In this document: positions 1 through 64,000 of the stretch, one piece after another
Layout of the letters: every line of letters begins with the position of its first letter
How positions within the stretch are numbered: the stretch's first letter is position 1
Assembly (NCBI GenBank): GCA_965261935.1
Contig: OZ253485.1
Location: forward strand, 1,573,173-1,637,172
Source: Dehalococcoidia bacterium
Lineage (GTDB): Bacteria; Chloroflexota; Dehalococcoidia; Lucifugimonadales; G963668185
DNA length: 64,000 nucleotides
Reading direction: 5' to 3'
Made by a program: the position numbers and the translations under genes
Notes under the pieces: generated by a model
Told to the model about the DNA's origin: nothing
Database searches by the model: none
The model's input: the letters and a program-made list of their open reading frames with translations, nothing else

Positions 1-1158
1 GTAGGGAGCGTCATCTCCGCAGTAAGCGACGATGGTTCCCGGGTAGAAGTTCAGCCATGCGTACACGCGGGCCTCGTCCCAGATTGTTGCCGGATCGTCC
101 TGAGGTCGGCCCTCCGTGGAGAGGAATCTGCCGATGTCATAGTAGCGCTGGGAAGCATCGAAGATTCTTTCCAGCGCTATGTCCCACCCGGCGATCAACT
201 CATCCGGTGAAACTCCCATCTCGTCGGCGTCGAGGACTATCCCCAACCAGGATTCAAACAGCTCTCCATACGCGTCCTCGGCGTCGTCTCTGGCTTCCTG
301 GGCGTCGCCCACCTGGTCTCGCTCCCTGTCTTCGGCTAGTGCTAGGTTGTTGCGGGCGTTCGCCAGCGTTCTCTGTGCTGACGCAACGTCGTTGGCTGCG
401 TCTGCCTGCAGCTCCTCCGTGGGGAGCGACAGATCGTCGAGCCGTTCCCTGGCCGCCAGCCATGCCACTTCAGCGTCGGCGGCCACCGACTCCGCCTTGG
501 CTAAGGCCTCCGCGTGGTCGTCGGTCATCCCTGCGAGATCGGTCCGGGCAGCCTGGACGTCGAGTCTTGCCCTGGCTACGTTTGCTTCGGCGTCGGCCAC
601 CGCCGCCCTCGCTCTCGTGACCGCCGACGCGTGATCGTCTGTCATACCGTCGAGTGCGGTCCGGGCAGCCTGGACCGCCAGTTCCGCGTCCGCTAGTTCG
701 GAGCCGGCCTGCACGAGCTGAAGGTCGGTGGCACCGGCTTCCCCGGACTCGAGCGCTTCCTCAGCGTCGCGGAGTACTCGCAGGGCCTTGACGAGGTCCG
801 CTTCCAGTTCCGCCACCGTCTCGGCGTCCAGGGCCACCAGAGCCGCTCCCTCCGGGACGGCCTGCCCTTCGCTGACCATTACGCGGCCCACGATGAACGC
901 ACCTTCCCTTCCCGCTTCCGTCCCGAATCTCAGGGTCTCGCGTTCCGGGTAAACCAGGTTGCCAGTGAGCGACACATCGTTCACCAGGTCGCCTCTACTG
1001 ACCGGCACGATCTGCTGGCCCTCCTCCAACGCGGTCTCGCCATCGGACGTGGACAGGTACACGCCGACCGCGGTCCCGCCCGCGCCGAGCAGCAGGGCCG
1101 CCAGTACGGCGATCTGCCACGGGTGAAGCGATCTGAGGGGTCTCAAAAGTTGCAGCAT
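1..1158 (-). CDS. HlyD/RND-type efflux periplasmic adaptor (membrane fusion protein); 5' part only, runs off the window
   Basis: Manual translation from ATG at 1158: MLQLLRPLRSLHPWQIAVLAALLLGAGG...VPVSRGDLVNDVSLTGNLVYPERETLRFG...GRVMVSEGQAVPEGAALVALD, followed by a long Ala/Glu coiled coil. AGAGGT RBS upstream. Confidence 0.8.
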   Translation of the reverse strand, partial: MLQLLRPLRSLHPWQIAVLAALLLGAGGTAVGVYLSTSDGETALEEGQQIVPVSRGDLVNDVSLTGNLVYPERETLRFGTEAGREGAFIVGRVMVSEGQAVPEGAALVALDAETVAELEADLVKALRVLRDAEEALESGEAGATDLQLVQAGSELADAELAVQAARTALDGMTDDHASAVTRARAAVADAEANVARARLDVQAARTDLAGMTDDHAEALAKAESVAADAEVAWLAARERLDDLSLPTEELQADAANDVASAQRTLANARNNLALAEDRERDQVGDAQEARDDAEDAYGELFESWLGIVLDADEMGVSPDELIAGWDIALERIFDASQRYYDIGRFLSTEGRPQDDPATIWDEARVYAWLNFYPGTIVAYCGDDAPY

Positions 1159-1306
1159 CGGGTGTGAATGACCTCTCTAACCGGCGGTGCATTCGCGGAT
1201 ATACGCTTCCGACATTCGTGGACGCCAAGTTAGCGGCGCATTGTCAAGAAAGTGTGAACTTGGCAGCCGACCTCGGCCGGCTTCCGACCGCCGAGGCGCG
1301 AAGCCC

Positions 1307-1780
1307 CTACTCTTCGTCCCTGGAGCCCAGCGCCAGAACTATGTGCCACTCGTCCTCGGTCACCGGCTGGACCGAGAGTCTGGAGTTTTTGACCAGCGCC
1401 ATATTCTCCAGCCCGGGCGTGCTCTTGATCTCACGCAGCGTGACTTGCCGGCGCAGCTTGACCTTGGCCTGGATGTCCACCATGTGCCAAAGTGGGTTGT
1501 CAGGCGTGCTCCGCGGATCGGGATGCTCTGACTCCGGGTCCCACGCGGTGTCGTCCGGGTACGCCTCCTCCACCACCGCGGCAAGGCCCACAACCGCTGT
1601 GGGTTTGGCCTGCGAGTGGTAGAACAGCACCTCGTCGCCTACCTTCATTGCCTGCATGTTGTTTCGGGCCTGGTAGTTGCGGACCCCGTCCCACTCGGCG
1701 ATTCCGTCCTCTTCGTTCATCAGGTCGTCGAACGAATAATCGGACGGCTCGGACTTGACCAGCCAGTATCTCTTTGCCAT
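1307..1780 (-). CDS. EVE domain protein
   Basis: YWLVKSEP, WDGVRNYQARN, GDEVLFYHS and SRLSVQPV motifs. Confidence 0.95.
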   Translation of the reverse strand: MAKRYWLVKSEPSDYSFDDLMNEEDGIAEWDGVRNYQARNNMQAMKVGDEVLFYHSQAKPTAVVGLAAVVEEAYPDDTAWDPESEHPDPRSTPDNPLWHMVDIQAKVKLRRQVTLREIKSTPGLENMALVKNSRLSVQPVTEDEWHIVLALGSRDEE

Positions 1781-1866
1781 TGGTTCCTGCGGACCTCCGG
1801 GCCACTGTCGACTACGATCAGAATACTATAGCAGCCAACTCCGTCATCGAAGTCCACGCGTCGTTC

Positions 1867-1984
1867 GTAACGGTTCAGACTTTATGACGATTCCTCGGCA
1901 ACTCCAGTCCACCGTCATACCGGCGAAAGTCGGTGTCCGGAAAGTGCGGTTAAGGCAAGCGTTTTATTGAGTCTGAACACTAAC
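1867..1984. mobile_element. Putative IS66-type MITE containing a GTCAT-type REP-like hairpin
   Basis: Ends GTAACGGTTCAGACTTTATGA and TTATTGAGTCTGAACACTAAC are imperfect inverted repeats resembling the IS66 ends at 22120 and 23554. Interior contains GTCATACCGGCGAAAGTCGGTGTCC. No target-site duplication seen. Confidence 0.5.
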
Positions 1985-2030
1985 TCCGGACGCGTGCCTA
2001 TCGCAAACTATTCAGACCTTGCGGATACCC

Positions 2031-2175
2031 CGTTCGCCCTTGTGTCTTGGAGGTAAGGCGGGGCAGATCAGTCCCCTCGCCCTTGATGGGAGAGGGCTAG
2101 GGTGAGGGTGAAACCCCGCCGCGAGTGGCACGAAGGAACTCGCCCCAACGTCGTTCGCCCTTGTATCTTGGAGGT
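2031..2175. repeat. 24-bp direct repeat flanking a CCCTC/GAGGG-type REP palindrome
   Basis: CGTTCGCCCTTGT(G/A)TCTTGGAGGT at 2031-2054 and 2152-2175. REP GTCCCCTCGCCCTTGATGGGAGAGGGCTAGGGTGAGGG at 2071-2108. Confidence 0.7.
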
Positions 2176-2246
2176 GTTGGGATGTCCCCGGCCCGCGGCC
2201 CATTCTGTTAGGTTCCTGGCTGCACTCAGGTCGCTGTTCAGCCGCC

Positions 2247-3317
2247 TCACGCCTCCACCGCCTCCAGATTCATCTCCTGCTCCCGTCGGATCAGCGCGTC
2301 GATCAGAGTTTCCACGTCGCCGTCCAGCACCCCCTCCAGGTTGTGCAGCGTGAGCCTGACCCGATGGTCCGTGACGCGGCGGTCCGGGAAGTTGTATGTG
2401 CGAACGCGCTGGGACCTGTCTCCGGTGCCCACCTGCGCCCTGCGCGCCTCCGTCTCCTCGCGTTGCTGCCGCTCCACCTCGCGGGCCAGTACGCGGGCGC
2501 GGAGCACGGCCATCGCCTTCTCGCGGTTCTTGTGCTGCGACGACTCGTCCTGGCATGTGGCTACAATGCCCGTCGGCTTGTGCGTGATGCGTACCGCTGT
2601 AGCCACCTTCTGGACGTTCTGGCCGCCGTGTCCGCTCGCATGGTATATGTCCGTCTGCAGGTCATCCGCCTTGATCTCCACGTCCACCTCCTCGGCCTCC
2701 GGAAGCACCGCCACAGTGGCCGCGGAAGTGTGGATTCTGCCGCTCGACTCCGTCGTAGGCACGCGCTGCACCCGGTGCGTCCCGCTCTCGTGTTTCAGAC
2801 GGCTGTACGCGCCGCCCCCTCTGACCATGAACACGATCTCTTTGAGTCCGCCGATGCCAGTCCTGCTGACGTCCATGATCTCGATCTTCCAACCCTGGCC
2901 CTGGGCGTATCTTGAGTACATGCGGTAAAGGTCGGCCACGAAGAGAGCGGCCTCCTCGCCGCCTGTCCCGGCGCGTACCTCCATCACAACGTTCTTCTCG
3001 TCGTTCGGGTTCTTCGGGATCAGAGCGACCCTCAAGTCTTGTTCGACTTCCGACCGCCGCTCCTCCAGCTCCTCCAACTCTTGCCGGGCGAACGCGCCCA
3101 TTTCCTGGTCGGTTTCCTCTCGGATCAGGGCCGTGGTCTCTTCTAGTTCATGGAGCACCTTCCGGTACTCCACGGAGAGGGAGGCTATCTGACGGATCGA
3201 TGCCTGCTCCTGCGCCAGCTTCTGGACCCTGGAGTAGTCGACCGAAACCTCCGGGTCGGCGAGGAGCCTGTCGATCTCGTTGTAGCGCCGCTCCACTGTT
3301 GTCAGCTTTTCGAGCAT
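2247..3317 (-). CDS. prfA: Peptide chain release factor 1
   Basis: GTGGEEAALF, HRVQRVPTTE (PxT), GGQ and RTYNFP motifs. Confidence 0.98.
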   Translation of the reverse strand: MLEKLTTVERRYNEIDRLLADPEVSVDYSRVQKLAQEQASIRQIASLSVEYRKVLHELEETTALIREETDQEMGAFARQELEELEERRSEVEQDLRVALIPKNPNDEKNVVMEVRAGTGGEEAALFVADLYRMYSRYAQGQGWKIEIMDVSRTGIGGLKEIVFMVRGGGAYSRLKHESGTHRVQRVPTTESSGRIHTSAATVAVLPEAEEVDVEIKADDLQTDIYHASGHGGQNVQKVATAVRITHKPTGIVATCQDESSQHKNREKAMAVLRARVLAREVERQQREETEARRAQVGTGDRSQRVRTYNFPDRRVTDHRVRLTLHNLEGVLDGDVETLIDALIRREQEMNLEAVEA

Positions 3318-3335
3318 ATCTGTGACCCGCTTCCT

Positions 3336-4592
3336 CTACTCGTCCTGCCTCACCGGCTCGGCCACGCTGCCCGCCGGTACGTCACGCTGGCTTCCGTCCG
3401 ACATTCGGCGCAGCGCGTACGATCCGCTCTCCAACTCGTTCTCGCCGATGATCAGCGCATGCGTGGCGTGCGCCGCCGCCGCGTACCGCATCTGCGCTCG
3501 AAGACTCCGCCCGGCGGGTGCCAGCACGGCGGCTATCCCCGCGCTGCGCAGACGCGATGCTTCCTTGATGCCCGCGAGCGCGGCCTTCGTGCCCAGGTTG
3601 GCGATGACGACCTTGGGAGCCGTCGCCGCGTCCGCTGGCTTGCCCAGCTCCCGCACCGCTTCCAGAGCCCGTTCTATCCCCATGCCGAACCCCATGCCGG
3701 GCGTCGGTCTGCCGTCCAGCTCTTCGACCAGGCCGTCGTACCGCCCTCCGCCGACCATCGTGCTGGTGCGGCCTCCGACGGGTGGCACGATCTCGAACAC
3801 TGTGCGGGTGTAGTAGTCGAAGCCTCTCACCAGCGTGTGTTCGATCTTCGGCGAAAGGCCCGCAACTGCGAGGCAGGCGTTCATTTCCTGCCAGTGGTCC
3901 GCACACTCGTCGCACAGGTAGTCGATCATGTGCGGCGCCGTCTCGACCACCGGCTGGCATGACTCCTGCTTGCAGTCGAGCAGCCGCAGAGGGTTGCGCT
4001 CCAGGCGTCTTAGACAATCCTCGCAGAGCGTGTCGATGTTCTGGGTGTAGTGGGCCTGCAGTTCGCGGATGTACGGTGGCCTGCACTTGGCGTCGCCTAT
4101 CGAGTTCACGAGCAGCGAGAGATCGCTGAGACCCAGCGATTCCAGAAAACGCCAGCCGAGCTCGATCACTTCGGCGTCCACTGGTGCGCTCGCATCGCCC
4201 AGCGCCTCAATTCCGAACTGGTGGTGCTGTCTGTACCGTCCCGACTGCGGCCGCTCGTAGCGGAAAATCGGGCAGAGGTAGTACATCCTCACCGGCTGCG
4301 GCAGGTTGTGCATCCCGTGCTGGATGTACGCCCGGACCACAGAAGCCGTGCCCTCCGGGCGCAGCGTCAGAAGGTCGCCGCCCCGGTCCTCGAACGTGTA
4401 CGTCTCCTTCTCGACGATGTCTGTGACCTCGCCGATGCCGCGCGCGAAGACGCGGGCGTCCTCGAACTGCGGCGTCTCGATCCGGCCGTACCCGAACAGC
4501 GCGGCAATCTCCGATGCTCTGTTCTCGAACATCCTCCGAGCCGGCTGGTCCTCCGGCAGAATGTCGAACGTGCCTCTAGGTGACGTGAACAA
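3336..4592 (-). CDS. hisS: Histidine--tRNA ligase
   Basis: PRGTFD, LRPEGTA, FRYERPQSGRYRQH, RGFDYY and GGGRYDGL motifs. Confidence 0.98.
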   Translation of the reverse strand: MFTSPRGTFDILPEDQPARRMFENRASEIAALFGYGRIETPQFEDARVFARGIGEVTDIVEKETYTFEDRGGDLLTLRPEGTASVVRAYIQHGMHNLPQPVRMYYLCPIFRYERPQSGRYRQHHQFGIEALGDASAPVDAEVIELGWRFLESLGLSDLSLLVNSIGDAKCRPPYIRELQAHYTQNIDTLCEDCLRRLERNPLRLLDCKQESCQPVVETAPHMIDYLCDECADHWQEMNACLAVAGLSPKIEHTLVRGFDYYTRTVFEIVPPVGGRTSTMVGGGRYDGLVEELDGRPTPGMGFGMGIERALEAVRELGKPADAATAPKVVIANLGTKAALAGIKEASRLRSAGIAAVLAPAGRSLRAQMRYAAAAHATHALIIGENELESGSYALRRMSDGSQRDVPAGSVAEPVRQDE

Positions 4593-4631
4593 GTGCTTTT
4601 GGTCTCCTGGGGGTAATTGAGGCTAACGTGC

Positions 4632-4763
4632 CTATCGCTCGACTTCGGGCACGACGGGGAAACGTGTGCCGTACTTGCGCCGATGCCGGCCGATGGGGTT
4701 ACGTTCGACGTCGACAGTGAACTCCCAGAAGCCAGGACTGCGTTGGCGGATGCTGCCGTTCAT
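4632..4763 (-). pseudogene. N-terminal (arm-binding) fragment of a tyrosine integrase
   Basis: Manual translation MNGSIRQRSPGFWEFTVDVERNPIGRHRRKYG...* resembles the GSIRQR...WE...D...R..KY start of ICE/phage integrases. No catalytic domain follows. Confidence 0.6.
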
Positions 4764-4769
4764 GTATGG

Positions 4770-5177
4770 CTATGCATCCTCTTTGTCACGTTTAACGGCT
4801 ATGGGTGACTGCAACGACAAATTCGCAAGCATATCGATTATTTCCTGGAATTCACGGTTTGGGGTCTTGAAGGCATGGTCGTGCAAGAAATGATAGAAGA
4901 GCAAGAGATGGATGCCACCAAGGAATTTAGCAATAACATCCAATTGACCCTGAGTGTGGTCTCCTTCCGGATCGTCCCATTGTTTTTGATTCTGACTCTT
5001 AGCACTATCGACCGCCATCTTGCCAATGTCTACTAAAGTCTTGATATCGTCGGTGATTCTTTGACGCCACCTTCGCACGACCCAATACCACCAGAGGGCA
5101 CCACTCATTAATGCAAACATAGCAATTCCAGCAGTAAAGATTACGGCCCAATTCGCAGCCGCTTCCAGAGTCATCAC
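4770..5177 (-). CDS. Hypothetical membrane protein (low GC)
   Basis: AGGAG RBS, one N-terminal TM helix, AT-rich relative to the backbone. Confidence 0.6.
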   Translation of the reverse strand: MMTLEAAANWAVIFTAGIAMFALMSGALWWYWVVRRWRQRITDDIKTLVDIGKMAVDSAKSQNQKQWDDPEGDHTQGQLDVIAKFLGGIHLLLFYHFLHDHAFKTPNREFQEIIDMLANLSLQSPIAVKRDKEDA

Positions 5178-5207
5178 TATCTCCTAATCCCAAGCCATCC
5201 GGCCCGC

Positions 5208-5648
5208 TCAGCCTTTCTGCGCTGGCGGATGCTGCCTTCCGTGCACTAGCACAGGACCCTCCTCCCAACCCCTTCCTCTAGGTTGATTCACCCGCTGCTG
5301 GAAGTGCTGCCCATCTTTCAGTCCCTCAGCAGGGTCATTCAAGTCCAAGCTGTGCCACTTCGTCCACGTGTCGTCATCAAGCATCTCACGACGCTCAAAG
5401 CATAACGCCAACGTGAGCGTAATCTCGGGCTCGGGCTCGGGCTTACAAGTTTCGATGCTAACCTGACCGTCCATCGCCAACGCGCCACTGGCTCTGAGGT
5501 GGGCATCGATTTTCGATCGCATTAGGCTAACCTCATTCGGCGACATGGCAGCATTCACGTGGATTGCCATGTCTTGCTGTAGTCGGTCCAATTGCAATGC
5601 ACTAAGTACACCATCTGGCAGCCTGACAATTACATTCCCACAATTCAT
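5208..5648 (-). CDS. Hypothetical protein
   Basis: 146-aa ORF with AAGGA RBS, co-oriented within the islet. Confidence 0.5.
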   Translation of the reverse strand: MNCGNVIVRLPDGVLSALQLDRLQQDMAIHVNAAMSPNEVSLMRSKIDAHLRASGALAMDGQVSIETCKPEPEPEITLTLALCFERREMLDDDTWTKWHSLDLNDPAEGLKDGQHFQQRVNQPRGRGWEEGPVLVHGRQHPPAQKG

Positions 5649-5665
5649 TATCCTTCTCTTTCCTT

Positions 5666-5917
5666 TCAGTTCTTAGCCATCCAGCCGTTCCTCTTGTTGA
5701 GGGCGCGGAGGCCGGACAGGGTGAGGGTATTGGACTTGGCGCGGTTGCAGGGGCCGCAGAGCAGCAGCCAGTTGGAGATGTGGTCCAGCCCGCCGTCTGA
5801 GCGCGAGGTGTTGTGGTCGAGGTCTAGGTGGAGCTCGTCGTCGAAATGCCGCAGACAGCCCCGGCACTTGAAGCCGCTGTTCTGGATGAGTGCCTGCTTC
5901 ATCTCGGCGTGGGTCAT
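5666..5917 (-). CDS. Small HNH endonuclease domain (possibly a fragment of a larger R-M protein)
   Basis: CxxC...DH...GG...N...LCxxCN..K HNH/zinc motif. Confidence 0.8.
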   Translation of the reverse strand: MTHAEMKQALIQNSGFKCRGCLRHFDDELHLDLDHNTSRSDGGLDHISNWLLLCGPCNRAKSNTLTLSGLRALNKRNGWMAKN

Positions 5918-5926
5918 GTGCTGGAC

Positions 5927-6811
5927 CTACGCCGGCACTGCCGTTCGGCGGGTAGCAGCCGCATGCTGCTCGTCGGCGTGGTAGGAGCTGCGCACCAGCG
6001 GCCCCGACGCCACGTGCTTGAAGCCGAGCGCATCCCCTTCTTCGCGCAGCTCGTCGAACTCCGCCGGCGTATACCAGCGCGCCATCGCAACGTGACGAGG
6101 CGTTGGCCGCAGGTACTGGCCAATCGTGAGCAGATCGCAGTCCACCGCCCTGAGGTCGCGCATCGTATCCGCGATCTCCTCGCGCGTCTCCCCGAGCCCC
6201 ACCATCATGCCCGACTTCGTGACGGCGTTCGGGTACGATTCCTTGACTCTGGCAAGAAGCTCTAGCGACTGGTCGTAACCGCCCTTCGGCCGGACCGACC
6301 GGAACACCCGCCGGACCGTTTCGATATTGTGATTGAGAGTGTCAGGCTCCGCATCCATAACCTTGTTGAGGGCGGGCCTGTCGCCCTGGAAGTCCGGTAT
6401 CAGCACCTCGACCTTGCACTCCGGGATTCGCTTGCGGATCTGCCGGATGCACTCCGCGAACAGGAAGGCCCCGCCGTCCGGGAGGTCGTCCCGGTTCACC
6501 GACGTGATCACCGCGTACTTGAGGCCCATCAACTCGACCGTCTCGGCCAGGCGGACGGGCTCCCTAAGGTCCAGCCCCTCCGGCCGGCCTGACGTCACGG
6601 CACAGTACCGGCATGCCCTCGTGCAGACGTTGCCGAGGATCATGAACGTTGCCGTGCGCCTTTCCCAGCAGCCGCCGATGTTGGGGCAGTGGGCCTCTTC
6701 GCACACGGTGTGTAGCCCGTGGCCCCTGAGCACGTTCTTGAGTTCGATGTAGTTCGGGCCGCCCGGAGCCTTGACCTTGAGCCACTCCGGAAGCCTACGT
6801 TTGGTGGTCAT
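5927..6811 (-). CDS. lipA: Lipoyl synthase
   Basis: CEEAHCPNIGGC, CTRACRYC and RSSYHA motifs. Confidence 0.98.
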   Translation of the reverse strand: MTTKRRLPEWLKVKAPGGPNYIELKNVLRGHGLHTVCEEAHCPNIGGCWERRTATFMILGNVCTRACRYCAVTSGRPEGLDLREPVRLAETVELMGLKYAVITSVNRDDLPDGGAFLFAECIRQIRKRIPECKVEVLIPDFQGDRPALNKVMDAEPDTLNHNIETVRRVFRSVRPKGGYDQSLELLARVKESYPNAVTKSGMMVGLGETREEIADTMRDLRAVDCDLLTIGQYLRPTPRHVAMARWYTPAEFDELREEGDALGFKHVASGPLVRSSYHADEQHAAATRRTAVPA

Positions 6812-6973
6812 ATGCTCAACCTGCGTGACGATGAGTAGTGATCATGTTATCACCTGAATCCGGCGTAGGGCCTGCGCAGCATTACCCATTGAAATGAGCG
6901 AAAATGACGGTCGCCCGTCTAGCGCATTCGGCCTTGTGCGCGGAAAGCGTTTGGTTGCGGCAATTTGCGCCTA

Positions 6974-7011
6974 TTGCCTTCTGCGAACACTAGTGCTACT
7001 ATTGTTGTATG
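6974..7011 (+). promoter_or_regulatory. Sigma70-type promoter with LexA-like box and leaderless start (element copy 1)
   Basis: TTGCCT-17bp-TACTAT-6bp-ATGAAC, with CGAAC-ACTA-GTGC in the spacer. Confidence 0.65.
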
Positions 7012-7309
7012 AACATCGTCGACCGAGCACCCATGCAGGCGAGCCGTGTCCTTATGGGTCCAGGGCCATGCCCTGGTGCCCTGGTGCCTTGGTGGCCGCT
7101 CTTGACCGCGTTCGGCCGCTTCTGGAGCTTCTGGCGCCGCACTTCAGCTTGGAATTGCCCGCATCAGGCCGCCTACCGCGGACATCCCCGTGGTTCTCAG
7201 TCTCGAATGCGCAGCGCCGGTTGACATTGAAATCGCGCGCCAACGGCTTCTCCATCCTGGCCTGGGCTCGGGACCCGTTCCCTACCCCGATGCGGCACCC
7301 CTTCACCGA

Positions 7310-7436
7310 CTGTCTCACGAATGTCTCAAAGTGTCTCAATGTTGCTTCATTTCCGTCTCATCAACGTCTCAAACTCGTCTCACTGCCAACGAGGAGCCAG
7401 CTATGAAACGAGACGAAACGAGACGAAATGAGACGT
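7310..7436 (+). repeat. Phased repeat array (copy 1)
   Basis: GTCTCA-like units at 7312, 7323, 7333, 7344, 7355, 7366, 7377; CAGCTATG at 7398; GAGAC at 7410, 7420, 7430. Confidence 0.85.
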
Positions 7437-7503
7437 TTCAATCGCCCTGCGGTGCTCGGCCAAGCTGAGGAGGCCCTACATTGACGTCCCACGGGAAGCG
7501 CAA

Positions 7504-8715
7504 TTGACCGCCCGCCAAGACCCTCAGCCCGGGGACCGGCTTGAGCATGCGGAGCTCCTCCTCGGCCGCATGGGTGAACTCGGTGACACGGTCGCCGAGT
7601 TGGACGGTGAGCCGGTCAACGTGTTCGGCGGAATTCCGGGCGAGAGGGTCGTCGCCCGGATCGTGCGCTTCCGAAGAAGACGAAAGCGCGTCGTGTCGGC
7701 AATCGTGACCGAGGTGATCGAGCCCTCGCCTCACCGCGTCTCGCCTCCGTGCCCGTTCTTCGGGCCCTGCACCGGCTGCCAGTGGCAGCACATCGACTAC
7801 GGTCATCAGTTGCGCCTGAAGCGGGGGTGTGTCTTGGACAGGCTCAGCGAGCACGAAGCTCTCGAAGGCGTGGATGTTCAGGCGGTTATGCTCGCTCAGG
7901 AGAAATTTGAGTACCGCAACCACGCTCGGTTCACAGTGCGCAGGGAGGGCCAAATTGGGTTCGTCAACCGGATCACGCGCCGCTTCGTTGAGATCGACCG
8001 CTGCATGCTCATGGACCCCTGGATCAACGGGACGCTGCGGGAGCTGAACGGTAAATGCGCCGAGACTTCCCAGCTCACCATGAGGTACGGCGTAAACACA
8101 GGCGACTGGCTGCTTCAGCCGCATCTTAAGAGCCGGGACGTGAAAATGTTCACCGGCCAGCCCCACTACGAAGAGGAGATGCTCGGTCACAGGTTCCGGA
8201 TCGGGTCTCCGTCGTTCTTCCAGGTCAACACGCGGCAGGCGGAACGGCTGCTGTCGCTCGTCTTCGAACGACTGCGTCTGAGTGGGCGCGAAACGGTTGT
8301 GGATGCCTATGCCGGCGTCGGCGTCTTCGCCGTTGCCGCCGCTGAAGGCGCCCGCCGCGTCATCGCCATCGAGGAGTCGCGTGCCGCGGTCGAGGACGCC
8401 GCGGCCAACACGGAAGGCATCGAAAATCTTGAATACGTCGAGGGAAAGACCGAGCACGTGCTCGCTTCAATTGGCGAGCCTCCCGACGCGGTTGTTCTGG
8501 ACCCGCCGCGCTCCGGCTGCCACGCGGACGCCTTGGAATCGCTTCTGGGACTGGCCCCGCCCCGCGTCGTCTACGTGTCCTGCGATCCACAGTCCTTAGC
8601 GCGAGACTTGGCGATTCTAGTCGAAGGCGGGTACGGCGTGGAGTCGGTCGAGCCCATCGACATGTTCCCGCACACGCACCACGTGGAGTGCGTAGCAACG
8701 CTGACGCGTGGCTAG
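7504..8715 (+). CDS. rlmD: RlmD/TrmA-family RNA (uracil-5)-methyltransferase
   Basis: TRAM-like N-terminus, CPFFGPCTGC Fe-S motif, SFFQVN, DPPR, YVSCDP and DMFPHT motifs. Confidence 0.9.
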   Translation: MTARQDPQPGDRLEHAELLLGRMGELGDTVAELDGEPVNVFGGIPGERVVARIVRFRRRRKRVVSAIVTEVIEPSPHRVSPPCPFFGPCTGCQWQHIDYGHQLRLKRGCVLDRLSEHEALEGVDVQAVMLAQEKFEYRNHARFTVRREGQIGFVNRITRRFVEIDRCMLMDPWINGTLRELNGKCAETSQLTMRYGVNTGDWLLQPHLKSRDVKMFTGQPHYEEEMLGHRFRIGSPSFFQVNTRQAERLLSLVFERLRLSGRETVVDAYAGVGVFAVAAAEGARRVIAIEESRAAVEDAAANTEGIENLEYVEGKTEHVLASIGEPPDAVVLDPPRSGCHADALESLLGLAPPRVVYVSCDPQSLARDLAILVEGGYGVESVEPIDMFPHTHHVECVATLTRG

Positions 8716-8737
8716 AGATCGAAGGGGCGGTTAAGGT

Positions 8738-10918
8738 CTAGGTCAAGGATCTCACACGGTCAATCGAGACCACGCCCTTAACGCCTTCCAGCTTGGAGAA
8801 CAGGCGGTTCAGCTGGTTGATCCCCTTGACGTACACGGTCAGGATGATCACGGTCATGCCGTGAGCCGGCTCCGAGACGCAGTTGCTGATGTTGACCCGC
8901 TCGTTGGATACGAGCGATGTCACGTCGCCAAGCAACCCGACGCGGTCCCACGCCTCCAGTCGGACTCGCACCGGGTACACCTCGTGCGACTCGCCCCAGC
9001 CCACGGGCACAAGCCGCTCCTTCTCGTCCTCGGCCAGGATGTTCGGACATGTCGGCCTGTGAACGGTTACGCCCCGGTTTCGAGTGATGTAACCGACTAT
9101 CTGGTCGCCGCGTATGGGGTTGCAGCAGCCGGCCATGCGGGTCAGCAGGTCGCCAACCCCCATAACCTCGATGCCGGCGGCAGGCCCCACCGTGGGGAGC
9201 ATTATCGGCTTCTCTGGCTGCGGGGAGACGTCCTCGGCCGTGAGCCTGTTTACCACTTGAGCGACGGTTACCGTTCCGTTGCCTAGGGCGATGTACAACT
9301 CGTCCGTGGTGTCGAAGCCCGTTAGTTTCGCCACGTCAATGTTGTCGATCTCCGTGGTCAGCCGCCGGATCTGCTTGTTGTAGATCTCTCGGCCTTGGGC
9401 TAGGTTCGCGTCCCGCTCCTGCCTCTTGAACCACAGTCTGATCTTGGATCTCGCGGACCCGCTCCGTACGTAACCTAGGTCCGGATTCAGCCAGTCGCGG
9501 CTTGGACCGCGCTCAGTCTTGGCGGTGAGTATCTCCACCGTGTCCCCGTTCTGCAGCCGGTTGGACAAGGACACCAGCTTGCCGTTGACCTTGGAACCGA
9601 TACAACGGTGCCCAACGTCCGTGTGGATGCGGTATGCGAAGTCCAAAGGCGTGGACTCGGCGGGCAGCTCCTTGACTTGTCCTTTCGGAGTGTAGACGAA
9701 CACCTGGTCGTCGAAGATGTCCGTCTTGAACGACTCGACGAACTCCTCGGCAGAAGTCACGTCTCGCTGCCACTCCAGGAGTTGCCGGAGCCACGTCATC
9801 TTCTCCTCGAACTGCACGTCGGAGGCGCCGCCCTCTTTGTACAGCCAGTGCGCCGCTACCCCGTACTCGGAGATGCGGTGCATCTCCACAGTGCGGATCT
9901 GTATCTCGACTGGGTTCTGCTCCTCGGCAAGGACCACCGTATGAAGCGACCGGTACAGGTTGTCCTTCGGGTTCGCGATGTAGTCGTCGAAGCTGGCGGG
10001 AATCGGGTTCCAGCGTGAATGGATCGCCCCAAGCGCCCCGTAGCAGTCCGACACCTTCTGCACCAGCACGCGAAGCGCGAACAGGTCGTATATCTCGTCC
10101 GCCGAGCGGTTCTGTTCAGCGTACTTGCGGATTTTCTTGTGGATGCTGTAGATGTTCTTGGGCCTGCCCGAAACCTCGGCGTCGATCCCGGCTACCTTTA
10201 GTTCAGCCTTCAGCAGCCCTATCACCCTCTCGATGTACTCTTCGCGCTTCTGCCGCTTGGAGGCCAGAAGTTCTGAAACGAAACGGTAGGACTCTGGCTC
10301 GATGTGCTGGAACGCCAAGTCTTCAAGTTGCCACTTGGCTTCCCAGATGCCAAGCCTGTGTGCCAGTGGAGCGTAGATATCCAGGGTCTCCTGGGCGAAG
10401 ATCCTTCTGCGTTCGGGTGGCAGGCTGTCCAGGGTCCGCATGTTGTGGAGCCGGTCCGCCAGCTTGATGAGGACCACGCGGATGTCCTCCGCCATGGTCA
10501 TCAGCATCTTTCGAAGAGTGGCCGCTTGGGCGAGCCCGTCCGCTGCGGTCAATCTGAGGGACGACTCGCGCTCTTCTGAGATCGCCTCCGCTTGCGTCAG
10601 CTTCGTGACACCGTCCACGAGGTGGGCGATCTCGTTACCGAAAGCACCTTCCAGGTCCTCGTAGCTGACCTCCTCGCAGTCCTCTAGTACGTCGTGTAGT
10701 AGAGCTGCGGCCAACGCCGAAGAGTCGAGCTTCAAGTCTGCGAGATAAAGGGCAGTCTGCAGCGGATGCTCGATGAACGGCTCGCCGGACATTCTTAACT
10801 GGCCGTCGTGAGCGAACTCGGCGAACCGGTACGCGTCTTCGATTACGCCCAGCTTGTCTTCCGGGATGTACTCTCTTGCCCTTGCTAGCAGTGCTTTCAT
10901 GAACTCCCTTGCGCTCAA
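8738..10918 (-). CDS. relA: Bifunctional (p)ppGpp synthetase/hydrolase (long RSH)
   Basis: HD domain, KLADRLHNMRT, synthetase (YRSLHT, EIQIRT), TGS, zinc finger and ACT domains. Confidence 0.97.
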   Translation of the reverse strand: MSAREFMKALLARAREYIPEDKLGVIEDAYRFAEFAHDGQLRMSGEPFIEHPLQTALYLADLKLDSSALAAALLHDVLEDCEEVSYEDLEGAFGNEIAHLVDGVTKLTQAEAISEERESSLRLTAADGLAQAATLRKMLMTMAEDIRVVLIKLADRLHNMRTLDSLPPERRRIFAQETLDIYAPLAHRLGIWEAKWQLEDLAFQHIEPESYRFVSELLASKRQKREEYIERVIGLLKAELKVAGIDAEVSGRPKNIYSIHKKIRKYAEQNRSADEIYDLFALRVLVQKVSDCYGALGAIHSRWNPIPASFDDYIANPKDNLYRSLHTVVLAEEQNPVEIQIRTVEMHRISEYGVAAHWLYKEGGASDVQFEEKMTWLRQLLEWQRDVTSAEEFVESFKTDIFDDQVFVYTPKGQVKELPAESTPLDFAYRIHTDVGHRCIGSKVNGKLVSLSNRLQNGDTVEILTAKTERGPSRDWLNPDLGYVRSGSARSKIRLWFKRQERDANLAQGREIYNKQIRRLTTEIDNIDVAKLTGFDTTDELYIALGNGTVTVAQVVNRLTAEDVSPQPEKPIMLPTVGPAAGIEVMGVGDLLTRMAGCCNPIRGDQIVGYITRNRGVTVHRPTCPNILAEDEKERLVPVGWGESHEVYPVRVRLEAWDRVGLLGDVTSLVSNERVNISNCVSEPAHGMTVIILTVYVKGINQLNRLFSKLEGVKGVVSIDRVRSLT

Positions 10919-11037
10919 AGCTGTCAGGAGCCGCGCAGCCAGATTATATAACGGCTTTGCCGTCTAAATTCCCGTCTGCTGTGCTTAGAACCTGATAAGT
11001 CGTACAATTGGGTACCACCAGTCGAAAGGAGCACGGA

Positions 11038-12336
11038 ATGCCGTCGGATACCCTAACGATCATCGACAACCGTACGGGCAGGCAGTATTCCATGCCCATA
11101 TCTGAGGGGACGATACGCGCTGACGACCTGCGCCAGATCAAGACCTCTGACGAAGACTTCGGCCTCATGAGCTACGACCCCTCCTTTCTCAACACCGCCA
11201 CTTGCCACAGCGACATCACGTATGTGGACGGAGAGGCTGGAGTTCTCTGGTATCGTGGATATCCGATCGAGCAACTCGCCGAGAAGTCGTCGTTCCTCGA
11301 GACCGCGTACCTGATAATCAGAGGTGAGTTGCCTACTCAGCCGCAGTTGGACGAGTGGACCTACAACATCACCATGCACACCCTTCTGCACGAGCGGATC
11401 AAGAAGTTCATGGAGGGATTTCGCTACGATGCGCATCCCATGGGTATCCTGGTCGGCGCCGTCGGGGCCCTTTCCACCTTCTATCCGGATGCCAAGGACA
11501 TCCAGGACCCCGATTCCCGGGATATTCAGACTCACCGCGCCATAGCTAAGATGCCTTCGGTCGCGGCCATGGCCTACAGGCAGAGCTTGGGGCTTCCGTA
11601 CATCTATCCGGACAACGACCTGTCGTACGTCGGCAACTTCCTGAACATGCTTTTCCACCCGCTAGCCGACAGGCACTTTGAGCCTGACCCGGTCTTGGAA
11701 CGCGCCGTGGAGGTACTTTTCATCCTCCACGCCGACCACGAGCAGAATTGCAGCGCAAACGCCATGCGCAGCGTGGCGAGCTCGCATCCGGATCCCTACT
11801 CGGCGCTGGCCGCCGCCGTCGCCGCTCTGTACGGCCCACTGCACGGAGGCGCGAATGAGGCAGTGGTCCGAATGCTGGAGGAGATCGGCTCGGTGAGCAA
11901 CGTACCCGCCGCGATAGATCGGTTTAAGAACAAGGGCGGGCGCCTCATGGGATTCGGCCATCGTGTTTACAAGAACTACGACCCGCGGGCGCGCATTGTG
12001 AGAGATCTTGCCTACGATGTCTTTGAAGTTACGGGCGCTAACCCTCTGCTTGACATCGCGGTCGAATTGGAGCAGGCGGCTCTAAGTGACGACTACTTCA
12101 TAGAGAGACAACTTTACCCCAACGTGGACTTTTACTCAGGCATCATCTACCAGGCCATGGGCTTTCCGACCGAGATTTTCCCGGTGCTGTTCGCAATACC
12201 CCGCACGGTAGGGTGGATGGCGCAATGGCGCGAGGCGATCACGGACAAGGAGCAGAAAATCGCGCGGCCCAGGCAGGTGTACTCCGGCATGGACAGGCGC
12301 GACTACGTGCCCATGTCTGGACGCGACTTACCCTAA
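11038..12336 (+). CDS. gltA: Citrate synthase
   Basis: HADHEQN, GPLHGGANE, GFGHRVYK and PNVDFYSG motifs. ATG at 11038 after AAGGAG. Confidence 0.97.
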   Translation: MPSDTLTIIDNRTGRQYSMPISEGTIRADDLRQIKTSDEDFGLMSYDPSFLNTATCHSDITYVDGEAGVLWYRGYPIEQLAEKSSFLETAYLIIRGELPTQPQLDEWTYNITMHTLLHERIKKFMEGFRYDAHPMGILVGAVGALSTFYPDAKDIQDPDSRDIQTHRAIAKMPSVAAMAYRQSLGLPYIYPDNDLSYVGNFLNMLFHPLADRHFEPDPVLERAVEVLFILHADHEQNCSANAMRSVASSHPDPYSALAAAVAALYGPLHGGANEAVVRMLEEIGSVSNVPAAIDRFKNKGGRLMGFGHRVYKNYDPRARIVRDLAYDVFEVTGANPLLDIAVELEQAALSDDYFIERQLYPNVDFYSGIIYQAMGFPTEIFPVLFAIPRTVGWMAQWREAITDKEQKIARPRQVYSGMDRRDYVPMSGRDLP

Positions 12337-12381
12337 GCCGCGCCTTCTTGCCGCATTTCTTCTCTGAGAGTCCATTCCCGC

Positions 12382-13266
12382 GTGGGCGGGAATGGAAAAG
12401 AACCCCTGCGGCAAGAACGGGATACTGATTTGGAAAAATTTATCGAAGCCAATCGCGCACACTGGAACGAAGTCACTCCGATCCACGAAGGATCCGATTT
12501 CTACGATACAGAGTCGTTCAAGGCCGGCCGGAACACTCTGCACCGTATCGAGTTGGAGGCGGTTGGAGATGTGTCCGGGAAATCGCTTTTGCACCTCCAG
12601 TGCCACTTTGGTCAGGACACTCTCTCCTGGGCGAGGCTCGGCGGGAAGGTGACGGGCGTGGACATCTCCGACGATTCTATTGCCCTGGCGAAGTCGCTGG
12701 CCGATGAGCTACGTATCGATGCCCACTTCATCCGGTCCAACGTCTATGATCTGCCGCAAGCGCTGTCAGGTACATTCGACATCGTCTTCTGCTCATACGG
12801 ATGCCTGCTGTGGCTTCCCGACATGCAGAGATGGGCGGATGTCGTAAGCCACTTCCTGCGGCCTGGAGGTACGTTCTTCCTGGTTGAGTTCCATCCTATG
12901 GCAAACATCTTCGATGACGAGCGCCGGGATGGCCGCCTCGAAGTGCGGTACCAGTACTTCAATGGCGGAGAGCCTGTGGAGTGGTTGCCAGACGGCACGG
13001 GATCCTACGCTGATCATGACTACGCTGATCATGACGCGGTTCTCAATACCGCCACTTATGAGTGGCCTCACAGTCTTGGTGAGGTGATAACCGCCCTGGC
13101 ATCGGCGGACCTTCGGATCGAACATCTCCACGAGTTCCGGCACAGCGTCTACCAGCACCTGGCGATAATGCAACAGGGGGATGACGGTTTGTGGCGCCTG
13201 CCCGATAAGACCGACTCCGTTCCGCTGATGTATTCCATCAAAGCTTCGAAGTCAGAGTTGCCATAG
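12382..13266 (+). CDS. Class I SAM-dependent methyltransferase
   Basis: LHLQCHFGQD motif I variant; LRPGG..FHP. True start may lie slightly downstream. Confidence 0.9.
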   Translation: MGGNGKEPLRQERDTDLEKFIEANRAHWNEVTPIHEGSDFYDTESFKAGRNTLHRIELEAVGDVSGKSLLHLQCHFGQDTLSWARLGGKVTGVDISDDSIALAKSLADELRIDAHFIRSNVYDLPQALSGTFDIVFCSYGCLLWLPDMQRWADVVSHFLRPGGTFFLVEFHPMANIFDDERRDGRLEVRYQYFNGGEPVEWLPDGTGSYADHDYADHDAVLNTATYEWPHSLGEVITALASADLRIEHLHEFRHSVYQHLAIMQQGDDGLWRLPDKTDSVPLMYSIKASKSELP

Positions 13267-13356
13267 CCCCGACCCTCATTTCTTGGCACATCCGCCTGCT
13301 ACTTAGATTGGGCTATAATTGCATGCTGGGGCGTCTGGCAGGCGGTCCGACGATAA

Positions 13357-13929
13357 ATGAAGCAGGGCCGTTGGGAGGAGGTTGGCTTTAGGTTGAAGGT
13401 GAGGAACGGCTCCAGAGGCCTTGCCATTCGCTGTGTGGGGATCCTGGTCGCAGTATTGCTGACCATCGCGCAAGTTGCCTGCCAGGAAAGGCCCGAGTTC
13501 ATCACCGGTACTGCGCCTGACTTGGCCGGCGACGTTGTCGTTGCCAGTCCTCCCTTGTATGACTACGCACCCTGGCCGGACGAGCCAACACCAACACCTT
13601 GGCCCGAAGGCGTCATTCCGTTTATCCGCCACATCGCACAACCGGATGGTGCACGGGAGTTGCTGGTGGATACTGAGCCTCTTTATCAGCACTTCCAGTA
13701 CACCTTGCGGGATGTTCAGATTGCTGCTGGCGAGCGCGTTACGTTCAACTTCAAAGCGCGGAAGGAATACCATACGTTCACCATCGACGGACTAGGGATC
13801 GATGAAGTCATAACGCCCGGGCAATCAAACAAGTTCTCGTACACGTTCCACATCCCAGGCAGCTATGAGTTCTACTGCATCCCACATCCGTACATGACAG
13901 GCGTCATTACGATTGGGGAAGCCGAGTAG
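13357..13929 (+). CDS. Cupredoxin (type 1 copper) lipoprotein
   Basis: Lipobox-like VAC; YHTF His ligand; C-terminal YCIPHPYM. Confidence 0.85.
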   Translation: MKQGRWEEVGFRLKVRNGSRGLAIRCVGILVAVLLTIAQVACQERPEFITGTAPDLAGDVVVASPPLYDYAPWPDEPTPTPWPEGVIPFIRHIAQPDGARELLVDTEPLYQHFQYTLRDVQIAAGERVTFNFKARKEYHTFTIDGLGIDEVITPGQSNKFSYTFHIPGSYEFYCIPHPYMTGVITIGEAE

Positions 13930-14485
13930 GCTATGTTCACGGTCCAACGCCAATGAGGCGTACACGTTGACGGGACCTGGCAGGAAGCTGCTATTCGTCG
14001 GGACTGCATTGGCGCTCTTGCTATCCGTAGTAGCTGCCTGCAGGGCCGACGACATCGTGATACCTGAACCTGTTGCGGTGGATGTGCCAATTGCAACTCA
14101 GGAGCCGGAGCCGATAAATACACCGGTGCCCGCGCACATGGCCACGCGAATCGCGGCAAGGGAAGAGGGATACAAGACGTTTTACATGGTTACCGAGACC
14201 GCACCGGGCGAGTACGGCTTTCAACCGAACAAGCTCACCTTGGAGGAAGGGGACAATATCCGACTGTTGCTTAAGGGTACGGTGGAGCCCGAAGGGTACG
14301 GCTACCATACGTTCACACTCCCGTCGCAAGGATTCAGCGTACTGGTGCCGGAGCGTACAAAGTCTGTGTGGCTGACATTCGACGAGCCGGGAGAGTTCGA
14401 GTTCTACTGCATACCCCATCCGTGGATGAGGGGCACTATCACCGTGCTGCCTGAGGGTGAGCTTCCGGACGCTGACTCCGGCTGA
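13913..14485 (+). CDS. Cupredoxin (type 1 copper) lipoprotein
   Basis: Lipobox-like AAC; YHTF; YCIPHPWM. Start uncertain. Confidence 0.85.
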   Translation: MGKPSRLCSRSNANEAYTLTGPGRKLLFVGTALALLLSVVAACRADDIVIPEPVAVDVPIATQEPEPINTPVPAHMATRIAAREEGYKTFYMVTETAPGEYGFQPNKLTLEEGDNIRLLLKGTVEPEGYGYHTFTLPSQGFSVLVPERTKSVWLTFDEPGEFEFYCIPHPWMRGTITVLPEGELPDADSG

Positions 14486-14771
14486 CCAACGAGCGCCGCT
14501 ACATTGGTGGCTGGTGAGTGTTTCCGCCACATCCCCTCAAGGCGGCGGGAGTACGTTACCTGTCGGCCAAGCCTGCTTTGCTTCTATCGTGATGCCGCCT
14601 CTAGGCCTGCCCTGTCGGCAGTTGGGTCACAGTTAGCCCATGCTTGTGATTTCGGTAACAATCTTGACAACATTCGTAGTAGCAGGCAGTATCCGGCACA
14701 ATGCATGGGAAGCGCCCGCAGCAGATAGCGGCGCCCTCCATAGCTGCCCAAAACACTCTAGGTGACAGACC

Positions 14772-16811
14772 ATGGGTAAGTACATCATCAGGAGAGTCCT
14801 CCTAATCATACCGACGTTGCTCATCGCGTCGTTTATCGTCTCAGGTCTGATCAGGATACTGCCGGGAGACTTCATAGAGGCGATCAACATTCAGGGCAGG
14901 GAGGCCGGGACCCTTGCGGGCGAACAGGGTGACTCCATAGCTCGCGCAAAGCTGGGATTGGACAAGCCGTTCTTGGGCCAGTACGTGAGATTCATCCTAG
15001 GCTGGCCAGAAAGAGAAGGCCGCCTGATCAAGGGCACTGAGAGCTCCAAAGACCTGAGCATTACGTTTAAGGAATTGGGCGAGATTGCCAGTGAACCTTT
15101 TACCTCGGCTACGTTTCGAACGCACTTGGAGGGCTGGGCCACCGGTGGCGAGATTATCTGGGGCACGACCAACGGCAGGTCGTGGACACCCGAAATCAAG
15201 GGTGAGCACCGCATTAACGCCGTCGACTACGCGGACGAAGAGTACGTGTGGGCAATTGGCGAAGACGGGTCCATCCTTCACTCGAATGAGGGAGGGCATC
15301 TGAAACTTGTGGGAGGTGCGCGCAAGTTCACCTGGAAACCTCAGTGCATCTCATTCGTGTTTACGGAAAAAGGCAATATCAGCGACTGTGACGAGTTCTA
15401 CACAGCGGAAGACCTACATGCCTTGGATGTGATCGATCGCGAGCATGTATGGGTCGTCGGTAACAACGGCTCTATCCTGAAGTCGGTTCCGTCCATGGAG
15501 ACTGATGAGGAGACTGGTGAGCAGGTCCTGGCCAACAGGTGGGAGACGCTTAACAGCGGTGTTGGCGTGAACTTGAGGGGCGTGGCCTTCTTGGACATTA
15601 ACCAGGGGTTTGTGGCTGGAGGCGGAGGAACGATTCTCAGGACGACCGATGGCGGAACCAACTGGGTTGCCATGTCTACAGGGACAGACGAGGATCTTCT
15701 GGATATCAGCATGGCCAACCCCTCGAACATCGTGGCGGTTGGCGCGAACGGTACGGTTGTACATAGCGCTGACGGCGGGAGCAATTGGACCGCCAGCCAA
15801 CTCACCTACCAGGATGAGAACGGCGCCACCGTTGCTGTAACCAGCAAGCTGCACGAGGTGGAGTTCACAGCGGAGGGAGACCGAGGGTTCGTAGGCGGCG
15901 ATCCCATGATCGTGGCCAGGACCACTGACATGGGACAGTCCTGGGAGAACATGCCACTGGTTGAAAGTGACGGCATCGCGATAAACGAGAGGCCTATTAC
16001 CGGCGTGGCCATGGGCCAGACCGGTTCCGGCTCGGTGCGCATGTACATCTCCAGTTGGAGAGCATTCTGGCGCTGGGGCGCTCTTGGCGCAAACCTCGGA
16101 GAGTCCTTCACCGGTACGCGTACCGTGTTGCAGGACATCGGTCGAACTATTGGGCCCACAATGCAGTTGGGCATAATGACGTTGATCCTTTCCACTTTGG
16201 TGGCCGTACCTTTGGGTATTTTCTCAGCCGTCAGACAGGACACTGTCGGAGACTACGTAGGCAGGTCGGTAGCCATTATGGGTCTTGCAATCCCGTCATT
16301 CTGGTTGGGCACGCTCGTGCTGGTCATCCCAGCCATCCTGTGGGACTGGGCGCCTCCAATGCAGTACGTGTTCTTCTTCGACGATCCGATTCAGAACATA
16401 AAGTTCTTCCTCATACCCACTGCGGTTGCAGGTCTCTTTGGGTCCGCAACGGTCATGAGGATGACGCGGTCGATGATGCTCGAAGTCCTTAGGCAGGACT
16501 ACATCAGGACCGCTTGGTCGAAGGGGTTGCGGGAGCGGTTGGTCATATCGCGGCACGCCGTGAAGAACGCAATGATCCCGATCGTGACGATTATTGGAAT
16601 GCAGGTGCCGCTGATTATCGGAGGGCAGGTCGTCATAGAGCGGCTGTTCAACGTGCCAGGTACCGGTCGGCTCCTGGTGGAGGCAGTGAACAGGCGCGAC
16701 TACCCGGTGCTCCAGGGCATCAACCTGTTCCTCGCGTTCTTCATCGTTACGTCTAACCTGATTGTGGACATTACCTACGGCTACCTGGATCCGAGAATCA
16801 GATACGAATAG
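14772..16811 (+). CDS. Opp/Dpp-family ABC permease (DppB) with inserted YCF48/BNR beta-propeller
   Basis: DppB N-terminus (YIIRR...PGD...LGLDKP..QY) and C-terminus (QDYIRTAWSKGL, RDYPVLQG, DPRIRY), separated by Asp-box repeats. Confidence 0.9.
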   Translation: MGKYIIRRVLLIIPTLLIASFIVSGLIRILPGDFIEAINIQGREAGTLAGEQGDSIARAKLGLDKPFLGQYVRFILGWPEREGRLIKGTESSKDLSITFKELGEIASEPFTSATFRTHLEGWATGGEIIWGTTNGRSWTPEIKGEHRINAVDYADEEYVWAIGEDGSILHSNEGGHLKLVGGARKFTWKPQCISFVFTEKGNISDCDEFYTAEDLHALDVIDREHVWVVGNNGSILKSVPSMETDEETGEQVLANRWETLNSGVGVNLRGVAFLDINQGFVAGGGGTILRTTDGGTNWVAMSTGTDEDLLDISMANPSNIVAVGANGTVVHSADGGSNWTASQLTYQDENGATVAVTSKLHEVEFTAEGDRGFVGGDPMIVARTTDMGQSWENMPLVESDGIAINERPITGVAMGQTGSGSVRMYISSWRAFWRWGALGANLGESFTGTRTVLQDIGRTIGPTMQLGIMTLILSTLVAVPLGIFSAVRQDTVGDYVGRSVAIMGLAIPSFWLGTLVLVIPAILWDWAPPMQYVFFFDDPIQNIKFFLIPTAVAGLFGSATVMRMTRSMMLEVLRQDYIRTAWSKGLRERLVISRHAVKNAMIPIVTIIGMQVPLIIGGQVVIERLFNVPGTGRLLVEAVNRRDYPVLQGINLFLAFFIVTSNLIVDITYGYLDPRIRYE

Positions 16812-16858
16812 CAGCAGCCAAGCCAGGAAGAGAAACCTAGAGCAGAAGGAAGCGAGCC

Positions 16859-17884
16859 ATGGTTATAGAAGGAGCGCCAACTCCAGCCGTCCCCGCAGAA
16901 GGGGTACTCGCAAGGCGCAAGCAGCGCGTGTGGTACATAGACCTGTGGTTCCAACTTTTCAAGACGAAACCTCTGGCGGCGTTCGGTCTCATCCTGATGA
17001 TGTTTTTCGTCGTAATGGGCCTGTTCGCCACCTGGGTTGCCCCGGAAGGGGTGAACGAACCCCACACCGAAAGGCTTATTGAGCAGGAGGACTTCGGCGG
17101 CGTCTTTCAGGCGTTCAGGATACCTGGTCCAAGCTGGCAGCATCCGCTGGGCCTTGATGCAGTGGGGCGAGACTTCCTCAGCCGGATAATCCACGGAGGT
17201 CGCACGTCCGCCTTGGTGGGGCTCGGCGTTGTGGGACTGAGTGTGGCATTGGGAACGTTAATTGGCGTGTATTCTGCTTGGTACGGCGGCACTTTTGACA
17301 TGGTCGTCCAACGAATCGTGGACGGTTGGCTCACGTTCCCGCAACTTCCGGTTCTGATTACGCTCGTAGCTGTGTTTCCACCTCATTTTTCCGACGTACC
17401 CCTTTTGGGTTCCTTGCCTTATTTGAAAGACATGCCTATCGCAGGATGGGCCATGTTCAAGATCATTCTGGCCATCGGCATTCTGTGGACGCCGTGGTAC
17501 GCCAGAGTGCTTCGCTCGTCTGCGCTGGTGATCAAGGAGAGCCAGTACGTAGACGCCGCCAACGCGATGGGCGCCACGAGCCAGCGAATAGTGTTAACCC
17601 ACATAGTGCCGAACGTGATGGCGGCGGTGCTCACGCTGGCAACGCTCAGCTTGGGCAGCGCCATTCTCGCTGAAACCACGCTCAGCTTCCTCGGCTACGG
17701 CGTTCCGCCGCCCAACCCGACGTGGGGCGGCATGCTTACCATGGGCGGCGTAAGCCATCTGTACTCAGCACCTTGGTTGGCGATCTTCCCCGGCATAGCT
17801 ATCTCGCTGATGGTCTTGGGCATCAATCTGCTGGGAGACGGACTCAGGGACCTGCTTGATCCAAGGATGCGCGGTCAGCAGTAA
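16859..17884 (+). CDS. Opp/Dpp-family ABC permease (DppC)
   Basis: HPLGLDAVGRD, EAA-loop region, PTWGGML and GDGLRDLLDPR motifs. Confidence 0.95.
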   Translation: MVIEGAPTPAVPAEGVLARRKQRVWYIDLWFQLFKTKPLAAFGLILMMFFVVMGLFATWVAPEGVNEPHTERLIEQEDFGGVFQAFRIPGPSWQHPLGLDAVGRDFLSRIIHGGRTSALVGLGVVGLSVALGTLIGVYSAWYGGTFDMVVQRIVDGWLTFPQLPVLITLVAVFPPHFSDVPLLGSLPYLKDMPIAGWAMFKIILAIGILWTPWYARVLRSSALVIKESQYVDAANAMGATSQRIVLTHIVPNVMAAVLTLATLSLGSAILAETTLSFLGYGVPPPNPTWGGMLTMGGVSHLYSAPWLAIFPGIAISLMVLGINLLGDGLRDLLDPRMRGQQ

Positions 17885-17989
17885 TCGATCGAATACGTGA
17901 TGAGATTGCAGGCACCCCGACAGGTGTTCGGGGCGCCTGCATTTGTGCGAAGAATGGACTTGGCCGGCCCGGCCGTACAGGAGAATTGA

Positions 17990-19288
17990 ATGGCAGGCAC
18001 GAAACTGGATAGCGCAGAGGTCGTTGTCATAGGCGGAGGCGTCTCCGGCCTGAGTTCGGCATGGTGGCTCGCGCAGCAGGGAGCGGACGTAGTCGTGCTG
18101 GAAAAGGGCGTAGTCGGCTGGGAGGCATCGGGCCGCAACGGCGGCGGGCTGGGACATCGGGCGGGCGACCCGCCGGTCACTCCGCTGGCCACTCAGGCGC
18201 TCAAGCTGTGGCCTGAGATGCACGAGAGACTCGGCTACCCGACCGAGTACATACCAGGCAGGCTCCGGGTGGCGCTGACCGAGCGCCAGATGCAGATGTG
18301 CGAGATGTCCCATGAGCACTGTCTTAAGGTGGGTGTCGACTCGGAGCTCATGGATCCGAAGGCCATCAAGGAGCTGGTGCCGGTTGTGAACCCAGCAGTT
18401 GTTGGCGGCGTGATGGCGCCTGCCGAAGGCAAGACCAATCCTCAGCGCGTGGTCCAAGCGTACGCCTGGGCGTTCCAGGACCTGGGCGGACGGCTGTACC
18501 AGCACACCACGGCTACGGGATTCCTGATGAGCGGCGGGAAGGTGACGACGGTGGAGACGAATCGCGGCGAGATCGACTGCGACTTCGTGGTCAGCGCGGC
18601 GGGCCCACAGACAGGGCTACTTGCCGAGATGGCGGGCGCGTTCGTTCCAGTGTCGCCGGCCCGAGTGGAGATCATAGTCACGGCGCCGATTCCCCGGCAC
18701 TGGGCAGGCGGATTCGTGGGCAACGGGTTGTACGGCCGGCAGACGGTGCGCGGCAATCTGGCGTATGGCGGCGGCCCGCACGAGTGGATAGACGTGGACA
18801 ACACGACGCCGAGGAAGCCAAACACGCCCCTGATCCGGAACATTGCGCGGCGCTTGGCTGAGCTGCTGTCAGGCGCGGCCGAGGTGCCAGTGATCCGGAG
18901 CTGGTCGGGAGTGGTGGAACAGACGCCGGACCTCTGGCCGATCATCGACTTTCTGCCGGAGCCGTCCAACTACCTGCTTGTCACCGTGTCGGGGCACGGG
19001 TATGGCCTCTCCCCCGCGACAGGCATGGTGGTTAGCGAGTTGATCCTCAAGGGCGAGACGACTGTGAACATCGACGGGCTTGGCATGTCGCGTCTGGCAG
19101 ACATTCCGAGGGACTGGAAGGAGGAGCGGGGCTGGGTGCCCCTGCCAGAGAGCAGCACCCACCGGGAGTACCCGTACTCGCACTACGAAGGCGTCGTCGG
19201 AGGCTTACCTCAGGAAGTGCTGCAGGGGTCCGCCGGAGGCTCGCCCAGAACAGTGCCGGATGAGTCGGGAGAACAGTTCGTCTGCTAG
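17990..19288 (+). CDS. FAD-dependent oxidoreductase (DAO/sarcosine oxidase beta-like)
   Basis: GGGVSG dinucleotide motif, ASGRNGG, TPD..PII and SGHGYG motifs. Confidence 0.9.
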   Translation: MAGTKLDSAEVVVIGGGVSGLSSAWWLAQQGADVVVLEKGVVGWEASGRNGGGLGHRAGDPPVTPLATQALKLWPEMHERLGYPTEYIPGRLRVALTERQMQMCEMSHEHCLKVGVDSELMDPKAIKELVPVVNPAVVGGVMAPAEGKTNPQRVVQAYAWAFQDLGGRLYQHTTATGFLMSGGKVTTVETNRGEIDCDFVVSAAGPQTGLLAEMAGAFVPVSPARVEIIVTAPIPRHWAGGFVGNGLYGRQTVRGNLAYGGGPHEWIDVDNTTPRKPNTPLIRNIARRLAELLSGAAEVPVIRSWSGVVEQTPDLWPIIDFLPEPSNYLLVTVSGHGYGLSPATGMVVSELILKGETTVNIDGLGMSRLADIPRDWKEERGWVPLPESSTHREYPYSHYEGVVGGLPQEVLQGSAGGSPRTVPDESGEQFVC

Positions 19289-19520
19289 GGGCTGGTCCTA
19301 AAACGTCTTTTGATAGGATCTTGGCGTCCGCGTCAGCCTTGCGCTGACGAACCTCTGTCCAAGCTCATGCCCTCCTTCACAGCGCTTATGGCGAGGGAGG
19401 GGTGCGCTTACGAGGGCGTGTACACCATGAACTTGCCGCTTCAGATCCACTGCGCCCTTGGCTTGGGGCGAGACCTGCCGGCTTCACGGTAGTGGGTTGA
19501 GAACCTCACGATCGCCAGAA

Positions 19521-19656
19521 TCTGTCACATTCCGTAACTTTCTGTCACAGCGCATAGCTGAGGAGCACTGGCGCGCGTTACATTGGCCGGCATTTTTGCT
19601 ACCTGAATGGCACAGAAACGACACTGAATGGTGGAGAATGATACATTCTGTGACAT
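19521..19656 (-). repeat. Phased repeat array (copy 2, GTCACA variant)
   Basis: Minus-strand degenerate TGTCAC/TGTATC/TGTGCC/TGTAAC units about 10-11 bp apart; CAGCTATG at 19553-19560; inverted units at 19523, 19533, 19543. Confidence 0.7.
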
Positions 19657-19737
19657 GGCTAACGGGGAGCCTTGAGGCCGTGATGCGCGGGGAACGTCGG
19701 AGTTGCGCTGGCGCCGGGTAGTCAGATTCGCAGCGTT

Positions 19738-19775
19738 CATGCGTCCATAATAGCACACCAGTTCGCCAAGAGCAA
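19738..19775 (-). promoter_or_regulatory. Sigma70-type promoter with LexA-like box and leaderless start (element copy 2)
   Basis: Minus strand TTGCTC-17bp-TATTAT-6bp-ATGAAC, with CGAAC-TGGT-GTGC in the spacer. Confidence 0.65.
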
Positions 19776-19857
19776 GGGCGGCCTGCGAAAAGTCACTAGT
19801 GGCGCGAAATCTTTGAAATGAAGACCTACAGTTCTGTTGGCGCTACGCGCCAACGCT

Positions 19858-19920
19858 CCCTCACCCCTTCGGCAGGCTCAGTACAGGCTCTAACCCTGTG
19901 CCACAAAGGGGAGAAGGGAC
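19858..19920. repeat. CCCTCACC-type REP interrupted by a CCTTCGGCAGGCTCAG-type REP
   Basis: Matches the reverse complement of the 2071-2108 REP, with an extra CCTTCGGCAGGCTCAGTACAGG segment. Confidence 0.55.
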
Positions 19921-20144
19921 TTCGGCGGTGTTGTGCGCATCAAATGCAACTTGGTCATCCATCATTTCTATGATGTTGAACCACTAGAGAGTTGGCGAAA
20001 TCTACATCGCAGGGGAGTTGACGCGGCAGCCTACTTGCTGCCGCTTTTGGGCTTGGCGAGTATCTCCACTACGGGATGGAGAACGGCAGGGGCGGTGTCG
20101 GCCCCCGGCAGGCAGCTTCGCTGCAATGTGGGGGGAACGCCTGG

Positions 20145-20819
20145 CTAGGCGGTCTTTCTGAAGATGACCACGTTCTTGCGAGGGAATACGGGCTGCCATT
20201 TGTGCCGTTCAGCGATCCACTTCATCGTTCGTTCGTTATAGAAGCACAGATGTGTAGGGTCGCGGTGGTAGTACCAGTCTGGGAAGCGCGATGGGTCGTC
20301 CAGCATCGAGGTCATTACGCCGAGCCACCCGGGGGCCCGGAGTATGCGGTCCAGTAGGCGGAACTGGCGGCCGGGATCTCGAAAGTGTTCGGCCGTTTCA
20401 GTGCAAGTGATGAAGTCGAAACGCTCTTCGAGCACCGCCGGGTCCGGGAAGAAAATCGGGTCGTAGACGGTGACGCGGAAGCCCGCCTCGGCCATCATCT
20501 GCGCCAGCGCAGGGCCGGGGCCGGCGCCGAAGTCGAGGCCGTCGGAGCCGGGAACTAGAAGCGGTCTCATCTCGTCGAAGAGCCTGGACAGGAAGTTTCG
20601 GTAGCCGGGATCGGACGGGTCGTTGTTGTGCTGGAGGTAGCGCTCCCGTTCCTCGTCCGGGGTAGGGTGATAGAGCGGCGGGACGAACACGAACTCGCAG
20701 ACGCTGCATCGGAAGAACTCGCGCCGACCGGAGCGGTCCTCCCGAAGGTGGAAGGTCTGCGTGCTATCGGAGCAGCAGAGCGGGCATGGGTGCTCTGGTA
20801 TGCTGGGGCGGACTGTCAT
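20145..20819 (-). CDS. Class I SAM-dependent methyltransferase with N-terminal Zn finger
   Basis: CPLC...CSVC, LDFGAGPGP and WYYHRDPTH motifs. Confidence 0.9.
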   Translation of the reverse strand: MTVRPSIPEHPCPLCCSDSTQTFHLREDRSGRREFFRCSVCEFVFVPPLYHPTPDEERERYLQHNNDPSDPGYRNFLSRLFDEMRPLLVPGSDGLDFGAGPGPALAQMMAEAGFRVTVYDPIFFPDPAVLEERFDFITCTETAEHFRDPGRQFRLLDRILRAPGWLGVMTSMLDDPSRFPDWYYHRDPTHLCFYNERTMKWIAERHKWQPVFPRKNVVIFRKTA

Positions 20820-20841
20820 CAGATACGGAGAGTGTGCGCGA

Positions 20842-21018
20842 GTGGCTACGCCTGAGGATGTTCAGAAGGTGCTCAACAGCCTTTACGAGATTCAGGGCTG
20901 CGAGCAGTGCGGGACGAGGATACGGTTTGGAGACTTCGACTGTCCTCACTGCGGGGCGGCGCTTGACGACCTGTTGGAGGCGTGGGCCGAGCGCCTTGTG
21001 GATGCGTTGAGCGAGTGA
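20842..21018 (+). CDS. Small zinc-ribbon protein
   Basis: GTG start; CEQC...CPHC. Confidence 0.6.
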   Translation: MATPEDVQKVLNSLYEIQGCEQCGTRIRFGDFDCPHCGAALDDLLEAWAERLVDALSE

Positions 21019-21077
21019 CGGCGATCACGCCGCGGCGACACAGAGACGATTGCGTAACGCCGCTGTGCGGGTGAGGA

Positions 21078-21115
21078 CCCCATCCCAGCCTTCCCCAGCA
21101 GACTGGGGAAGGGGC
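21078..21115. repeat. REP-like palindrome between convergent genes
   Basis: CCCATCCCAGCCTTCCCCAG-CAGA-CTGGGGAAGGGG. Confidence 0.6.
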
Positions 21116-21165
21116 CAGAAGCCCGCCTTCCTTATGTGGAAGCGAAGGTTGTTTCAATGGTCTTG

Positions 21166-22032
21166 TCACAGGCTGACGGTTTCGGGGATGCGATCCATGG
21201 CGAAGTACTCGTGCTCGATCCTGTCCCTGTATACCTTCACGACGCGAACGCCCGAGGGATCGTTGCCGAGAGGGCAGCCCACGGAGCCGGTCGATACGAG
21301 TTGGATATCGCCGTAGCGGGCGACGTGATTGCGGTGAAGGTGGCCGCTGATCGAAAGGCTCACGCCGTACTCTTCGAAGATGTCTAGCAAGACGCGCCTG
21401 CGCTCGCCCGGAATCACCATCCAATCGTCCGCCTCCAGGGAGTGTTTGACGAAGAGGGGATGATGATGGAGCACGACGAGGTGGGCCGCGCCGTTCGCTC
21501 GTCCTTCGGCCAGAGCCTCTCGCAGGAAGGCCTCCTGCGACACGAGTTCGTCCGGAACCTCGGAGGGATCGAACCAAACGCTGCTGTTAAAGACGACGAA
21601 CCGGGAGCCTTTGTGGTCGAAGTAGTAGTTGTCGGCCCCGAACCGCGATCTGTATTCCTCGATCGACTGGTGTGTGGGGGTGAGCTCACAGTCGTGATTG
21701 CCGGCGACCCAGCGCATGGGGATGCGGGCGTCGAGATTCGCGGTGACCCGGAAGAGGGCATCAAGCTGGGTGGGATCGTTCGAATCGTTGACCAGGTCTC
21801 CGCAAATGGTGGCGAAGTCTGGCCTGAGCCGGTTGGCGGCGGCTATGGCCTTCTCGTACAGCGCGCACTCCATCTCTACGCCTGTGGCGCCTGCCGCCTC
21901 GGGTGGGGCCTCCATGCCCCGGAGCTTGGAGTGTTCGAGGGACCCGGCGTCACGGGCGGCCATGTACTCGAACATGCCGAACTGTGTGTCGGCCATGGCG
22001 AGTAACCAGAAATCTTCATGCTGTGTGGTCAA
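21166..22032 (-). CDS. Calcineurin-like metallophosphoesterase (CPPED1-like)
   Basis: DTQ, GDLVN, GNHD, HHP and GHLH motifs. Likely TTG start at 22032 after GGAG. Confidence 0.9.
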   Translation of the reverse strand: MTTQHEDFWLLAMADTQFGMFEYMAARDAGSLEHSKLRGMEAPPEAAGATGVEMECALYEKAIAAANRLRPDFATICGDLVNDSNDPTQLDALFRVTANLDARIPMRWVAGNHDCELTPTHQSIEEYRSRFGADNYYFDHKGSRFVVFNSSVWFDPSEVPDELVSQEAFLREALAEGRANGAAHLVVLHHHPLFVKHSLEADDWMVIPGERRRVLLDIFEEYGVSLSISGHLHRNHVARYGDIQLVSTGSVGCPLGNDPSGVRVVKVYRDRIEHEYFAMDRIPETVSL

Positions 22033-22119
22033 ACTTACTCCCGGAGTGGTTGGGTCCATCGAGTCTGGACTGGAGTGTAAGGTTCCATCCGTGTGCCAGT
22101 CAAACCGGCTGCCTTCCGG

Positions 22120-23554
22120 GTAACAGTTCACGTTTGGTGAGTTGAGAGGTGGAAACGGTGTAGGTAGACCGCTAGCACATGTGGCGGTGGTTGTGTCGTA
22201 TAACAGGTGTGGACACCGAAGTTGATCTGAGAGACGCCAGTCGAGAGGAGTTGCTGGGGATCATTGCCCGCCAGCAGGCTCTCATCGCCGAGTTGCAGCG
22301 CGGTGTGGAGGAGTTGGAAGGGCGATTGACCGCAGGCAGTCGGCCGCGAGGGATGCCCGGCAACAAGATCGCCGCAAGGCGCAGTGGCTGTGGGGACAGC
22401 AAGCCGAGCAAGCCCAGGTCCCGGGGTTTCGGGCGCCCTCGCATGGAGCCGACCGAACGTGTGGAGCACTCGTTGGAGGCCTGCCCCGATTGCGGGACAC
22501 TCCTGGATGGGGGATGGACACACCGGACACGGGAGGTGATCGAGATCCCCGAATCGGCGGCGCGAGTAACAGAGCACGTGGTGATCGCACGCAACTGTCC
22601 GGTGTGCAGCAAGCGGCGGTTGCCGAGGCTGGAGTTGGGCGGCGTGACGCTGGGGCGTCAGCGGCTGGGCATCAACCTGATGAGCTTGGTGGTGACGCTC
22701 AGAGAACGGGCCAGGCTGCCGATACGTACGATCCAGTGGTACCTGCGGACGGTTCACGGGTTGGAGTTGAGCGTAGGTGGGATAGTGAGAGTGATCCACA
22801 GAGCGTCCGAGGCGGCGCGACGGTCTGTAGCCGAGGTGGTGGGCCGTATCCGTGCCAGCCCAGTGGTCTTCGCCGATGAGACCGGCTGGCGACAGGAGGG
22901 TGTGAACGGGTTCGTCTGGACGTTCAGCACCCCGGACGAGAGATACTTCGTGAGGCGTAACCGAAGCGGGCAGGTGGTCGACGAGGTCTTGGGAGATGAG
23001 TTCGGTGGGGTGCTGGTCAGCGACTTCTACGCCGCCTACAACCATTACTCAGGACTCAAGCAGCGGTGCTGGGCGCACCTTCTGCGTGACATCCATGACC
23101 TCAGGGTGATGCACCCCGACGATGAGGGCTTGGCGCTCTGGACGTCTGCGGTAGAGGGCGTTTACAGCGAGGCGAGGGAGTTCAGCCATGCCGGCGCTCG
23201 GAAGCACAGTGCGGCCCAGCGGCGGTTGGAACACAAGCTGCTGGCACTGTGCCGTCCACATGTCGACGACGCGTCTGCGGTGCAACGCCAGTTGTGCCGG
23301 CAGATCGAGCGGTTCATCAAGGAATTGTTCGTGTTCGTTGCAGAGCCGCATGTGCCATCGGACAACAACGCTGCGGAACGGAGCCTGAGACACTTGGTGG
23401 TCAGCCGCAAGATCAGCGGCGGGACCCGCTCAACCCGTGGTACCGAAAGCAAAATGACCCTCGCCTCGCTTTTCGGCACCTGGCATGCACAGGAAGTAAA
23501 CCCACTGGTCGCCTGCCGCTAAATTCTCGCCTCTCATCAACTCTGAACAGTTAC
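22120..23554 (+). mobile_element. IS66-family insertion sequence (single-ORF, ISBst12-like)
   Basis: IRL GTAACAGTTCAC...TTGGTGAG; IRR (reverse complement) GTAACTGTTCAG...TTGATGAG; encloses an IS66 transposase. Confidence 0.9.
22179..23522 (+). CDS. IS66 transposase (TnpC)
   Basis: Coiled coil, CPDC...CPVC Zn finger, ADETGW, VSDFY, QRCWAH and DNNAAERSLR motifs. Confidence 0.95.
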   Translation: MWRWLCRITGVDTEVDLRDASREELLGIIARQQALIAELQRGVEELEGRLTAGSRPRGMPGNKIAARRSGCGDSKPSKPRSRGFGRPRMEPTERVEHSLEACPDCGTLLDGGWTHRTREVIEIPESAARVTEHVVIARNCPVCSKRRLPRLELGGVTLGRQRLGINLMSLVVTLRERARLPIRTIQWYLRTVHGLELSVGGIVRVIHRASEAARRSVAEVVGRIRASPVVFADETGWRQEGVNGFVWTFSTPDERYFVRRNRSGQVVDEVLGDEFGGVLVSDFYAAYNHYSGLKQRCWAHLLRDIHDLRVMHPDDEGLALWTSAVEGVYSEAREFSHAGARKHSAAQRRLEHKLLALCRPHVDDASAVQRQLCRQIERFIKELFVFVAEPHVPSDNNAAERSLRHLVVSRKISGGTRSTRGTESKMTLASLFGTWHAQEVNPLVACR

Positions 23555-23661
23555 AGTATTCCCCCTGTATTTGACGGGTTCGGGAATGGAGAGTAGGCTG
23601 GCGCCCAACTGTACGTGAACCGGTCTCGGACTTAAGAAGGAAGTAGGTAAAGTAGGTAAAC

Positions 23662-25623
23662 ATGAAGCTAAGCAAGCTATGGATGGCAGGTGTTCTGACG
23701 ATTGTCGTTGTTGCTGTGGCCATGGTTGCTGTGGCGTGTGGCAGTGCGGAGCCTGAGCCGGCGCAGCCTTCGATGACCGCTGACGACATCGCTGCTGCGG
23801 TGCGGTCCGCGGTCTCGGAGTCGCAGATGTCGGAGGAAGACCTCGCGGGCATGATGTCCGACCAGATCGCCGATCAGGTGGCTGCAATGGCGGCAGCAAA
23901 CCCCGGCCTGAGCGCCGAGGAAGTGAACGCGATGATCATGGGAGCCGTCGCGGACTCGAGCGCCATGCTGGCCGATCAGTTGGCCATGATGGGCGACGAG
24001 GCGATGTCCGACGAAGAGATGATGGCTATGATGGAGGAAGCGATCACCAGCGCCGTGGATGAGGCGGTGATGATGGCGATGCCCGAGGAGGCGCCGGAAG
24101 AAGAGATGATGATGGAGCCGGGCATGTCCGGTCCGCAGCATGGCGGGACGCTGAGCGTTGCCGTTTCGGGTTTCAAGAACTTTGACCCGGACCTGATGGG
24201 AGTGGGCGCCGGCGGCGGCACGTTCTACTATCAAAATGCGTTTGACGGGTTAATTGAGGTGGGTCCAGACGCGAAGTTGGTCAACAAGACGATCGAGTCC
24301 TGGGAGGCCAATAGCGACCTGAGCGTGTACACGATGAAGGTGCGGTCCGGCATGACGTTCCAAGACGGTGAGGCCGTTGAGGCAGAGGACATCAAGTACA
24401 CGATCGACAGGATGCTCGACCCGGAGAGTTCGGCTCCTGTGAAGGCCTTACTGTCGTATCTGGAGTCTATCGAGGCGCCTGACGCCGGGACGCTGGTGTT
24501 CAACCTGAAAGGCTCAAACACGGAGTTCCCGCGCGACCTGTCCGACTACCATCTGAGGGTGCTGCCGTCGCACGTGGACTTCAGCAAGATCGCCGACGGC
24601 AGTATCGGCGGTTCCGGCCCGTTCGTAAAGGTAAGCCACAACTCTGCCGAGAAGACGGTGTATGTGCGCAACTCCAACTATTGGGAAGGCGATAAGCCGT
24701 ACTTCGACCAGCTGGTGCTCTACTACATGCCGGAGATCACGACGAGGATTGAGTCCCTGAGGGCCGGCGCACTCGACTATGGAGAACTCGAGGACCTGTC
24801 CCAGGTCCGGTGGTTCGAAGACCACGACAGGATCAATGTGAGGCAGATACCCACGGCGCAGATCCGCAACATAACGATGGACAACCGTGAGCCTGGGATG
24901 TACATCCGACCTGGCAGCAAGGACGAGACCGACCTGATCGAGGGCGGGAGCGTGTTCCACGACAAGAACCTGCGTAAGGCGGTCCAGTGGGCCTACGACC
25001 GGGAGTTCGTGCGCGAGGCGACGTTCTTCGGGTATGGATTTACAGCCAGCGACCATCCTGTGGGGCTGCAGGACCAGTACTACCTGGAGGGGCAGACTCA
25101 AATCGACCAGGACATCGACAAGGCGAAGGAGTACCTGGCGGCGGCCGGATACGAGGACGGCATAGACTTAACACTCAATACGTTTGAGCTTGCTAACCTG
25201 CTGAACATGGCCCTGGCCTTCAAGGAGAGCGCGTCTCTGGCCGGCATCAACGTCGAGGTCGTGAACCATCCTTCGGAAAGCTTCTCGGAGGTGTGGCTAT
25301 TGGAGCCGTTCGTTACAGTCAGGTGGGGTGGCCGTCCGGCGAGCCAGGCGCTCTCGCTGCCGCTTAGAAGCACCAGCGACTGGAACGAGTCTCACTGGAA
25401 CAACCCCCGGTACGATGAGTTGCTGGACCTTGCGCTGACGGAGTTGAACTTCCAGAAGAGGAAGGACTACTACGCTGAGTTACAGGGGATCCTGATCGAG
25501 GAAGTACCTACGACGTACGCTATGTACTCGTCGAATGTCGGCGTGCACTGGAATCACGTGTTCGGCGTGACACTCCATCCATATGTCCATGTCTTCTACC
25601 AGGACTGGTGGATCGAGAAATAG
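23662..25623 (+). CDS. ABC transporter family-5 substrate-binding lipoprotein with Met/Ala/Glu-rich linker
   Basis: Lipobox VAC, GGTL, GSGPF and NYW.GDKPY.D motifs. Confidence 0.93.
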   Translation: MKLSKLWMAGVLTIVVVAVAMVAVACGSAEPEPAQPSMTADDIAAAVRSAVSESQMSEEDLAGMMSDQIADQVAAMAAANPGLSAEEVNAMIMGAVADSSAMLADQLAMMGDEAMSDEEMMAMMEEAITSAVDEAVMMAMPEEAPEEEMMMEPGMSGPQHGGTLSVAVSGFKNFDPDLMGVGAGGGTFYYQNAFDGLIEVGPDAKLVNKTIESWEANSDLSVYTMKVRSGMTFQDGEAVEAEDIKYTIDRMLDPESSAPVKALLSYLESIEAPDAGTLVFNLKGSNTEFPRDLSDYHLRVLPSHVDFSKIADGSIGGSGPFVKVSHNSAEKTVYVRNSNYWEGDKPYFDQLVLYYMPEITTRIESLRAGALDYGELEDLSQVRWFEDHDRINVRQIPTAQIRNITMDNREPGMYIRPGSKDETDLIEGGSVFHDKNLRKAVQWAYDREFVREATFFGYGFTASDHPVGLQDQYYLEGQTQIDQDIDKAKEYLAAAGYEDGIDLTLNTFELANLLNMALAFKESASLAGINVEVVNHPSESFSEVWLLEPFVTVRWGGRPASQALSLPLRSTSDWNESHWNNPRYDELLDLALTELNFQKRKDYYAELQGILIEEVPTTYAMYSSNVGVHWNHVFGVTLHPYVHVFYQDWWIEK

Positions 25624-25675
25624 GGACGGGGTTCGTTTGCTGATCTGAACGCAAGCTGAAAAGAGCGTTCCATTT

Positions 25676-25716
25676 GGCAGGGGGCTGCGCAATCGCGCGG
25701 CCCCCTGTCTCTTTCA
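25676..25716 (+). terminator. Intrinsic terminator
   Basis: GGCAGGGGGCTGCGC-AATC-GCGCGGCCCCCTGTC followed by TCTTTC. Confidence 0.75.
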
Positions 25717-25869
25717 GTCTGCAGACGCGAATAAGCTACGCCGCCAGGTTGAGCTAGCCACTGGCGGCCGTAAGCCTGGGCCTTCTTGCTTCGTTCTGAC
25801 TACGCTCGATCGACATCCGCGCTCCTTCTGAGACGGTGCCGGTGGGCAATGCAGGAATCGCCTCTTATG

Positions 25870-26000
25870 GTCATTCTGAGGAGCGCAGCGGCGAAGAATC
25901 TACGACTCCTGGCACGCACACGCCGCGATATCGAAGAGTGGACCGCTCCAATGGGTACGGTCTCAGATTCCTCTCTCCGCTTCGCTGCGATCGGAATGAC
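25870..26000. repeat. GTCATTC...GAATGAC REP doublet
   Basis: GTCATTCTGAGGAGCGCAGCGGCGAAGAATCT and AGATTCC...CGCTTCGCTGCGATCGGAATGAC. Confidence 0.7.
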
Positions 26001-26029
26001 AGTTCGGGGGAAGAGCCGCACGATTCAGT

Positions 26030-26050
26030 TCATCAAGTCTGAACAGCTAC
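26030..26050. mobile_element. Orphan IS66-like right inverted repeat
   Basis: TCATCAAGTCTGAACAGCTAC versus IS66 IRR TCATCAACTCTGAACAGTTAC (19/21 identical). Confidence 0.75.
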
Positions 26051-26261
26051 CCTTGCGGTAATCCGAATGGGGTTTGTTGGCGTATCAGTAGTTGGAGCGC
26101 GGTGCTTTAGATGATTTGCGCCCGTCGAACATGGCGGTGCACGGCTACAGATCGGGATGCGTTTGGACTGAACGCCCGCATTATTGGTCGCCGACCGGTT
26201 AAACTTTCCGGGCCCGATTGAAGGGCAGCATCCCGCTGCGCTCGCGCAGCCGTTCTGAAGG

Positions 26262-28376
26262 ATGGTCATGCGAATTTTCGGCATTGGCTCTACCCCGGAC
26301 GTAGCTAAGCTTCGTGCGGACAACAACGTCAAAGGGCTCGTGAAAGCGCTCCGGAACAAACGTGATCCGTCGGTGTGTATCGCGGCTGCGGAGTCGCTGG
26401 GAGAGATGGCGGACAGTACAGCGGTAGCGCCGCTGTTCTCTGCGCTGAACGGCGACGATGACGGGGTCCGGGCCGCGGCGGCGGATGCGCTGGGGAAGAT
26501 CGGAGAGACCGGGGTGGGGCGCATGATTGAGGGCATGAGCGACGCGGACGTGCGGTTGCGCAGGACCTCTGCGTGGGGGCTCGCTCACGTCGGCGCGAGG
26601 TCGGTGCCGGCGCTCATGGAGGTGTTCTACGGCCCCGGTGACTCTATGCGCAACGCGGCTGCTTCGACGCTGGCACGAATCGGCGAGCCGTCCGTCCAGG
26701 CGCTGCTGCCAGCGTTAAGAGAGGACAGGTGGCAGCTATGCGAGGCCGCCGCACGTGTGCTGGGACAAGTGGGCGGCGAGGCCGCGGTGCCGGAGCTGAT
26801 CGAAGCGCTGGGCCACCCTAACCGCAACGTTCGGGAAGCGGCGGGCGACGCGCTGCATAGCATTGGCGAGCCCGCGGTGCGAGCGTTGAAGGAGACTCTG
26901 TCGTCGGAGGAGCCGGACTCACGGAGGCTGGCCGCGACGGCGCTGGGGAAAATCGGAGCCGAGGACGCGACAGACGCGCTGGCCGCGGTTCTGTCGGACG
27001 AGGACTGGAGCGTGAGGCGGGCCGCGGCGTCGGCACTAGGAGCGATCGGCGGGGCCCAAATTCGGCCAGAGGCGGCCCGCGCGCTGGAGAGGGCGCTGAA
27101 CGACACAGACTCGGACGTCAAGGAGGCGGCCGCGTTGGCGTTGGGGAAAATAGGAGACGCTCATGCTACGGACTCGCTCCTGCGGGGCCTAAAGGACGAT
27201 GAGGAGCGGTCACGGTTGAGCGCGGCGTTGGCGCTCGCGCAGATAGGTGAACCGACTATCGAACCTCTGATAGCAGCGTTGGAGTCAAGCAGCGAATCCG
27301 AGCGCGGTGCGGCAGCGTTCGCCCTGGCGGGAGTCGGGATCCCGGCGGCCGACCGGCTTGTCTCGCACCTAGACAGCGGCGCGAGACTTGGCCGTGACAG
27401 CGCGGCGTGGGCGCTGGGACAGATGGGTGCGGCCGACGCGGTTCACCGTCTGATCGTGCATACGGCGGACGAAGACCTAAGGGTGGCGGACGGTGCGCTG
27501 TCGGCACTGGTGACGGTGAGCGATGCGGCGACAGACGCGCTGGTCATGGCTCTCCAAACAGGCGACAAGGATGTACGACCTGGCGCAGCGCAAGCGCTGG
27601 GCCGCATCGGGGCCACTGAAGCCGAGACTCCACTGTTAGATGTGATCGGGGACGAAGATCCGAAACTCCGAGCAGCGTCAGCGGACGCGCTAGGACGCCT
27701 TGGTTCACGGAAAGCTGGGCCGGCGCTGGCCACCGCTCTGCAGGACTCGGATGCCAGCGTGCGCCGCGCAGCTTCGTCCGCGTTGGGCCAGACACCCGAC
27801 GCTCGGTACGCCGAGGGACTGGCTGAATTGCTTGCCGACAACAACTTCATGGTCCGTTCGGCAGCAGCAGCTTCACTGGCCAGGATAGGCCCGGATGCGA
27901 TCGATGCAGTGTTGCCCGCGGCCGCGCACGCAAACAGGGGCGCGCGGATAGCAGCGGGCACAGCTCTCGGTCGAATGGGTAGTGCGGCGCTGGAGGCGGC
28001 GCTGGAACTGATGGCGCGTCCCGACAGTGAGTCGCAGGAGGCGGCGGCCACGGCGCTCGGACTGATAGGAGATGAGCGGGCAATAGACATGCTGATTGCA
28101 GGACTGCGCTCGTCTGACGAGAACGTTCGGGAGGCGTCCTCGATCGCCCTAGGGAGCATCGGAAGCCCGGCGGTCGATCCGCTGGCCGAGATGATGGAGG
28201 ATGTGTACTGGGACGTAAGAGCAGCGGCAGTCTGGGCGCTTTCTCTGACCGGCGACAGGCGGGCGTTGGACCCGATATCCGAAGCCCTCAAGGACCCGGA
28301 GAGGCCGGTGAGGGAGGCCGCGCAGGAGGCGATCGAACGAATGGAAGACGCCCGAAGAGAGGCCGGGGACGCATGA
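26262..28376 (+). CDS. HEAT/PBS-lyase repeat protein
   Basis: About 20 repeats of the pattern L.D....VR.AAA.ALG.IG. Confidence 0.95.
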
Positions 28377-29710
28377 GCGACGGCGTGAGCACTTCCCGCC
28401 TCGGGGCATTGGGAAACGGCGGCTTCAGAGCCGTTCCAGTGAGTTCGCACCCCGAACGAGGTAGGGACGCGCTTGGCGACTACCTAGACGAGATCGGACG
28501 CCATCGGCTGCTCACAGCCGACGAGGAGCTCACGCTGGGAATGGCGGTGCAGTCGGGTCAGCGCCTGGAAGAGGTGCGTCGTGCCTACGAGGACATGCAT
28601 CTAGTGCAGCCGAAGCCGCTGGCGTTGGGTGTGGCAGTGTTCGAGCGGCTACTAGCCCTTGCCGATCATCTCACTGAGGTGGCAAAGGCGGCAGGCGAGA
28701 CAGCGGCCCCCACGGCGGTGCATGCGCTGGTAATGCTCCCGCGGATGAAGGATGTACTGGAGCGAGTGCCACCACCGGAGGTAGTTGAGAAGGCGGCATC
28801 GGCGTGCGGCTGCACGAGAGACGATGTGCTTAAAGACGTTATGGCCGCCTCCAGTTTGTGCAGGCTTTTGCCTGTGGATACGCTCGAAGACCTGGCTACG
28901 CGCAGCCACAGCGCGAAGGCTACAGGCGATGAAGCTCGAAGCCTGACCGCAGTGCTTCTCAGGGACCGCTGCGAGCGGGTCGAGCGCGAGTGGCGGGAAG
29001 CCACGGAGGTCCTGACCAGCAGCAACCTGCGCCTAGTCTCCAGCATTGCTCGCAAGTTCTCCAACCTGGGCGTGCCGTTTTTGGACCTAGCACAGGAGGG
29101 CAATCTAGGCTTGATTAGGGCAGTTCAGAAGTTCCAGCCGCAGCGGGGGTTCAAGTTTAGTACGTACGCCACATGGTGGATCAGGCAGGCTGTGACACGG
29201 GCGCTGGCTCGACAGGCGCGGACGATCAGGCTTCCGCTTCACGTTGTGGAGCGCGTGCAGCGGCTCAACAAGGCGGAGCGCGAGCTGGCGAAGGAGTTGG
29301 ACCGGGAGCCGACACGAGAGGAGGTGGCGGCCGAGTTAGGTTGGACCATAAAGGAACTTGAGCAGCTCCTGGAGCAACGACGGCACACTGTGTCGCTACA
29401 TGCTCCGGTCGGGAGTGAGAACGCTACGCTACAAGACTTCGTGCAGAACCTTTCGGAACTAGCCCCGGACGAACTTGCTGTGCAGGTGGCTTTGAGGGAG
29501 GATGTGGTGAACGCGCTCAAAGAACTTCCTGAGCGTCACCGCATGGTGCTAGAGCTGCGCTTCGGCATGAGTGACGGCAGACCGCGAACTCTCGAAGAGA
29601 TAGGCCGGGGCCTGGACCTCACCAGGGAGCGCATCCGTCAGATCGAGAGAGAAGCACTCACGAAGCTCCGTGGAATCGAGGGACTGGCGGGACTGCTCGA
29701 TCCGGTGTAA
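28373..29710 (+). CDS. Sigma-70 family (RpoD/RpoS-like) sigma factor lacking region 1.1
   Basis: [37 protein letters not shown] and [16 protein letters not shown] motifs. Confidence 0.95.
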
Positions 29711-29745
29711 CTGCGCTGAAGAACTGGACAGCGCAGACGGCTTCC

Positions 29746-30627
29746 CTAGCCTGCAAGACCTTCAGATGCCAGGTGATCGTGCAGGGCGCGCAGGGCGCGC
29801 AGGGCGGCGCTGTTTTCTTCCATGGTGAAGCCGTCCACCTTGTGTTCAACTTTGCCGCTCATGCCGTCGACGCAGCCGGCGGCAACTGCACTTCTGAGCA
29901 AGTCCTGCTCTTCTTCTATTGAGGGCAGCAGGTCTTGTTCACGCAGCCTGGACATGGATGCGACGAGCCCGTATCCGCCCCAATTCGACACACTGGAGAT
30001 AACCAGCCTGCTCACCCCGGTCACGCAAGGATCGCTAACGAGGGTAGGCACATCCGGCACGTGCTCGGCAAGGTTGCCCATACCGATCTCATTGCCACCA
30101 TCGCCTATCGCTACAGTGTGAGGGTGATTAGTGAACAGGTGGTCCAGCCTTGCGTTGTAGGTACTGATGTCGTTTCCGTGCATGTTGCGGTATCGACCGT
30201 CGCCCGTCAGACCGCACCTTTCAATGGAGACGAGAGCGGACGGGGCGACATCGTCCAAGAGCCGCTTCGCGAACGTTTCACTCTCATCGTCTCCTGCGAT
30301 CGGGAACTCGATGACACGACAGGAGTCGCCGCGAAGGGCTGTCATGAGCGGTGCGGCGAAACGGTCTGTGACGTGGACGACATCGTGCCCCAGCGCGTTG
30401 AGCGCATCGCCGATCACTGCCGCGCCCAGCGGGCCGTCGGTCTCAGGCGCACCGGCGCTCAGGATGTAGAAGCCGGTAGCAACAATGACCCTGCTCGTGC
30501 CTGGGCCGAGACAGTCCAGCAGATATCCGGCGGCTTGACCGCAGAAGTCCGGCGCCAAGTGCTTCCGGAGTTGCGAAATGCCCCTGCGATCGTGGGCCAG
30601 GATGATGTCTTCTACGCTGTCCGGCAT
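29746..30627 (-). CDS. DUF4392 / D-glutamate cyclase C-terminal-like protein
   Basis: DRRGI, TGF, ETDGP.G, IGDGGNEIGMG and VSNWGGY motifs. Confidence 0.9.
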   Translation of the reverse strand: MPDSVEDIILAHDRRGISQLRKHLAPDFCGQAAGYLLDCLGPGTSRVIVATGFYILSAGAPETDGPLGAAVIGDALNALGHDVVHVTDRFAAPLMTALRGDSCRVIEFPIAGDDESETFAKRLLDDVAPSALVSIERCGLTGDGRYRNMHGNDISTYNARLDHLFTNHPHTVAIGDGGNEIGMGNLAEHVPDVPTLVSDPCVTGVSRLVISSVSNWGGYGLVASMSRLREQDLLPSIEEEQDLLRSAVAAGCVDGMSGKVEHKVDGFTMEENSAALRALRALHDHLASEGLAG

Positions 30628-30646
30628 CAGGTGTGACGTGGCCGGG

Positions 30647-31498
30647 CTACAGGACAGCCAAGTCTTCGTCCTTGGCGTCGGTGATGAACATGTGCCCAGG
30701 TGAGTGGGTGATCATGAGGGGAGGCTTGGAGTTCATGGCCACGGCCTGTGGCGTGACACCGCACGCCCAGAACACAGGCACGTCGTCTTCCTTGAAGATC
30801 GTAGGGTCGCCGAGATCCGGGGAGTGGACGTCGCGGACGCCAATATCTTCCGGGCTGCCGATGTGGATCGGAGCGCCGTGCACGCCGGGGAAGCGGGACG
30901 TTATCTGCACCGCCTTCACAAGTTTGTCCTTGGGAACGGGCCTCATCGAGACGACGAGCGGGCCAGAGAACGCCCCCGCCGACTGAGTAGGGACGTTGGT
31001 GATGAACATGGGCACATTCGAGCCAGTTTCGAAGTGGTGCAACGGTACGCCGCCATTGACCAGGGCAGACTCAAATGTAAAGCTGCAGCCCAGGAGAAAC
31101 GACACCATGTCATCCCGCCAGTAGTCAGACACATCCTCTACCTCGGCCGTCAACTCACCATATTCGTACACGCGGTACATGGGGACGTCCGTCCGCAAGT
31201 CGGCGCCGGGGGCGAACGCCTCCGGCTCAGATGATCCGGCCTCTACGACTTCCAACAGCGGACAGGGCTTGGGGTTTCTCTGGCAGAAGAGGAGGAAGTC
31301 GAAGGCGAGGTCCTTCGGAAGCACAACCAGGTTTGCCTGCACACGCCCCGGCGCCATGCCAGAGGTGGGCCGGGCAAGTTCGCCGGACCTGAACAGCGCC
31401 CTGAGTTCGGCTGGGCTAGTGGGAATGGTCTCGACCTGCAAATGGGCACCTCTCTCGGAAATCGGGCCGGCCCAAAACTTGGCCTCCCGGGCAGTCAC
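30647..31498 (-). CDS. DUF1445/YcsI putative hydro-lyase (D-glutamate cyclase N-terminal-like)
   Basis: CQRNPKPCP, GCSFTFE, FWACGVTPQ and THSPGHMF motifs. Start may be TTG at 31441. Confidence 0.92.
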   Translation of the reverse strand: MTAREAKFWAGPISERGAHLQVETIPTSPAELRALFRSGELARPTSGMAPGRVQANLVVLPKDLAFDFLLFCQRNPKPCPLLEVVEAGSSEPEAFAPGADLRTDVPMYRVYEYGELTAEVEDVSDYWRDDMVSFLLGCSFTFESALVNGGVPLHHFETGSNVPMFITNVPTQSAGAFSGPLVVSMRPVPKDKLVKAVQITSRFPGVHGAPIHIGSPEDIGVRDVHSPDLGDPTIFKEDDVPVFWACGVTPQAVAMNSKPPLMITHSPGHMFITDAKDEDLAVL

Positions 31499-31559
31499 GC
31501 TGGATTATGCGGCGCGTCCGGGGAATCAGTCAACTTGGCTTTGAAGGGGCGAGCGTGCG

Positions 31560-34145
31560 TCAACTACCGCCACGAGCCTTAGTCTGGAGCTCATACAGCT
31601 TGTTCAGCGCGTCCATTGGAGTCATCGAATTGACGTCGAGTGCTATTAGATCGTCCAGGGTTGGATCGTGCGAACCGAGCAGGGAGAGTTGCTCAAGGCG
31701 GGGAGCGCGGCGCCTTGAGCGGCCTGCATCCGGCCGCCTGTTGTTCCCGGCCCCGTGCTCAAGTTCCTTGAGCAGTTCCCAAGCCCTGTGAATGATGCTG
31801 GAAGGCATCCCCGCAAGCTGGGCGACGTGGACGCCGTAGCTCTTGTCCGCCCCGCCGGGCACAATGCGGTGCAGGAAGACGACGTTGCCCTGGTCTTCCG
31901 ACACGGCAACGTTGTAGTTGCGTACGCGCGGGAGGACGTCAGCCAGCGCAGTAAGTTCGTGGTAGTGAGTCGCGAACAGGGTCTTGCACCCCAGACGGGG
32001 GTGGTTGTGGACGTACTCGGCCACGGCGCGCGCGATCGCAAGGCCATCGTATGTGCTCGTGCCCCGTCCGATTTCGTCGAGTACTACGAGGGACCGGGGC
32101 GTCGCATGGTTCAGGATGGCCGCAGTCTCCACCATCTCGACCATGAACGTCGACTGGCCCACGGAGAGGTCGTCCTGAAGGCCGACGCGAGTGAAGATGC
32201 GGTCGACGGCGCCGATGCGGGCGGAATCGGCCGGGACGTAGCTGCCGATCTGGGCCATGAGGACTATAATCGCGACCTGGCGTATGTAGGTCGATTTCCC
32301 CGCCATGTTAGGGCCGGTGAGTATCACTACCTGCTCACCGTCGGCGGACAGGTCCGTGTCGTTGGGCACGAAGGTTCCCGAGGGAAGTGTGCGCTCTACC
32401 ATGGGATGCCGGCCGGCGCGAACATGCACGGCCGGGCCTGTGTCGATTTCGGGTCTTACGTAACCGTGCAGGGAAGCCACCTCGGCGAGCGAGGCGAGCA
32501 CGTCAGCCTGGGCGACCGCGCGAGCGGTCGCCACGATTGGCGCGGACGCGTCAGCGACCTGGCGGCACACCTGTCTGAACAGCGAAGACTCCAGCTCCTC
32601 GATTCGTTCGTGCGCGTTGAGGATGCGGGTCTCGTACTCTTTCATTTCGGGCGTTATGTACCGCTCTCCACCCACAAGGGTCTGCCGGCGGACGTAGTCG
32701 TCAGGGACCTTGGAGAGGTTAGGATTGCTGACCTCGATGTAATAGCCGAAGACACGGTTGTATCCGACTTTCAGGGACTTGATACTCGTGCGGACACGTT
32801 CCCGTTTCTCAAGCGAAGCTATGTATTCGCGCGCGCTTTTGCTGGACTCGAGCAGGTCGTCCAATTCAGGAGAGAAGCCCCTCCTGATCACCTTGCCTTC
32901 GCCCATTGTCAGAGGGGGATCGTCCTCGATCGACCGTCCAATGAGTGAGGCGGTCTCAGACACGTCACGGAACCCGCCGGCCAGCCAGTCCACAAGTGCG
33001 TGGTCATCGTCCTCCAAGAGCAATTGCTTGATCTCCGGGGCGGTGCGCAGGCCCCGTTCGAGTGCGGCCAGGTCCCGGGGGGAGGCCGAGAGGTTACGAA
33101 TGCGGCCGACGAGCCGCTCCATGTCTGAGATCGACTCCAGCCTGGCGGTTACGCGTTCCCTGCGCAGAGCGCTGCGGTGAAACCACGAGACTGCCTCCTG
33201 GCGCTTCAGAATCTCTTCCAAGTCCAGTAAAGGCTGTCCTATCCACCGGCGCAGAAGCCTGCCGCCCATCGGCGTACTGGTCCTGTCCAACGCTGCGGTG
33301 AGCGACGCTCCGTGCTCGCCCCAGCGGCCTCCTTCAAACAGTTCCAGGTTACGCCTCGTCTGCGGGTCCAGGACCATGTAGGAGTCGGTGGAGTACGTGA
33401 GCAAGGATGTAATCTGGCCCAGAGACCCTCTTTGCGTTGTAGCCAAGTAGTCGACGATGGCGCCCGCCGCCCTGATAGCCAGCGGCATACGCTCACAGCC
33501 ATACGCCTCCAGGGAAGCTACGCCGAAGTGGTCCAACAGGGTCTCTCTTGCCCACTGCGGATGAAACGCGTCTGGTGTTACGGGCGTCAGAGCCGTGCGC
33601 GAGGCGAAAGGCAGGTCATCCTGGTCTTCCGGTGCAATGATCTCTGCCGGATCCAGCCTGCCTAACTCGGTTGCGAGCCTGTCGACGGGCATACTGGTCG
33701 TGGCGAATTCGCTCGTCGAAATGTCCGAATACGCGAGCCCGGCTTCATCACCGTCGATGACCACTGCGGTGAGGTAGTTGTTGGCATTGCCCTTCAGGAT
33801 CGAGTCTTCCGTCACGGTGCCCGGGGTCACCACTCGCACCACTTCTCGATCGACGAGGCCCCGGGACAAGAGGGGGTCGCTGGTCTGCTCGCAGATGGCG
33901 ACGCGGTAGCCTTTCTTGATCAGCCGGGCGAGATGCGGGTCCAGAGAGTGATACGGGATGCCGGCCAGGGGAATTCGCTGACCCTTCCCCATTTCACGCG
34001 AGGTTAGGGCTATCTCCAACTCGCGTGAGATCGTTCGAGCATCGTCGTCGAAGGTCTCGTAAAAGTCTCCCATCCGGAACAGGAGAATTTCGTCCCGATG
34101 CTCCTTCTTGATGCGGAGATACTGGCGCCGGGCCGGAGTGGTCAT
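31560..34145 (-). CDS. mutS: DNA mismatch repair protein MutS
   Basis: FRMGDFYE, GPNMAGKST, STFMVEM, DEIGRGT and FATHYHEL motifs. Confidence 0.98.
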   Translation of the reverse strand: MTTPARRQYLRIKKEHRDEILLFRMGDFYETFDDDARTISRELEIALTSREMGKGQRIPLAGIPYHSLDPHLARLIKKGYRVAICEQTSDPLLSRGLVDREVVRVVTPGTVTEDSILKGNANNYLTAVVIDGDEAGLAYSDISTSEFATTSMPVDRLATELGRLDPAEIIAPEDQDDLPFASRTALTPVTPDAFHPQWARETLLDHFGVASLEAYGCERMPLAIRAAGAIVDYLATTQRGSLGQITSLLTYSTDSYMVLDPQTRRNLELFEGGRWGEHGASLTAALDRTSTPMGGRLLRRWIGQPLLDLEEILKRQEAVSWFHRSALRRERVTARLESISDMERLVGRIRNLSASPRDLAALERGLRTAPEIKQLLLEDDDHALVDWLAGGFRDVSETASLIGRSIEDDPPLTMGEGKVIRRGFSPELDDLLESSKSAREYIASLEKRERVRTSIKSLKVGYNRVFGYYIEVSNPNLSKVPDDYVRRQTLVGGERYITPEMKEYETRILNAHERIEELESSLFRQVCRQVADASAPIVATARAVAQADVLASLAEVASLHGYVRPEIDTGPAVHVRAGRHPMVERTLPSGTFVPNDTDLSADGEQVVILTGPNMAGKSTYIRQVAIIVLMAQIGSYVPADSARIGAVDRIFTRVGLQDDLSVGQSTFMVEMVETAAILNHATPRSLVVLDEIGRGTSTYDGLAIARAVAEYVHNHPRLGCKTLFATHYHELTALADVLPRVRNYNVAVSEDQGNVVFLHRIVPGGADKSYGVHVAQLAGMPSSIIHRAWELLKELEHGAGNNRRPDAGRSRRRAPRLEQLSLLGSHDPTLDDLIALDVNSMTPMDALNKLYELQTKARGGS

Positions 34146-34161
34146 CAGTAGAGAGTGCCGG

Positions 34162-34926
34162 TCAACTCTCCTTCCAGAAACGCTCCTCTTCCACCTTGTA
34201 GCCCTTGGGGATCATCCGTGCCTTGACGTCTTCAATCATTTCGGGGTGACCACAGGCGTAGATGAGCGTGTCGTCTGGAGTGAGGCCCCATTGATCGACG
34301 TAATCTTCAAGTATGAGGTTGACCCTGCCGGACTGGCCGGTCCAACCAGCGTTACGCTCTTCTGCCGGGCGGCTTACGGTTGGCACGAATGCAAGCAGGT
34401 CCGGGCGCTCCCGTTCCATGGCGTTGAACTCCTGGTCGTAGCCCAACTCGTCCGCGTAGCTTGCGCCCTCAAGTACGTAGAACCGGTGACCATCCTTGAC
34501 TGAGTGCACGTACTCTCGCAGGAAGCTGACGTAAGGGCACATGCCGGTTACGGTGCCTACGAGGACCTGGTTCGGCCACCTTGGCTTGAACGTGAAGATA
34601 CCCTTGGCGCGGGGCCTGATGGTTACCGAGTCGCCCACTACCAACTCGTCCAACTTGGGCGTAAGCACGCCGATGTCGGGTGGAAGTGTCTCTACGTAAA
34701 GCTCGATCTCATCTTCGTACGGCCCGGATGAAATGGAGTACGGCCGCTCGATGCCGTCCAATCCGATAGTGCAGTACTGGCCTGCCTTGAAGGTGAATCC
34801 GTTCGGCTTTTCGATCCACATCAGGTAGAGGTCGTGCGTGAGGTCCTCGCGGCGCGTGACTTTGACTTTGGCCAGGTTGGGTTTAGGGGGTATGCGTCTC
34901 TTTGCAGTGGTCATTGGGAACCTCAA
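34162..34926 (-). CDS. Ferredoxin/flavodoxin--NADP+ reductase-like (Fpr)
   Basis: FKAGQY, RPYSI, TVTG..PY, VSR, CGHPEMI and C-terminal EERFW. Confidence 0.85.
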   Translation of the reverse strand: MRFPMTTAKRRIPPKPNLAKVKVTRREDLTHDLYLMWIEKPNGFTFKAGQYCTIGLDGIERPYSISSGPYEDEIELYVETLPPDIGVLTPKLDELVVGDSVTIRPRAKGIFTFKPRWPNQVLVGTVTGMCPYVSFLREYVHSVKDGHRFYVLEGASYADELGYDQEFNAMERERPDLLAFVPTVSRPAEERNAGWTGQSGRVNLILEDYVDQWGLTPDDTLIYACGHPEMIEDVKARMIPKGYKVEEERFWKES

Positions 34927-34998
34927 GTGCGCGGGTGGCGCCGGCCCGGAGAGTCCGCTGGGCCGGTCTCATCTTAGCATGACTAACATGGGCCGGAG

Positions 34999-37746
34999 CT
35001 ACGTCACGGTCGTATCTTTAGCGACCTCTACTGGCTCCAGCGGCAGGCCAGGGGCCTTGAGCATCGGATCCGGGTCCGAGCTGTCGTGGACCGCCGTGAC
35101 GACGTCGGCAAACAGACCGGTTACCGCTACGAGCCCCTGGTGCGGGCTGGTGAGCCGGGCAGTGCCTCTGATGCTCTCGCTCGATGTGGCCGCGACTACT
35201 CTGTCGCCGTCCGATATGCCGAGAGCAGCGGCGTCTGTCTCGTGCAACTCAATTATCTCCTCGCGTTCGACGGTGGATGTGCCATTGTTCTTGACCACGG
35301 ACATCGGGCGGCGGTTGTCGTGCAGGAGGCGGCCCTTGGCGAGGTACATGTTGTTCGCGTACTGAGCGGGCGGTTCGACGAGACTCATGGCTTCCATGCG
35401 AGGCTTGGGCTGGTCATTGGCCTCGGCGTGAAGTATCGGCGTGTCGTGAAACTCATCGCGCCGCGGCCACTGCTGACCGTCGTCTTCAAGGTCGGCGTAA
35501 GTGATCTCGGCGTATGCTTTCACAAGACCACTGATCTCACTAAAGACATCCTCGGCGGACTCGTAATCGAACCCATTGGCGCCCATTTCCCTGGCAATCC
35601 AGCACAGGATGCGCCAGTCAGGCTCCTCCTCTCCCCGTGGGCCCAGGCCGGGCCGCAGTAACTGTACGCGGCGTTCCATGTTGGTGTATGTACCGTTCTT
35701 TTCGGCGAAGGTTGTGGCGGGCAGCACCACATGGGCAAGGGCCGTCAAATCGTTTGGCGCCGTCTCATGCACGATCAACAGGTCCAGCTTCTCCAATGCA
35801 GACATCATTTTTCCGACCTGCCCGTTGGTGAAGCTCGCACTGTCGCCAAGAACGTGAAGCGCTTTGATCCGGCCATCTTCTATGGCGTTGACGACCTCAA
35901 GCACACCTATCCCATCGGAGTCTGGCAAGGATGCCTTCCATTCATTGCCGACGGCCGTGCGCGCATCCGGACTATCAACCGCTCTGTAGCCGGGAAGCAT
36001 GCCAGGTACGCATCCTACGTCCTTGGCGCCTTGCTCGTTGGCGCCCGTAAAGAGCGGATACAGCCCGGAAGAGGCCTTGCCTATGTTGCCGGTAGCGAGG
36101 GCAAGGTTGACAAGTCCGGACACGCAAGCGTCCCGCGCTTCGGCAGGCACGGTCTCAAGGCCGTACAGAATGGCACCCGGAGTGTTTGCGGCGAAAGTGC
36201 GCCCGGCTTGCTGCACCTCTTCGCGGGGAATGCCTGTGAGCCGCTCAACCCTGAGCAAGTCGAACTCCCACAGGCTGTTCTTGAGTTCTCTTGCCCCTTC
36301 ACACCTGTCAGCTATGAAGTCATGATCGTCCAGGGACTCGTCGATGATGACCCTGAGCATCCCGCCGATTAGGGCGGCCTCGCTGCCCGGCCTTGGACGG
36401 AGCCACTGGCTGGCGTACCTGGTCAGCTCCGTCTCTCGCTGATCGATCACGATAACCTTCGCGCCCTTCCTGGCGGCCCGTTTCACGGGCACTGCGGCAA
36501 CATTCTGTTCCTCGGTGATGTTGCTGGAGACCACAAGGATGCTTCTGGCGTCGTCCAGGCCCCAGATTGGATTGGTCCCCGCTTCGTGTCCGAGCATCCT
36601 GCCCAGGGCCTTTACCAGTTCCGGCCGCACATTCGATGATATGTCCACATTGTTGGTGGACATAACGCACCTGGCGAACTTTTGCGCCACGTAATGGTCC
36701 TCGTTGGTGCCCTTCGGGGAAGTGAGCAAGGCGTAGCGTTCGGATCGAAACGGTTGCAGCCTCTCGGCGACCAGCCCAAGGGCATGCGCCCACGGTACTT
36801 CCCTGAGCTGCCCATTTTCGCGAACCATGGGCTTCCTAAGCCGCTTCCTGTTGTTGACGAATCCGAGGCCGAACTTGCCCTTTATGCAGGCCTGCCCACG
36901 ATTGGCCTCGGCGCGGCGCTCCGGGATGGCGCGTATGATCCGGTTCCTACGATTGATCTCAAGCTTCATTGAACAGCCCACCGGACAGTGAGGGCAGACG
37001 CTTGTAATCGTGCGGACAGCCTTGTCCCACTTGTGCTCGCGCTCCACCAGCGCTCCGGTGGGGCAGACGTCGATGCATGCCCCGCAGAACTCACAGCCGG
37101 ATTCGAGGAGCGATACACCGTGGGAGGTACCGATGAGGCTACGCCCCGAGCGCTCCAGGAAAGTGAGGGCGTTATCGGCACGGATCTCGTCGCAGACCCT
37201 GACGCACCGTCCGCAGACGATGCAAAGGTTCATGTCCATCTCCCAAAACGGGTCGTCCACGGCCAGGGGCAGGCGGCGGTTGTTGTATGTGAGAGGTGTG
37301 TCCATGTCCAGTTCGAGGTGCCGGACCGTGTCCTTCAGCTCACAGCGGTCGTTCTTGGGGCATGTGACGCACCTGTCGTTAACGGACACATGTCTTTGGC
37401 AGATATCGGCGGGGCCGCACAGGTCAACACGGTGGCAAGTAAGGCAGCCGTGCGGATGCTCGGATATGAGCATCTCCATTACGCCCCGACGCAGGGCCAC
37501 GATTTCCGGCGTCTGAGTGTTCACGACCATGCCGTCGGCAACCGGAGTTGTGCAGGACGCCGGTGCACCACGACCGCCCTCCACGTCGACAACGCACATA
37601 CGGCAGGCGCCGAAGGCCTTCATACCAGGGTAGTAGCAGAGATAGGGGACGTAGATGCCGGCGTCCATTGCCGCCTGGAGCACGTTGTTCCCCGGCGTAG
37701 TCTTTATCTCCGTGCCGTCTATGGTCAGCGTCAACTCGTCAGGCAT
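34999..37746 (-). CDS. FdhA/NuoG-like molybdopterin-oxidoreductase-fold Fe-S subunit
   Basis: [2Fe-2S], His-ligated [4Fe-4S], 2x[4Fe-4S] and CPHCPVGC motifs, plus a Mo-oxidoreductase body. Catalytic Cys/Sec is absent. Confidence 0.88.
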   Translation of the reverse strand: MPDELTLTIDGTEIKTTPGNNVLQAAMDAGIYVPYLCYYPGMKAFGACRMCVVDVEGGRGAPASCTTPVADGMVVNTQTPEIVALRRGVMEMLISEHPHGCLTCHRVDLCGPADICQRHVSVNDRCVTCPKNDRCELKDTVRHLELDMDTPLTYNNRRLPLAVDDPFWEMDMNLCIVCGRCVRVCDEIRADNALTFLERSGRSLIGTSHGVSLLESGCEFCGACIDVCPTGALVEREHKWDKAVRTITSVCPHCPVGCSMKLEINRRNRIIRAIPERRAEANRGQACIKGKFGLGFVNNRKRLRKPMVRENGQLREVPWAHALGLVAERLQPFRSERYALLTSPKGTNEDHYVAQKFARCVMSTNNVDISSNVRPELVKALGRMLGHEAGTNPIWGLDDARSILVVSSNITEEQNVAAVPVKRAARKGAKVIVIDQRETELTRYASQWLRPRPGSEAALIGGMLRVIIDESLDDHDFIADRCEGARELKNSLWEFDLLRVERLTGIPREEVQQAGRTFAANTPGAILYGLETVPAEARDACVSGLVNLALATGNIGKASSGLYPLFTGANEQGAKDVGCVPGMLPGYRAVDSPDARTAVGNEWKASLPDSDGIGVLEVVNAIEDGRIKALHVLGDSASFTNGQVGKMMSALEKLDLLIVHETAPNDLTALAHVVLPATTFAEKNGTYTNMERRVQLLRPGLGPRGEEEPDWRILCWIAREMGANGFDYESAEDVFSEISGLVKAYAEITYADLEDDGQQWPRRDEFHDTPILHAEANDQPKPRMEAMSLVEPPAQYANNMYLAKGRLLHDNRRPMSVVKNNGTSTVEREEIIELHETDAAALGISDGDRVVAATSSESIRGTARLTSPHQGLVAVTGLFADVVTAVHDSSDPDPMLKAPGLPLEPVEVAKDTTVT

Positions 37747-37802
37747 GCTTTGGCTCCGCGTTGTTCGTTGGGTTGGGATCCGATGGCCTAGAGTGTGGAC
37801 CT

Positions 37803-39557
37803 CTACCAGCTAGTGTGTGTCATCTGCACCGGCTGATACGCGTCTGCGTACGGGCGTGTGTTTCGAGGCGTGATAATGGGGTTGCCGCAACCGCCTGTTA
37901 TGCACCTACTCTCCTGCAGGTGCATGTTGAAGTCCTCTTCGAAGTGCTTGAAGGCGGAGCTGATCGGGTTGAAGCCCAGTTGGCCATGACCGCAGAGTGA
38001 GGCGGCCTGCATGTTGCCTCCAATCTGACGCATCAGTTCCAAATCTCCCGGCCGGCCCTCGAACTTGGTTATGCGCTCCACGATCTCCATGAGGTGGGTC
38101 ATGCCGAGTCGGCACGGGAAGCACTTGCCGCACGACTCGTACTGACAGAAGGTTACGAGCACACGCGTCAGGTCCACTGCGCATACATCTTCGTCCGCAA
38201 CGATAATTCCTCCGGAGCCCAGGATGGCGCCGGCCGCCGCCATGGCCTCGAAGTCGAGCGTGATTTCCATTGCGTCAGGCCCCAGAACTCCGCCGAGAGG
38301 TCCGCCGGTCTGGAGCAGCTTGAGTCTCTTGCCGTTCGGCACGCCTCCGCCGAGGTCCTTGATTACTTCGCCGAGTGTGAGACCCATCGGCACCTCGTAC
38401 AGGCCCGGCCTGTTGATCTGACCGTTGAGGCAAAGGATGGCGGTCCCGGTGCTTCTGTTGACACCTATTGAGGAGAACCACTCACCGCCCCTGGCCACGA
38501 TCTCCGGCAGATAGGCCAGGGTCTTCACATTGTTGATGTTGCTAGGCTTGCCCCAGACCCCGAACGCCGCTGGGAATGGCGGCCTGAACCGAGGCATGGC
38601 CCGGTTCCCCTCGATGGACTCCATCAGGGCCGTCTCTTCCCCGGCTACGTACGATTCGCCAGTTAGCGAGATCTCCACATCGAAACTGAACTCCGAGTCC
38701 AGTATGTTCTGGCCAAGGAGACCCCTCTCGTACGCCTGCCGTATGGCCTCATCCATCCTGTCAATCGGTCCGTCATGCCCGTGCCGAACGAACACGATCC
38801 CGTTCGACGCGCCCGTAGCGTAGCCTGCAAGGATTAGTCCCTCCAGCAACGTGTGCGGGTCACTCTCCAGGATGCCCTTGTCGTTAACGGCTCCGGGGTC
38901 GCCCTCCTCGCAGTTGCAGAGGATGTACTTGGGCGGTCCGGGAGAGCCAACGAGGAAACTCAGTTTCACTCCTGTTGGGAAGGCTGCGCCTCCTCGGCCG
39001 CGAAGCCCAGAGATCTTGATTTCTTCCAGAACTTCGGAAGGCTCCATGGACTGGAGGGCCCGGTTTAGCGCTTCGTATCCCCCATTGGCGACGTACTGAT
39101 CGACATCACCCGGAACGAGATTGCCCGCGTTGCGCAACGCGATGCGATGCTCAAACTTCCTTGGCGCCAACTTGTCCAGGTCAGCCAAACCGTCTGCCGG
39201 CACATCTCCAATGAAGCCGAAGGTCTTGTCCGGCGACACAGAACCGTTTGCAATGTAGTTTTCCACAATGTCGGCGGCATCCTCCGCCGTGACGTTGCGG
39301 AAGAACACGCGCGATCCTCCGGGCTTCATTACATCCACCAGGGGCTCGGCGTAACAGGTTCCGATACAGCCGACGCTGCTCAGCTCGGCATCCAAGCCTC
39401 GGGAATCCAGAGCGTCCCGAAGAGCCTCGATAACCTCCAGCGCCCCGGCAGCCTGACCGCACATGGCGGCGCCAACCCGAATCCACGGGCTGTTGCCGTT
39501 AACGAGCGCCTGCCAGCGCTCGTCCGCCGTCCGCTTCAGGTCCTCGTAGGTGGTCAC
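37803..39557 (-). CDS. NuoF/HydB-like FMN- and NAD(P)H-binding subunit
   Basis: SGLRGRGGA.FPTG, EGDPG, GEETAL, ESCGKCFPCR and an N-terminal thioredoxin-like 2Fe-2S domain. Confidence 0.92.
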   Translation of the reverse strand: MTTYEDLKRTADERWQALVNGNSPWIRVGAAMCGQAAGALEVIEALRDALDSRGLDAELSSVGCIGTCYAEPLVDVMKPGGSRVFFRNVTAEDAADIVENYIANGSVSPDKTFGFIGDVPADGLADLDKLAPRKFEHRIALRNAGNLVPGDVDQYVANGGYEALNRALQSMEPSEVLEEIKISGLRGRGGAAFPTGVKLSFLVGSPGPPKYILCNCEEGDPGAVNDKGILESDPHTLLEGLILAGYATGASNGIVFVRHGHDGPIDRMDEAIRQAYERGLLGQNILDSEFSFDVEISLTGESYVAGEETALMESIEGNRAMPRFRPPFPAAFGVWGKPSNINNVKTLAYLPEIVARGGEWFSSIGVNRSTGTAILCLNGQINRPGLYEVPMGLTLGEVIKDLGGGVPNGKRLKLLQTGGPLGGVLGPDAMEITLDFEAMAAAGAILGSGGIIVADEDVCAVDLTRVLVTFCQYESCGKCFPCRLGMTHLMEIVERITKFEGRPGDLELMRQIGGNMQAASLCGHGQLGFNPISSAFKHFEEDFNMHLQESRCITGGCGNPIITPRNTRPYADAYQPVQMTHTSW

Positions 39558-39572
39558 TTTAGCCCCAATACG

Positions 39573-40052
39573 TTACGAGCCCTGCGGGAGTCCGGACAAC
39601 ACTTTCGCAGCGCCGTCGGGGTCGATGCGGCCGATTAGCCTGTGATTGACGCTGATGACGGGCGCCTGCGCGCACGCTCCAAGGCAGGTGTTGTACTTAA
39701 GCGTGACGTTTGCGTCCGCCGTCTCGCCTTCGTCTTCGAGGCCCAGTTCCCGCTGCACACGGTCGAGTACCAGAGCGGCTCCCTTCAGGTGACAGGTTGG
39801 CCCCCAGCAGACTTCCACGACATGGTTGCCCGGCGGAGTGAAGCGAAAGTTGGTGTAGAAGGACGCCACTCCCCAAACGTCGTTAATTGAGGCATCATTG
39901 AACTCAGCCACCATTTCGATAGCATCGTCGGGAAGGTAGCCCAGTTCGTCCTGGGCGGCTAGTAGACCGGAAAGAACGGTGGCAGTCGGCCATCGCTGAG
40001 AGGCGAGCGCCTTCCCAATGCGTTCCTTTATCGCGTCCTCCGCCTCGGGCAA
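39573..40052 (-). CDS. NuoE/HydC-like [2Fe-2S] subunit
   Basis: VASFY, CWGPTC and CLGACAQAP motifs. Confidence 0.92.
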   Translation of the reverse strand: MPEAEDAIKERIGKALASQRWPTATVLSGLLAAQDELGYLPDDAIEMVAEFNDASINDVWGVASFYTNFRFTPPGNHVVEVCWGPTCHLKGAALVLDRVQRELGLEDEGETADANVTLKYNTCLGACAQAPVISVNHRLIGRIDPDGAAKVLSGLPQGS

Positions 40053-40201
40053 ACGAGCCCCTCCACGAGCTTGCTAAGTCCGTCACAGATGATAGCACAG
40101 GGCCGAAGGAGCCTGCCCGCGAAGCATGAGTTCTTGACACGCCAATCGCGGGCTATACAATCCGAACTGCCCCGAGCAAATCCAGCATACGGAAGTGGAA
40201 C

Positions 40202-41029
40202 ATGCGCGGAAGAGAACTCAAGGAACGAATGAAGTCCGGCGGGATCGCTTACGGCGCGATGGTAAGCATCGGGCGCAGTCCCCGCTGGGCTTCCGCATTC
40301 GCGGACTTTGGCCTGGACTATCTCATTTTCGATACTGAGCATTCTCCTCTTGACCGCGGAGGGGTAGGGGACTTAATGACCGCGATGTCCAACACCGGTG
40401 TGGTGCCGATAATCCGCGTGGTCGTTCCCTGGTCTCACTACATTACGCAGGCGTTTGACGCCGGAGCCCAGGGCATCCTGGCGCCCTACTGCGAGACGGT
40501 GGAGGAGGTCGTAGAGGTTGTGGGCGCCACCAAGTGGAGACCCCTCAAGGGCAAGGTCCTGGACAGAGTCATGTCTACAGGCGAGTTTCCAAGCGAAGAA
40601 TCCAAGAGGTACCTAGAGGAAAGAAATGCGGACTCTGTGTGTCTCGTCGGCATCGAGAGTGTCCCGGCGATTGAGAATCTTGATTCGATGCTGGAAGTTC
40701 CAGGCATTGACGGGATATTCGTTGGCCCCAATGATCTGAGCATCTCGCTGGGAGTGCCGGACCAGTACGAGCATCCAAAGTACGAGGAAGCTCTGCGAAC
40801 TGTGATAGTCAGGTGCCGAGCTAGAAATGTGCCGGTGCTGATTCACCATCAGACGGTGGACCTGACAATCAAGTGGCTGAGGGAGGGCGCGAGGTTCGTC
40901 CTGTTCAGCACAGACTCCCGACAAATGCACTTTGGCATGAGGCATGAGTTTGGGCTGATCAAGGAGGTCGGCGCTGAACTCGGCGGAGAAGCGGTTGAAG
41001 ATGTCGGAGAGTCCAGAGAGGTAATCTAG
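40202..41029 (+). CDS. HpcH/HpaI aldolase family protein
   Basis: DTEH, DAGAQGI, IES and FVGPNDL motifs. Confidence 0.9.
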   Translation: MRGRELKERMKSGGIAYGAMVSIGRSPRWASAFADFGLDYLIFDTEHSPLDRGGVGDLMTAMSNTGVVPIIRVVVPWSHYITQAFDAGAQGILAPYCETVEEVVEVVGATKWRPLKGKVLDRVMSTGEFPSEESKRYLEERNADSVCLVGIESVPAIENLDSMLEVPGIDGIFVGPNDLSISLGVPDQYEHPKYEEALRTVIVRCRARNVPVLIHHQTVDLTIKWLREGARFVLFSTDSRQMHFGMRHEFGLIKEVGAELGGEAVEDVGESREVI

Positions 41030-41038
41030 GAGGCCTCG

Positions 41039-41950
41039 TTGACCTGGCAATTCGCATTGGTAGCCGGGCCGTTTGGAGGTGTGGCCGAAGGTCCGGCGTG
41101 GGACGGAAGCGGTCTTCTCTTCACCCACATACCGGCGAGTGTAATCTACCGGCACGATCCGTCCACTGGCGCCACCTTGCCCTACCGCGGAGGGTCCAAC
41201 TGCGCCAACGGCCTGATGTTCGATGCCCAAGGGCGCCTGTACGCTTGCGAGGGTGGGGCGCGCCGCGTCGTACGGTACGACTTCGAGGGTCCTGTTGTAT
41301 TGGCGGACGGCTTTCGAGATAGAAAGCTCAATATCCCCAACGACTTGGCGATCGATCCGGAAGGCCGCGTCTGGTTTTCAGACCCCTTCTATGCCGGCGC
41401 GGGAGGCTCGTGGAGCGACGACAGATCGCTCAAGGAACTGGATCACGAGTCGGTGTATCGGCTCGATCCTCTTGCCGATGGCGATTGGCGGATCGAGAGA
41501 GTTACGTTCGACACCTCCCGGCCGAACGGACTGCTCTTCTCCTTGGACCATAGGACGTTATACGTGGCACAGACAGGAGGCGAGCCGGAAGCCTCAAACC
41601 AACAGCAACTCCGCGCGTACCCCGTAAATGCCGATGGCACGTTGGGAGAAGGCCAGGTCCTGCATGACTTCGGCCAGAACAGTGGAATCGACGGGATGGT
41701 GCTGGACACTGAAGGCAACATAGTGGCGACGGCCGGTTGGCGCGAAGGGGGGCCGGGCCCGTCGATCTACGTATTCTCTTCGTCGGGCGAGATCGTAGAG
41801 CGCCATCCGTTGCCTTTCGACCAGCCGACCAACTGCACGTTCGGTGGCGAGGACCTAACCACTCTCTACGTTACGACGCTGCAGGGCCATCTCCTACGCG
41901 CTCACACGGAACGGCAAGGCAGGCTTCACTATCCGGTCATACGGAGCTGA
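41039..41950 (+). CDS. SMP-30/gluconolactonase family protein
   Basis: EGPAW, NGL, PNDL, PNG, DGM and TNCTFGG motifs. Confidence 0.92.
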   Translation: MTWQFALVAGPFGGVAEGPAWDGSGLLFTHIPASVIYRHDPSTGATLPYRGGSNCANGLMFDAQGRLYACEGGARRVVRYDFEGPVVLADGFRDRKLNIPNDLAIDPEGRVWFSDPFYAGAGGSWSDDRSLKELDHESVYRLDPLADGDWRIERVTFDTSRPNGLLFSLDHRTLYVAQTGGEPEASNQQQLRAYPVNADGTLGEGQVLHDFGQNSGIDGMVLDTEGNIVATAGWREGGPGPSIYVFSSSGEIVERHPLPFDQPTNCTFGGEDLTTLYVTTLQGHLLRAHTERQGRLHYPVIRS

Positions 41951-42031
41951 AGCGGCCGAGGAGCGAGCGCCTGTTCGACGGAATCACGTGCCCCTGCTAT
42001 AGTGGCGGCTCGCAGCGGGGAAGGCTTGGGA

Positions 42032-42658
42032 ATGCGATATTCCTCAAATAGCCACAGACAACGCGAGGCTTACGTAGGGAGGCTTACCAGGACGATCCTC
42101 AACGAGTTCGCCGATATAGGCGTGGATGCGTCCCAAGACCGTTTCACCGGAGTGATGCGGTTTCGTAACAGGAGCCTCGATGGCGCTGCCATCGCGCTGA
42201 GCGTCGCCCCCAGTTCTGAGGTGCACAACTCAACGGACAACGTAGGTGTTTTGTATTTCGTGCTGCCGCCTGACGTCAAGCACTTGCACCAGGACTGGGT
42301 GCACCTGGTCCCTTACATAAGAATCACACGGAAGAAGATGTTTCCCGTTTTTGGATCGGTTACCGGTATTGGACTTAAGGTAAAGGGAGATCTTTTCGGC
42401 GATCTGGTCGATTGGCTGGAGCGTGATGTTCAACTGGCCGATCTGCTCATGGCGAATGTTGAATCATGGAGATTGATTAGCGTGGTGCCTATTCTGGTTG
42501 GGAGCCGCACGTGGCCGCCGGGTGCGCTGGCGATTAGCGGTTCGAGCCTGTCGGCACCCGCTAGAGAGGTGTTCGAGTGCTACGATCTCATCGGTCGGCA
42601 CCTCCGCCGCTCGCTAGACCTCTTATCGAGACGGGCTTACACGCAAAGAGGAGGCTAA
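42032..42658 (+). CDS. Hypothetical protein
   Basis: Co-oriented ORF filling the gap in the gene run; no motif recognised. Confidence 0.6.
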   Translation: MRYSSNSHRQREAYVGRLTRTILNEFADIGVDASQDRFTGVMRFRNRSLDGAAIALSVAPSSEVHNSTDNVGVLYFVLPPDVKHLHQDWVHLVPYIRITRKKMFPVFGSVTGIGLKVKGDLFGDLVDWLERDVQLADLLMANVESWRLISVVPILVGSRTWPPGALAISGSSLSAPAREVFECYDLIGRHLRRSLDLLSRRAYTQRGG

Positions 42659-42663
42659 CCCAA

Positions 42664-43701
42664 ATGACAGAGCAGGTCCGAATCGGCCTGGTTGGCGCGG
42701 GCGGCAACACTAAGCTGATGCATATTCCAGGGTTCCAAAAGCTGGAAGGGGTGGAGATCGTCAGTGTTTGCAACCGGAGCATTGAGTCAGGCCAGGTAGT
42801 GGCAGACCAGTACGGCATACCAAAGGTCTACGATAATTGGCGCGACCTGATCGAAAATCCTGACACGAACGCAATCTGCATAGGCACCTGGCCGTATATG
42901 CACTGCATACTGACGCTCGCCGCCCTGGAAAGCGGCAAGCACGCCCTCACCGAGGCGCGCATGGCCATCGATGCCGCAGAAGCCCACGCCATGCTGGTGG
43001 CGTCACGCGAGCACCCCGGCCTGATTGCCCAAATTGTGCCGGCTCCGCACACGCTGAGCGTGGACGCCAAAATCAAGGAACTGATCTCAGAAGGGTACTT
43101 GGGCAACGTGCTGTCCGTGGACATGCGAGTCAGCCAGGGAGGCTTCATAGATCGCGAGTCGCCGATTCACTGGCGCCAGGACCGCGACCTCTCCGGATTC
43201 AACGTGATGGGCATGGGCATCTGGTACGAGGCTATGATGCGGTGGGTGGGTCCGGCGCTGTTTGTCTCAGCGCTGACGCGTGTGCATGCCGACCACCGGA
43301 ACGACTGGTCTGGCGAGAGAAAGACGGTGACTGTTCCGGACCATGTAGAGATTCTTTGCGAACTAGCGGGAGGGGCCGTGGCCCACATCCGGCACACGGC
43401 CGTCGCCGGGCTGGCAGGTCCGGACGAGGTCTGGATCTTTGGCGATGAGGGGACACTGCATCTCGAAGGGGGCTCTATGACTCTGCGTGGTGGCCGTCGA
43501 GGCGATGACGGACTTAGCGTGATCGACGTTCCTCCTGATATGCGCGGCGGTTGGCGGGTTGAGGAAGAATTCGTGAACGCCATTCGCGGCATCGAACAGG
43601 TTACACACACGTCCTTTGAAGACGGCGTGCGGTACATGGAATTTACGGAGGCAGTTACCCGCAGCGCTCAGACGGGGCAGAAGATTGGGCTTCCCCTGTA
43701 G
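42664..43701 (+). CDS. Gfo/Idh/MocA oxidoreductase
   Basis: IGLVGAG Rossmann fold; GKHALTEARMA. GAGGAGG RBS. Confidence 0.9.
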   Translation: MTEQVRIGLVGAGGNTKLMHIPGFQKLEGVEIVSVCNRSIESGQVVADQYGIPKVYDNWRDLIENPDTNAICIGTWPYMHCILTLAALESGKHALTEARMAIDAAEAHAMLVASREHPGLIAQIVPAPHTLSVDAKIKELISEGYLGNVLSVDMRVSQGGFIDRESPIHWRQDRDLSGFNVMGMGIWYEAMMRWVGPALFVSALTRVHADHRNDWSGERKTVTVPDHVEILCELAGGAVAHIRHTAVAGLAGPDEVWIFGDEGTLHLEGGSMTLRGGRRGDDGLSVIDVPPDMRGGWRVEEEFVNAIRGIEQVTHTSFEDGVRYMEFTEAVTRSAQTGQKIGLPL

Positions 43702-43738
43702 GGTCTGTGCTGCCGTTCGGCCGAAAGGAACTAAAACA

Positions 43739-44902
43739 ATGAATTCGTCAGGCCTGCGTGAACTGATTCCTGCCGCTGAGCAGATGACTTATCTGAACAC
43801 TGGCTGGAACGGGCCGTCGCCTACTCCCGTAGTAGATGCAATCAAGAGAAGGCTCGACTTCGAAAACGAGAATGGACCTACCTCCCCGGAAGTGCGGGAG
43901 TCCGGCGCGGTGATTCGGGACGAGTCCAGGGCGGCCGTGGCAGAACTGGTAAACGCGGACCCATCCGAAATCCTTCTGACGGAGAACACAACGGACGGCA
44001 TCAACGTCGTCATGACCGGGCTGCCATGGCGCGAGGGCGATGAGATTATCACCTGCAGCCTGGAGCACGCGTCGATCCTGGTCCCCAGCTATTACACACA
44101 ATACACAAACGGCACAAATGTAAAGGTTCTGCAGCTGGACCCCGCTGAGACTTACGAGAGCGTTCTCGACAAAGTGTCGGCGGCGATGACGGACCGCACG
44201 AGGATGGTGTTCCTCAGCCACATCGAGTTCTCATCGGGTGTTCGGATGCCGATCAAAGCGATATCCGAGATCACGAGGCCACGGGGGATCTGGCTTCTAG
44301 TTGACGGCGCGCAGGGCGCAGGACACGTTCGGGTTGACGTGAACGATCTGGGGTGCGACTTCTACGCGATGTCCGGCCAGAAGTGGCTGCTTGGGCCCGA
44401 CGGAACGGGCGCGCTGTACATTCGAAGTGAAATGATACCCACGGTCAGGGCAGTTCGGGTATCCAGCCACGCGGTTACTTCGCACGACCACGCGGGCAAC
44501 TACGAGATCAAAGTGGACGACATTGACAAGTATGTTGTCAGCACTGCCAGTCTGGCGCTTCGCGCCGGGTTCCTGGAGGCGGTTCGTATACATCTGGCGG
44601 CCGGTCCTGAGACGATAGAGGCACATAACCTGGAGCTCGCCTCGGAGCTGAAAGCGGCGCTGGTTAACATGCCCGGAATTCGTGTGCTGTCGCCCCTGGA
44701 GGGACCGGAGTGCGCGGGCCTGGTCACGTTCTACGTAGAAGGCGCGGACCAGCCGTTGGCAGCCGAGTCTCTGTGGGAAGCCGATCGCGTGCTGGTACGG
44801 TCGGTCCCTCATCCGTCGGGAATCCGAGCGTCGATGCACTTCTTCAACACCAAGGAGGATGCCCAGCGCCTGGCGTCTGCGCTGCGGGGCTTAGTTCCCT
44901 AG
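43739..44902 (+). CDS. Class V PLP-dependent enzyme (cystine lyase/CefD-like)
   Basis: NTTDG, EHAS, DGAQ and SGQKWLLGP motifs; no desulfurase catalytic Cys loop. Confidence 0.88.
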   Translation: MNSSGLRELIPAAEQMTYLNTGWNGPSPTPVVDAIKRRLDFENENGPTSPEVRESGAVIRDESRAAVAELVNADPSEILLTENTTDGINVVMTGLPWREGDEIITCSLEHASILVPSYYTQYTNGTNVKVLQLDPAETYESVLDKVSAAMTDRTRMVFLSHIEFSSGVRMPIKAISEITRPRGIWLLVDGAQGAGHVRVDVNDLGCDFYAMSGQKWLLGPDGTGALYIRSEMIPTVRAVRVSSHAVTSHDHAGNYEIKVDDIDKYVVSTASLALRAGFLEAVRIHLAAGPETIEAHNLELASELKAALVNMPGIRVLSPLEGPECAGLVTFYVEGADQPLAAESLWEADRVLVRSVPHPSGIRASMHFFNTKEDAQRLASALRGLVP

Positions 44903-44950
44903 ATGACAGTGGTACTCAGTCTGCACGCTGCCTGCTGATACAATTCCGGC

Positions 44951-46162
44951 ATGGCATACCGTGCCGACCTGCACCTCCACTCCCAGTACGCGCGGGGCTG
45001 TAGCAAGTCGCTCACACTGGATAACCTCGCGCTGTGGGCCGGATTGAAGGGCATTGATTTGCTGTCCACCGGAGACTTTACCCATCCTGCCCGCTTCAAG
45101 GAGATCAGGGAGGTACTGTCTGAACCTGGCGACGGCCTGCTCGATTATGGCGATGTAAGGTTCATCCTGGGAACGGAGGTGAACTGCAACGCCAGGCAGG
45201 GTGGGCGCTCCAGAAGGACCCACATGCTGGTCTTCGTACCTTCGCTTGAAGTTGCAAGTAGGGTATCGGCGCGTCTAGGGGGATTCGGCAAGCTGGACTC
45301 AGACGGGCGGCCAACGCTTCATCTCACGCCAAGGCGCCTCCTGGAGGTTCTGTTAGATGTGGACGAGCGCTGCTTCGTGATCCCTGCTCACGCGTGGACG
45401 CCCTGGTTTGGAGTGTTCGGATCAAAGTCCGGCTTTGACTCGCTCGAAGAGTGCTTTGGGGACCTTGCAGACCTTGTGTTCGCCGTTGAGACAGGTCTCT
45501 CAGGCGACCCGGCGATGCACTGGCGCGTTCCTGAGCTTGACGATGTGGCCATAGTGTCGTTTTCAGACGCCCACTCCCTGCCAAAGATGGGCAGGGAACT
45601 GACGGCATTCAATGGCCCGATGTCTTACGACGGACTGGCCGACTCACTGAGATCTGGAGGCGTGGCCTATTCGCTGGAGTTCTTTCCGGAGTCCGGTAAG
45701 TACCATCACTCCGGCCATCGAAAGTGCGGGTTGCGGCTTTCGCCAGCACAGGTGCGAGAGGAAGGCACACTTTGCGCCAAGTGCGGCAAGCAAGTGACGC
45801 TTGGAGTGCTGGAGCGCGTCGAGCAGCTCGCGACCCGCGACATTTCGACTAGTGTAGACAGTGCCGGGTTCGTGACTGGCATCGAGGGTCGGCCACCTTA
45901 CAAGATGCTTGTGCCGTTGGAGCAGATACTGTCCGAGGCACTCGGCAAAGGTGTGAACACAAAGGCCGTCCAATCCGTGTGGACCGGCTTGGTGGACTGT
46001 TTCGGCAATGAGATGGCAGTGTTGCTGGATGCTTCGCCCGGAGATATCGAGCAGGTGGGCGGCGAAAGGGTGGCCGAAGGGGTGGGACGCGTCCGAAGAG
46101 GAGAGCTGTCCATAGAACCAGGCTACGATGGCGAGTACGGGGTAGTGTCCGTATGGCCCTAG
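44951..46162 (+). CDS. Endonuclease Q / PHP-family protein
   Basis: DLHLHS, GDFTHP, PAHAWTPW, SDAHS, GKYH..GHRKC, CxxC and GYDGEYG motifs. Confidence 0.9.
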   Translation: MAYRADLHLHSQYARGCSKSLTLDNLALWAGLKGIDLLSTGDFTHPARFKEIREVLSEPGDGLLDYGDVRFILGTEVNCNARQGGRSRRTHMLVFVPSLEVASRVSARLGGFGKLDSDGRPTLHLTPRRLLEVLLDVDERCFVIPAHAWTPWFGVFGSKSGFDSLEECFGDLADLVFAVETGLSGDPAMHWRVPELDDVAIVSFSDAHSLPKMGRELTAFNGPMSYDGLADSLRSGGVAYSLEFFPESGKYHHSGHRKCGLRLSPAQVREEGTLCAKCGKQVTLGVLERVEQLATRDISTSVDSAGFVTGIEGRPPYKMLVPLEQILSEALGKGVNTKAVQSVWTGLVDCFGNEMAVLLDASPGDIEQVGGERVAEGVGRVRRGELSIEPGYDGEYGVVSVWP

Positions 46163-46255
46163 CCGCGCCGTGCGGAGAGGCAACTCCGAGTCCCGGAAGA
46201 GAGTAAAATCAGGTGTGGTAGGTCCGCTGGTCTCAAGAACCGAGAGGAAAGAGAA

Positions 46256-48004
46256 ATGGCCCTGATTAGCAGACCGAAGTTTGACAAGGAAGAGGTCGTG
46301 GCCCGCAACGGTGTGGTCACTGCTATGCAGCCGGAGGCCGCCGAGGCAGGACTGTCGATACTAAAGGCCGGTGGCAATGCCGTGGACGCCGCAGTCTGCA
46401 TCGCATTCTGCAACGTTGTGCTTGAACCGGACATGGCAACCATAGCCGGCCTAGGCTACATGTTGGTCCACATGGCGACAGAAGGGCGTACGTACGCGAT
46501 TGACTTCAACTCCCGCGCGCCTCGCAAGGCGCGCCCCGACATGTATGACGTTATCGGCCCTTCTACCGTAGGGGGGTTCCAGACGTTCCAAGTTCGGAAC
46601 GATACCAACAATGTCGGCCCGCTAAGCGTGACAATCCCCGCAACGTGTGCCGGGCTTTGCGAGGCGCACCGCAGGTTCGGGGTGCTGCCCTTGGAACAGG
46701 TCGTTGAACCGGCGGCGGCCTTGGCTTCGGACGGGTTCGAGGCGAGCTGGCATGTCGCGCTAACGGCCGCGAACAACTTCGAGACTTGGAGCAACGATCC
46801 CTATCTTGCCAGCATGTGGTTGCCGGGAGGCAGACCCCCGGTGTCTCGGTCGAAGCCCGCAGACAGGGTGGTCCAGAAGGACTTGGGTCGCCTTTTGGAG
46901 AACATCGGCCGCAACGGTCCGGATGCCATGTACAAGGGCGAGGTTGCGGCGGCAGTAGAAGAGTTCGTTGTGGGCGGCGGCGGGGTACTTACCGCTCAAG
47001 ATCTCGCTGAGTATTCACCGACCGTTTCCGAGCCGCTTTCCACCGAGTTCAATGGCCATTTGATAAAGGTAGTATCGACTCCTAGCGGCGGCATTACAAA
47101 CCTGCAGACGTTCAACATTCTGGACAACTTCGATCTACTTTCGATGGGACATAACTCTATTGAGTATTTGCACACATTCATCGAGACCGCACATCACGCA
47201 TTCGCGGACAGGTACAGGTATCTCGCTGACTGGGAGCGTGCCCCGGTACCATTGGAGGGCATGCTTTCCCGTGACTATGGGAAGTTCATCTCCGGGCAAC
47301 TGGACCGTGAAAGGGCGGTGACGGGAGCCGAGTTAGAGGAAGAGCCGTGGATACACTATCTGGACAGCGCGATACACGACCCGTGGCGCTTCCAAAACGG
47401 TGCCCGTCCGGCCCATTCGACCTCGGCTGTCGCGATGGACTCGAACGACGAAGCTACGACGCATCTCAACGTGGTGGACAAGGACCGAAACGTAGTCTCC
47501 TGCACCCACACGGCTGGGATGCGGGAGGGACTGTTCCCGCCGGGCACAGGCGTGTATTTGGCTGGTGGCATGGGCTGGTTCGTGGCGAAGCCGGGGTATC
47601 CGAACTCGGTTGACAGCTGGAAGCGGCCTATGAACAACATGTCGCCTCTAATCGCGTTCCGGGATGGTAGGCCTGTTCTGAGCCAGGGTGCTCCGGGCGC
47701 CAGGCGGATCATGAATCGGGGCGTTCAGGTGGTCGCGAACGTGCTTGTGTTCGGCATGTCGCCTCAAGAGGCGGTTGGCCAGCCTGTCGTTGATGCAAGC
47801 AGCATGAACGTAGTGTTGGACGACCGCTTGCCTGACGAAGTTGTGGAGGGTGTGCGGAAGCTTGGGCACAGGCTGGATCTTGTCACGGAAGATCCCGGCT
47901 CGTGGAACTTCGCACGCCCGACGGCCATACAAATCGATTATGAGTCCGGGCTTCTCAGGGCCGGTGTGGACCCGTTCCGAGCGGCCATGGCGATGGGCTA
48001 CTAG
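46256..48004 (+). CDS. Gamma-glutamyltransferase family protein
   Basis: GGNAVDAA, AFADR, TTH nucleophile and GAPG motifs. Confidence 0.92.
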   Translation: MALISRPKFDKEEVVARNGVVTAMQPEAAEAGLSILKAGGNAVDAAVCIAFCNVVLEPDMATIAGLGYMLVHMATEGRTYAIDFNSRAPRKARPDMYDVIGPSTVGGFQTFQVRNDTNNVGPLSVTIPATCAGLCEAHRRFGVLPLEQVVEPAAALASDGFEASWHVALTAANNFETWSNDPYLASMWLPGGRPPVSRSKPADRVVQKDLGRLLENIGRNGPDAMYKGEVAAAVEEFVVGGGGVLTAQDLAEYSPTVSEPLSTEFNGHLIKVVSTPSGGITNLQTFNILDNFDLLSMGHNSIEYLHTFIETAHHAFADRYRYLADWERAPVPLEGMLSRDYGKFISGQLDRERAVTGAELEEEPWIHYLDSAIHDPWRFQNGARPAHSTSAVAMDSNDEATTHLNVVDKDRNVVSCTHTAGMREGLFPPGTGVYLAGGMGWFVAKPGYPNSVDSWKRPMNNMSPLIAFRDGRPVLSQGAPGARRIMNRGVQVVANVLVFGMSPQEAVGQPVVDASSMNVVLDDRLPDEVVEGVRKLGHRLDLVTEDPGSWNFARPTAIQIDYESGLLRAGVDPFRAAMAMGY

Positions 48005-48066
48005 GGCCTGTAGTCCGTCCGGCCGCAGGCGTAGTGTCCCGAAGCTCAGGCAGTCAGGAGGATGAA

Positions 48067-48654
48067 GTGAAAACCCATTTGATTGAGTTAAGGAATGTGA
48101 GTAGAGAGGATGTGCAGCGAATTCGGGAATGGCTTCAGGATCCGGAGGTCTCCGATAGCTGGTTTGGAAGATACGCGTATGGCGATCCTGCTCACCTCGG
48201 CTATCATCCGGAACAAGTCGGAGGAGTATCCGACGCCGAGTGGGAGCGCATTTTCGAAGACCCGGAACACCGGATGCTGGCCGTCTACACGAAGGATAGC
48301 GTCCACATTGGGGAGGTCCACGTAGCGATAGAGGAGTCTCTTGGAGACGGGCAGGTCTCGATTCTGATCGGGCGCAAAGACCTTTGGCACCATGGATTTG
48401 GGACTGCCGCGATAAGAGCCACGCTGCACGAAGCGTTTGATGAGTGGGGGCTGTTTCGAGTGTGGGTCGACGTGCCGGAATACAATACCTCCGCCCTCCG
48501 AATGTTCGAGCATCTCGGATTTGTGCACGAGGGCACGCTGCGCCAGAGTAGACCGCACGAGGGGTCGAGGTTCGACTCGGTGGTTATGGGAATGCTGGCC
48601 GCGGAGTACGAGTCGCTGGTCGAGGATGGTTCAATCGACCAGGCTGCCATCTGA
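48067..48654 (+). CDS. GNAT (RimJ/RimL-like) acetyltransferase
   Basis: WHHGFGT, N..ALRMFE.LGF..EG motifs. Confidence 0.85.
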   Translation: MKTHLIELRNVSREDVQRIREWLQDPEVSDSWFGRYAYGDPAHLGYHPEQVGGVSDAEWERIFEDPEHRMLAVYTKDSVHIGEVHVAIEESLGDGQVSILIGRKDLWHHGFGTAAIRATLHEAFDEWGLFRVWVDVPEYNTSALRMFEHLGFVHEGTLRQSRPHEGSRFDSVVMGMLAAEYESLVEDGSIDQAAI

Positions 48655-48678
48655 CCAGCGGCCAGGGGAGAGATAACG

Positions 48679-49998
48679 GTGCTCTACCAGTCCGAGGCAG
48701 GCAACCTGACCCTCGCCGCCGGGGGCGATGCCATGATCACGCGCAAGCTGAGCGTGTTCACAGAGCCGCGCGCGACGGCGCTATGGGACATCTTCCGACG
48801 CTCTGACGTGGGCTTCGTTAACCTGGAGATGCTCATGCATGAGTACGAGCATCCCCACGGAGTAGCAGGCGGCACATTCACCGCATCAGAACCTGCCAAC
48901 CTGGAGGAACTGGAGTGGGCCGGAATCCAAATGGTGTCGTTAGCGAATAATCACCACTACGATTACGGAGAGGGAGGCGTACTCACAAACCTGGCAAACG
49001 TAAAGGCGGCCGGCCTGGTGTGCGCGGGCACCGGGCGCAATCTCAGCCAGGCGCGCGCTCCGGGCTATCTGGATACGCCTAACGGGCGAGTTGCCCTAAT
49101 CTCCACCTCATCGACGTTCGCGGATGCCGGCCGAGCTACGGAACAGAGACCGGACGCCGCGGGCAGACCCGGCCTGAATCCTCTTCGTTTCAGCACAGCC
49201 CACTCAGTTGACCGACCCGCATTTGACGAGTTGCGCCGAGTAAGCAGAGAGCTTGGATTCGAGGATGAGAAGGCCCGTAGGCGCAAGTTTGGCCAGGCGG
49301 TCGGTACAGACTCGGACACGGAGCTGCAATTCAACGGCGGCACGTTCCATCAGGGAGAGGAGTTCGAGACCAGGACCGCACCGAACCTGGCCGACCTGGA
49401 GGGCAACCTCAAGTGGATACGGGACGCTGGCCGCATGGCAGACTGGGTCATCGTCAGCATCCACAGCCACGAGTACGGGAAGACTCTGGAGGAACCACCA
49501 GATTTCCTTGTGGACTTCGCGAGAGCCTGCATAGACCAGGGGGCGGACGTTTTCCTTGGCCACGGCCCACACTTCGACAAGGGTGTTGAGATCTACAACG
49601 GCAAGCCGATCTTGTATAGTCTCGGCAACTTCATATTCCAGAACGACACTGTGGCTTGGCAGCCGGCCGAGAACTACGATGGACAGCGCCTGGAACTGAG
49701 TTCCACGCCCGCCGACTTCTACGATGCTCGCTCCGCAAACGACACGCGTGGGTTTCCGGCCGATGAAATCTACTGGGAAAGCGTAGTCGCACAGTGCGAG
49801 TATGTCGGTGGTGAGCTAACCAGCCTAGTCCTGCATCCAATCGATCTGGGCTATGGCCGCTCCCGATCACAGCGGGGCCGGCCGCTTCTTGCGGAAGGAA
49901 AGGTGGCCCGGCGAGTGCTGGAGCGCGTGGAAAGGCTGTCTGCGCCATTCGGGACGAAAGTTGACATCGAAGACGGCGTTGGCGTGGTGAAGCTGTAA
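48679..49998 (+). CDS. CapA (PGA_cap) family metallophosphoesterase
   Basis: GD, NLE, ANNH..DYG, HSHE, GHGPH and YSLGNF motifs. Confidence 0.92.
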   Translation: MLYQSEAGNLTLAAGGDAMITRKLSVFTEPRATALWDIFRRSDVGFVNLEMLMHEYEHPHGVAGGTFTASEPANLEELEWAGIQMVSLANNHHYDYGEGGVLTNLANVKAAGLVCAGTGRNLSQARAPGYLDTPNGRVALISTSSTFADAGRATEQRPDAAGRPGLNPLRFSTAHSVDRPAFDELRRVSRELGFEDEKARRRKFGQAVGTDSDTELQFNGGTFHQGEEFETRTAPNLADLEGNLKWIRDAGRMADWVIVSIHSHEYGKTLEEPPDFLVDFARACIDQGADVFLGHGPHFDKGVEIYNGKPILYSLGNFIFQNDTVAWQPAENYDGQRLELSSTPADFYDARSANDTRGFPADEIYWESVVAQCEYVGGELTSLVLHPIDLGYGRSRSQRGRPLLAEGKVARRVLERVERLSAPFGTKVDIEDGVGVVKL

Positions 49999-50036
49999 GG
50001 TTTCGCAGCAACTCCCGCCTTTGCGGGACGTCTCCC

Positions 50037-51200
50037 TTAGCCTTCGCCTCTCACAGTCTCCAGGCGTGTGCTAAGAGCCGCGTAGCGGCGCGCGTAGTCG
50101 TCGTCGGTTACCGTGCCTGCCCTGTGCCCGGCGTCCAGTTCCGCAATAAGTCGAACGAGCGCCTCCGCCTCGCCTCCTCCTGGCCGCCCCGTCCCACGCT
50201 GAATGCGCCGCCGGTAGACCGCCACCGCCAGCAGCGCAGCCATGAGCACCGCGAGCGCGGCAGGAGCCGCGAACTCCAAGCGTATGCCTGTCACGGAGTT
50301 TCGTAGCCGGTCGAAAACTCCGGCCCTTGGGAGATTGCGCAGCTCGAACTCAAACTTGCCGCCGCGCCGGACGTCAGCCGAAGTGAATAGTAGGTAGCGC
50401 TGTCCGCCAACCTCGACAACTTCGGGCTGTCCAAGCTCTTCTCCGCTCAGTTCTAGACCTTCCGTGGGAACAAGGATGCGGAACTGTCCTGCACCGTACG
50501 GGAACGATTTGAGAAGCCCCAGAGTGTCTTTCGTGTATGGGAAGCTGTAGGAGAACATGACCTCATGCTCTCCGGGCGGCACGCTGGTGGAGAGTCCGAA
50601 GCCTCTGTCGACCTGCAGTACGTTGGCGCCGATTAGATCGGTATCAACCTGAAGCCCCTGCGCTCCCTCTGGTAGGCTGAATCTGAGCAACTTCATCGGT
50701 TCGGGGCCGGGGACGTAAGTACGGTCCGCCTCGTTCGTAATCGTGGTGATTTCCATACCCCAGAGCATCTGCGTTTCCGGGTCCACTTCGGCGATAAGAA
50801 TGGACACGACTGGTGCGCCGATCACGGACTCATCGTCCGTTCCGTCGTAAACCGTAAGCTCGACGGGCCCGGGGGCGCCGTTCGAGAGATCGAGGTCCAC
50901 TCCGTAAAGGGCTCCGTGGTAATCAACGGAGACTCCATACGCGGTATCAGGGTTGTAGGTCACATTCTCGAAGCGGAACCATCCCTCTGGGCCCGCTGGA
51001 GACGTAAGGTCGTCTATACGTTCGCCAGTGTGCCGGTGCAGTGTCACCATCAGGCCTTCCACGGCCCCGCCGTCCGGCGTGCCATTTACTACTCGCCCCT
51101 CGATCAGGAAATGTTCCTGCTGGGCCTGAGCCGGCGCGGCTCCCAGAGCGACCGTACATGCCAACGCAACGGCGAAAGCGACCAGGGCGGCCTTGATCAA
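50037..51200 (-). CDS. Exported, C-terminally anchored protein of the cytochrome c maturation cluster
   Basis: Signal peptide, Ig-like beta region, TM helix and short C-terminal helical domain; overlaps the upstream ccm gene. Confidence 0.75.
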   Translation of the reverse strand: MIKAALVAFAVALACTVALGAAPAQAQQEHFLIEGRVVNGTPDGGAVEGLMVTLHRHTGERIDDLTSPAGPEGWFRFENVTYNPDTAYGVSVDYHGALYGVDLDLSNGAPGPVELTVYDGTDDESVIGAPVVSILIAEVDPETQMLWGMEITTITNEADRTYVPGPEPMKLLRFSLPEGAQGLQVDTDLIGANVLQVDRGFGLSTSVPPGEHEVMFSYSFPYTKDTLGLLKSFPYGAGQFRILVPTEGLELSGEELGQPEVVEVGGQRYLLFTSADVRRGGKFEFELRNLPRAGVFDRLRNSVTGIRLEFAAPAALAVLMAALLAVAVYRRRIQRGTGRPGGGEAEALVRLIAELDAGHRAGTVTDDDYARRYAALSTRLETVRGEG

Positions 51201-51574
51201 GGCGCGGCGTCTGCCGAGGGCTCCGGAGCGCCGCCGAGGGTCCGCTCTCTCACACGTCTGATCTCCACCTCGATGGAGGCCAGCATCTCTTGCTCCTGTT
51301 GCTGCTCCAGCTCCAGCGCCTTCATCACCAGGGCGGCCTCGGTCATGTACTCTTCACGCAGCCAGCGGTAGTCTGACTCGGGCAGGTTGCCCAAGGCCCG
51401 TTCCAGTTCGGTGCTTCGCAGCCCTGCCAAAGCAGCCTCCCATCGCCGCCAAAGCTCTTCGGTCGGGGAAGGCTCATCGACAAGAGTTTCTTCGGACGCT
51501 TTGCCGGATAGAAAGGGGTAGATGATGGCAATTGCCGGTATCAGTGTCAGGACTATGACGGCCAATACAAGCAT
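51197..51574 (-). CDS. CcmI-like (N-terminal) cytochrome c biogenesis protein
   Basis: TM helix then ELE...G.L...DY..L pattern; located in the ccm operon. Confidence 0.65.
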   Translation of the reverse strand: MLVLAVIVLTLIPAIAIIYPFLSGKASEETLVDEPSPTEELWRRWEAALAGLRSTELERALGNLPESDYRWLREEYMTEAALVMKALELEQQQEQEMLASIEVEIRRVRERTLGGAPEPSADAAP

Positions 51575-51585
51575 GGTCTAGTCCG

Positions 51586-53574
51586 TCATGCGCCGGCGAC
51601 CTGTGCTCCGCGAGGTAGTCGCGCGGATACGGGAGCCGGTTGGCGTTGCGGCGATACAGCGAGCAGCACGCCAAGCACGAGGACCGGGCCTGAGGCCCAC
51701 ATCCACCAGACGAGTGGGTTCACATACACCCTGAACACCGCCCGGCCGTCCGGCTGGAACTCGGACGGCACTATGTAGAAATCCTCTATCGGGTTGCTTC
51801 GGATGGCAGCGCGGGTGGCCGCAATCTGATGTGTGTGATAGAAGGCCCTGAACGGCCTCATCAAACCCAGAAAAGCGCCCCCCTTGGACACCTCAAACCT
51901 TGCGGTGTCTTCAAACCTGTCCGTGAACTCTTTCCGCGACACTCCCAGGTACTTTAAACGGTAATCATCGATGGCTGTCTCATCCCCCGGCCGCATAACG
52001 AAGTCGCGCTGCACGCCATAGAAGGAGGAACCGATGGCCCCTACTGTCAGCATCAGGATTGCCAGGTGTACCACGTATCCCCCGTACCTGGGACGGTTGG
52101 CTGTAAGGAGTCGGCCGAACGCGACAGGAATGTTCTCCCCCCTGCGGCTGCGCGATCTTGTGCCCCGGTACCACTCGTGAAGTATTCCGGCGGCGGCAAT
52201 GGCGCACACACTCAGGGCAACTATCGCGATCGGCCGTTGCACGCCGAGGAGATACACAACTAACGCTGTACCGGCACCCGCGGCTAGAGGTATGCGCATC
52301 ATTGTGGCTACGTTAGCAGCGGTGGCGCGTCGCCAGGGCAGCAGGGGACCGACCCCCATGAGAATCACCAATCCCAAGAGTAGCGGACCGTTTACCCGAT
52401 TGAAAAATGGAGCGCCCACCGTGACCGTTACGTCCTGCGCAGCCTCTGAGAACACCGGGAAGATCGTGCCCCACAGCGTTATGAATGCTACCGCGAGGAA
52501 CAGCACGTTTTGCGCTAGAAACGCGCTTTCGCGGGAGACCATCGAGTCGAGGCTGCGGCTGCTCTTGAGCGAGTCTAACCGCCACACGAACGCGGCCAGG
52601 CTTGCTGCCAGCGTGAACGCCATGAAGAACAGGAACAGCCAGCCCATCGTGGACTGAGCGAATGAGTGGACGGATGGCACGGGTCCGCCACGGTTGATGA
52701 ACATACCCATCTGGGCAAGGGTGAAACCAACGATTATGAGCACCATGTTCCACATTCGGAACATGCCGCGCCGCTTTTGCACCATGATCGAATGAACGAA
52801 TGCTGTCATCGCGAGCCACGGCATCAACGCTGAGTTCTCGACGGGGTCCCACGCCCAGTATCCGCCCCAGCCGAGGATCGTGTAGGCCCACCAGGAACCC
52901 AGCAGCAGGCCCAGGGTGAGGATGGTCCATGAGATCATTGCCCACGTGCGTCCCAGGTCCACCCACGCGTCTCTTCCTCCGCTTTTGGCAACTAGCGCAC
53001 CCAGGGCAATGCTGAATGGTATCGCTACGGAAACCAAGCCGGTCATCTGCACAGGCGGGTGGATGAACATACCGAAATGGATCAGCAAAGGGTTGATTCC
53101 CTGGCCATCCGCGGGGGTGATGGGCAACCGCTCCAGGGGGTTGGCCAGGAAGACGATGATGCCAAGAAAGAAGGCCAGGATCATAGCCATGATGCCGGCT
53201 GCGTACGGCGTGGTATACGGTAGCCGGCCCCGGATCATCTTTACCGCGACAGCGGTCAGCAGTGACAACACGAGCGCGAGCCATAGAAGAGAGCCCGCGT
53301 TGCCCGCGTAGAATGCGACCCAGGTGTAGACCTTGGGCATCGCCAAGTTGCTGTTTTCGGCCACGTATCGGACCGAGAAGTCCGATGTGACGAACGCGTA
53401 CGTCAGGCTGGCTGTGGAAAACAGCAGTAGTATTGGAATCGTGTATAGGGCGTACCGTGCGCTGACGACAAGTTCCGGAAAGCGCAGGCGTATGCCCACG
53501 AACGAACCAACGATCGCGTAGCCTGCCGCAAGCAACGCGATCGGCAGCGCCGCGTAGCCTGCATCAGCTATCAA
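51586..53574 (-). CDS. ccmF: Cytochrome c-type biogenesis protein CcmF
   Basis: HPP, WAY..LGWGGYWAWDPVEN and SVHSFA motifs. Confidence 0.97.
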   Translation of the reverse strand: MIADAGYAALPIALLAAGYAIVGSFVGIRLRFPELVVSARYALYTIPILLLFSTASLTYAFVTSDFSVRYVAENSNLAMPKVYTWVAFYAGNAGSLLWLALVLSLLTAVAVKMIRGRLPYTTPYAAGIMAMILAFFLGIIVFLANPLERLPITPADGQGINPLLIHFGMFIHPPVQMTGLVSVAIPFSIALGALVAKSGGRDAWVDLGRTWAMISWTILTLGLLLGSWWAYTILGWGGYWAWDPVENSALMPWLAMTAFVHSIMVQKRRGMFRMWNMVLIIVGFTLAQMGMFINRGGPVPSVHSFAQSTMGWLFLFFMAFTLAASLAAFVWRLDSLKSSRSLDSMVSRESAFLAQNVLFLAVAFITLWGTIFPVFSEAAQDVTVTVGAPFFNRVNGPLLLGLVILMGVGPLLPWRRATAANVATMMRIPLAAGAGTALVVYLLGVQRPIAIVALSVCAIAAAGILHEWYRGTRSRSRRGENIPVAFGRLLTANRPRYGGYVVHLAILMLTVGAIGSSFYGVQRDFVMRPGDETAIDDYRLKYLGVSRKEFTDRFEDTARFEVSKGGAFLGLMRPFRAFYHTHQIAATRAAIRSNPIEDFYIVPSEFQPDGRAVFRVYVNPLVWWMWASGPVLVLGVLLAVSPQRQPAPVSARLPRGAQVAGA

Positions 53575-53600
53575 CGCTCGCTCCAGTTGTCGCGGCGGTC

Positions 53601-54170
53601 TCAGGCATGCCTATCCTGGTTCCCCTCTGCCGGGGATTGGCCGCCTTCAACGCCCTCTACCGCTGCCCGGACCAGCTGAGTGTAGTGGGCCAATTCCTCG
53701 TCCGACAAAGTGCCTTCCGCGTCTTCCTTCAGATCGGCGCGCCTGCCGCGTGTCATGGAGCGCAAGGCAATTAACAGCGCTGCTCCCGCCCCAATCACTA
53801 CGGCCGCTGGGAGGGTCCAGGCCACGATGCCCAGCCCCTCTCGGGGCGGTTCCATGAGCACGCTAGGACCGAATCTTTCAACGAAGAAGTCCCGGATCTG
53901 CTCGTCGGACCAGCCCTCGGAAAGCTTCTCGTTTACCACGCCGCGCATCTGTGCTGCGAGCATGTTCTGCGACTGGTCGATCGACTCCCCGGGACAGACC
54001 GGGCACATGATCGTTTCGTTCAGGCGCTGGGTCCGATACTCCAACGGGGGCGCGTCATTTGAAGGGACACAGGAAAGCGCCGTCAGTAGACCAAACAAAA
54101 ACAGGAGTAAGGTGGCAATGTAGACATTCGGCAGGCGGCTCTGAACTCGCACTATCTTGGGTCTGAGCAA
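53601..54170 (-). CDS. ccmH: Cytochrome c-type biogenesis protein CcmH
   Basis: MCPVC...SIDQS and FFVERFG..VL.EP motifs. Confidence 0.92.
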   Translation of the reverse strand: MLRPKIVRVQSRLPNVYIATLLLFLFGLLTALSCVPSNDAPPLEYRTQRLNETIMCPVCPGESIDQSQNMLAAQMRGVVNEKLSEGWSDEQIRDFFVERFGPSVLMEPPREGLGIVAWTLPAAVVIGAGAALLIALRSMTRGRRADLKEDAEGTLSDEELAHYTQLVRAAVEGVEGGQSPAEGNQDRHA

Positions 54171-54397
54171 TAGGGACTCAGGCCTTAAAGTGCTGAGGCC
54201 GACGCTTGGCGAGGGTTGCCGTTCCGGACATGGGCCTCGCCATTATAGCGCAGTAGGGAAGGGTCAATCGCCGGAGAGTGGAAGGAGCAGGGAGGCGCGC
54301 GTATTGCGTGAACTCGGAACCGGTGAATAGAATACTCGCAACACAATACTCGTAACACATGCGCCTGCGCGTAGGCGCCTGTGTGGAAGGAGACTTC

Positions 54398-55522
54398 ATG
54401 GCACGCATTTGGGACGACCTGGGCGTCCGCCCTGTCCTCAACGCTGGCGGTAACCGGACTCTGCTTGGAGGCAATGAGCCCCCGCAAGAGGTACGGGACA
54501 TAATGGCTGAGATGGACGACTATTACGTGGACATGGGCGAACTGATAGACGCCGCCAGCTCAAAGGTTGCCGAATTGCTTGGCGCGGAGGCCGCTCTAAT
54601 TACGTCGGGAGCCGCGGCCGCGCTGGCCGTGGGATCTGCCGGGATAATGACCGGCACCGATGAGGCGAAGATCGATCGGATTCCGGACACCACGGGGATG
54701 CGCAGCGAGTTCCTCATTCAACGCCAGCTCCGTCTCAAGTACGACCGCTGCATTACCGTTGCGGGAGCCACGCTGGTTGAGATAGGCGATGAGGATGAGA
54801 CCAGGCCCGAGCACCTGGAGGACGCGATAGGCCCGGACACAGCCGCGGTCCACTACTTCGCTCCCGGAAACAGGCCCGGTTGTCTGCCGGTGGGGCAGGT
54901 GATCGAAATCGCGCATAGCAAGGGGATTCCCGTCATCGTCGACGCCGCGGGCCAAGTGTATCCCACGGAAAACATGACCAAGTACGTGGACATGGGCGCA
55001 GACCTGGTCGCCTACGGAGCGAAGTACTTCGGCGCAGTGAACGCAAGCGGAGTACTCACCGGGAAGAAGGAGTACGTGGAGGCGGCCCGGCTGAACAGCT
55101 TCATAGGTTTCGAGTCCACCGGAGCCCGCAACTTCGCGCGGCCCATGAAGGTGGACCGACAGTCCGTGGTAGCGGTATACGCCGCCCTCAGGCGATGGCT
55201 TACGATGAACCATGAGGACCGGTTCGCAGCGTACGAGGTCCAGTTGAACAACCTTCAATCCGGACTCGAAGGCATCCCGGGCGTTTCCACGGAGTTTGCG
55301 GGGCAAGGCCCGACCGACGGAATAATCGTCAACATCGACCCGACCGAGACGGGCAAGACGGCCGCACAGGTGATAGAAGAGATGAAGAGCGGCAACCCCA
55401 GCATTTGGGCCCACCCGTCTGAGGAGTTTGGAGGTGCCCCCGGCGGTATCGTGCTAAGGGTACGCACGCTCAAGCCGGGCCAGGAGAACCTCGTGGCCGA
55501 AAGGATGCGAGAAATCCTATAG
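54398..55522 (+). CDS. SelA-like/DgaE-family PLP-dependent enzyme
   Basis: PVLNAGG.RT.LGG, SGAAAAL, DAA, YGAKYFG and RPMKV motifs; lacks the SelA N-terminal domain. Confidence 0.85.
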   Translation: MARIWDDLGVRPVLNAGGNRTLLGGNEPPQEVRDIMAEMDDYYVDMGELIDAASSKVAELLGAEAALITSGAAAALAVGSAGIMTGTDEAKIDRIPDTTGMRSEFLIQRQLRLKYDRCITVAGATLVEIGDEDETRPEHLEDAIGPDTAAVHYFAPGNRPGCLPVGQVIEIAHSKGIPVIVDAAGQVYPTENMTKYVDMGADLVAYGAKYFGAVNASGVLTGKKEYVEAARLNSFIGFESTGARNFARPMKVDRQSVVAVYAALRRWLTMNHEDRFAAYEVQLNNLQSGLEGIPGVSTEFAGQGPTDGIIVNIDPTETGKTAAQVIEEMKSGNPSIWAHPSEEFGGAPGGIVLRVRTLKPGQENLVAERMREIL

Positions 55523-55597
55523 GCGAGCGTCTGGGCACACCGCGCTCGTTCGGGGGTTCGGCTCGCCTGCAGACTGCTCTCGCCGTGGGATGCCGCC

Positions 55598-56869
55598 ATG
55601 CTCAGCATCGAAGTCATTCGACAGGAACCGGACCTTGTGCGCGCCGCCCTTGCGCGGCGAGGCGAAGATGCGCCCATAGACCAGGTCCTGCAACTGGACT
55701 CACAGCGCCGCGCGACCATTAGCGAGGCAGATGAGCTAAGGGCGCGAGCCAACGAGACGAGCCGCCTTCTGAGCAGTAGCCGGGAGCGGACGCCCCAACT
55801 CGTAGACGAGATGCGGCAGGTGCGGTCCCTCGTTCGCGACCTAGAGCGAAGTATCCGTGAGATCGAAGAGCAGCTCGACGCGCTGTTGCTGGCTATCCCG
55901 AACCTCCCGAGCGAGCATTCCCCTGACGGTGCCGGGGAGGAGGACAATGTAATTGTTCGGCAGTTGGGAGAGACGCCCGCCTTCGAATTCGAACCGCTGG
56001 CGCACTGGGACTTAGGCGAGAAGCTCGGCATCATAGACTTCGAGCGAGGAGCCAAGCTCTCAGGCTCCCGGTTCTATGTGTTGAAGGGAAAGGGAGCGAA
56101 GCTCCAGCGTGCTCTCGTATCGTGGATGCTCGACCTGCATACCGGCGAGAACGAGTACGAGGAGGTCTACCTCCCCGCTCTGGTGCTGGAGAAAACGGCC
56201 ACGGTAAGCGGCCAACTGCCCAAGTTCGCTGACACGATGTACCACGACGACGAGGACGACCTGTGGCTAATCCCTACGGCCGAGGTGCCGTTGACCGGCA
56301 TGCACAGGGACGAAATTCTGCCGGCCGAGGCGCTGCCCATCAACTATGCCGCCCACACGCCGTGCTTTCGGAGGGAGAGGGCGGCGGCGGGGCGCGACAC
56401 GCGCGGCATCAAGCGCGTGCACCAGTTCGAAAAGGTTGAGTTGTACAAGATCGTGGAGCCGGAACAGTCCGAGGCCGAGCTGGAGCGACTGGTGTCCAAT
56501 GCAGAGGAGGTGTGCCTGCGGCTGGGGCTCGCGTACCGCGTGATCGAGCTGTGCACGGGCGACTTGGGCGCTCTGAGCGCACGTACCTTTGACATCGAGG
56601 CGTGGGCAGCCGGAAGCCAGGAATGGCTTGAGGTGAGTTCATGCTCCAACTGCACCGACTACCAGGCCCGGCGCGCCCGGATCCGATACCGGCCCGCCGA
56701 GGGAGGCAGGCCGAGGTACGTCCACACTCTCAACGGATCGGGAACGGCGCTGCCGCGAATAATCATCTCCATCCTTGAGAGCTTCCAGCAGGCGGACGGG
56801 TCGGTGGTTATCCCCGAGGTGTTGCGACCCTACACAGGGTTCGACCGCATAGAGGCGCCGGTAGGATAG
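55598..56869 (+). CDS. serS: Serine--tRNA ligase
   Basis: PTAEV, CFRRE, RVHQFEKVE, EVSSCSNC and HTLNGSG motifs. Confidence 0.98.
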   Translation: MLSIEVIRQEPDLVRAALARRGEDAPIDQVLQLDSQRRATISEADELRARANETSRLLSSSRERTPQLVDEMRQVRSLVRDLERSIREIEEQLDALLLAIPNLPSEHSPDGAGEEDNVIVRQLGETPAFEFEPLAHWDLGEKLGIIDFERGAKLSGSRFYVLKGKGAKLQRALVSWMLDLHTGENEYEEVYLPALVLEKTATVSGQLPKFADTMYHDDEDDLWLIPTAEVPLTGMHRDEILPAEALPINYAAHTPCFRRERAAAGRDTRGIKRVHQFEKVELYKIVEPEQSEAELERLVSNAEEVCLRLGLAYRVIELCTGDLGALSARTFDIEAWAAGSQEWLEVSSCSNCTDYQARRARIRYRPAEGGRPRYVHTLNGSGTALPRIIISILESFQQADGSVVIPEVLRPYTGFDRIEAPVG

Positions 56870-56923
56870 GGCCGAGCGAGCAAAGTCACGCACCCAGTCT
56901 AGGGTGCAGTCAATGGTCGATTC

Positions 56924-56947
56924 GTAGGGGCTGGTTTCAAACCCGCC
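56924..56947 (+). repeat. GTAG-type REP
   Basis: GTAGGGGCTGGTTTCAAACCCGCC. Confidence 0.8.
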
Positions 56948-57491
56948 TTCTCCGCTGGCAATTGACAGGATTGTCTATGTCCTCGGACCATTTCTTGGGA
57001 TTATCAATGATGTATTCGCGAACTCTGTTCAATTCGTGCTCGCTGCGGATGATGTGATCATAGAATCCGCGCTGCCAGACATGTGAGCCGGTGGATGCGC
57101 GTATCTGATTGATTGTACGTGCAGAGAACGTCTTGAAAGCGCGTACGATCTCGCTCATGCTGTGACGTTCGTCGACAACGCGCTCTGAGAGGGCGGGTTG
57201 TAAACCCGCCCCTACGCCCATGGTGTTGTCTTCGATAATGATCACACCGTGTACATGATTCGGCATCAGAACGAACGCATCAAGAGTGATGTTCAGGTAG
57301 TGCTTGGGCAGATTCGCCCAACAGTCCTCCACAATCGCGCCGAAGTGGTTCGCTGCCATTCTGCCATTTACAATGTGCCCAAACAGCAGATGGCGATTCC
57401 AAGTACATGCAGTGATGAAGTAGCCGCCTGCGGTTGAGTAGTCGTAGCCTCGCAGACGTAATTGCCTGCGACGTCGTTCTATGAAATGCAA
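56937..57491 (-). CDS. REP-associated tyrosine transposase (RAYT, Y1 HUH)
   Basis: RLRGYDYS..G.YFIT, MPNHVH, WQRGFYDHIIR and YIIDNP motifs. Confidence 0.93.
   Translation of the reverse strand: MHFIERRRRQLRLRGYDYSTAGGYFITACTWNRHLLFGHIVNGRMAANHFGAIVEDCWANLPKHYLNITLDAFVLMPNHVHGVIIIEDNTMGVGAGLQPALSERVVDERHSMSEIVRAFKTFSARTINQIRASTGSHVWQRGFYDHIIRSEHELNRVREYIIDNPKKWSEDIDNPVNCQRRRRV
57190..57215 (-). repeat. GTAG-type REP inside the RAYT coding sequence
   Basis: Minus strand GTAGGGGCGGGTTTACAACCCGCCCT, encoding VGAGLQPAL. Confidence 0.85.
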
Positions 57492-57523
57492 GAAATAGTT
57501 TCGACTACTTCCCGTCCAGCCGA

Positions 57524-59086
57524 CTATTCCTCGATGGGGGCGGCGTAGCGCTCCTGTAGGACGCGTTTGAGCACCTTGCCGAGGGCGTTGCGCGGCAGTT
57601 CGTCGATGAACACCACGGACTCTGGCTTCTTGAAGCTGGCCAGCCGTTGACGGCAGAATTCGATCAACTCAGATTCATCCACGGCGCCGTCCTGCCTGGG
57701 AACTACTACGGCCCGAACGCGCTCGCCCCAGACCGGGTCGGGCACGCCTATGATCGCGGCCTCATCGACGCCCGGATGCCGGCCCAGTGTCTGCTCCACC
57801 TCTTCGGGCGAGATCATTTCACCGCCGCGCTTGATGAAGTCCTTCGCGCGGCCCGCCAGGAAGACGTACCCGTCCTCGTCCACGTAGCCAAGGTCGCCTG
57901 TGTAGAGCCAGCCGTCACGGATGGTCTCGCGCGTCGCGTCCTCCTGGCCCCAGTAGCCTTTCATCAGCCTCTCGCCTCGCGCCGCGATTTCTCCTACCTC
58001 ACCCACGGGTGCCGTCCGTCCGTGCTCGTCCACGATGCGGACCTCGACATCGTCGAGCGCCTTGCCAATCGAAGTCAGGCGATTCAGTTTCCTGGAGATC
58101 TCGTCCTCGGAGCCGGACAGCACGTGGTCATCCGGAGGAAGCATAGTGATCGTTGCGGCCGTCTCCGTCTGGCCGAAGGCGTTGATAAACTGCGCGCCCG
58201 GGAAGGCGTCTAGGGCCCTCCTGATCGTGTCGAGGGGCATGGGGGCGGCGCCGTACGTGATCACCCTGAGGCTGCTTAGGTCTCGCTGCCCAAATTCCTC
58301 GTGGTCCATGAGCATCTTCAGCATCGTCGGGACCATCATCGCCCTGTCGGCCCGCTCTCGCTCCACGAGCGCCATCCACTCGGCCGGCTCGAACTGCCGC
58401 TGGACGATGAGCGTTCTGCCGCCGTACACGGCCGACATCAGGGCCTGCACCCCGGCAATGTGGTACAGAGGCACGGTGAGGATGTTCCGCTCCTCGATGT
58501 CCGGGTCCGCCGGCGTGACTGCGCTGAGTATGTAAGACGAGAAGCTGTCGTGGGTGAGCATCACCCCCTTGGGGAAGCTGGTCGTGCCCGCCGTGTACAT
58601 GATTACGCAGAGATCGTCGGCGTCGGCCTCCGGGTAGCGCTCGTCGTCCGGGGCAGCGTCCAGGAGTTCGTCGTAGTCGAGCCAGCCCTCGACGCGCCCT
58701 TCGAGGCTCACGCAGTGGTCCACCGACGGAATGCCGTCGCCAACGGACGCCACGAGTTCGGTGTACCTCCCGCCGACGAAGAGGACCTTCGGCGCACAGT
58801 CGTTGACCATGTAACGCAACTCTTCAGGCCGGGTCCTGAAGTTCAGGGGCACGAACACAGCGTCCAGCTTGGCCGATGCGAACCCGGCTTCGATGTGCTC
58901 GGGGCAGTTGACCTGCAGCATGGCGATGCGGTCGCCTGCCGCTACGCCGAGATCCGAGAGCGCGTTGGCCAAACGGTTGACGTTGGACTGCAACTCGGCG
59001 TAGGTCTGGCGCCTGCCTTCGAAGATGGTTGCCGGCCGGTCTGGGACTATGGCGGCCGAAATTGTCAGAAACTCGGTAAAGTTCAT
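57524..59086 (-). CDS. Long-chain acyl-CoA synthetase (AMP-binding)
   Basis: YTAGTTSFPKG, FGQTE, TGDLG and PRNALGK motifs. Confidence 0.95.
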   Translation of the reverse strand: MNFTEFLTISAAIVPDRPATIFEGRRQTYAELQSNVNRLANALSDLGVAAGDRIAMLQVNCPEHIEAGFASAKLDAVFVPLNFRTRPEELRYMVNDCAPKVLFVGGRYTELVASVGDGIPSVDHCVSLEGRVEGWLDYDELLDAAPDDERYPEADADDLCVIMYTAGTTSFPKGVMLTHDSFSSYILSAVTPADPDIEERNILTVPLYHIAGVQALMSAVYGGRTLIVQRQFEPAEWMALVERERADRAMMVPTMLKMLMDHEEFGQRDLSSLRVITYGAAPMPLDTIRRALDAFPGAQFINAFGQTETAATITMLPPDDHVLSGSEDEISRKLNRLTSIGKALDDVEVRIVDEHGRTAPVGEVGEIAARGERLMKGYWGQEDATRETIRDGWLYTGDLGYVDEDGYVFLAGRAKDFIKRGGEMISPEEVEQTLGRHPGVDEAAIIGVPDPVWGERVRAVVVPRQDGAVDESELIEFCRQRLASFKKPESVVFIDELPRNALGKVLKRVLQERYAAPIEE

Positions 59087-59211
59087 GCGTTGGTGGCTGG
59101 GCTAAAGCGGGCGTTAGCCTATCACCAAGCTCTGCTTAATCCAAGCTAAGCGCGTACCCGCGCCACATTAGCATTGCTGACAGGCTATAGAACGCTCTTC
59201 AAACAATAAAA

Positions 59212-59338
59212 GTGTCTCATTTTGATTCATTTCGTCTCATTCCGTAGCTGGGGAGGCCTTGGTGCTGGGACGTTATCGAGACGACTTTGGAGCACGACTG
59301 AGGCGATTCCGAGACACTTTGGGACAAAGATGAGACAG
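59212..59338 (-). repeat. Phased repeat array (copy 3)
   Basis: (T/C)GAGAC-like units at 59266, 59277, 59288, 59299, 59310, 59320, 59331; CAGCTACG on minus at 59243-59250; inverted units at 59214, 59224, 59234. Confidence 0.85.
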
Positions 59339-59420
59339 TGGCTTGGGCCCCCTCACGCGAGTGTCGGCGTGGAGAAGTAGGCGTAGCGCTGCATCGGCGG
59401 GAGCCGATTGCTATGGAGTT

Positions 59421-59458
59421 CATGCATCAATAATAGCACGCTAGTTCGTGTCAGGCAA
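59421..59458 (-). promoter_or_regulatory. Sigma70-type promoter with LexA-like box and leaderless start (element copy 3)
   Basis: Minus strand TTGCCT-17bp-TATTAT-6bp-ATGAAC, with CGAAC-TAGC-GTGC in the spacer. Confidence 0.65.
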
Positions 59459-59513
59459 TGCGATCGGTTTGCCTGTGAGTGTCCGCGATGCGGTCGGCGG
59501 TAATGCCAAGAAG

Positions 59514-60156
59514 CTCTACGACCTGTTCCCGGACCGGCTGGTGACGTCGGAACTTAGGGATGTGGCGGAGAGGTGAGAGGTTGACGTTCTAGACGACGCT
59601 TTTGAATTACTAGGCGGCGGTACTCCTCCTACGTCGGAGCCCTCCTAATCGGAATGGAGATATCCCTTGGTAAAAGGCCAAGGTCGCTCCCGCCCTGAGC
59701 GATATTTTCGTCTTAGAAACAGAGATAAAGATCACGCAGGCAGGAGTCGAGAACAGTTCTACAACGATTCAACCCGCTAAGGGTAGGGTTGGTCGCCTGG
59801 CCTGTCTTGGAAGGCCAATGGTCATGAACCAGACTTGCTATGGCATTCGAGGCGCCGGGTGCTACTCACACCTCCTTACGTATTGGAGTGTGCGAACAGC
59901 GGTAGATGAGCTTCAGACGCGAACACACCGCACGATCTTTGACACCATCAACCATCAGACTTTCGAGTTGGTCGAAACGGTACTAGTGCCCGTTGAAGTG
60001 GCACAAACCTTCGAATCGGTGGTAGGCTTGTTGATGACACACATCCTCGAAAACTTGCATGGGTCCCGTGTACTCGTGATTCAGCGAGATGCACTGCTGC
60101 CGAGAATGATGTCGGACCAGCTGACTCCTATTGGAAGTAAAGGCAATGAGCGCTAA
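59514..60156 (+). pseudogene. hsdS: Type I R-M specificity subunit (HsdS), decayed C-terminal half
   Basis: LYDLFPDRLV.SEL, GGGTP, NGDIPW, KITQAG..NSST, MNQTCY and RDALLP.MMS motifs, interrupted by stops and frameshifts. Confidence 0.85.
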
Positions 60157-61297
60157 AAATACAAAAGTTAATTTGCATGGACTAGCATCTAAACGTTTAA
60201 CGTCTATCTCTGATGCCATGATACCTAAGTTGGAGATTCAATCCATTTCGCAGCTCTTGCAACAATTCACTAGGCAGCAAGAATCGTTGCGAGCCTCATT
60301 TGGCCTTCTCGAGGATTTTCGACTTGCCCATCAACTTGACTACGCAATACCTAGAATGAGCGAATTGCTTGCATTAGAGCAGCAGTTCATATTGCCAGAC
60401 ATCACAGACACCTTGAATCTAATGGCTGAGGTCAACAAGCAGAATCAATTTGCATTGGCTGGGCTCTTTCAAGAGAAGTGGATGGATGACCTAAAAGGCC
60501 AAATTAGGAGTCTGCAGCATCCTTGGTTTGATGTTAAGAACCAAACTGAATCCATTAGTAGTTTGGCGGAGTTGCATGGCATTGGTCATGCCCTAAGTAA
60601 TACGGCGGCCTTTGATCCTGCTCTAACAGATGAGTTGAGATTCGATTTGGGCGATTGGCGAGGCAACATCACATGGCCAGCTGAGATTGCTGTTGATCCA
60701 CTTGCACGGATCTCCTTCTATGAGGAACGAGGCCTTGACTCGACCTTGACCGCGTTTCCTTATCCGGCATTTGAGGAGATTTTGTCCACCAGTGGCCTAA
60801 CGACAACGGATGTACCTATCGCGGACGAATACAATAGGATAACGGAAGACGAAGACGGCCAGTCTGACTTTGAGCGCACTAATCGGGCGCACGATTTGAT
60901 TCAGCGCTTTGAGACGCAAATCAGGAAGTATGTCGATGAGGCGATGGATATAAACATTGGACCGCATTGGATCACTCATCGGGTTCCTGAAGACATGAGA
61001 CTACAGTGGCTTCGAAAGCGTGAAAGTGCACTAGCTAGCGGAGAGCAGGAATGGCCACTGATCGTCTACGCGGATTTCTCCGACTACATTAAGATCATTG
61101 CTAGAAGAGATAATTGGAGGGACGTATTCGAACGAATCTTCACCCGCAAGGCGGACATTCAGGAATCATTTCGAAGACTATATCCTATACGTATATGCAC
61201 GATGCACTCACGCCCTATCACTCAGGACGACGAGTTGCTTCTCCACGTAGAGACGAAACGCATACTCAGTGCCATTGGGAACGAATTTCATGTCTGA
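60131..61297 (+). CDS. Swt1-like HEPN domain protein
   Basis: C-terminal FETQIR..., YADFSDY.KII.RRDNW and Rx4H (RICTMH) motifs; lower GC than the backbone. Confidence 0.8.
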   Translation: MEVKAMSAKNTKVNLHGLASKRLTSISDAMIPKLEIQSISQLLQQFTRQQESLRASFGLLEDFRLAHQLDYAIPRMSELLALEQQFILPDITDTLNLMAEVNKQNQFALAGLFQEKWMDDLKGQIRSLQHPWFDVKNQTESISSLAELHGIGHALSNTAAFDPALTDELRFDLGDWRGNITWPAEIAVDPLARISFYEERGLDSTLTAFPYPAFEEILSTSGLTTTDVPIADEYNRITEDEDGQSDFERTNRAHDLIQRFETQIRKYVDEAMDINIGPHWITHRVPEDMRLQWLRKRESALASGEQEWPLIVYADFSDYIKIIARRDNWRDVFERIFTRKADIQESFRRLYPIRICTMHSRPITQDDELLLHVETKRILSAIGNEFHV

Positions 61298-61386
61298 CTG
61301 TGGTAGGTGGTATGTAAGTGATTGCTCCCGCAGCCGCGCTTGGAAGGAAACCGGGGGCTTAATTGACTGAGAGTGTCCTGTGAGGA

Positions 61387-61803
61387 TTACCGCCTCCGCT
61401 GCCTCCTGGCGTCAATCTCGTCCAGCTTGTCGTTGACCTGCTTCCAGCGCCATCGTATTGGGGGTTCCAGGCGTTTCACGCCCTTGTACGGGTTCCCAGC
61501 CTTGACGATCTGAAACATGGGGATGCCGTGGCTCCGTGCGATGTCCGTTTCGACGATAACGCCGGGGGCGTCGTGAGTGTGCTCACCGATTAGAACGATA
61601 ACTACATCGCACTTGCGAATTGCCTCGCTCGCCTTCTTCACCCACTTGTCGTCAGGGTAGTCCTCCCTGAGCGAAGAGTTGACTACGCGATGGTTGGTGC
61701 GCGTCTTGGACTCTCCGAAGAACTCGTTCCTGAGAGTATGGTCCTTGTCGTACTCGAAGCTGGCAAAGATCTTGAGCGTAGGCAAGCGACGGTCCCTCCT
61801 CAT
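61387..61803 (-). CDS. TIR-like domain protein (MTH538/DUF1863, ThsB-like)
   Basis: IFASFEY.KD, I.KCDVVIVLIGEHT and GVIVE.DIA (conserved Glu). Likely TTG start at 61785. Confidence 0.8.
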   Translation of the reverse strand: MRRDRRLPTLKIFASFEYDKDHTLRNEFFGESKTRTNHRVVNSSLREDYPDDKWVKKASEAIRKCDVVIVLIGEHTHDAPGVIVETDIARSHGIPMFQIVKAGNPYKGVKRLEPPIRWRWKQVNDKLDEIDARRQRRR

Positions 61804-61895
61804 GGCAGCTTAACACTCGTGGCAGACGCGAGATATGACTCGTCAAGTGTTCGGACCGCCGTATTGTGTGGCGCTGTGGCGGTAGCTTGCGGCGC

Positions 61896-62294
61896 TTATT
61901 TGCGCAGGCGTATCCGATGCCCCTCCTTTGTGCGGCGGAGATTGAAAGAGCCGATGCAAAACTCGTTGCCCTCAGGGTCTGCCATCGTTACTCCCTCGCC
62001 TGGGCGAGGTCCGCTAAGTAAGCTCCCTCCCAGCGCTTCCACTCGGCGCACGGCCTCATCGACGTCGGCAACGAAGAAGCACATATGGCACCGGTTCTTG
62101 ACCAGCTTGGCCTCGGGTACCTTTTGAAGGACAAGCTGCGTATTCGAGCTCAAGGAGCCGACGGTCAGCTAACCGCCGCCACTTCGTCGCGGTCCGAGCT
62201 CCTCTCCCAATATGGCGCCCCAAAAGGCAGCCTCTTTCACGATGTCGTTCACATCAATCACCACTCTGCCGGTCTCCAAGACAACTCCCTGCAC
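61896..62294 (-). pseudogene. VOC/glyoxalase-family gene with one in-frame TAG
   Basis: GTG at 62294 after GGAGGT; VVIDVND...AAFW, TAG at 62169-62171, then KNRCH...DPEGNEFC. Confidence 0.8.
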
Positions 62295-62307
62295 CTACGT
62301 TCACCTC

Positions 62308-63042
62308 CTAGGTGTGAATCCGTTCCGCCAGCCTGGCTTCCAGCCGGAGCGCGGCGTCGAGCGGCATGTCGGCGCCGGACAGCAGCGCTTCCCTGGCGGC
62401 GGCGGCGGCGCGGGGATCGAGCTCGGCCAGCGCGAGTGCTGCCCGCTGAGTCTCCGCCGGTAGCCGGTCGCGCGGCACGACCCGGTGGACGAGGCCGACT
62501 CGCATAGCCTCGTCGGCGGTAACGGGTGCGTTGGAGAGCAGCATCTCGATTGCGGGGCCGACGCCAGCGTGGCGGGCCAGCGTCTGCGTGCCACCGGCGG
62601 CCGGGACGAGCGAGAGTCCGGTTTCCGGCATCCTGAACACGGCGTCATCGGACGCAATGCGTATGTCGCACAGGCACGCCATCTCAACGCCGGAGCCGAT
62701 GACGTGACCGTGAAGTGCGGCGACCGTCGGCTTGCGGAGCGACAGGAACAGGCCCCAGATGTCCCGCTCCCATCGGACGCGCCGGGCGACGGCTTGTGAC
62801 GGCGCCGTGCCGAACTCGGTCAGGTCGGCGCCCGCGCAGAAGCCCCTGTCGCCCGCACCTCGCAGAACTACCGACCTCACTTCCGGGTCGTCCCTGACGG
62901 CTTCGAGGGCGTCGTACAGGTCGTCGCGCATCTGCAGGTTGTAGGCGTTGACCACCTCCGGCCTGTTCAGCACGAGGTGGACAACCGGGCCAGCCTTCTG
63001 GAGGTCGACCGTCTCGAAGGCGGCATTGGGCGGGCTACTCAT
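62308..63042 (-). CDS. Enoyl-CoA hydratase/isomerase
   Basis: LNRPE..NA, FCAGADL, G.E...CD.R and PE...GGTQ motifs. Confidence 0.93.
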   Translation of the reverse strand: MSSPPNAAFETVDLQKAGPVVHLVLNRPEVVNAYNLQMRDDLYDALEAVRDDPEVRSVVLRGAGDRGFCAGADLTEFGTAPSQAVARRVRWERDIWGLFLSLRKPTVAALHGHVIGSGVEMACLCDIRIASDDAVFRMPETGLSLVPAAGGTQTLARHAGVGPAIEMLLSNAPVTADEAMRVGLVHRVVPRDRLPAETQRAALALAELDPRAAAAAREALLSGADMPLDAALRLEARLAERIHT

Positions 63043-63787
63043 CGCGGTATTCAGGCTGTCGGCGCTCTCTGAATGAGGCGATGCCTTTCTCGCGGTCGGC
63101 GGTGCCGTGGAGCATGAAGCTCAGGTCGGCCTCGAGGCGCAGGCCCTGGGCCAGCGTGAGGTCCTGGCCCTGCAGAACCGCCTCCTTGGCGTAGCGCTGG
63201 GCAGCAGGGCCGTGGGCCGCGAGCACTCCGGCGAGGGACATCGCGCGCTCGATTGCTTCTCCGGGGGCGACCGCCTTGTTGACGAGGCCGATGTGGAGTG
63301 CCTCGGCGCCGTCGATAAGTCGCCCCGTCAGTACGAGCTCGGTGGCGCGGCCTAGGCCGACGAGGCGGGGCAGCCGCTGGGTCCCGCCGTCCCAGGGGAC
63401 CAGGCCGCGGGTGATGTGGGTCAGGCCGAGCCGGGCGCGGCTCGAAGCGACGCGCAGGTCGCAGGCGAGCGCCAGCTCCAGTCCCTGGTCTATGGCGTCC
63501 CCGTTGATGGCGGCGATCACCGGTTTTGTAATCGAGGCTACGAGACCCGCAGCGCACAGGCGATTGAGCGCGTCACCGCCAGCGGGGGACTCAGTTTCCG
63601 TGCCTTCGCAGAAGGTTGCGCCCGCACCGGTGAGCACGACGACTCGGACGCCGTCATCGCGTTCTGCGTCGGCGCAGGCCTCCGCGAGACCAGCCGCCAT
63701 GCGCTCGTCCACACGGTTGCCGGCATGCGGGCGTACCAGCGTGATTTCGGCGATCCTGTCCTGGACTTCGAGCGTTACACTTGTCAT
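63035..63787 (-). CDS. Enoyl-CoA hydratase/isomerase
   Basis: KPVIAAING, GLELALACDLR and GGTQRLPRLVG motifs. Confidence 0.93.
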   Translation of the reverse strand: MTSVTLEVQDRIAEITLVRPHAGNRVDERMAAGLAEACADAERDDGVRVVVLTGAGATFCEGTETESPAGGDALNRLCAAGLVASITKPVIAAINGDAIDQGLELALACDLRVASSRARLGLTHITRGLVPWDGGTQRLPRLVGLGRATELVLTGRLIDGAEALHIGLVNKAVAPGEAIERAMSLAGVLAAHGPAAQRYAKEAVLQGQDLTLAQGLRLEADLSFMLHGTADREKGIASFRERRQPEYRDE

Positions 63788-63809
63788 CGAACAACCTGCC
63801 GCCTTGAGT

Positions 63810-64000
63810 TTACGCGTCGGGGCCCCATGCGGCCATACGACGCTCTATGTCTGCCAGGCGTGGAATCGCCTCGATGCCCTGGGCCTCTACGCTCAGCGAC
63901 GCCGCACATGATGCGAACGTTGCCGCCGCCATCGGCTCGGACATCTGCGCGTACCACACCAGGAACGCCGCCGCGAAGACGTCGCCGGCGCCGGTAGGGT
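63810..64000 (-). CDS. PfkB-family carbohydrate kinase (3' end only)
   Basis: Manual translation PTGAGDVFAAAFL...AASLSVE..G; TAA at 63810. Confidence 0.85.
   Translation of the reverse strand, partial: PTGAGDVFAAAFLVWYAQMSEPMAAATFASCAASLSVEAQGIEAIPRLADIERRMAAWGPDA

Follow-up and report, generated by a model that had tools for sequence, protein, structure and literature searches.

Three loci in the window, by which the whole analysed stretch of 64,000 nucleotides is meant, carry the same kind of compound element, referred to below as copy 1 (plus strand), copy 2 and copy 3 (both minus strand). The genes neighbouring them encode lipoyl synthase, an RNA methyltransferase, an FAD oxidoreductase, a methyltransferase, an acyl-CoA synthetase and a RelA/SpoT protein, and no tRNA or tmRNA was found in the 64-kb window. 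The 31-nt pattern CGAACNNNNGTGCTAYTATNNNNNNATGAAC occurs three times in the window, as against no occurrence in 100 dinucleotide-preserving shuffles. Every sequence feature that the preliminary description had listed for these loci was found again directly in the sequence.

Copy 1 begins with a predicted promoter module (P) at 6974..7008 (+), identified by sequence reading and fitting both the 70-copy consensus and the pattern match. Its -35 element TTGCCT starts at 6974 and is followed by a 17-nt spacer, the -10 element TACTAT, a 6-nt gap and ATGAAC at 7009. The spacer holds GCGAAC, in the context CGAAC-ACTA-GTGC, and TGC precedes TACTAT. A putative leaderless open reading frame (ORF) of 71 codons plus stop, included in the frame test described below, occupies 7009..7224 (+). 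It spans a type-C array module at 7088..7189 (+; nhmmer C match, genome 1580260-1580361) and stops 35 nt past the end of that module, in which three GGCCGC-like repeats with a 10-nt period are followed by CAGCTTGGAAT and then by GCCCGC/GGCCGC/GCGGACA. The type-C module, lying between the promoter and the GTCTCA array, had been overlooked in the preliminary description.

Further downstream, the type-A direct array of copy 1 occupies 7312..7382 (+), as seen by sequence, alignment and Tandem Repeats Finder. It consists of seven repeats (GTCTCA, one of them GCTTCA) starting at 7312, 7323, 7333, 7344, 7355, 7366 and 7377, with spacings of 11, 10, 11, 11, 11 and 11 nt. The conserved core CCAGCTATGAAA lies at 7397..7408 (+), its columns being invariant in the cross-type alignment, and CAGCTATG begins at 7398, which is 21 nt after the start of the last direct repeat. 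Three inverted repeats of the form (C/T)GAGAC complete the module at 7405..7440 (+; Tandem Repeats Finder period 10, 3.1 copies), with GAGAC at 7410, 7420 and 7430 and then a weak T-run (GTTTC). They pair with the direct repeats in the cross-type covariation analysis. Tandem Repeats Finder reported arrays with a period of 10 at both 7405-7435 and 59214-59245, and one stretch with a period of 11 at 7307-7328.

Copy 2 has its promoter module at 19747..19775 (-), recognised by sequence and pattern match. Its putative leaderless ORF of 71 codons, read at 19525..19740 (-), ends ...VTESYGM-stop, the third inverted repeat supplying the TGA stop codon 33 nt past CAGCTA. The type-B module at 19517..19656 (-; nhmmer B match, genome 1592689-1592828) runs from a TGTCAC/TGTATC/.../TGTAAC direct array through CAGCTATG at 19560-19553 to the inverted repeats GTGAC/GTTAC/GTGAC. 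The layout matches that of copies 1 and 3, but with TGTCAC/GTKAC repeats.

In copy 3, the promoter module (TTGCCT-17-TATTAT, its -10 element preceded by TG) lies at 59430..59458 (-) and was found by both pattern match and promoter scan. A putative leaderless ORF of 68 codons (59217..59423, -) has as its stop codon a TGA supplied by the third inverted repeat. The type-A module (59208..59338, -; nhmmer A match, genome 1632380-1632510) consists of seven direct repeats, CCAGCTACGGAA (CAGCTA from 59250), the inverted repeats TGAGAC/TGAATC/TGAGAC and CTTTTATT. Its repeat spacings (11, 10, 11, 11, 11, 11) and 21-nt core offset are identical to those of copy 1, as originally claimed.

Sequencing runs touch these loci as well. 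DNA contigs of run X1 break at copy 1. Contig record 16 of the RNA run X12 spans 18100-19588 and ends inside copy 2, while pieces of X18, a run guessed to be RNA, span 7337-7487 and 7480-7613; DNA may be present in both. Since all four runs compared are assembled contigs without starts, ends or strand, no transcript boundary is taken from X12 or X18. Of the 18 runs picked out by a search, X12 alone is on record as RNA; some labelled sponge metagenome contain small shares of the query words, and no habitat is deduced from these.

A family of intergenic units

Iterated nhmmer searches showed the three loci to be members of a family of about 98 units in a 3.23-Mb Dehalococcoidia genome. Thus, the shared architecture described for three loci is real, but their number was put too low. 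Seventy promoter modules and 119 array modules (40 of type A, 47 of type B and 32 of type C) make up the 98 units, and exact GAAC-N4-GTGCTA sites number 60. P comes first, on the same strand, in every case, and a module follows 67 of the 70 P modules. Several modules may be stacked behind one promoter, in the orders PCA (9), PCB (5), PBA (3), PBC (3), PAC (2) and PACB (1), and 28 modules are orphans. The common plan of a unit is an extended -10 promoter, ATG or GTG, about seven direct repeats with a period of 11 nt, the core CCAGCTAYGRAA and three inverted repeats of the form rAAATG-NNN-C with a period of 10 nt.

The units are almost entirely intergenic, only 2 of 98 overlapping a called gene (calls from a home-made caller). 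The downstream gene is co-oriented in 61/98 units and convergent in 37/98. In each of the four species of the genus, copies 1 and 3 precede the same genes, which share their orientation, although the hexamer types differ. Copy 2 lies where the tails of two genes meet; the relative G003 lacks it, and there the two genes are separated by 19 bp. In the relative G024 the neighbours include PEBP, IS21 and dapB-asd, and no common theme was found among the neighbouring genes of the window and G024.

The family is present in all four genomes of the genus and in one other family, and it was absent from all 400 other genomes of the class that were searched. No Rfam family matched the 64-kb window at gathering scores, nor six 3-kb loci with PB, PCA and PA units at E up to 1. 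Topic-level searches of the literature on leaderless promoters in Dehalococcoidia, made for the topic rather than the motif itself, returned nothing, and among the matches listed for intergenic repeats of sponge symbionts and Chloroflexi none was relevant by title or abstract start.

Promoter, start codon and the question of LexA

The 70 promoter copies share the consensus cTTGCc-N4-GCGAAC-N4-GTGCTA-n-tAT with an extended -10 element, in which TTGC, GCGAAC and GTGCTA..AT are near-invariant. The features of a sigma-70 promoter are present (TTGCc-17-TAyTAT), with TG at -15/-14 in 60/70 copies. A promoter scan called copy 3, with its TG, and copy 1 fell one match below the scan threshold. Moreover, ATG or GTG stands exactly 6 nt past the -10 element in 66/70 copies, the bases at this position being A in 56 and G in 11, T in 67 and G in 68 of 70. 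This position fits a leaderless transcript beginning at +1, in agreement with the arrangement proposed in the preliminary description.

The same description had interpreted the units as SOS genes under the control of LexA, with CGAAC-N4-GTGC in the spacer of the promoter as the repressor's binding site. The LexA box of the Gram-positive (Cheo) type is GAAC-N4-GTTC, and the units resemble it in having CGAAC and, four bases on, GT-C inside a promoter. GCGAAC is nearly invariant (G 70, A 62, A 70 and C 70 of 70), equals one half of that box and is not needed by the promoter itself; moreover, the genome has one lexA gene. However, the second half-site reads GTGC rather than GTTC, its third base being G in 60, A in 9 and the critical T in just 1 of the 70 copies. 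The TG in GTGC doubles as the TGn of the extended -10 element, and the lexA promoter of the same genome likewise has TGC before its -10 (TTGACA-N14-TGC-TAGATT). In addition, the candidate operator of lexA itself is another box, AGAACATCTTTTCT, shortly after the -10 of that gene, and the 260 nt preceding recA showed no GAAC-N4-GTTC box. An SOS regulon of about 70 strong promoters would also be unusually large. Control by LexA thus appears very improbable and the SOS label was dropped, even though such control could be combined with any other reading of the units.

An open frame with little sign of peptide selection

Frame 0, counted from the conserved start codon, is open in 57/64 units, as compared with 6/64 for frame +1 and 23/64 for frame +2. 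The stretch considered began at the start codon and stopped 45 nt short of the end of the first module, and 64 of the 67 P units with a module were used, namely those with ATG or GTG at the anchor. Units sampled from relatives gave the same picture, with frame 0 open in 29/39 and the other frames in 4/39 and 15/39 (39 of 47 pattern hits, with a module found, non-duplicate and a region of at least 90 nt). By genome, frame 0 was open in 10/12 units of G002, 5/5 of G003, 2/2 of G024 and 12/20 of G001. A recently amplified subfamily in G001 has frame 0 closed. Since the distance from ATG to array varies among units, from 43 to 356 nt, openness is tied to the ATG and not to the array.

The ends of the frames lie in the inverted repeats. 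Among units with a recognisable core (five others were left out of this tally), type-A stops fall 11, 21 or 31 nt past CAGCTA depending on the frame, and the three frames are used evenly (5/4/6). For type B, 21/32 units share one frame, and most stop 33 nt past CAGCTA at ...CYGM-stop. The second and third modules of P-C-A or P-B-A units, like the orphan modules, lie beyond the leaderless ORF.

These frames might be real small-protein genes of about 65-75 amino acids, whose repeats encode a low-complexity Ser/Val/Leu-rich or Cys-containing tail. The conserved start codon and the open frame are what such genes would show, and there is a weak N-terminal consensus, M-N-T-(T/A)-x-H-R-N-(R/H)-A, written with synonymous codons (Thr as ACC 7, ACG 5 and ACT 5; Asn as AAC 16 and AAT 7; His as CAC 23 and CAT 4). 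The common frame of type B, ending mostly in ...VT(K/E)CYGM, and the TAY of the core, a synonymous Tyr codon in one frame, point the same way. However, third codon positions show no excess variation: column entropy at codon positions 1, 2 and 3 was 1.15, 1.05 and 1.09 in the 13 same-frame type-B ORFs of 180-260 nt ending in ATGTGA. The GC contents at the three positions (0.64/0.59/0.66) are far from those of 1346 long genes (0.64/0.46/0.75). Type A is read in all three frames, and orthologous ORFs are not alignable as proteins. Furthermore, none of the three window ORFs matched a Pfam family with E below 0.1, and the copy 2 ORF, the one searched in this way, had no relative of 39-125 amino acids among 5.8 billion clustered proteins. 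Small-protein genes are therefore an unlikely explanation.

The preliminary description had held that selection acts on nucleotides rather than on protein. This is borne out by the equal variability of codon positions and by a GC pattern unlike that of genes, but the open frame had been overlooked. A frame that is kept open and ends within the inverted repeats, while its peptides are not conserved, would therefore make translation itself part of the design. Sensing of particular codons seems not to be involved, as the unit peptides are unrelated and contain no obvious codon runs. Amino-acid-sensing attenuation was considered for the G024 leader 5' of dapB and rejected, as no enrichment in Lys, Thr or Met was found there.

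Covariation between direct and inverted repeats

Both arms of the array switch together among the hexamer types GAGAC, GGAAC, GCAAC, GTCCC and GTKAC, orthologous loci included, and each class of inverted repeat has upstream of it only its own reverse complement. Fifty of 57 arrays, those with at least two class pentamers, could be tabulated. In the GAGAC class (n=26) GTCTC occurs 3.96 times per array and any other pentamer at most 0.12 times; the corresponding numbers are 4.0 GTTCC in the GGAAC class (n=3), 3.8 GTTGC in the GCAAC class (n=5) and 3 GGGAC in the GTCCC class (n=1). The orthologues of copy 3 provide an example, reading GTCTCA/TGAGAC in G000 and G003, GTTCCA/TGGAAC in G001 and GTTGCA/TGCAAC in G002.

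Repeats hardly vary inside one type, and only the cross-type alignment is informative. For 15 cross-type arrays RNAalifold predicted three nested helices, in which 13/24 pairs change on both sides with pairing retained. Of the cells in the 21 long-range pairs, 88.6% show pairing, compared with 74.5% in shuffles (0/500 reach the observed value), and sliding the partners by 1-3 columns lowers pairing to 24-41%. Two-sided changes number 46 cells against 18.3 expected for these pairs. The base flanking the first direct repeat (R1) and the third inverted repeat (IR3) co-varies as well (GC 8, CG 4). The variable triplet of the repeats is surrounded by an invariant TG-NNN-CA frame, and repeats R3-R5 are unpaired in the consensus fold. 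As there are only about five hexamer types and many arrays are paralogous, these figures reflect few independent covariation events.

Of the options offered in the preliminary description, pairing RNA arms (GUCUCA with UGAGAC) fits best, and RNA is proposed as the paired species. On the promoter strand, a hand count in the cross-type alignment gave about 21 G-U cells against about 11 A-C cells. In the minimum-free-energy fold of copy 3, R1 pairs with IR3 immediately before the U-run. However, inverted protein-binding sites would show the same covariation, and folding of the promoter strand is no better than that of its complement (type A reverse, -2.7). Mean folding z was -2.5 for type A, -1.5 for B and -0.9 for C, convincing for type A only, and the predicted z was +0.2 for the copy 2 transcript and -1.6 for that of copy 3. 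RNAalifold on single types gave -7.1 forward and -20.1 reverse for A, about 0 for B and 0 for C. In array G002_x4 the GTGAC/GTCAC partners are positioned so as to cross other helices. A hairpin of the R1-R2 and R2-R3 spacers (CTTTC/AAAG), compensated in two copies, was rejected because it is not kept in the 29-copy alignment.

The T-run is modest: at least four consecutive T come after 56% of the 48 units that have a co-oriented gene downstream, compared with 37% of the 30 that face a convergent one. No compact hairpin terminator was found at copies 1 or 3.

Mobile DNA, protein platforms and trans-acting RNA

Co-varying arms would also be expected if the array modules were MITE-like deletion derivatives of DDE-type transposons, since each hexamer type would have its own transposase. 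The left end would then carry about seven subterminal transposase-binding repeats and the right end three inverted ones, with the promoter as cargo or preferred landing site. TG...CA termini are typical of DDE elements, and the modules start cTG... and end ...CAg (CTGTCTCA...TGAGACAG; TGTCAC...GTGACA), the former pair forming terminal inverted repeats with a co-varying flanking base. A period of 10-11 bp puts the repeats on one face of the duplex, and fold energies are similar on either strand. Moreover, modules stack variably behind one promoter and can be orphaned, the presence of copy 2 differs between species, G001 has near-identical recent copies and the genome has seven rve-type transposase matches.

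However, 29 aligned type-A modules show no target-site duplication, the left flank being variable and the right flank conserved as GATTTTTC. No autonomous partner was found either in G000, the genome covered here, where no array outside units flanks a transposase. Of the 73 period-10/11 arrays in the genome 53 lie in units and 20 outside, 14 of the latter being short matches inside genes. The two multi-copy IS types that were checked have other ends, and copies 1 and 3 keep their place in four species. The recent G001 copies are similar beyond both unit ends, so the duplicated segment is not the module. A mobile origin leaves unexplained the conserved ATG or GTG and the openness of frame 0 over a spacer of variable length. 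We regard mobile DNA as the chief competitor of the reading preferred below, but as rather unlikely, in its account of the modules as of their ends and of the promoter. Even in that case the family would be an unusual mobile element, without target duplication or partner transposase and with a selected open frame.

The arrays may be compared here with the ends of IS21 (L1-L3/R1-R2), Tn7 and Mu, which hold multiple subterminal transposase sites. Like them, the units have direct site copies at one end, inverted ones at the other and TG...CA termini; unlike them, they lack target duplication, a partner element and a transposase between the ends, and their arms are just about 35 bp apart around a core common to all types. 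BOX, Correia/NEMIS, ERIC and REP/BIME elements are high-copy, intergenic, modular and foldable, with possible promoter activity, and the units share all of these properties. To our knowledge, no description of them includes a conserved start codon where the transcript begins, selection for an open frame, phased hexamer arrays or co-varying hexamers, whereas the units have a conserved start codon, an open frame, 11/10-nt arrays and hexamers that co-vary.

A role at the DNA level or in trans, independent of translation, is a further alternative, in which the arrays serve as a phased nucleoprotein platform or as a small RNA or sponge presenting single-stranded hexamers. The strict 11/10-nt phasing, the T-rich spacers of type B and the constant TG-NNN-CA frame around a variable triplet would suit a platform or a sponge, as would the high copy number, the conserved strong promoter and R3-R5 left free in the consensus fold. 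However, the five or more hexamer types seen within a single genus would each call for a binding specificity of its own, and no candidate protein is linked to the units, whose neighbours are unrelated housekeeping genes. Additionally, the openness of frame 0 and the conserved start codon find no explanation, and the type-B inverted repeat cannot mimic a gene start because it reads AUG-UGA. Such a role is distinctly unlikely. No evidence was found for the terminase cos/pac or partition site proposed in the preliminary description, the units being about 100 chromosomal intergenic copies beside housekeeping genes. Hammerhead-like, CRISPR-like, type III antitoxin, integron attC and Rho-loading readings were considered and dropped, with Rfam as the one search applied, the layout not fitting or the hexamers being too varied.

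A possible mechanism

The reading that we consider best, although tentatively, is a leaderless translated RNA in which ribosome traffic opens a three-helix clamp. Each locus would represent one member of a family, restricted to this lineage, of small transcription units that work autonomously. A strong sigma-70-type extended -10 promoter is proposed to start the RNA at the A or G of ATG/GTG, so that the transcript would be leaderless. Ribosomes would then translate an ORF of about 60-80 codons in which amino acids are unconstrained and stop codons kept out. The ORF would pass about seven direct repeats of 11-nt period and end within the three inverted repeats (10 nt, rAAATG-NNN-C). Because type-A inverted repeats carry ATGA, they offer a stop and a start in all three frames.

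The RNA arms are predicted to pair as nested long-range helices, R1 with IR3, R2 with IR2 and R6 with IR1, closing the array before the T/U-run. Translation and the folded clamp would be mutually exclusive, since a ribosome in transit must occupy and open the 5' arms before coming to a halt on the 3' arms. We infer that each unit acts as an RNA switch worked by the ribosome. A ribosome following closely would block the clamp, and RNA polymerase would read into the neighbour; in 61/98 units this is the co-oriented gene, and in the others it would be a target of antisense transcription. If translation failed, the clamp would form and the short transcript would be ended or stabilised. Weighing against this reading are the modest T-run, the poor folding of types B and C, the small number of independent covariation events, the crossing partners of G002_x4, the units that face a convergent gene, the absence of copy 2 from G003, the modules out of reach of the ORF and the G001 subfamily with frame 0 closed.

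Attenuation of the trp/his type offers a parallel: its leader ORF extends over the 5' arm of a structure ended by a U-run, and the position of the ribosome picks the structure. In the units, too, the predicted leader ORF lies over the 5' arm, a modest U-run may form the end and ribosome position would be decisive. On the other hand, the units have no compact G+C-rich terminator hairpin, regulatory codons or Shine-Dalgarno sequence, and their ribosome would stop on the 3' arm itself. One feature of ribosome-mediated attenuators, a leader predicted to be translated and to lie over a structure, is found here.

A precedent exists in mycobacteria. Leaderless short ORFs have been reported there as ribosome-dependent attenuators acting via mRNA duplexes, with six loci of polycysteine short ORFs (10.1101/834739). 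They share with the proposed design of the units an AUG/GUG-initial leaderless mRNA, a first short ORF acting by ribosome position rather than by its peptide, an mRNA duplex that competes with the ribosome and a design common to many loci (10.1101/834739). By contrast with that account, the units have no run of sensing codons, an ORF of 60-80 codons and a duplex of 7+3 phased repeats whose hexamer differs between copies; they number about 100 as against six loci, and 37/98 are without a co-oriented downstream gene (10.1101/834739).

The family looks like an undescribed ribosome-operated RNA device rather than an SOS element, "undescribed" resting on topic-level literature searches and Rfam. 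More speculatively, and with greater doubt, the units could constitute a new class of device. A leaderless "spacer" ORF translated by 70S ribosomes would make the ribosome a helicase or gate on a re-programmable TG-NNN-CA hexamer clamp that changes by concerted swaps in both arms, with hexamers varying from copy to copy and from species to species. About 100 such gates would tie the transcription of neighbours, or antisense transcription, to the capacity for leaderless translation, as a genome-wide "ribulon" without a sensing codon, and the cassette would have spread without classical transposon ends.

Implications

As the units escape gene callers and Rfam, they matter for annotators of metagenome-assembled Dehalococcoidia genomes. 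If the proposed mechanism is true, one small genome would contain about 100 promoter-plus-translated-leader cassettes selected for the act of translation and not for the peptide. Moreover, regulation directed by ribosomes on leaderless short ORFs, shown so far in mycobacteria, would extend to Chloroflexota with a very different, repeat-built RNA. The family would also provide a natural set of interchangeable helix "codes" for studying the concerted evolution of structure.

Architecture of the Units and Size of the Family

Three loci of the window, copy 1 (6974-7436, plus strand), copy 2 (19521-19775, minus strand) and copy 3 (59212-59458, minus strand), follow one plan, and each sequence detail that the preliminary description gave for them was borne out on direct reading. 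Along the plus strand of copy 1, the -35 element TTGCCT at 6974 is followed by a 17-nt spacer containing CGAAC-N4-GTGC, by TACTAT and six bases, and then by ATGAAC at 7009. Farther downstream lie seven direct repeats (R1-R7, starting at 7312, 7323, 7333, 7344, 7355, 7366 and 7377), CAGCTATG starting at 7398, and GAGAC at 7410, 7420 and 7430 in the three inverted repeats (IR1-IR3). On the minus strand, copy 3 has repeat spacings identical to those of copy 1, and copy 2 keeps the plan with TGTCAC/GTKAC repeats. A 31-nt pattern from the promoter through ATGAAC has three matches in the window vs none in 100 shuffles. Additionally, the period-10 arrays are picked up by Tandem Repeats Finder.

The shared architecture is real, but a count of three loci was too low. 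Iterated nhmmer profiles recovered, from the single 3.23-Mb contig of the genome (60.6% G+C), 70 promoter modules (P) together with 40 type-A, 47 type-B and 32 type-C array modules, which chain into 98 units. The types are distinguished by their repeats (A, GTCTCA/TGAGAC; B, TGTCAC, TGTAAC / GTGAC, GTTAC; C, GGCCGC) and have in common the core CCAGCTAYGRAA between the arms. Units with P comprise PB 27, PA 13, PCA 9, PCB 5 and PC 4, with the rarer chains PBC 3, PBA 3, PAC 2, PACB 1 and P alone 3; orphan modules are A 12, B 8 and C 8. The three copies of the window have the chains P-C-A (copy 1), P-B (copy 2) and P-A (copy 3). P always leads, on the same strand as the arrays, and promoter and array co-occur well beyond the window, an array following 67 of the 70 P modules. 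Moreover, the genome has 60 GAAC-N4-GTGCTA sites, nearly all within the same promoter context. The genome has 73 arrays in which three or more exact pentamers recur at a 10/11-nt period; units contain 53 of these, and 14 of the 20 outside are short intragenic matches.

Promoter and the Proposed LexA Control

The P consensus over 70 copies is cTTGCc-N4-GCGAAC-N4-GTGCTA-n-tAT. It had been proposed that CGAAC-N4-GTGC is a LexA box, with GTGC as a degenerate half-site, which would place the units under SOS control. This reading is not supported by the motif itself: GTGC instead contains the TG of an extended -10, and at the third base of GTGC 60 copies have G, 9 have A and 1 has T. The lexA promoter of the genome (G000:C1 ~935,450-935,600, outside the window) reads TTGACA-N14-TGC-TAGATT, so TGC ahead of a -10 is ordinary here. 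It is followed by AGAACATCTTTTCT, a box unlike that of P and one base off GAAC-N4-GTTC, which is the likely LexA operator candidate; no such box was seen in the 260 nt upstream of recA. GCGAAC in the P spacer is near-invariant in all 70 modules (6983-6988 in copy 1). A sigma-70 promoter has no need of it, and it may be an operator, or a half-site, for some other factor. GAAC is frequently repeated at codon 2 (ATGAAC), 22 nt past the spacer GCGAAC.

Start Codon and Open Frame

Six bases past the -10, the 70 copies have A (56) or G (11), then T (67), then G (68), and the ATG or GTG of P units sits at the predicted transcript start. Openness was scored over the stretch that begins with the start codon and stops 45 nt short of the first array's end. 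Over this span the frame of the start codon (frame 0) is stop-free in 57/64 units, vs 6/64 for frame +1 and 23/64 for frame +2; by type of first module, it is open in 14/15 (A), 30/32 (B) and 13/17 (C). Since the ATG-to-array distance varies from 43 to 356 nt and type A arrays are entered in all three frames (5/4/6), openness tracks the ATG and not the array composition. Among sampled units of relatives, frame 0 is open in 29/39 and the other two frames in 4/39 and 15/39, the exceptions including five near-identical recent copies in the congener G001.

Every inverted repeat unit conforms to rAAATG-NNN-C. In type A this unit is AAATGAGAC, and its 10-nt spacing brings TGA and ATG into all three frames, so that the ORF stops 11, 21 or 31 nt past CAGCTA, depending on frame. 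For type B, one frame is common to 21 of 32 units, and most of these same-frame ORFs end in ...VT(K/E)CYGM-TGA, 33 nt past CAGCTA.

Judged from these sequences, the peptide is not the conserved feature. The ORFs had been called non-conserved, and this holds: protein alignment of orthologous ORFs is impossible and no codon-position constraint appears, column entropy being 1.15/1.05/1.09 at positions 1/2/3 in 13 same-frame type-B ORFs. The variable 5' part of the ORFs has a codon-position GC of 0.64/0.59/0.66, compared with 0.64/0.46/0.75 in 1346 long genes and 0.58/0.58/0.58 in intergenic DNA. Such codon statistics contradict a reading of the units as real small-protein genes. A weak N-terminal consensus, M-N-T-x-x-H-R-N, is written with synonymous codons; a Pfam search of the three window ORFs gave no match below E 0.1, and the one ORF searched against a large protein collection, that of copy 2, found no relative among proteins of 39-125 aa. 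Translated yet unselected short ORFs exist in mycobacteria (PMC9094748), but no open-frame maintenance across a paralogous family is reported there.

Co-variation and Predicted Folding of the Arms

At the site of copy 3 the hexamers differ among four species, the direct array changing jointly with the inverted one: GTCTCA/TGAGAC in the source genome and G003, GTTCCA/TGGAAC in G001, and GTTGCA/TGCAAC in G002. The orthologues of copy 1 are of types GGAAC, GCAAC and GGGACA/TGTCCC. Over 50 arrays, each inverted-repeat class has upstream of it solely its own reverse complement. A chimeric array in G002 (L059, 119-271) has the inverted repeats TGAGAC, TGCAAC and TGAGAC and a direct array mixing GTTGCA, GCTGCA, GTCTCA and GCCTCA; the arm make-up is mirrored even inside this single unit.

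A cross-type alignment of 15 sequences folds as three nested helices (R1:IR3, R2:IR2 and R6:IR1), and pairing is retained with both sides changed in 13 of 24 predicted pairs, this co-variation resting on about five hexamer types with many rows being paralogues. Among the 21 long-range pairs, pairing holds in 88.6% of cells vs 74.5% in shuffles (0/500 as high), and 24-41% when the partners are slid; double-sided changes occupy 46 cells vs 18.3 expected. The base immediately outside R1/IR3 co-varies too (GC 8, CG 4), and on the promoter strand G-U cells stand to A-C cells at about 2 to 1 by manual count. Counter to nested helices, one array has its partners in crossing order. Thermodynamic support is confined to type A and is strand-symmetric; among single transcripts, that of copy 2 folds with z = +0.2 and that of copy 3 with z = -1.6. 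Co-variation of the same kind is expected of inverted protein sites. The reading as a phased protein platform, or as a trans-acting RNA, fails, requiring too many specificities and leaving the frame signal unaccounted for.

Occurrence in Relatives and Genomic Setting

A 20-nt promoter pattern has 27 matches in the source genome, 21, 8 and 7 in three other genomes of the genus and two in G024, a genome from another family of the order; it is absent from the remaining 26 relatives searched, one of which belongs to the same family and is 86% complete. The G024 copies show the complete plan, from promoter and open frame through array and CCAGMTAC core to GAGAC inverted repeats and a T-run. With the start codon included, a 29-nt pattern has 33 matches in the source genome and none in 400 others sampled across the class (401 genomes in all, 300 of high quality). 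All three congeners carry copies 1 and 3 at the corresponding position. As for copy 2, G002 has it, it was not detected in G001, and G003 lacks it, with only 19 bp separating the flanking genes there. A MITE-like element would account for this presence/absence pattern, the TG...CA inverted ends and the module stacking, but it fails in that no target duplications flank the 29 aligned type-A modules and no partner element was found in the source genome, and the start codon and open frame are left unaccounted for.

The similarity among six near-identical type-B copies in G001 (L034, L036, L039, L042, L044 and L045) starts 40 nt or more ahead of the promoter and runs on for ~200 nt downstream through another repeat; this composite block has undergone recent segmental amplification, and a stop closes frame 0 in five of the six. 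A short hairpin repeat at 21043-21134 (…CCTTCCCCAGCAGACTGGGGAAGG…) recurs dozens of times, at 90-100% identity, in each of G001, G002 and G003, and in G001 it also adjoins these amplified units. Another short repeat, G+C-rich and palindromic, lies at 2071-2113 (AGTCCCCTCGCCCTTGATGGGAGAGGGCTAGGGTGAGGGTGA) and looks like a REP-like element or insertion hotspot: contig depth there is hundreds-fold above the surroundings in each of four runs, many contigs break there, and the genome has a 3-copy IS element bounded on its left by almost the same sequence.

By a rough gene caller of our own, only 2/98 units overlap a called gene, and the next downstream gene is co-oriented in 61/98 and convergent in 37/98. 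Copy 1 has a lipoyl synthase gene (minus strand) on one side and a co-oriented RNA methyltransferase gene on the other; a full-length RelA/SpoT homologue (HD, RelA_SpoT, TGS, ACT; 8738-10918, minus strand) lies two genes downstream. Copy 2 is flanked on both sides by gene tails, those of a methyltransferase and an FAD oxidoreductase gene, and copy 3 lies upstream of a co-oriented acyl-CoA synthetase gene. Directly downstream of the latter, ORF 56937-57491 contains the sole Y1 (IS200/RAYT-type) transposase match of the genome (~57006-57173, minus strand; weak and partial, 26.3 bits, profile positions 60-119), which could be the REP-associated transposase for the short palindromic repeats above. 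Upstream of copy 3, 59460-62000 probably represents a variable island of defence or toxin type, where G+C falls to 50.8%, the three congeners have no counterpart and the 388-aa protein encoded at 60131-61297 carries a Swt1-like HEPN domain. Beyond the last inverted repeat, a run of at least four T is seen for 56% of 48 units with a co-oriented downstream gene vs 37% of 30 with a convergent one; no compact terminator hairpin was found at copies 1 and 3.

Proposed Function and Novelty

A frame constrained to remain open while free to encode nothing, and arms constrained to remain complementary, are hard to explain separately; together they suggest that ribosome and fold are competitors on a single RNA. 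The ORF spans the 5' arms and finishes on the 3' arms, so that a ribosome completing it would have unzipped the clamp. The likely output would be termination or stabilisation at the U-run vs read-through into the neighbour. The favoured reading is thus that a leaderless transcript carries a ribosome-operated switch, a view held tentatively and well short of even confidence, in part because 37 of the 98 units have no gene to lead. Its nearest precedent, as outlined in 10.1101/834739, is the leaderless short-ORF attenuators of mycobacteria. No match came from Rfam for the window and six 3-kb loci with units, nor from the Pfam and protein searches of the ORFs, and literature searched by topic rather than motif held nothing on such elements in this group. 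The family is rated as a new form of ribosome-directed leader regulation, and the chance that it lacks any precedent is a real one.

Follow-up and report, generated by a model that had tools for sequence, protein, structure and literature searches.

Attenuators of the trp and pyrBI type contain a short upstream ORF whose translation, rather than its product, matters; their RNA has complementary segments with a T-rich tract behind them, and the ORF ends just ahead of this tract. The cassette described here, of which three copies lie in the window (the whole stretch of 64,000 nucleotides of Dehalococcoidia DNA that was analysed), resembles these attenuators in having a short ORF, arms that are complementary at the class level, a T-rich tail and, for 47 of 72 repeat arrays according to our own crude gene caller, a co-oriented gene downstream, at a median of 167 nt to its start. 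It differs from them in being predicted to be leaderless, in lying ahead of unrelated genes, with about 70 copies in a genome, and in having arms built of phased multi-unit repeats instead of unique segments. Furthermore, no compact terminator was detected, and a third of the cassettes (25 of 72 arrays with the same crude caller) face the 3' end of a convergent gene. This is the case for copy 2, the main subject of this work, which has no downstream gene to attenuate.

Dispersed modular intergenic repeats, such as BOX of Streptococcus pneumoniae, Correia and ERIC-type elements, differ in how many internal units they contain and are complementary in their outer parts; some can bring a promoter with them and influence the genes nearby. 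By description, the cassettes are likewise dispersed, modular and intergenic, with internal units in varying number and complementary outer parts. To our knowledge, none of these elements carries a conserved promoter together with an open ORF at the transcript start, and none displays hexamers phased at 10 or 11 nt or a species-specific rewriting of units at conserved loci. Arrays of the iteron and ParR-parC type adjoin the gene of their own binding protein and number one or two per replicon. They share with the cassettes short direct repeats at 10-11 bp and concerted motif changes across units that define specificity groups. However, the roughly 70 cassette arrays are scattered among housekeeping genes, are probably transcribed and are crossed by a stop-free frame, and no gene for a binding protein adjoins any of the three window copies. 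The genes beside these copies are housekeeping genes, encoding a lipoyl synthase-like protein, an RNA methyltransferase, a DAO oxidoreductase, a methyltransferase and an AMP-binding enzyme.

REP and REPIN sequences are the subject of two studies (PMC3116915, PMC3337134). REPs are GC-rich 20-40-nt palindromes that owe their mobility to a Y1 transposase (RAYT). Like them, the cassettes carry short intergenic repeats, present in tens to hundreds of copies and falling into species- or genome-specific classes. Unlike REPs, the arrays are about 165 nt long, AT-richer, phased and associated with a promoter and an ORF. At the cassettes we found neither pairs of GC-rich 20-40-nt palindromes nor a RAYT amid its own REPs: the Y1-transposase-like ORF of the window (56937-57491) has no arrays on its flanks and is some 1.7 kb away from copy 3. 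Putative mobile promoters ("Promoter reuse in prokaryotes", PMC3575422) resemble the cassette promoter in that highly similar sequences lie upstream of many unrelated genes of one genome. The cassette promoter is, however, joined to a module of ORF, phased arms, core and tail, and between species the cassettes have often kept their place instead of moving.

An undescribed family of cassettes

The association of a short ORF with phased repeats constitutes an undescribed, dispersed cassette with about 70 copies per genome in sponge-type Dehalococcoidia; no description of it was found in the literature searched. It comprises a strong promoter, a short ORF at the predicted transcript start and phased repeats whose motif varies among related species. 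Four genomes of one genus (G000 to G003) were compared, the three window copies belonging to G000. In the latter, nhmmer (E<=1) returned 82 matches to the promoter and 86 to the core plus right arm, forming 70 same-strand promoter/array pairs; the gap between promoter end and arm match is 150-174 nt in 36 of these 70. A class-agnostic pattern (three units with 10-nt spacing) recovers 37 arrays in G000, and arrays are borne by 21 of the 401 genomes searched. Copy 2 is an ordinary member of this family.

No Rfam model was matched at its gathering score across the whole window, and only chance-level matches (E of at least 2.1) were obtained between 19400 and 19900. Similarly, the copy 2 and copy 3 peptides matched no Pfam family (E<=0.01), and no relative of the short ORF (E<=0.01) was found among the proteins of 39-125 residues of a protein collection. 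Being without Rfam, Pfam or protein-collection match, the ORFs and arrays of the cassettes escape standard annotation.

Anatomy of the window copies

Table 1. Features of the three cassette copies of the window (window positions; class A, GTNAC; class B, GTCTCA)
Copy	Feature	Position	Strand	Sequence or remark
2	Whole cassette, class A	19521-19775	-	
2	Putative -35-like hexamer	19770..19775	-	TTGCTC; position kept as cTTGC in the family listing
2	GCGAAC, within the 17-nt spacer	19766-19761	-	
2	Extended -10	19756-19747	-	GTGC-TATTAT; promoter pattern match at G000 1592910-1592936
2	ATGAAC, first base	19740	-	
2	Short ORF	19525..19740	-	71 codons plus stop; TGA within the third right-arm unit
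2	Variable, C-rich leader section of the ORF	19657..19737	-	Leaders unrelated between most copies
2	Left arm	19575..19656	-	11-nt period (class A autocorrelation)
2	Clean left-arm units	19654-19649, 19644-19640, 19581-19577	-	GTCACA, GTATC, GTAAC
2	Pre-core plus core	19552..19569	-	Pyrimidine-rich GTGCTCC, then TCAGCTATGC; family consensus CCAGCTAYGR
2	Core	19560-19553	-	CAGCTATG
2	Right arm	19522..19549	-	TGTGACAG 19549-19542, GTTAC 19538-19534, TGTGACAG 19529-19522
2	Convergent DAO-family gene, 3' of the copy	17990-19288		
1	Whole cassette, class B	6974..7436	+	
1	Promoter	6974-7002	+	
1	ATG	7009	+	
1	Left-arm unit starts	7312, 7323, 7333, 7355, 7366, 7377	+	
1	Core	7396-7405	+	
1	Right-arm unit starts	7410, 7420, 7430	+	
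3	Whole cassette, class B	59214..59458	-	
3	Promoter	59458-59430	-	TTGCCT-17-TATTAT
3	ATG	59423-59421	-	
3	ORF	59423-59217	-	68 codons
3	Core	59250-59243	-	CAGCTACG
3	Right-arm units	59239-59214	-	

The promoter (with a -35-like hexamer and an extended -10), ATGAAC, core and inverted triplet at 10-nt spacing that an earlier note on this DNA had described at copy 2 are all present on the minus strand, and the distances from ATG to core that it gave (180 nt in copy 2, 173 nt in copy 3 and 389 nt in copy 1) are exact. In copy 1, an inserted short repeat adds length to the leader, and the ORF closes early, at nt 213 of 389. The core had been considered identical between copies; copy 2 does carry CAGCTATG, but copy 3 has CAGCTACG in its place. 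CAGCTATG is found six times in the window versus 1.28 expected, and the cassettes hold only two of these six matches.

Five GTNAC occurrences lie between 19521 and 19660, versus 0.33 expected from the density in the window, a number reached in none of 5000 shuffles. The motif had been reported on both arms of copy 2. The right arm has three inverted units 10 nt apart; the left arm consists of only a few clean units and, for the rest, of degenerate sequence with an 11-nt period. The tail of this copy, ATTCTGG, is a poor T tract; all motif classes end in tails resembling ACA-N-(A)TTTTTCG. A LexA-like box had also been proposed in the promoter. Only GAAC is present, without a GTTC half-site after it, and GTGC, taken for the other half, is in fact the extended -10, so that a LexA operator with two half-sites is not supported there. 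The GTGC extended -10 also precedes the -10 of the lexA homologue itself, and the region upstream of lexA carries a different palindrome, TGTTCAGAACA.

Motif classes and concerted change

The arrays fall into classes by repeat motif. Among the 70 typed arrays of G000, 44 have GTNAC (class A, with copy 2) and 26 have GTCTCA (class B, with copies 1 and 3); the motif of copy 2, previously regarded as switched, is that of the majority. The three congeneric genomes include further classes, namely GTTGCA (C), GTTCCA (D) and GGGACA (E). The units have a frame TG-NNN-CA with invariant flanks and three variable central bases, and the core is kept in all motif classes as well as in other families of the order. 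The autocorrelation of the left arm peaks at lag 11 (0.36 in class A and 0.46 in class B), versus a spacing of 10 nt between right-arm units.

Arrays from the four genomes were compared arm by arm. Of 156 arrays, 32 gave no call for one arm or for either; the left and right majority motifs agree in 118 of the other 124 and are discordant in six. Hybrid or discordant arrays include L045, L062, L064 and L070, the last combining a left arm of class B with a right arm of class C, and in one class E orthologue pair the left-arm units alone differ (GGGACA vs GGGTCA). Cassettes found at the same locus have GTCTCA in G000 and G003, GTTCCA in G001 and GTTGCA in G002. Of the class B loci of G000, five have a class D array in G001, and six have a class C array in G002. 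The motif change is genome-wide and concerted, affecting both arms at shared loci. Since the arms agree in nearly all callable arrays and change together at the same locus, independent variation of the arms, which the earlier note had opposed to its claim of concerted change, was not seen within the genus, and the claim stands at the level of classes. In addition, of the 15 orthologue pairs in class A, 12 on the G000 side and 14 on the G001 side have a paralogue from their own genome as the closest array. Whatever its mechanism, this switch at conserved loci is a clear example of concerted evolution of dispersed non-coding modules in bacteria, and it provides a direct handle on gene conversion versus a co-evolving reader. 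In genomes of family f12 many unit types coexist, and the two arms of an array usually lack complementarity in f12 and f21, which are more distant families.

Conservation of loci and possible mobility

Cassettes could be viewed as selfish non-autonomous elements of the MITE type, with subterminal repeats that bind a transposase and classes that correspond to transposase-matched subfamilies. They occur in many copies and strictly between genes (none of 72 arrays falls within a gene called by our crude caller), their arrays open with TGT and close with ACA, and their presence varies by species. For instance, the locus of copy 2 showed no element in either G001 (about 310 bp) or G003 (a 15-bp spacer). 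BLAST alone had suggested that copy 2 is specific to G000; this reading was withdrawn because promoter-anchored fetching showed that G002 carries at the equivalent place cassette L051, which is class E-like with an ORF closed early. Furthermore, G001 has six near-identical copies. However, these six sit in an 830-bp element derived from the IS5 family, with its own inverted ends and TTA/TAA flanks, and their spread is hitch-hiking. Elsewhere, leaders differ completely between copies, so that the whole-length likeness of MITE copies is lacking, many cassettes occupy an identical locus in several species, and inspection of the flanks by eye revealed no full-length partner element or target duplication. 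We consider a MITE nature of the cassettes very unlikely.

Possible pairing of the arms

The arms are complementary at the class level: the energy of the left-right duplex is -25.0 within class A and -31.3 within class B, versus -21.0 across classes and -19.2 and -17.3 with shuffled right arms. The two arms of one copy do not give a better energy than arms taken from different copies of its class. Copy-specific covariation of the arms is absent, as permutations equalled or exceeded the observed value in 1605 of 2000 cases for class A and 360 of 2000 for class B. The RNA of copy 2 folds no better than shuffles (z of -0.50 and -0.55), and that of copies 1 and 3 modestly better (-1.44 and -1.93). 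From the class A alignment RNAalifold retrieved no conserved long-range helix, and from class B an outer helix of 7 bp only. In class A, a nested register typically places a mismatch at the middle base of GTNAC, and the variant TGAATC recurs in the right arm without compensation in the left one. In class B, a unit-by-unit register test yielded no clean nested pattern, with z-scores that possibly result from relatedness. Simple base pairing as the cause of the agreement between arms is not established; the hybrid arrays, the arms of f12 and f21 and the unmirrored unit order of class A also speak against it.

The earlier note had explained this agreement either by base-pairing covariation or by specificity groups with cognate proteins. 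Against the former stand the absence of finer covariation and the lack of excess RNA stability in copy 2; against the latter stand the many unit types lying side by side in genomes of f12. Neither mechanism is established.

An alternative to pairing in RNA is that the array functions as double-stranded DNA, a platform on which phased hexamers located on one helix face converge on the core and are read by class-specific proteins. The weak support for an RNA structure would agree with such a platform, as would periods of 11 (left) and 10 (right) that are near the helical repeat of DNA, unit flanks that are invariant around variable central bases, and units that are inverted singly, their order in class A not being mirrored between arms. 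However, it does not account for arrays lying at a fixed 60-90 nt from a strong promoter, for their T-rich tail or for the absence of stops in the ATG frame; the window copies adjoin housekeeping genes, and exactly three right-arm units at 10-nt spacing suit a reading-frame logic better. A DNA platform is unlikely in our opinion. Its corollary would be a reader whose specificity differs by class and by species and with which the arrays co-evolve. A species-wide switch at shared loci is expected from co-evolution with a trans-acting reader, but several classes per genome and the many unit types of f12 would require many readers.

An open reading frame through the arms

The frame that starts at the ATG is kept open, as is the short ORF of leader attenuators. 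In 89 cassettes from the four genomes (five near-identical IS-borne copies being excluded), we counted 12 stops between nt 5 and the core in this frame versus 119 and 111 in the other frames. It is stop-free to the core in 82 of the 89 cassettes versus 18 and 30 for the other frames, and none of 20000 random frame draws matched this openness. In G000 alone, it is open in 46 of 57 cassettes versus 11 and 18. In class B ORFs that reach the core, the stop is mostly located in the right arm, at +12, +22 or +32 depending on the frame; about half of the open frames overrun the core by 55-377 nt, without a right-arm stop. In the arrays of families f12 and f21, the search pattern found no ATG after the -10 box in 12 of 22 examined. 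The ORF crossing the arms had been missed in the earlier note.

In the array part, the variability of the three codon positions (0.428, 0.360 and 0.375) reveals no third-position excess, and differing codon pairs comprise 172 synonymous versus 921 nonsynonymous ones. With no codon-position signal, the constraint therefore bears on the open frame and not on the peptide. A small protein family was rejected because this signal is absent and the frame at the core varies inside every motif class; the searches of Pfam and of the protein collection also gave no match.

Cassettes may also be stand-alone genes for small RNAs or small proteins, with dual-function transcripts, the 3' module being a common scaffold and the variable 5' part or the peptide acting in trans. 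Each is equipped with a strong promoter and a T-rich end of its own, and 25 of 72 arrays, that of copy 2 included, are not followed by a co-oriented gene. The 5' region varies and the 3' module is conserved, the ATG frame stays open, and the N-termini of the peptides follow a loose pattern, with N as second residue in 37 of 89 and H as sixth residue in 43 of 89. However, leaders are not conserved between positional orthologues (similarity of 0.519 versus 0.503 for non-orthologues), and a specific trans-acting guide is therefore unlikely. Guide-like leaders were also discarded as a candidate: BLAST against the genome gave only inserted short repeats and paralogous leaders. Moreover, the codon-usage log-odds of the leader in the ATG frame are only +0.028, codon positions carry no signature of protein-level selection, the frame at the core varies in every class, and no match was obtained in Pfam, Rfam or the protein collection (39-125 residues). 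Stand-alone genes are, in our view, distinctly unlikely.

Promoter and predicted transcripts

The pattern GAACN{4,5}KTGCTANNATN{6,8}RTG occurs 47, 65, 29 and 14 times in G000 to G003, respectively, versus 1, 0, 0 and 0 times for the reversed control. In the 10 strict copies, the end of the -10 box lies 7 nt before the ATG. From this distance, the ORF of copy 2 is predicted to be leaderless, and the cassette transcript is predicted to start at the ATG or within 1-2 bases of it. A simple promoter scanner passed the promoter of copy 3 and did not pass those of copies 1 and 2; with a simple scanner, no compact terminator was found at any of the three window copies.

The DNA runs that contain this genome include 81-96% of its sampled words. 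In two RNA samples from one study (X12 and X14), a contig covers copy 2 from 19500/19502 to 19686/19691, and in one of the two the contig of the convergent DAO gene ends at 19450. As these runs are assembled contigs, whose starts, ends and strand are not resolvable and in which DNA is possibly present, this partial cover is a weak hint, not proof, of transcription. The cassette is not covered in run X17. A contig of X6 skips 201 nt from 19545 to 19747; it was disregarded, its shorter side having only 24 letters.

A candidate translation-coupled leader

The best explanation that we can propose, tentative but quite possible, is that the cassette is a cis-acting leader of the attenuator type, coupled to translation at the RNA level. 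The transcript would begin at the ATG or 1-2 bases from it, driven by the strong extended -10 promoter. Its reading frame of about 55-75 codons runs through an unconstrained leader, the left arm phased at 11 nt and the core CCAGCTAYGR and commonly closes inside the three inverted units spaced by 10 nt, next to which comes the T-rich tail. A ribosome loading at the 5' ATG and trailing the polymerase would prevent pairing of the left and right arms. Without a ribosome, the arms would pair before the T-rich tail, and the transcript would end or be stabilised as a short RNA. As the periods of 11 and 10 nt are not multiples of 3, the arms would tolerate any entry frame, and in class B the three units would offer a TGA whichever the frame. 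The sequence of the hexamer motif would be arbitrary. Slippage and gene conversion may keep it uniform within an array and across the genome, and we propose that this homogenisation would account for the motif differences between whole genomes.

A broader proposition, which we hold to be doubtful, is that some 70 leaderless mini-ORF leaders tie many unrelated operons to ribosome availability, in a dialect rewritten in each species. If true, this would involve either a co-evolving trans-acting reader or a directed homogenisation of dispersed 165-bp modules, neither of which is described for bacterial regulatory DNA in the literature searched. The same compact device, made of a promoter, a sequence-free but open ORF at the transcript start and frame-tolerant phased repeats, would then precede dozens of unrelated genes in uncultivated sponge-associated Dehalococcoidia and represent a new way of tying many operons to translation status.

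Additional observations

The surroundings of the GC-skew minimum (about 12 kb into the window) were rejected as a replication origin, as the ORFs there encode citrate synthase, a methyltransferase and cupredoxins and not DnaA. About 37 of the 70 G000 cassettes, counted by eye, are co-directional with a presumed origin that is itself unproven, and no replichore bias appears. A tRNA-derived element was dropped as a candidate: CTCCCAGCTG, which we take to resemble the antisense of a tRNA D-loop, has an orientation inconsistent with that of the T-loop-like GGTTCAATC. Separate GGCCGC...TTGGCCGC repeats appear more REP-like than the cassettes.

Cassette anatomy and abundance in the source genome

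All of the elements that the earlier note listed for copy 2 (promoter, ATGAAC, core and inverted triplet) are present on the minus strand (table), and its ATG-to-core distances are exact: 180 nt in copy 2, 173 nt in copy 3 and 389 nt in copy 1. GTNAC motifs occur five times in 19521-19660, where 0.33 are expected, and none of 5000 shuffles equalled this count. What had been described as a LexA-like box consists of GAAC and, as its second half, the GTGC of the extended -10. In the source genome (G000, GCA_965261935.1), the lexA homologue has CGTGCTA before its own -10, as in the cassettes; its palindrome, TGTTCAGAACA, differs. This 11-bp palindrome immediately follows the promoter of the lexA homologue and is a candidate LexA operator of the organism.

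Coordinates of the cassettes and other features (window positions unless G000 or locus L165 is indicated)
Feature	Position	Strand	Basis
Copy 1	6974-7436	+	
Copy 2	19521-19775	-	
Copy 2, -35-like TTGCTC	19775-19770	-	sequence
Copy 2, 17-nt promoter spacer with GCGAAC		-	sequence
Copy 2, extended -10 GTGC-TATTAT	19756-19747	-	sequence
Copy 2, ATGAAC	start 19740	-	sequence
Copy 2, degenerate repeat-bearing stretch	between ATGAAC and core	-	sequence
Copy 2, core CAGCTATG	19560-19553	-	sequence
Copy 2, right arm: TGTGACAG, GTTAC, TGTGACAG (three inverted units, 10-nt spacing)	19549-19522	-	sequence
Copy 3	59214-59458	-	
Promoter of lexA homologue, TTGACA-17-TAGATT with CGTGCTA extended -10	L165 1690-1900 (G000 about 935430-935640)		
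Tandem arrays, first locus	G000 1800124-1800509		
Tandem arrays, second locus	G000 3056249-3056850		
Array lacking its left part	G000 2682326	+	
Piece of inverted-repeat element, GGGAGAAGGG...CCCTTCTCCCC type	19858-19897		
GC-rich repeat in copy 1 leader	about 7045-7080		
Segment GAGGTGAGAGGT...TTCTAGAC	about 59565-59600	+	
ORF with partial Y1 transposase domain	56937-57491	-	
Gene with Swt1-like HEPN domain	60131-61297	+	

A strict regular expression (promoter plus ATGAAC) retrieves 10 copies from the 3.23-Mb source genome. Profiles made from them match 82 promoters and 86 core-plus-right-arm segments at E<=1, giving 70 same-strand pairs 50-900 nt apart, with a gap of 150-174 nt between promoter end and arm match in 36 of these. 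The core is recognisable in 70 of the 72 arm matches with E<=1e-3. Since 44 of the 70 typed arrays carry class A units (GTNAC), as copy 2 does, and 26 carry class B units (GTCTCA/TGAGAC), as copies 1 and 3 do, copy 2 is a typical member of the majority class and its motif is not a switched one. Two loci carry an A array then a B array behind one promoter, with no second promoter, indicating that a single transcript can contain stacked arrays. Some promoter modules lack arrays altogether. Furthermore, one cassette was truncated by an IS insertion, since its array lacks the left part and abuts the C-terminal end of a DDE transposase gene.

The neighbours of the three window copies are housekeeping genes. 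Judged by gene positions from a crude caller of our own, all 72 arrays lie outside called genes; the gene ahead is co-oriented for 47 (median 167 nt to its start; null expectation of co-orientation about 54%) and convergent for 25, including copy 2.

Concerted change of the two arms

The promoter pattern has 47 matches in G000 and 65, 29 and 14 in three congeneric genomes, G001, G002 and G003, respectively; its reversed control has 1, 0, 0 and 0. From the three congeners, which have 108 promoter loci, we fetched 100, leaving out 8 from G001. They add three classes: C (GTTGCA/TGCAAC) in G002, D (GTTCCA/[TC]GGAAC) in G001, and E (GGGACA/TGTCCC), and the frame TG-NNN-CA is common to the units of all classes. 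Among 156 arrays, a set that contains some spurious core matches, the two arms have the same majority motif in 118 and different ones in 6; in the other 32 the motif is uncallable on one or both sides. Therefore, the joint change of both arms that had been inferred from copy 2 holds within this genus. The discordant arrays include B/C hybrids of G002 such as L070, with a left arm mostly B and a right arm all C.

For 96 of the 100 fetched loci, the downstream flank has a match in G000, and many of these matches adjoin an array there. For instance, the copy 3 locus, upstream of an AMP-binding gene, carries B in G000 and G003, D in G001 and C in G002, and the copy 1 locus carries B in G000, D in G001 and C in G002. 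Among the 12 class B loci of G000 that have partners, those partners are D (5), degenerate B (1) or A (2) in G001, C (6) or hybrid (1) in G002, and B (1) or A (1) in G003. Most class A loci have remained A in G001 (15 pairs). Their G002 partners are C in four cases and E-like in two, one of the latter being the partner of copy 2 (L051). In the 15 A/A pairs, array identity is 0.686 between orthologues, compared with 0.686 and 0.723 between paralogues within G000 and G001 and 0.659 between non-orthologous arrays of the two genomes, and the closest array is a same-genome paralogue in 12/15 (G000) and 14/15 (G001) cases. Thus, arrays are homogenised inside each genome while the cassettes keep their place. 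Their leaders show no conservation in these pairs (0.519 vs 0.503).

Such a genome-wide switch of motif requires either that dispersed arrays undergo gene conversion or that a reader co-evolves with them. The second of these would fit arrays that serve, at the DNA level, as a protein platform with class-specific readers, a reading that we consider unlikely.

In a sample of 401 genomes of the order, a class-agnostic pattern (core and three G-NNN-C units spaced 10 nt apart) has matches in 21, and the reversed control gives singletons only. Matches are found in all four genomes of the genus (37, 56, 32 and 5), in 10 of the 11 genomes of family f12, and in two genomes of f17 and one of f21; four single matches look spurious. 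Right arms in the other families also comprise three similar units, which come in many types. Complementarity with the left arm is usually lacking there, and orthologous cassettes share a left arm yet differ in right-arm units. Hence, arm agreement is a feature of this genus and not of the whole family.

Possible RNA pairing and open reading frame

Evidence for RNA pairing of the arms is mixed. Left-right duplex energy is -25.0 (A) and -31.3 (B) within a class, versus -21.0 across classes and -19.2 and -17.3 with shuffled right arms. However, by the same measure the two arms of one copy pair no better with each other than with the arms of other copies in their class. With RNAalifold, class A shows no long-range helix and class B just one outer helix, of 7 bp. 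The folding of copy 2 resembles that of its shuffles (z -0.50 and -0.55), and copies 1 and 3 reach only -1.44 and -1.93. In class A, units are inverted one by one with their order unmirrored (usually GTAAC then GTCAC on the left, GTTAC then GTGAC on the right), and a unit-by-unit register test gave no clean pattern.

The end of the -10 box lies 7 nt upstream of the ATG, so transcription would be expected to begin at or beside this codon. Of 94 standard-spacing cassettes, 83 have an ATG frame that stays open as far as the core, versus 35 for frame +2; in G000 alone, the ATG frame is open in 46/57 cassettes, versus 11 and 18 in the other frames. From start to core in 89 cassettes (five near-identical copies dropped, first codon ignored), it contains 12 stops (3 in leaders, 9 in arrays; 82/89 cassettes stop-free), frame +1 contains 119 (57 and 62; 18/89) and frame +2 contains 111 (54 and 57; 30/89); none of 20000 random frame choices matched the ATG frame. 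In the other families, it is open in 9 of the 10 arrays having a recognisable start, the start pattern having no match in 12/22 arrays. The ORF of copy 2 has 71 codons and stops at the TGA of the third right-arm unit, that of copy 3 has 68, and that of copy 1 closes early, inside the leader bearing an inserted repeat.

The peptide is not conserved: the frame at the core differs among members of every class, third codon positions show no excess variability (0.428, 0.360 and 0.375 for positions 1, 2 and 3), and differing codon pairs are synonymous in 172 cases versus nonsynonymous in 921. Codon usage gives the leader frame weak support (+0.028 vs -0.137 and -0.293), and searches with the peptide found no Pfam family and no database relative. 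Rfam has no family for the cassette. With a promoter and an open frame on one side and this lack of conservation on the other, stand-alone genes for small RNAs or small proteins appear quite unlikely.

The arm periods, 11 nt on the left and 10 nt on the right, are not multiples of 3; therefore, the three right-arm units give the same letters once per frame. Class B thus has a TGA in every frame, with stops observed at +12, +22 and +32. Open frames end within 34 nt of the core start in 39/80 cases, and the others extend 55-377 nt further.

We tentatively favor, with less than even confidence, a cis-acting, translation-coupled leader: a ribosome starting on the 5' ATG would hold the arms apart and, in its absence, the arms would pair upstream of the T-rich tail. 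Such a leader would explain the presence of a promoter, a frame that is open yet otherwise unconstrained, arm periods that tolerate any frame, stops in the right arm, complementarity at class level and a T-rich tail. It leaves unexplained the convergent copies, copy 2 among them, the poor folding of class A and those families whose arms are not complementary. Full-text literature searches returned no description of such elements in Dehalococcoidia.

Mobility, occupancy and expression

Leaders are wholly different between most copies. The single near-identical set consists of six G001 copies (L129-L134) inside an element of about 830 bp. This element has inverted ends (GAGGGTGTCTAAGAAGG...), is flanked by TTA/TAA and retains an N-terminal piece of an IS5-family transposase; the cassette is therefore carried there as a passenger. 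A similar cassette, L074, at a xanthine-dehydrogenase-like locus, looks like the source of these six copies. That the cassettes are themselves selfish, MITE-like elements is very unlikely. The copy 2 locus holds a cassette in G002, a 15-bp spacer in G003 and about 310 bp with no element seen in G001. In the window, the segment GAGGTGAGAGGT...TTCTAGAC resembles the right end of the IS5-derived element.

Sequencing runs holding this DNA were considered as assembled contigs only. Two RNA samples, both from one study, each have a contig that spans 19500/19502 to 19686/19691, and in one of these samples the contig of the convergent DAO gene ends at 19450, a weak hint of a transcript ending just past the copy 2 array. 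Among the three window copies, a simple promoter scanner passes only copy 3, and a simple scanner found no compact terminator at any of them.

The piece of inverted-repeat element, about 35-40 nt long, is extremely abundant in metagenome runs (summed depth 1083 in run X6), and many contigs match it alone, diverging on both sides. The copy 1 leader contains an inserted short GC-rich repeat (GGCCGC...TTG(G/A)CCGC type), REP-like in look, which is also found within or behind several other leaders; the leader segment bearing it has 16 further matches in G000. An ORF of 184 aa that contains part of an IS200-like Y1 transposase domain (PF01797, E 4.6e-8) could be a REP-associated transposase matching these repeats. 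Moreover, the window has a single low-GC stretch (60-62 kb, GC 0.51). It encodes a protein of 388 aa whose C-terminal domain is a Swt1-like HEPN domain, and the region around this gene may be a small foreign island.
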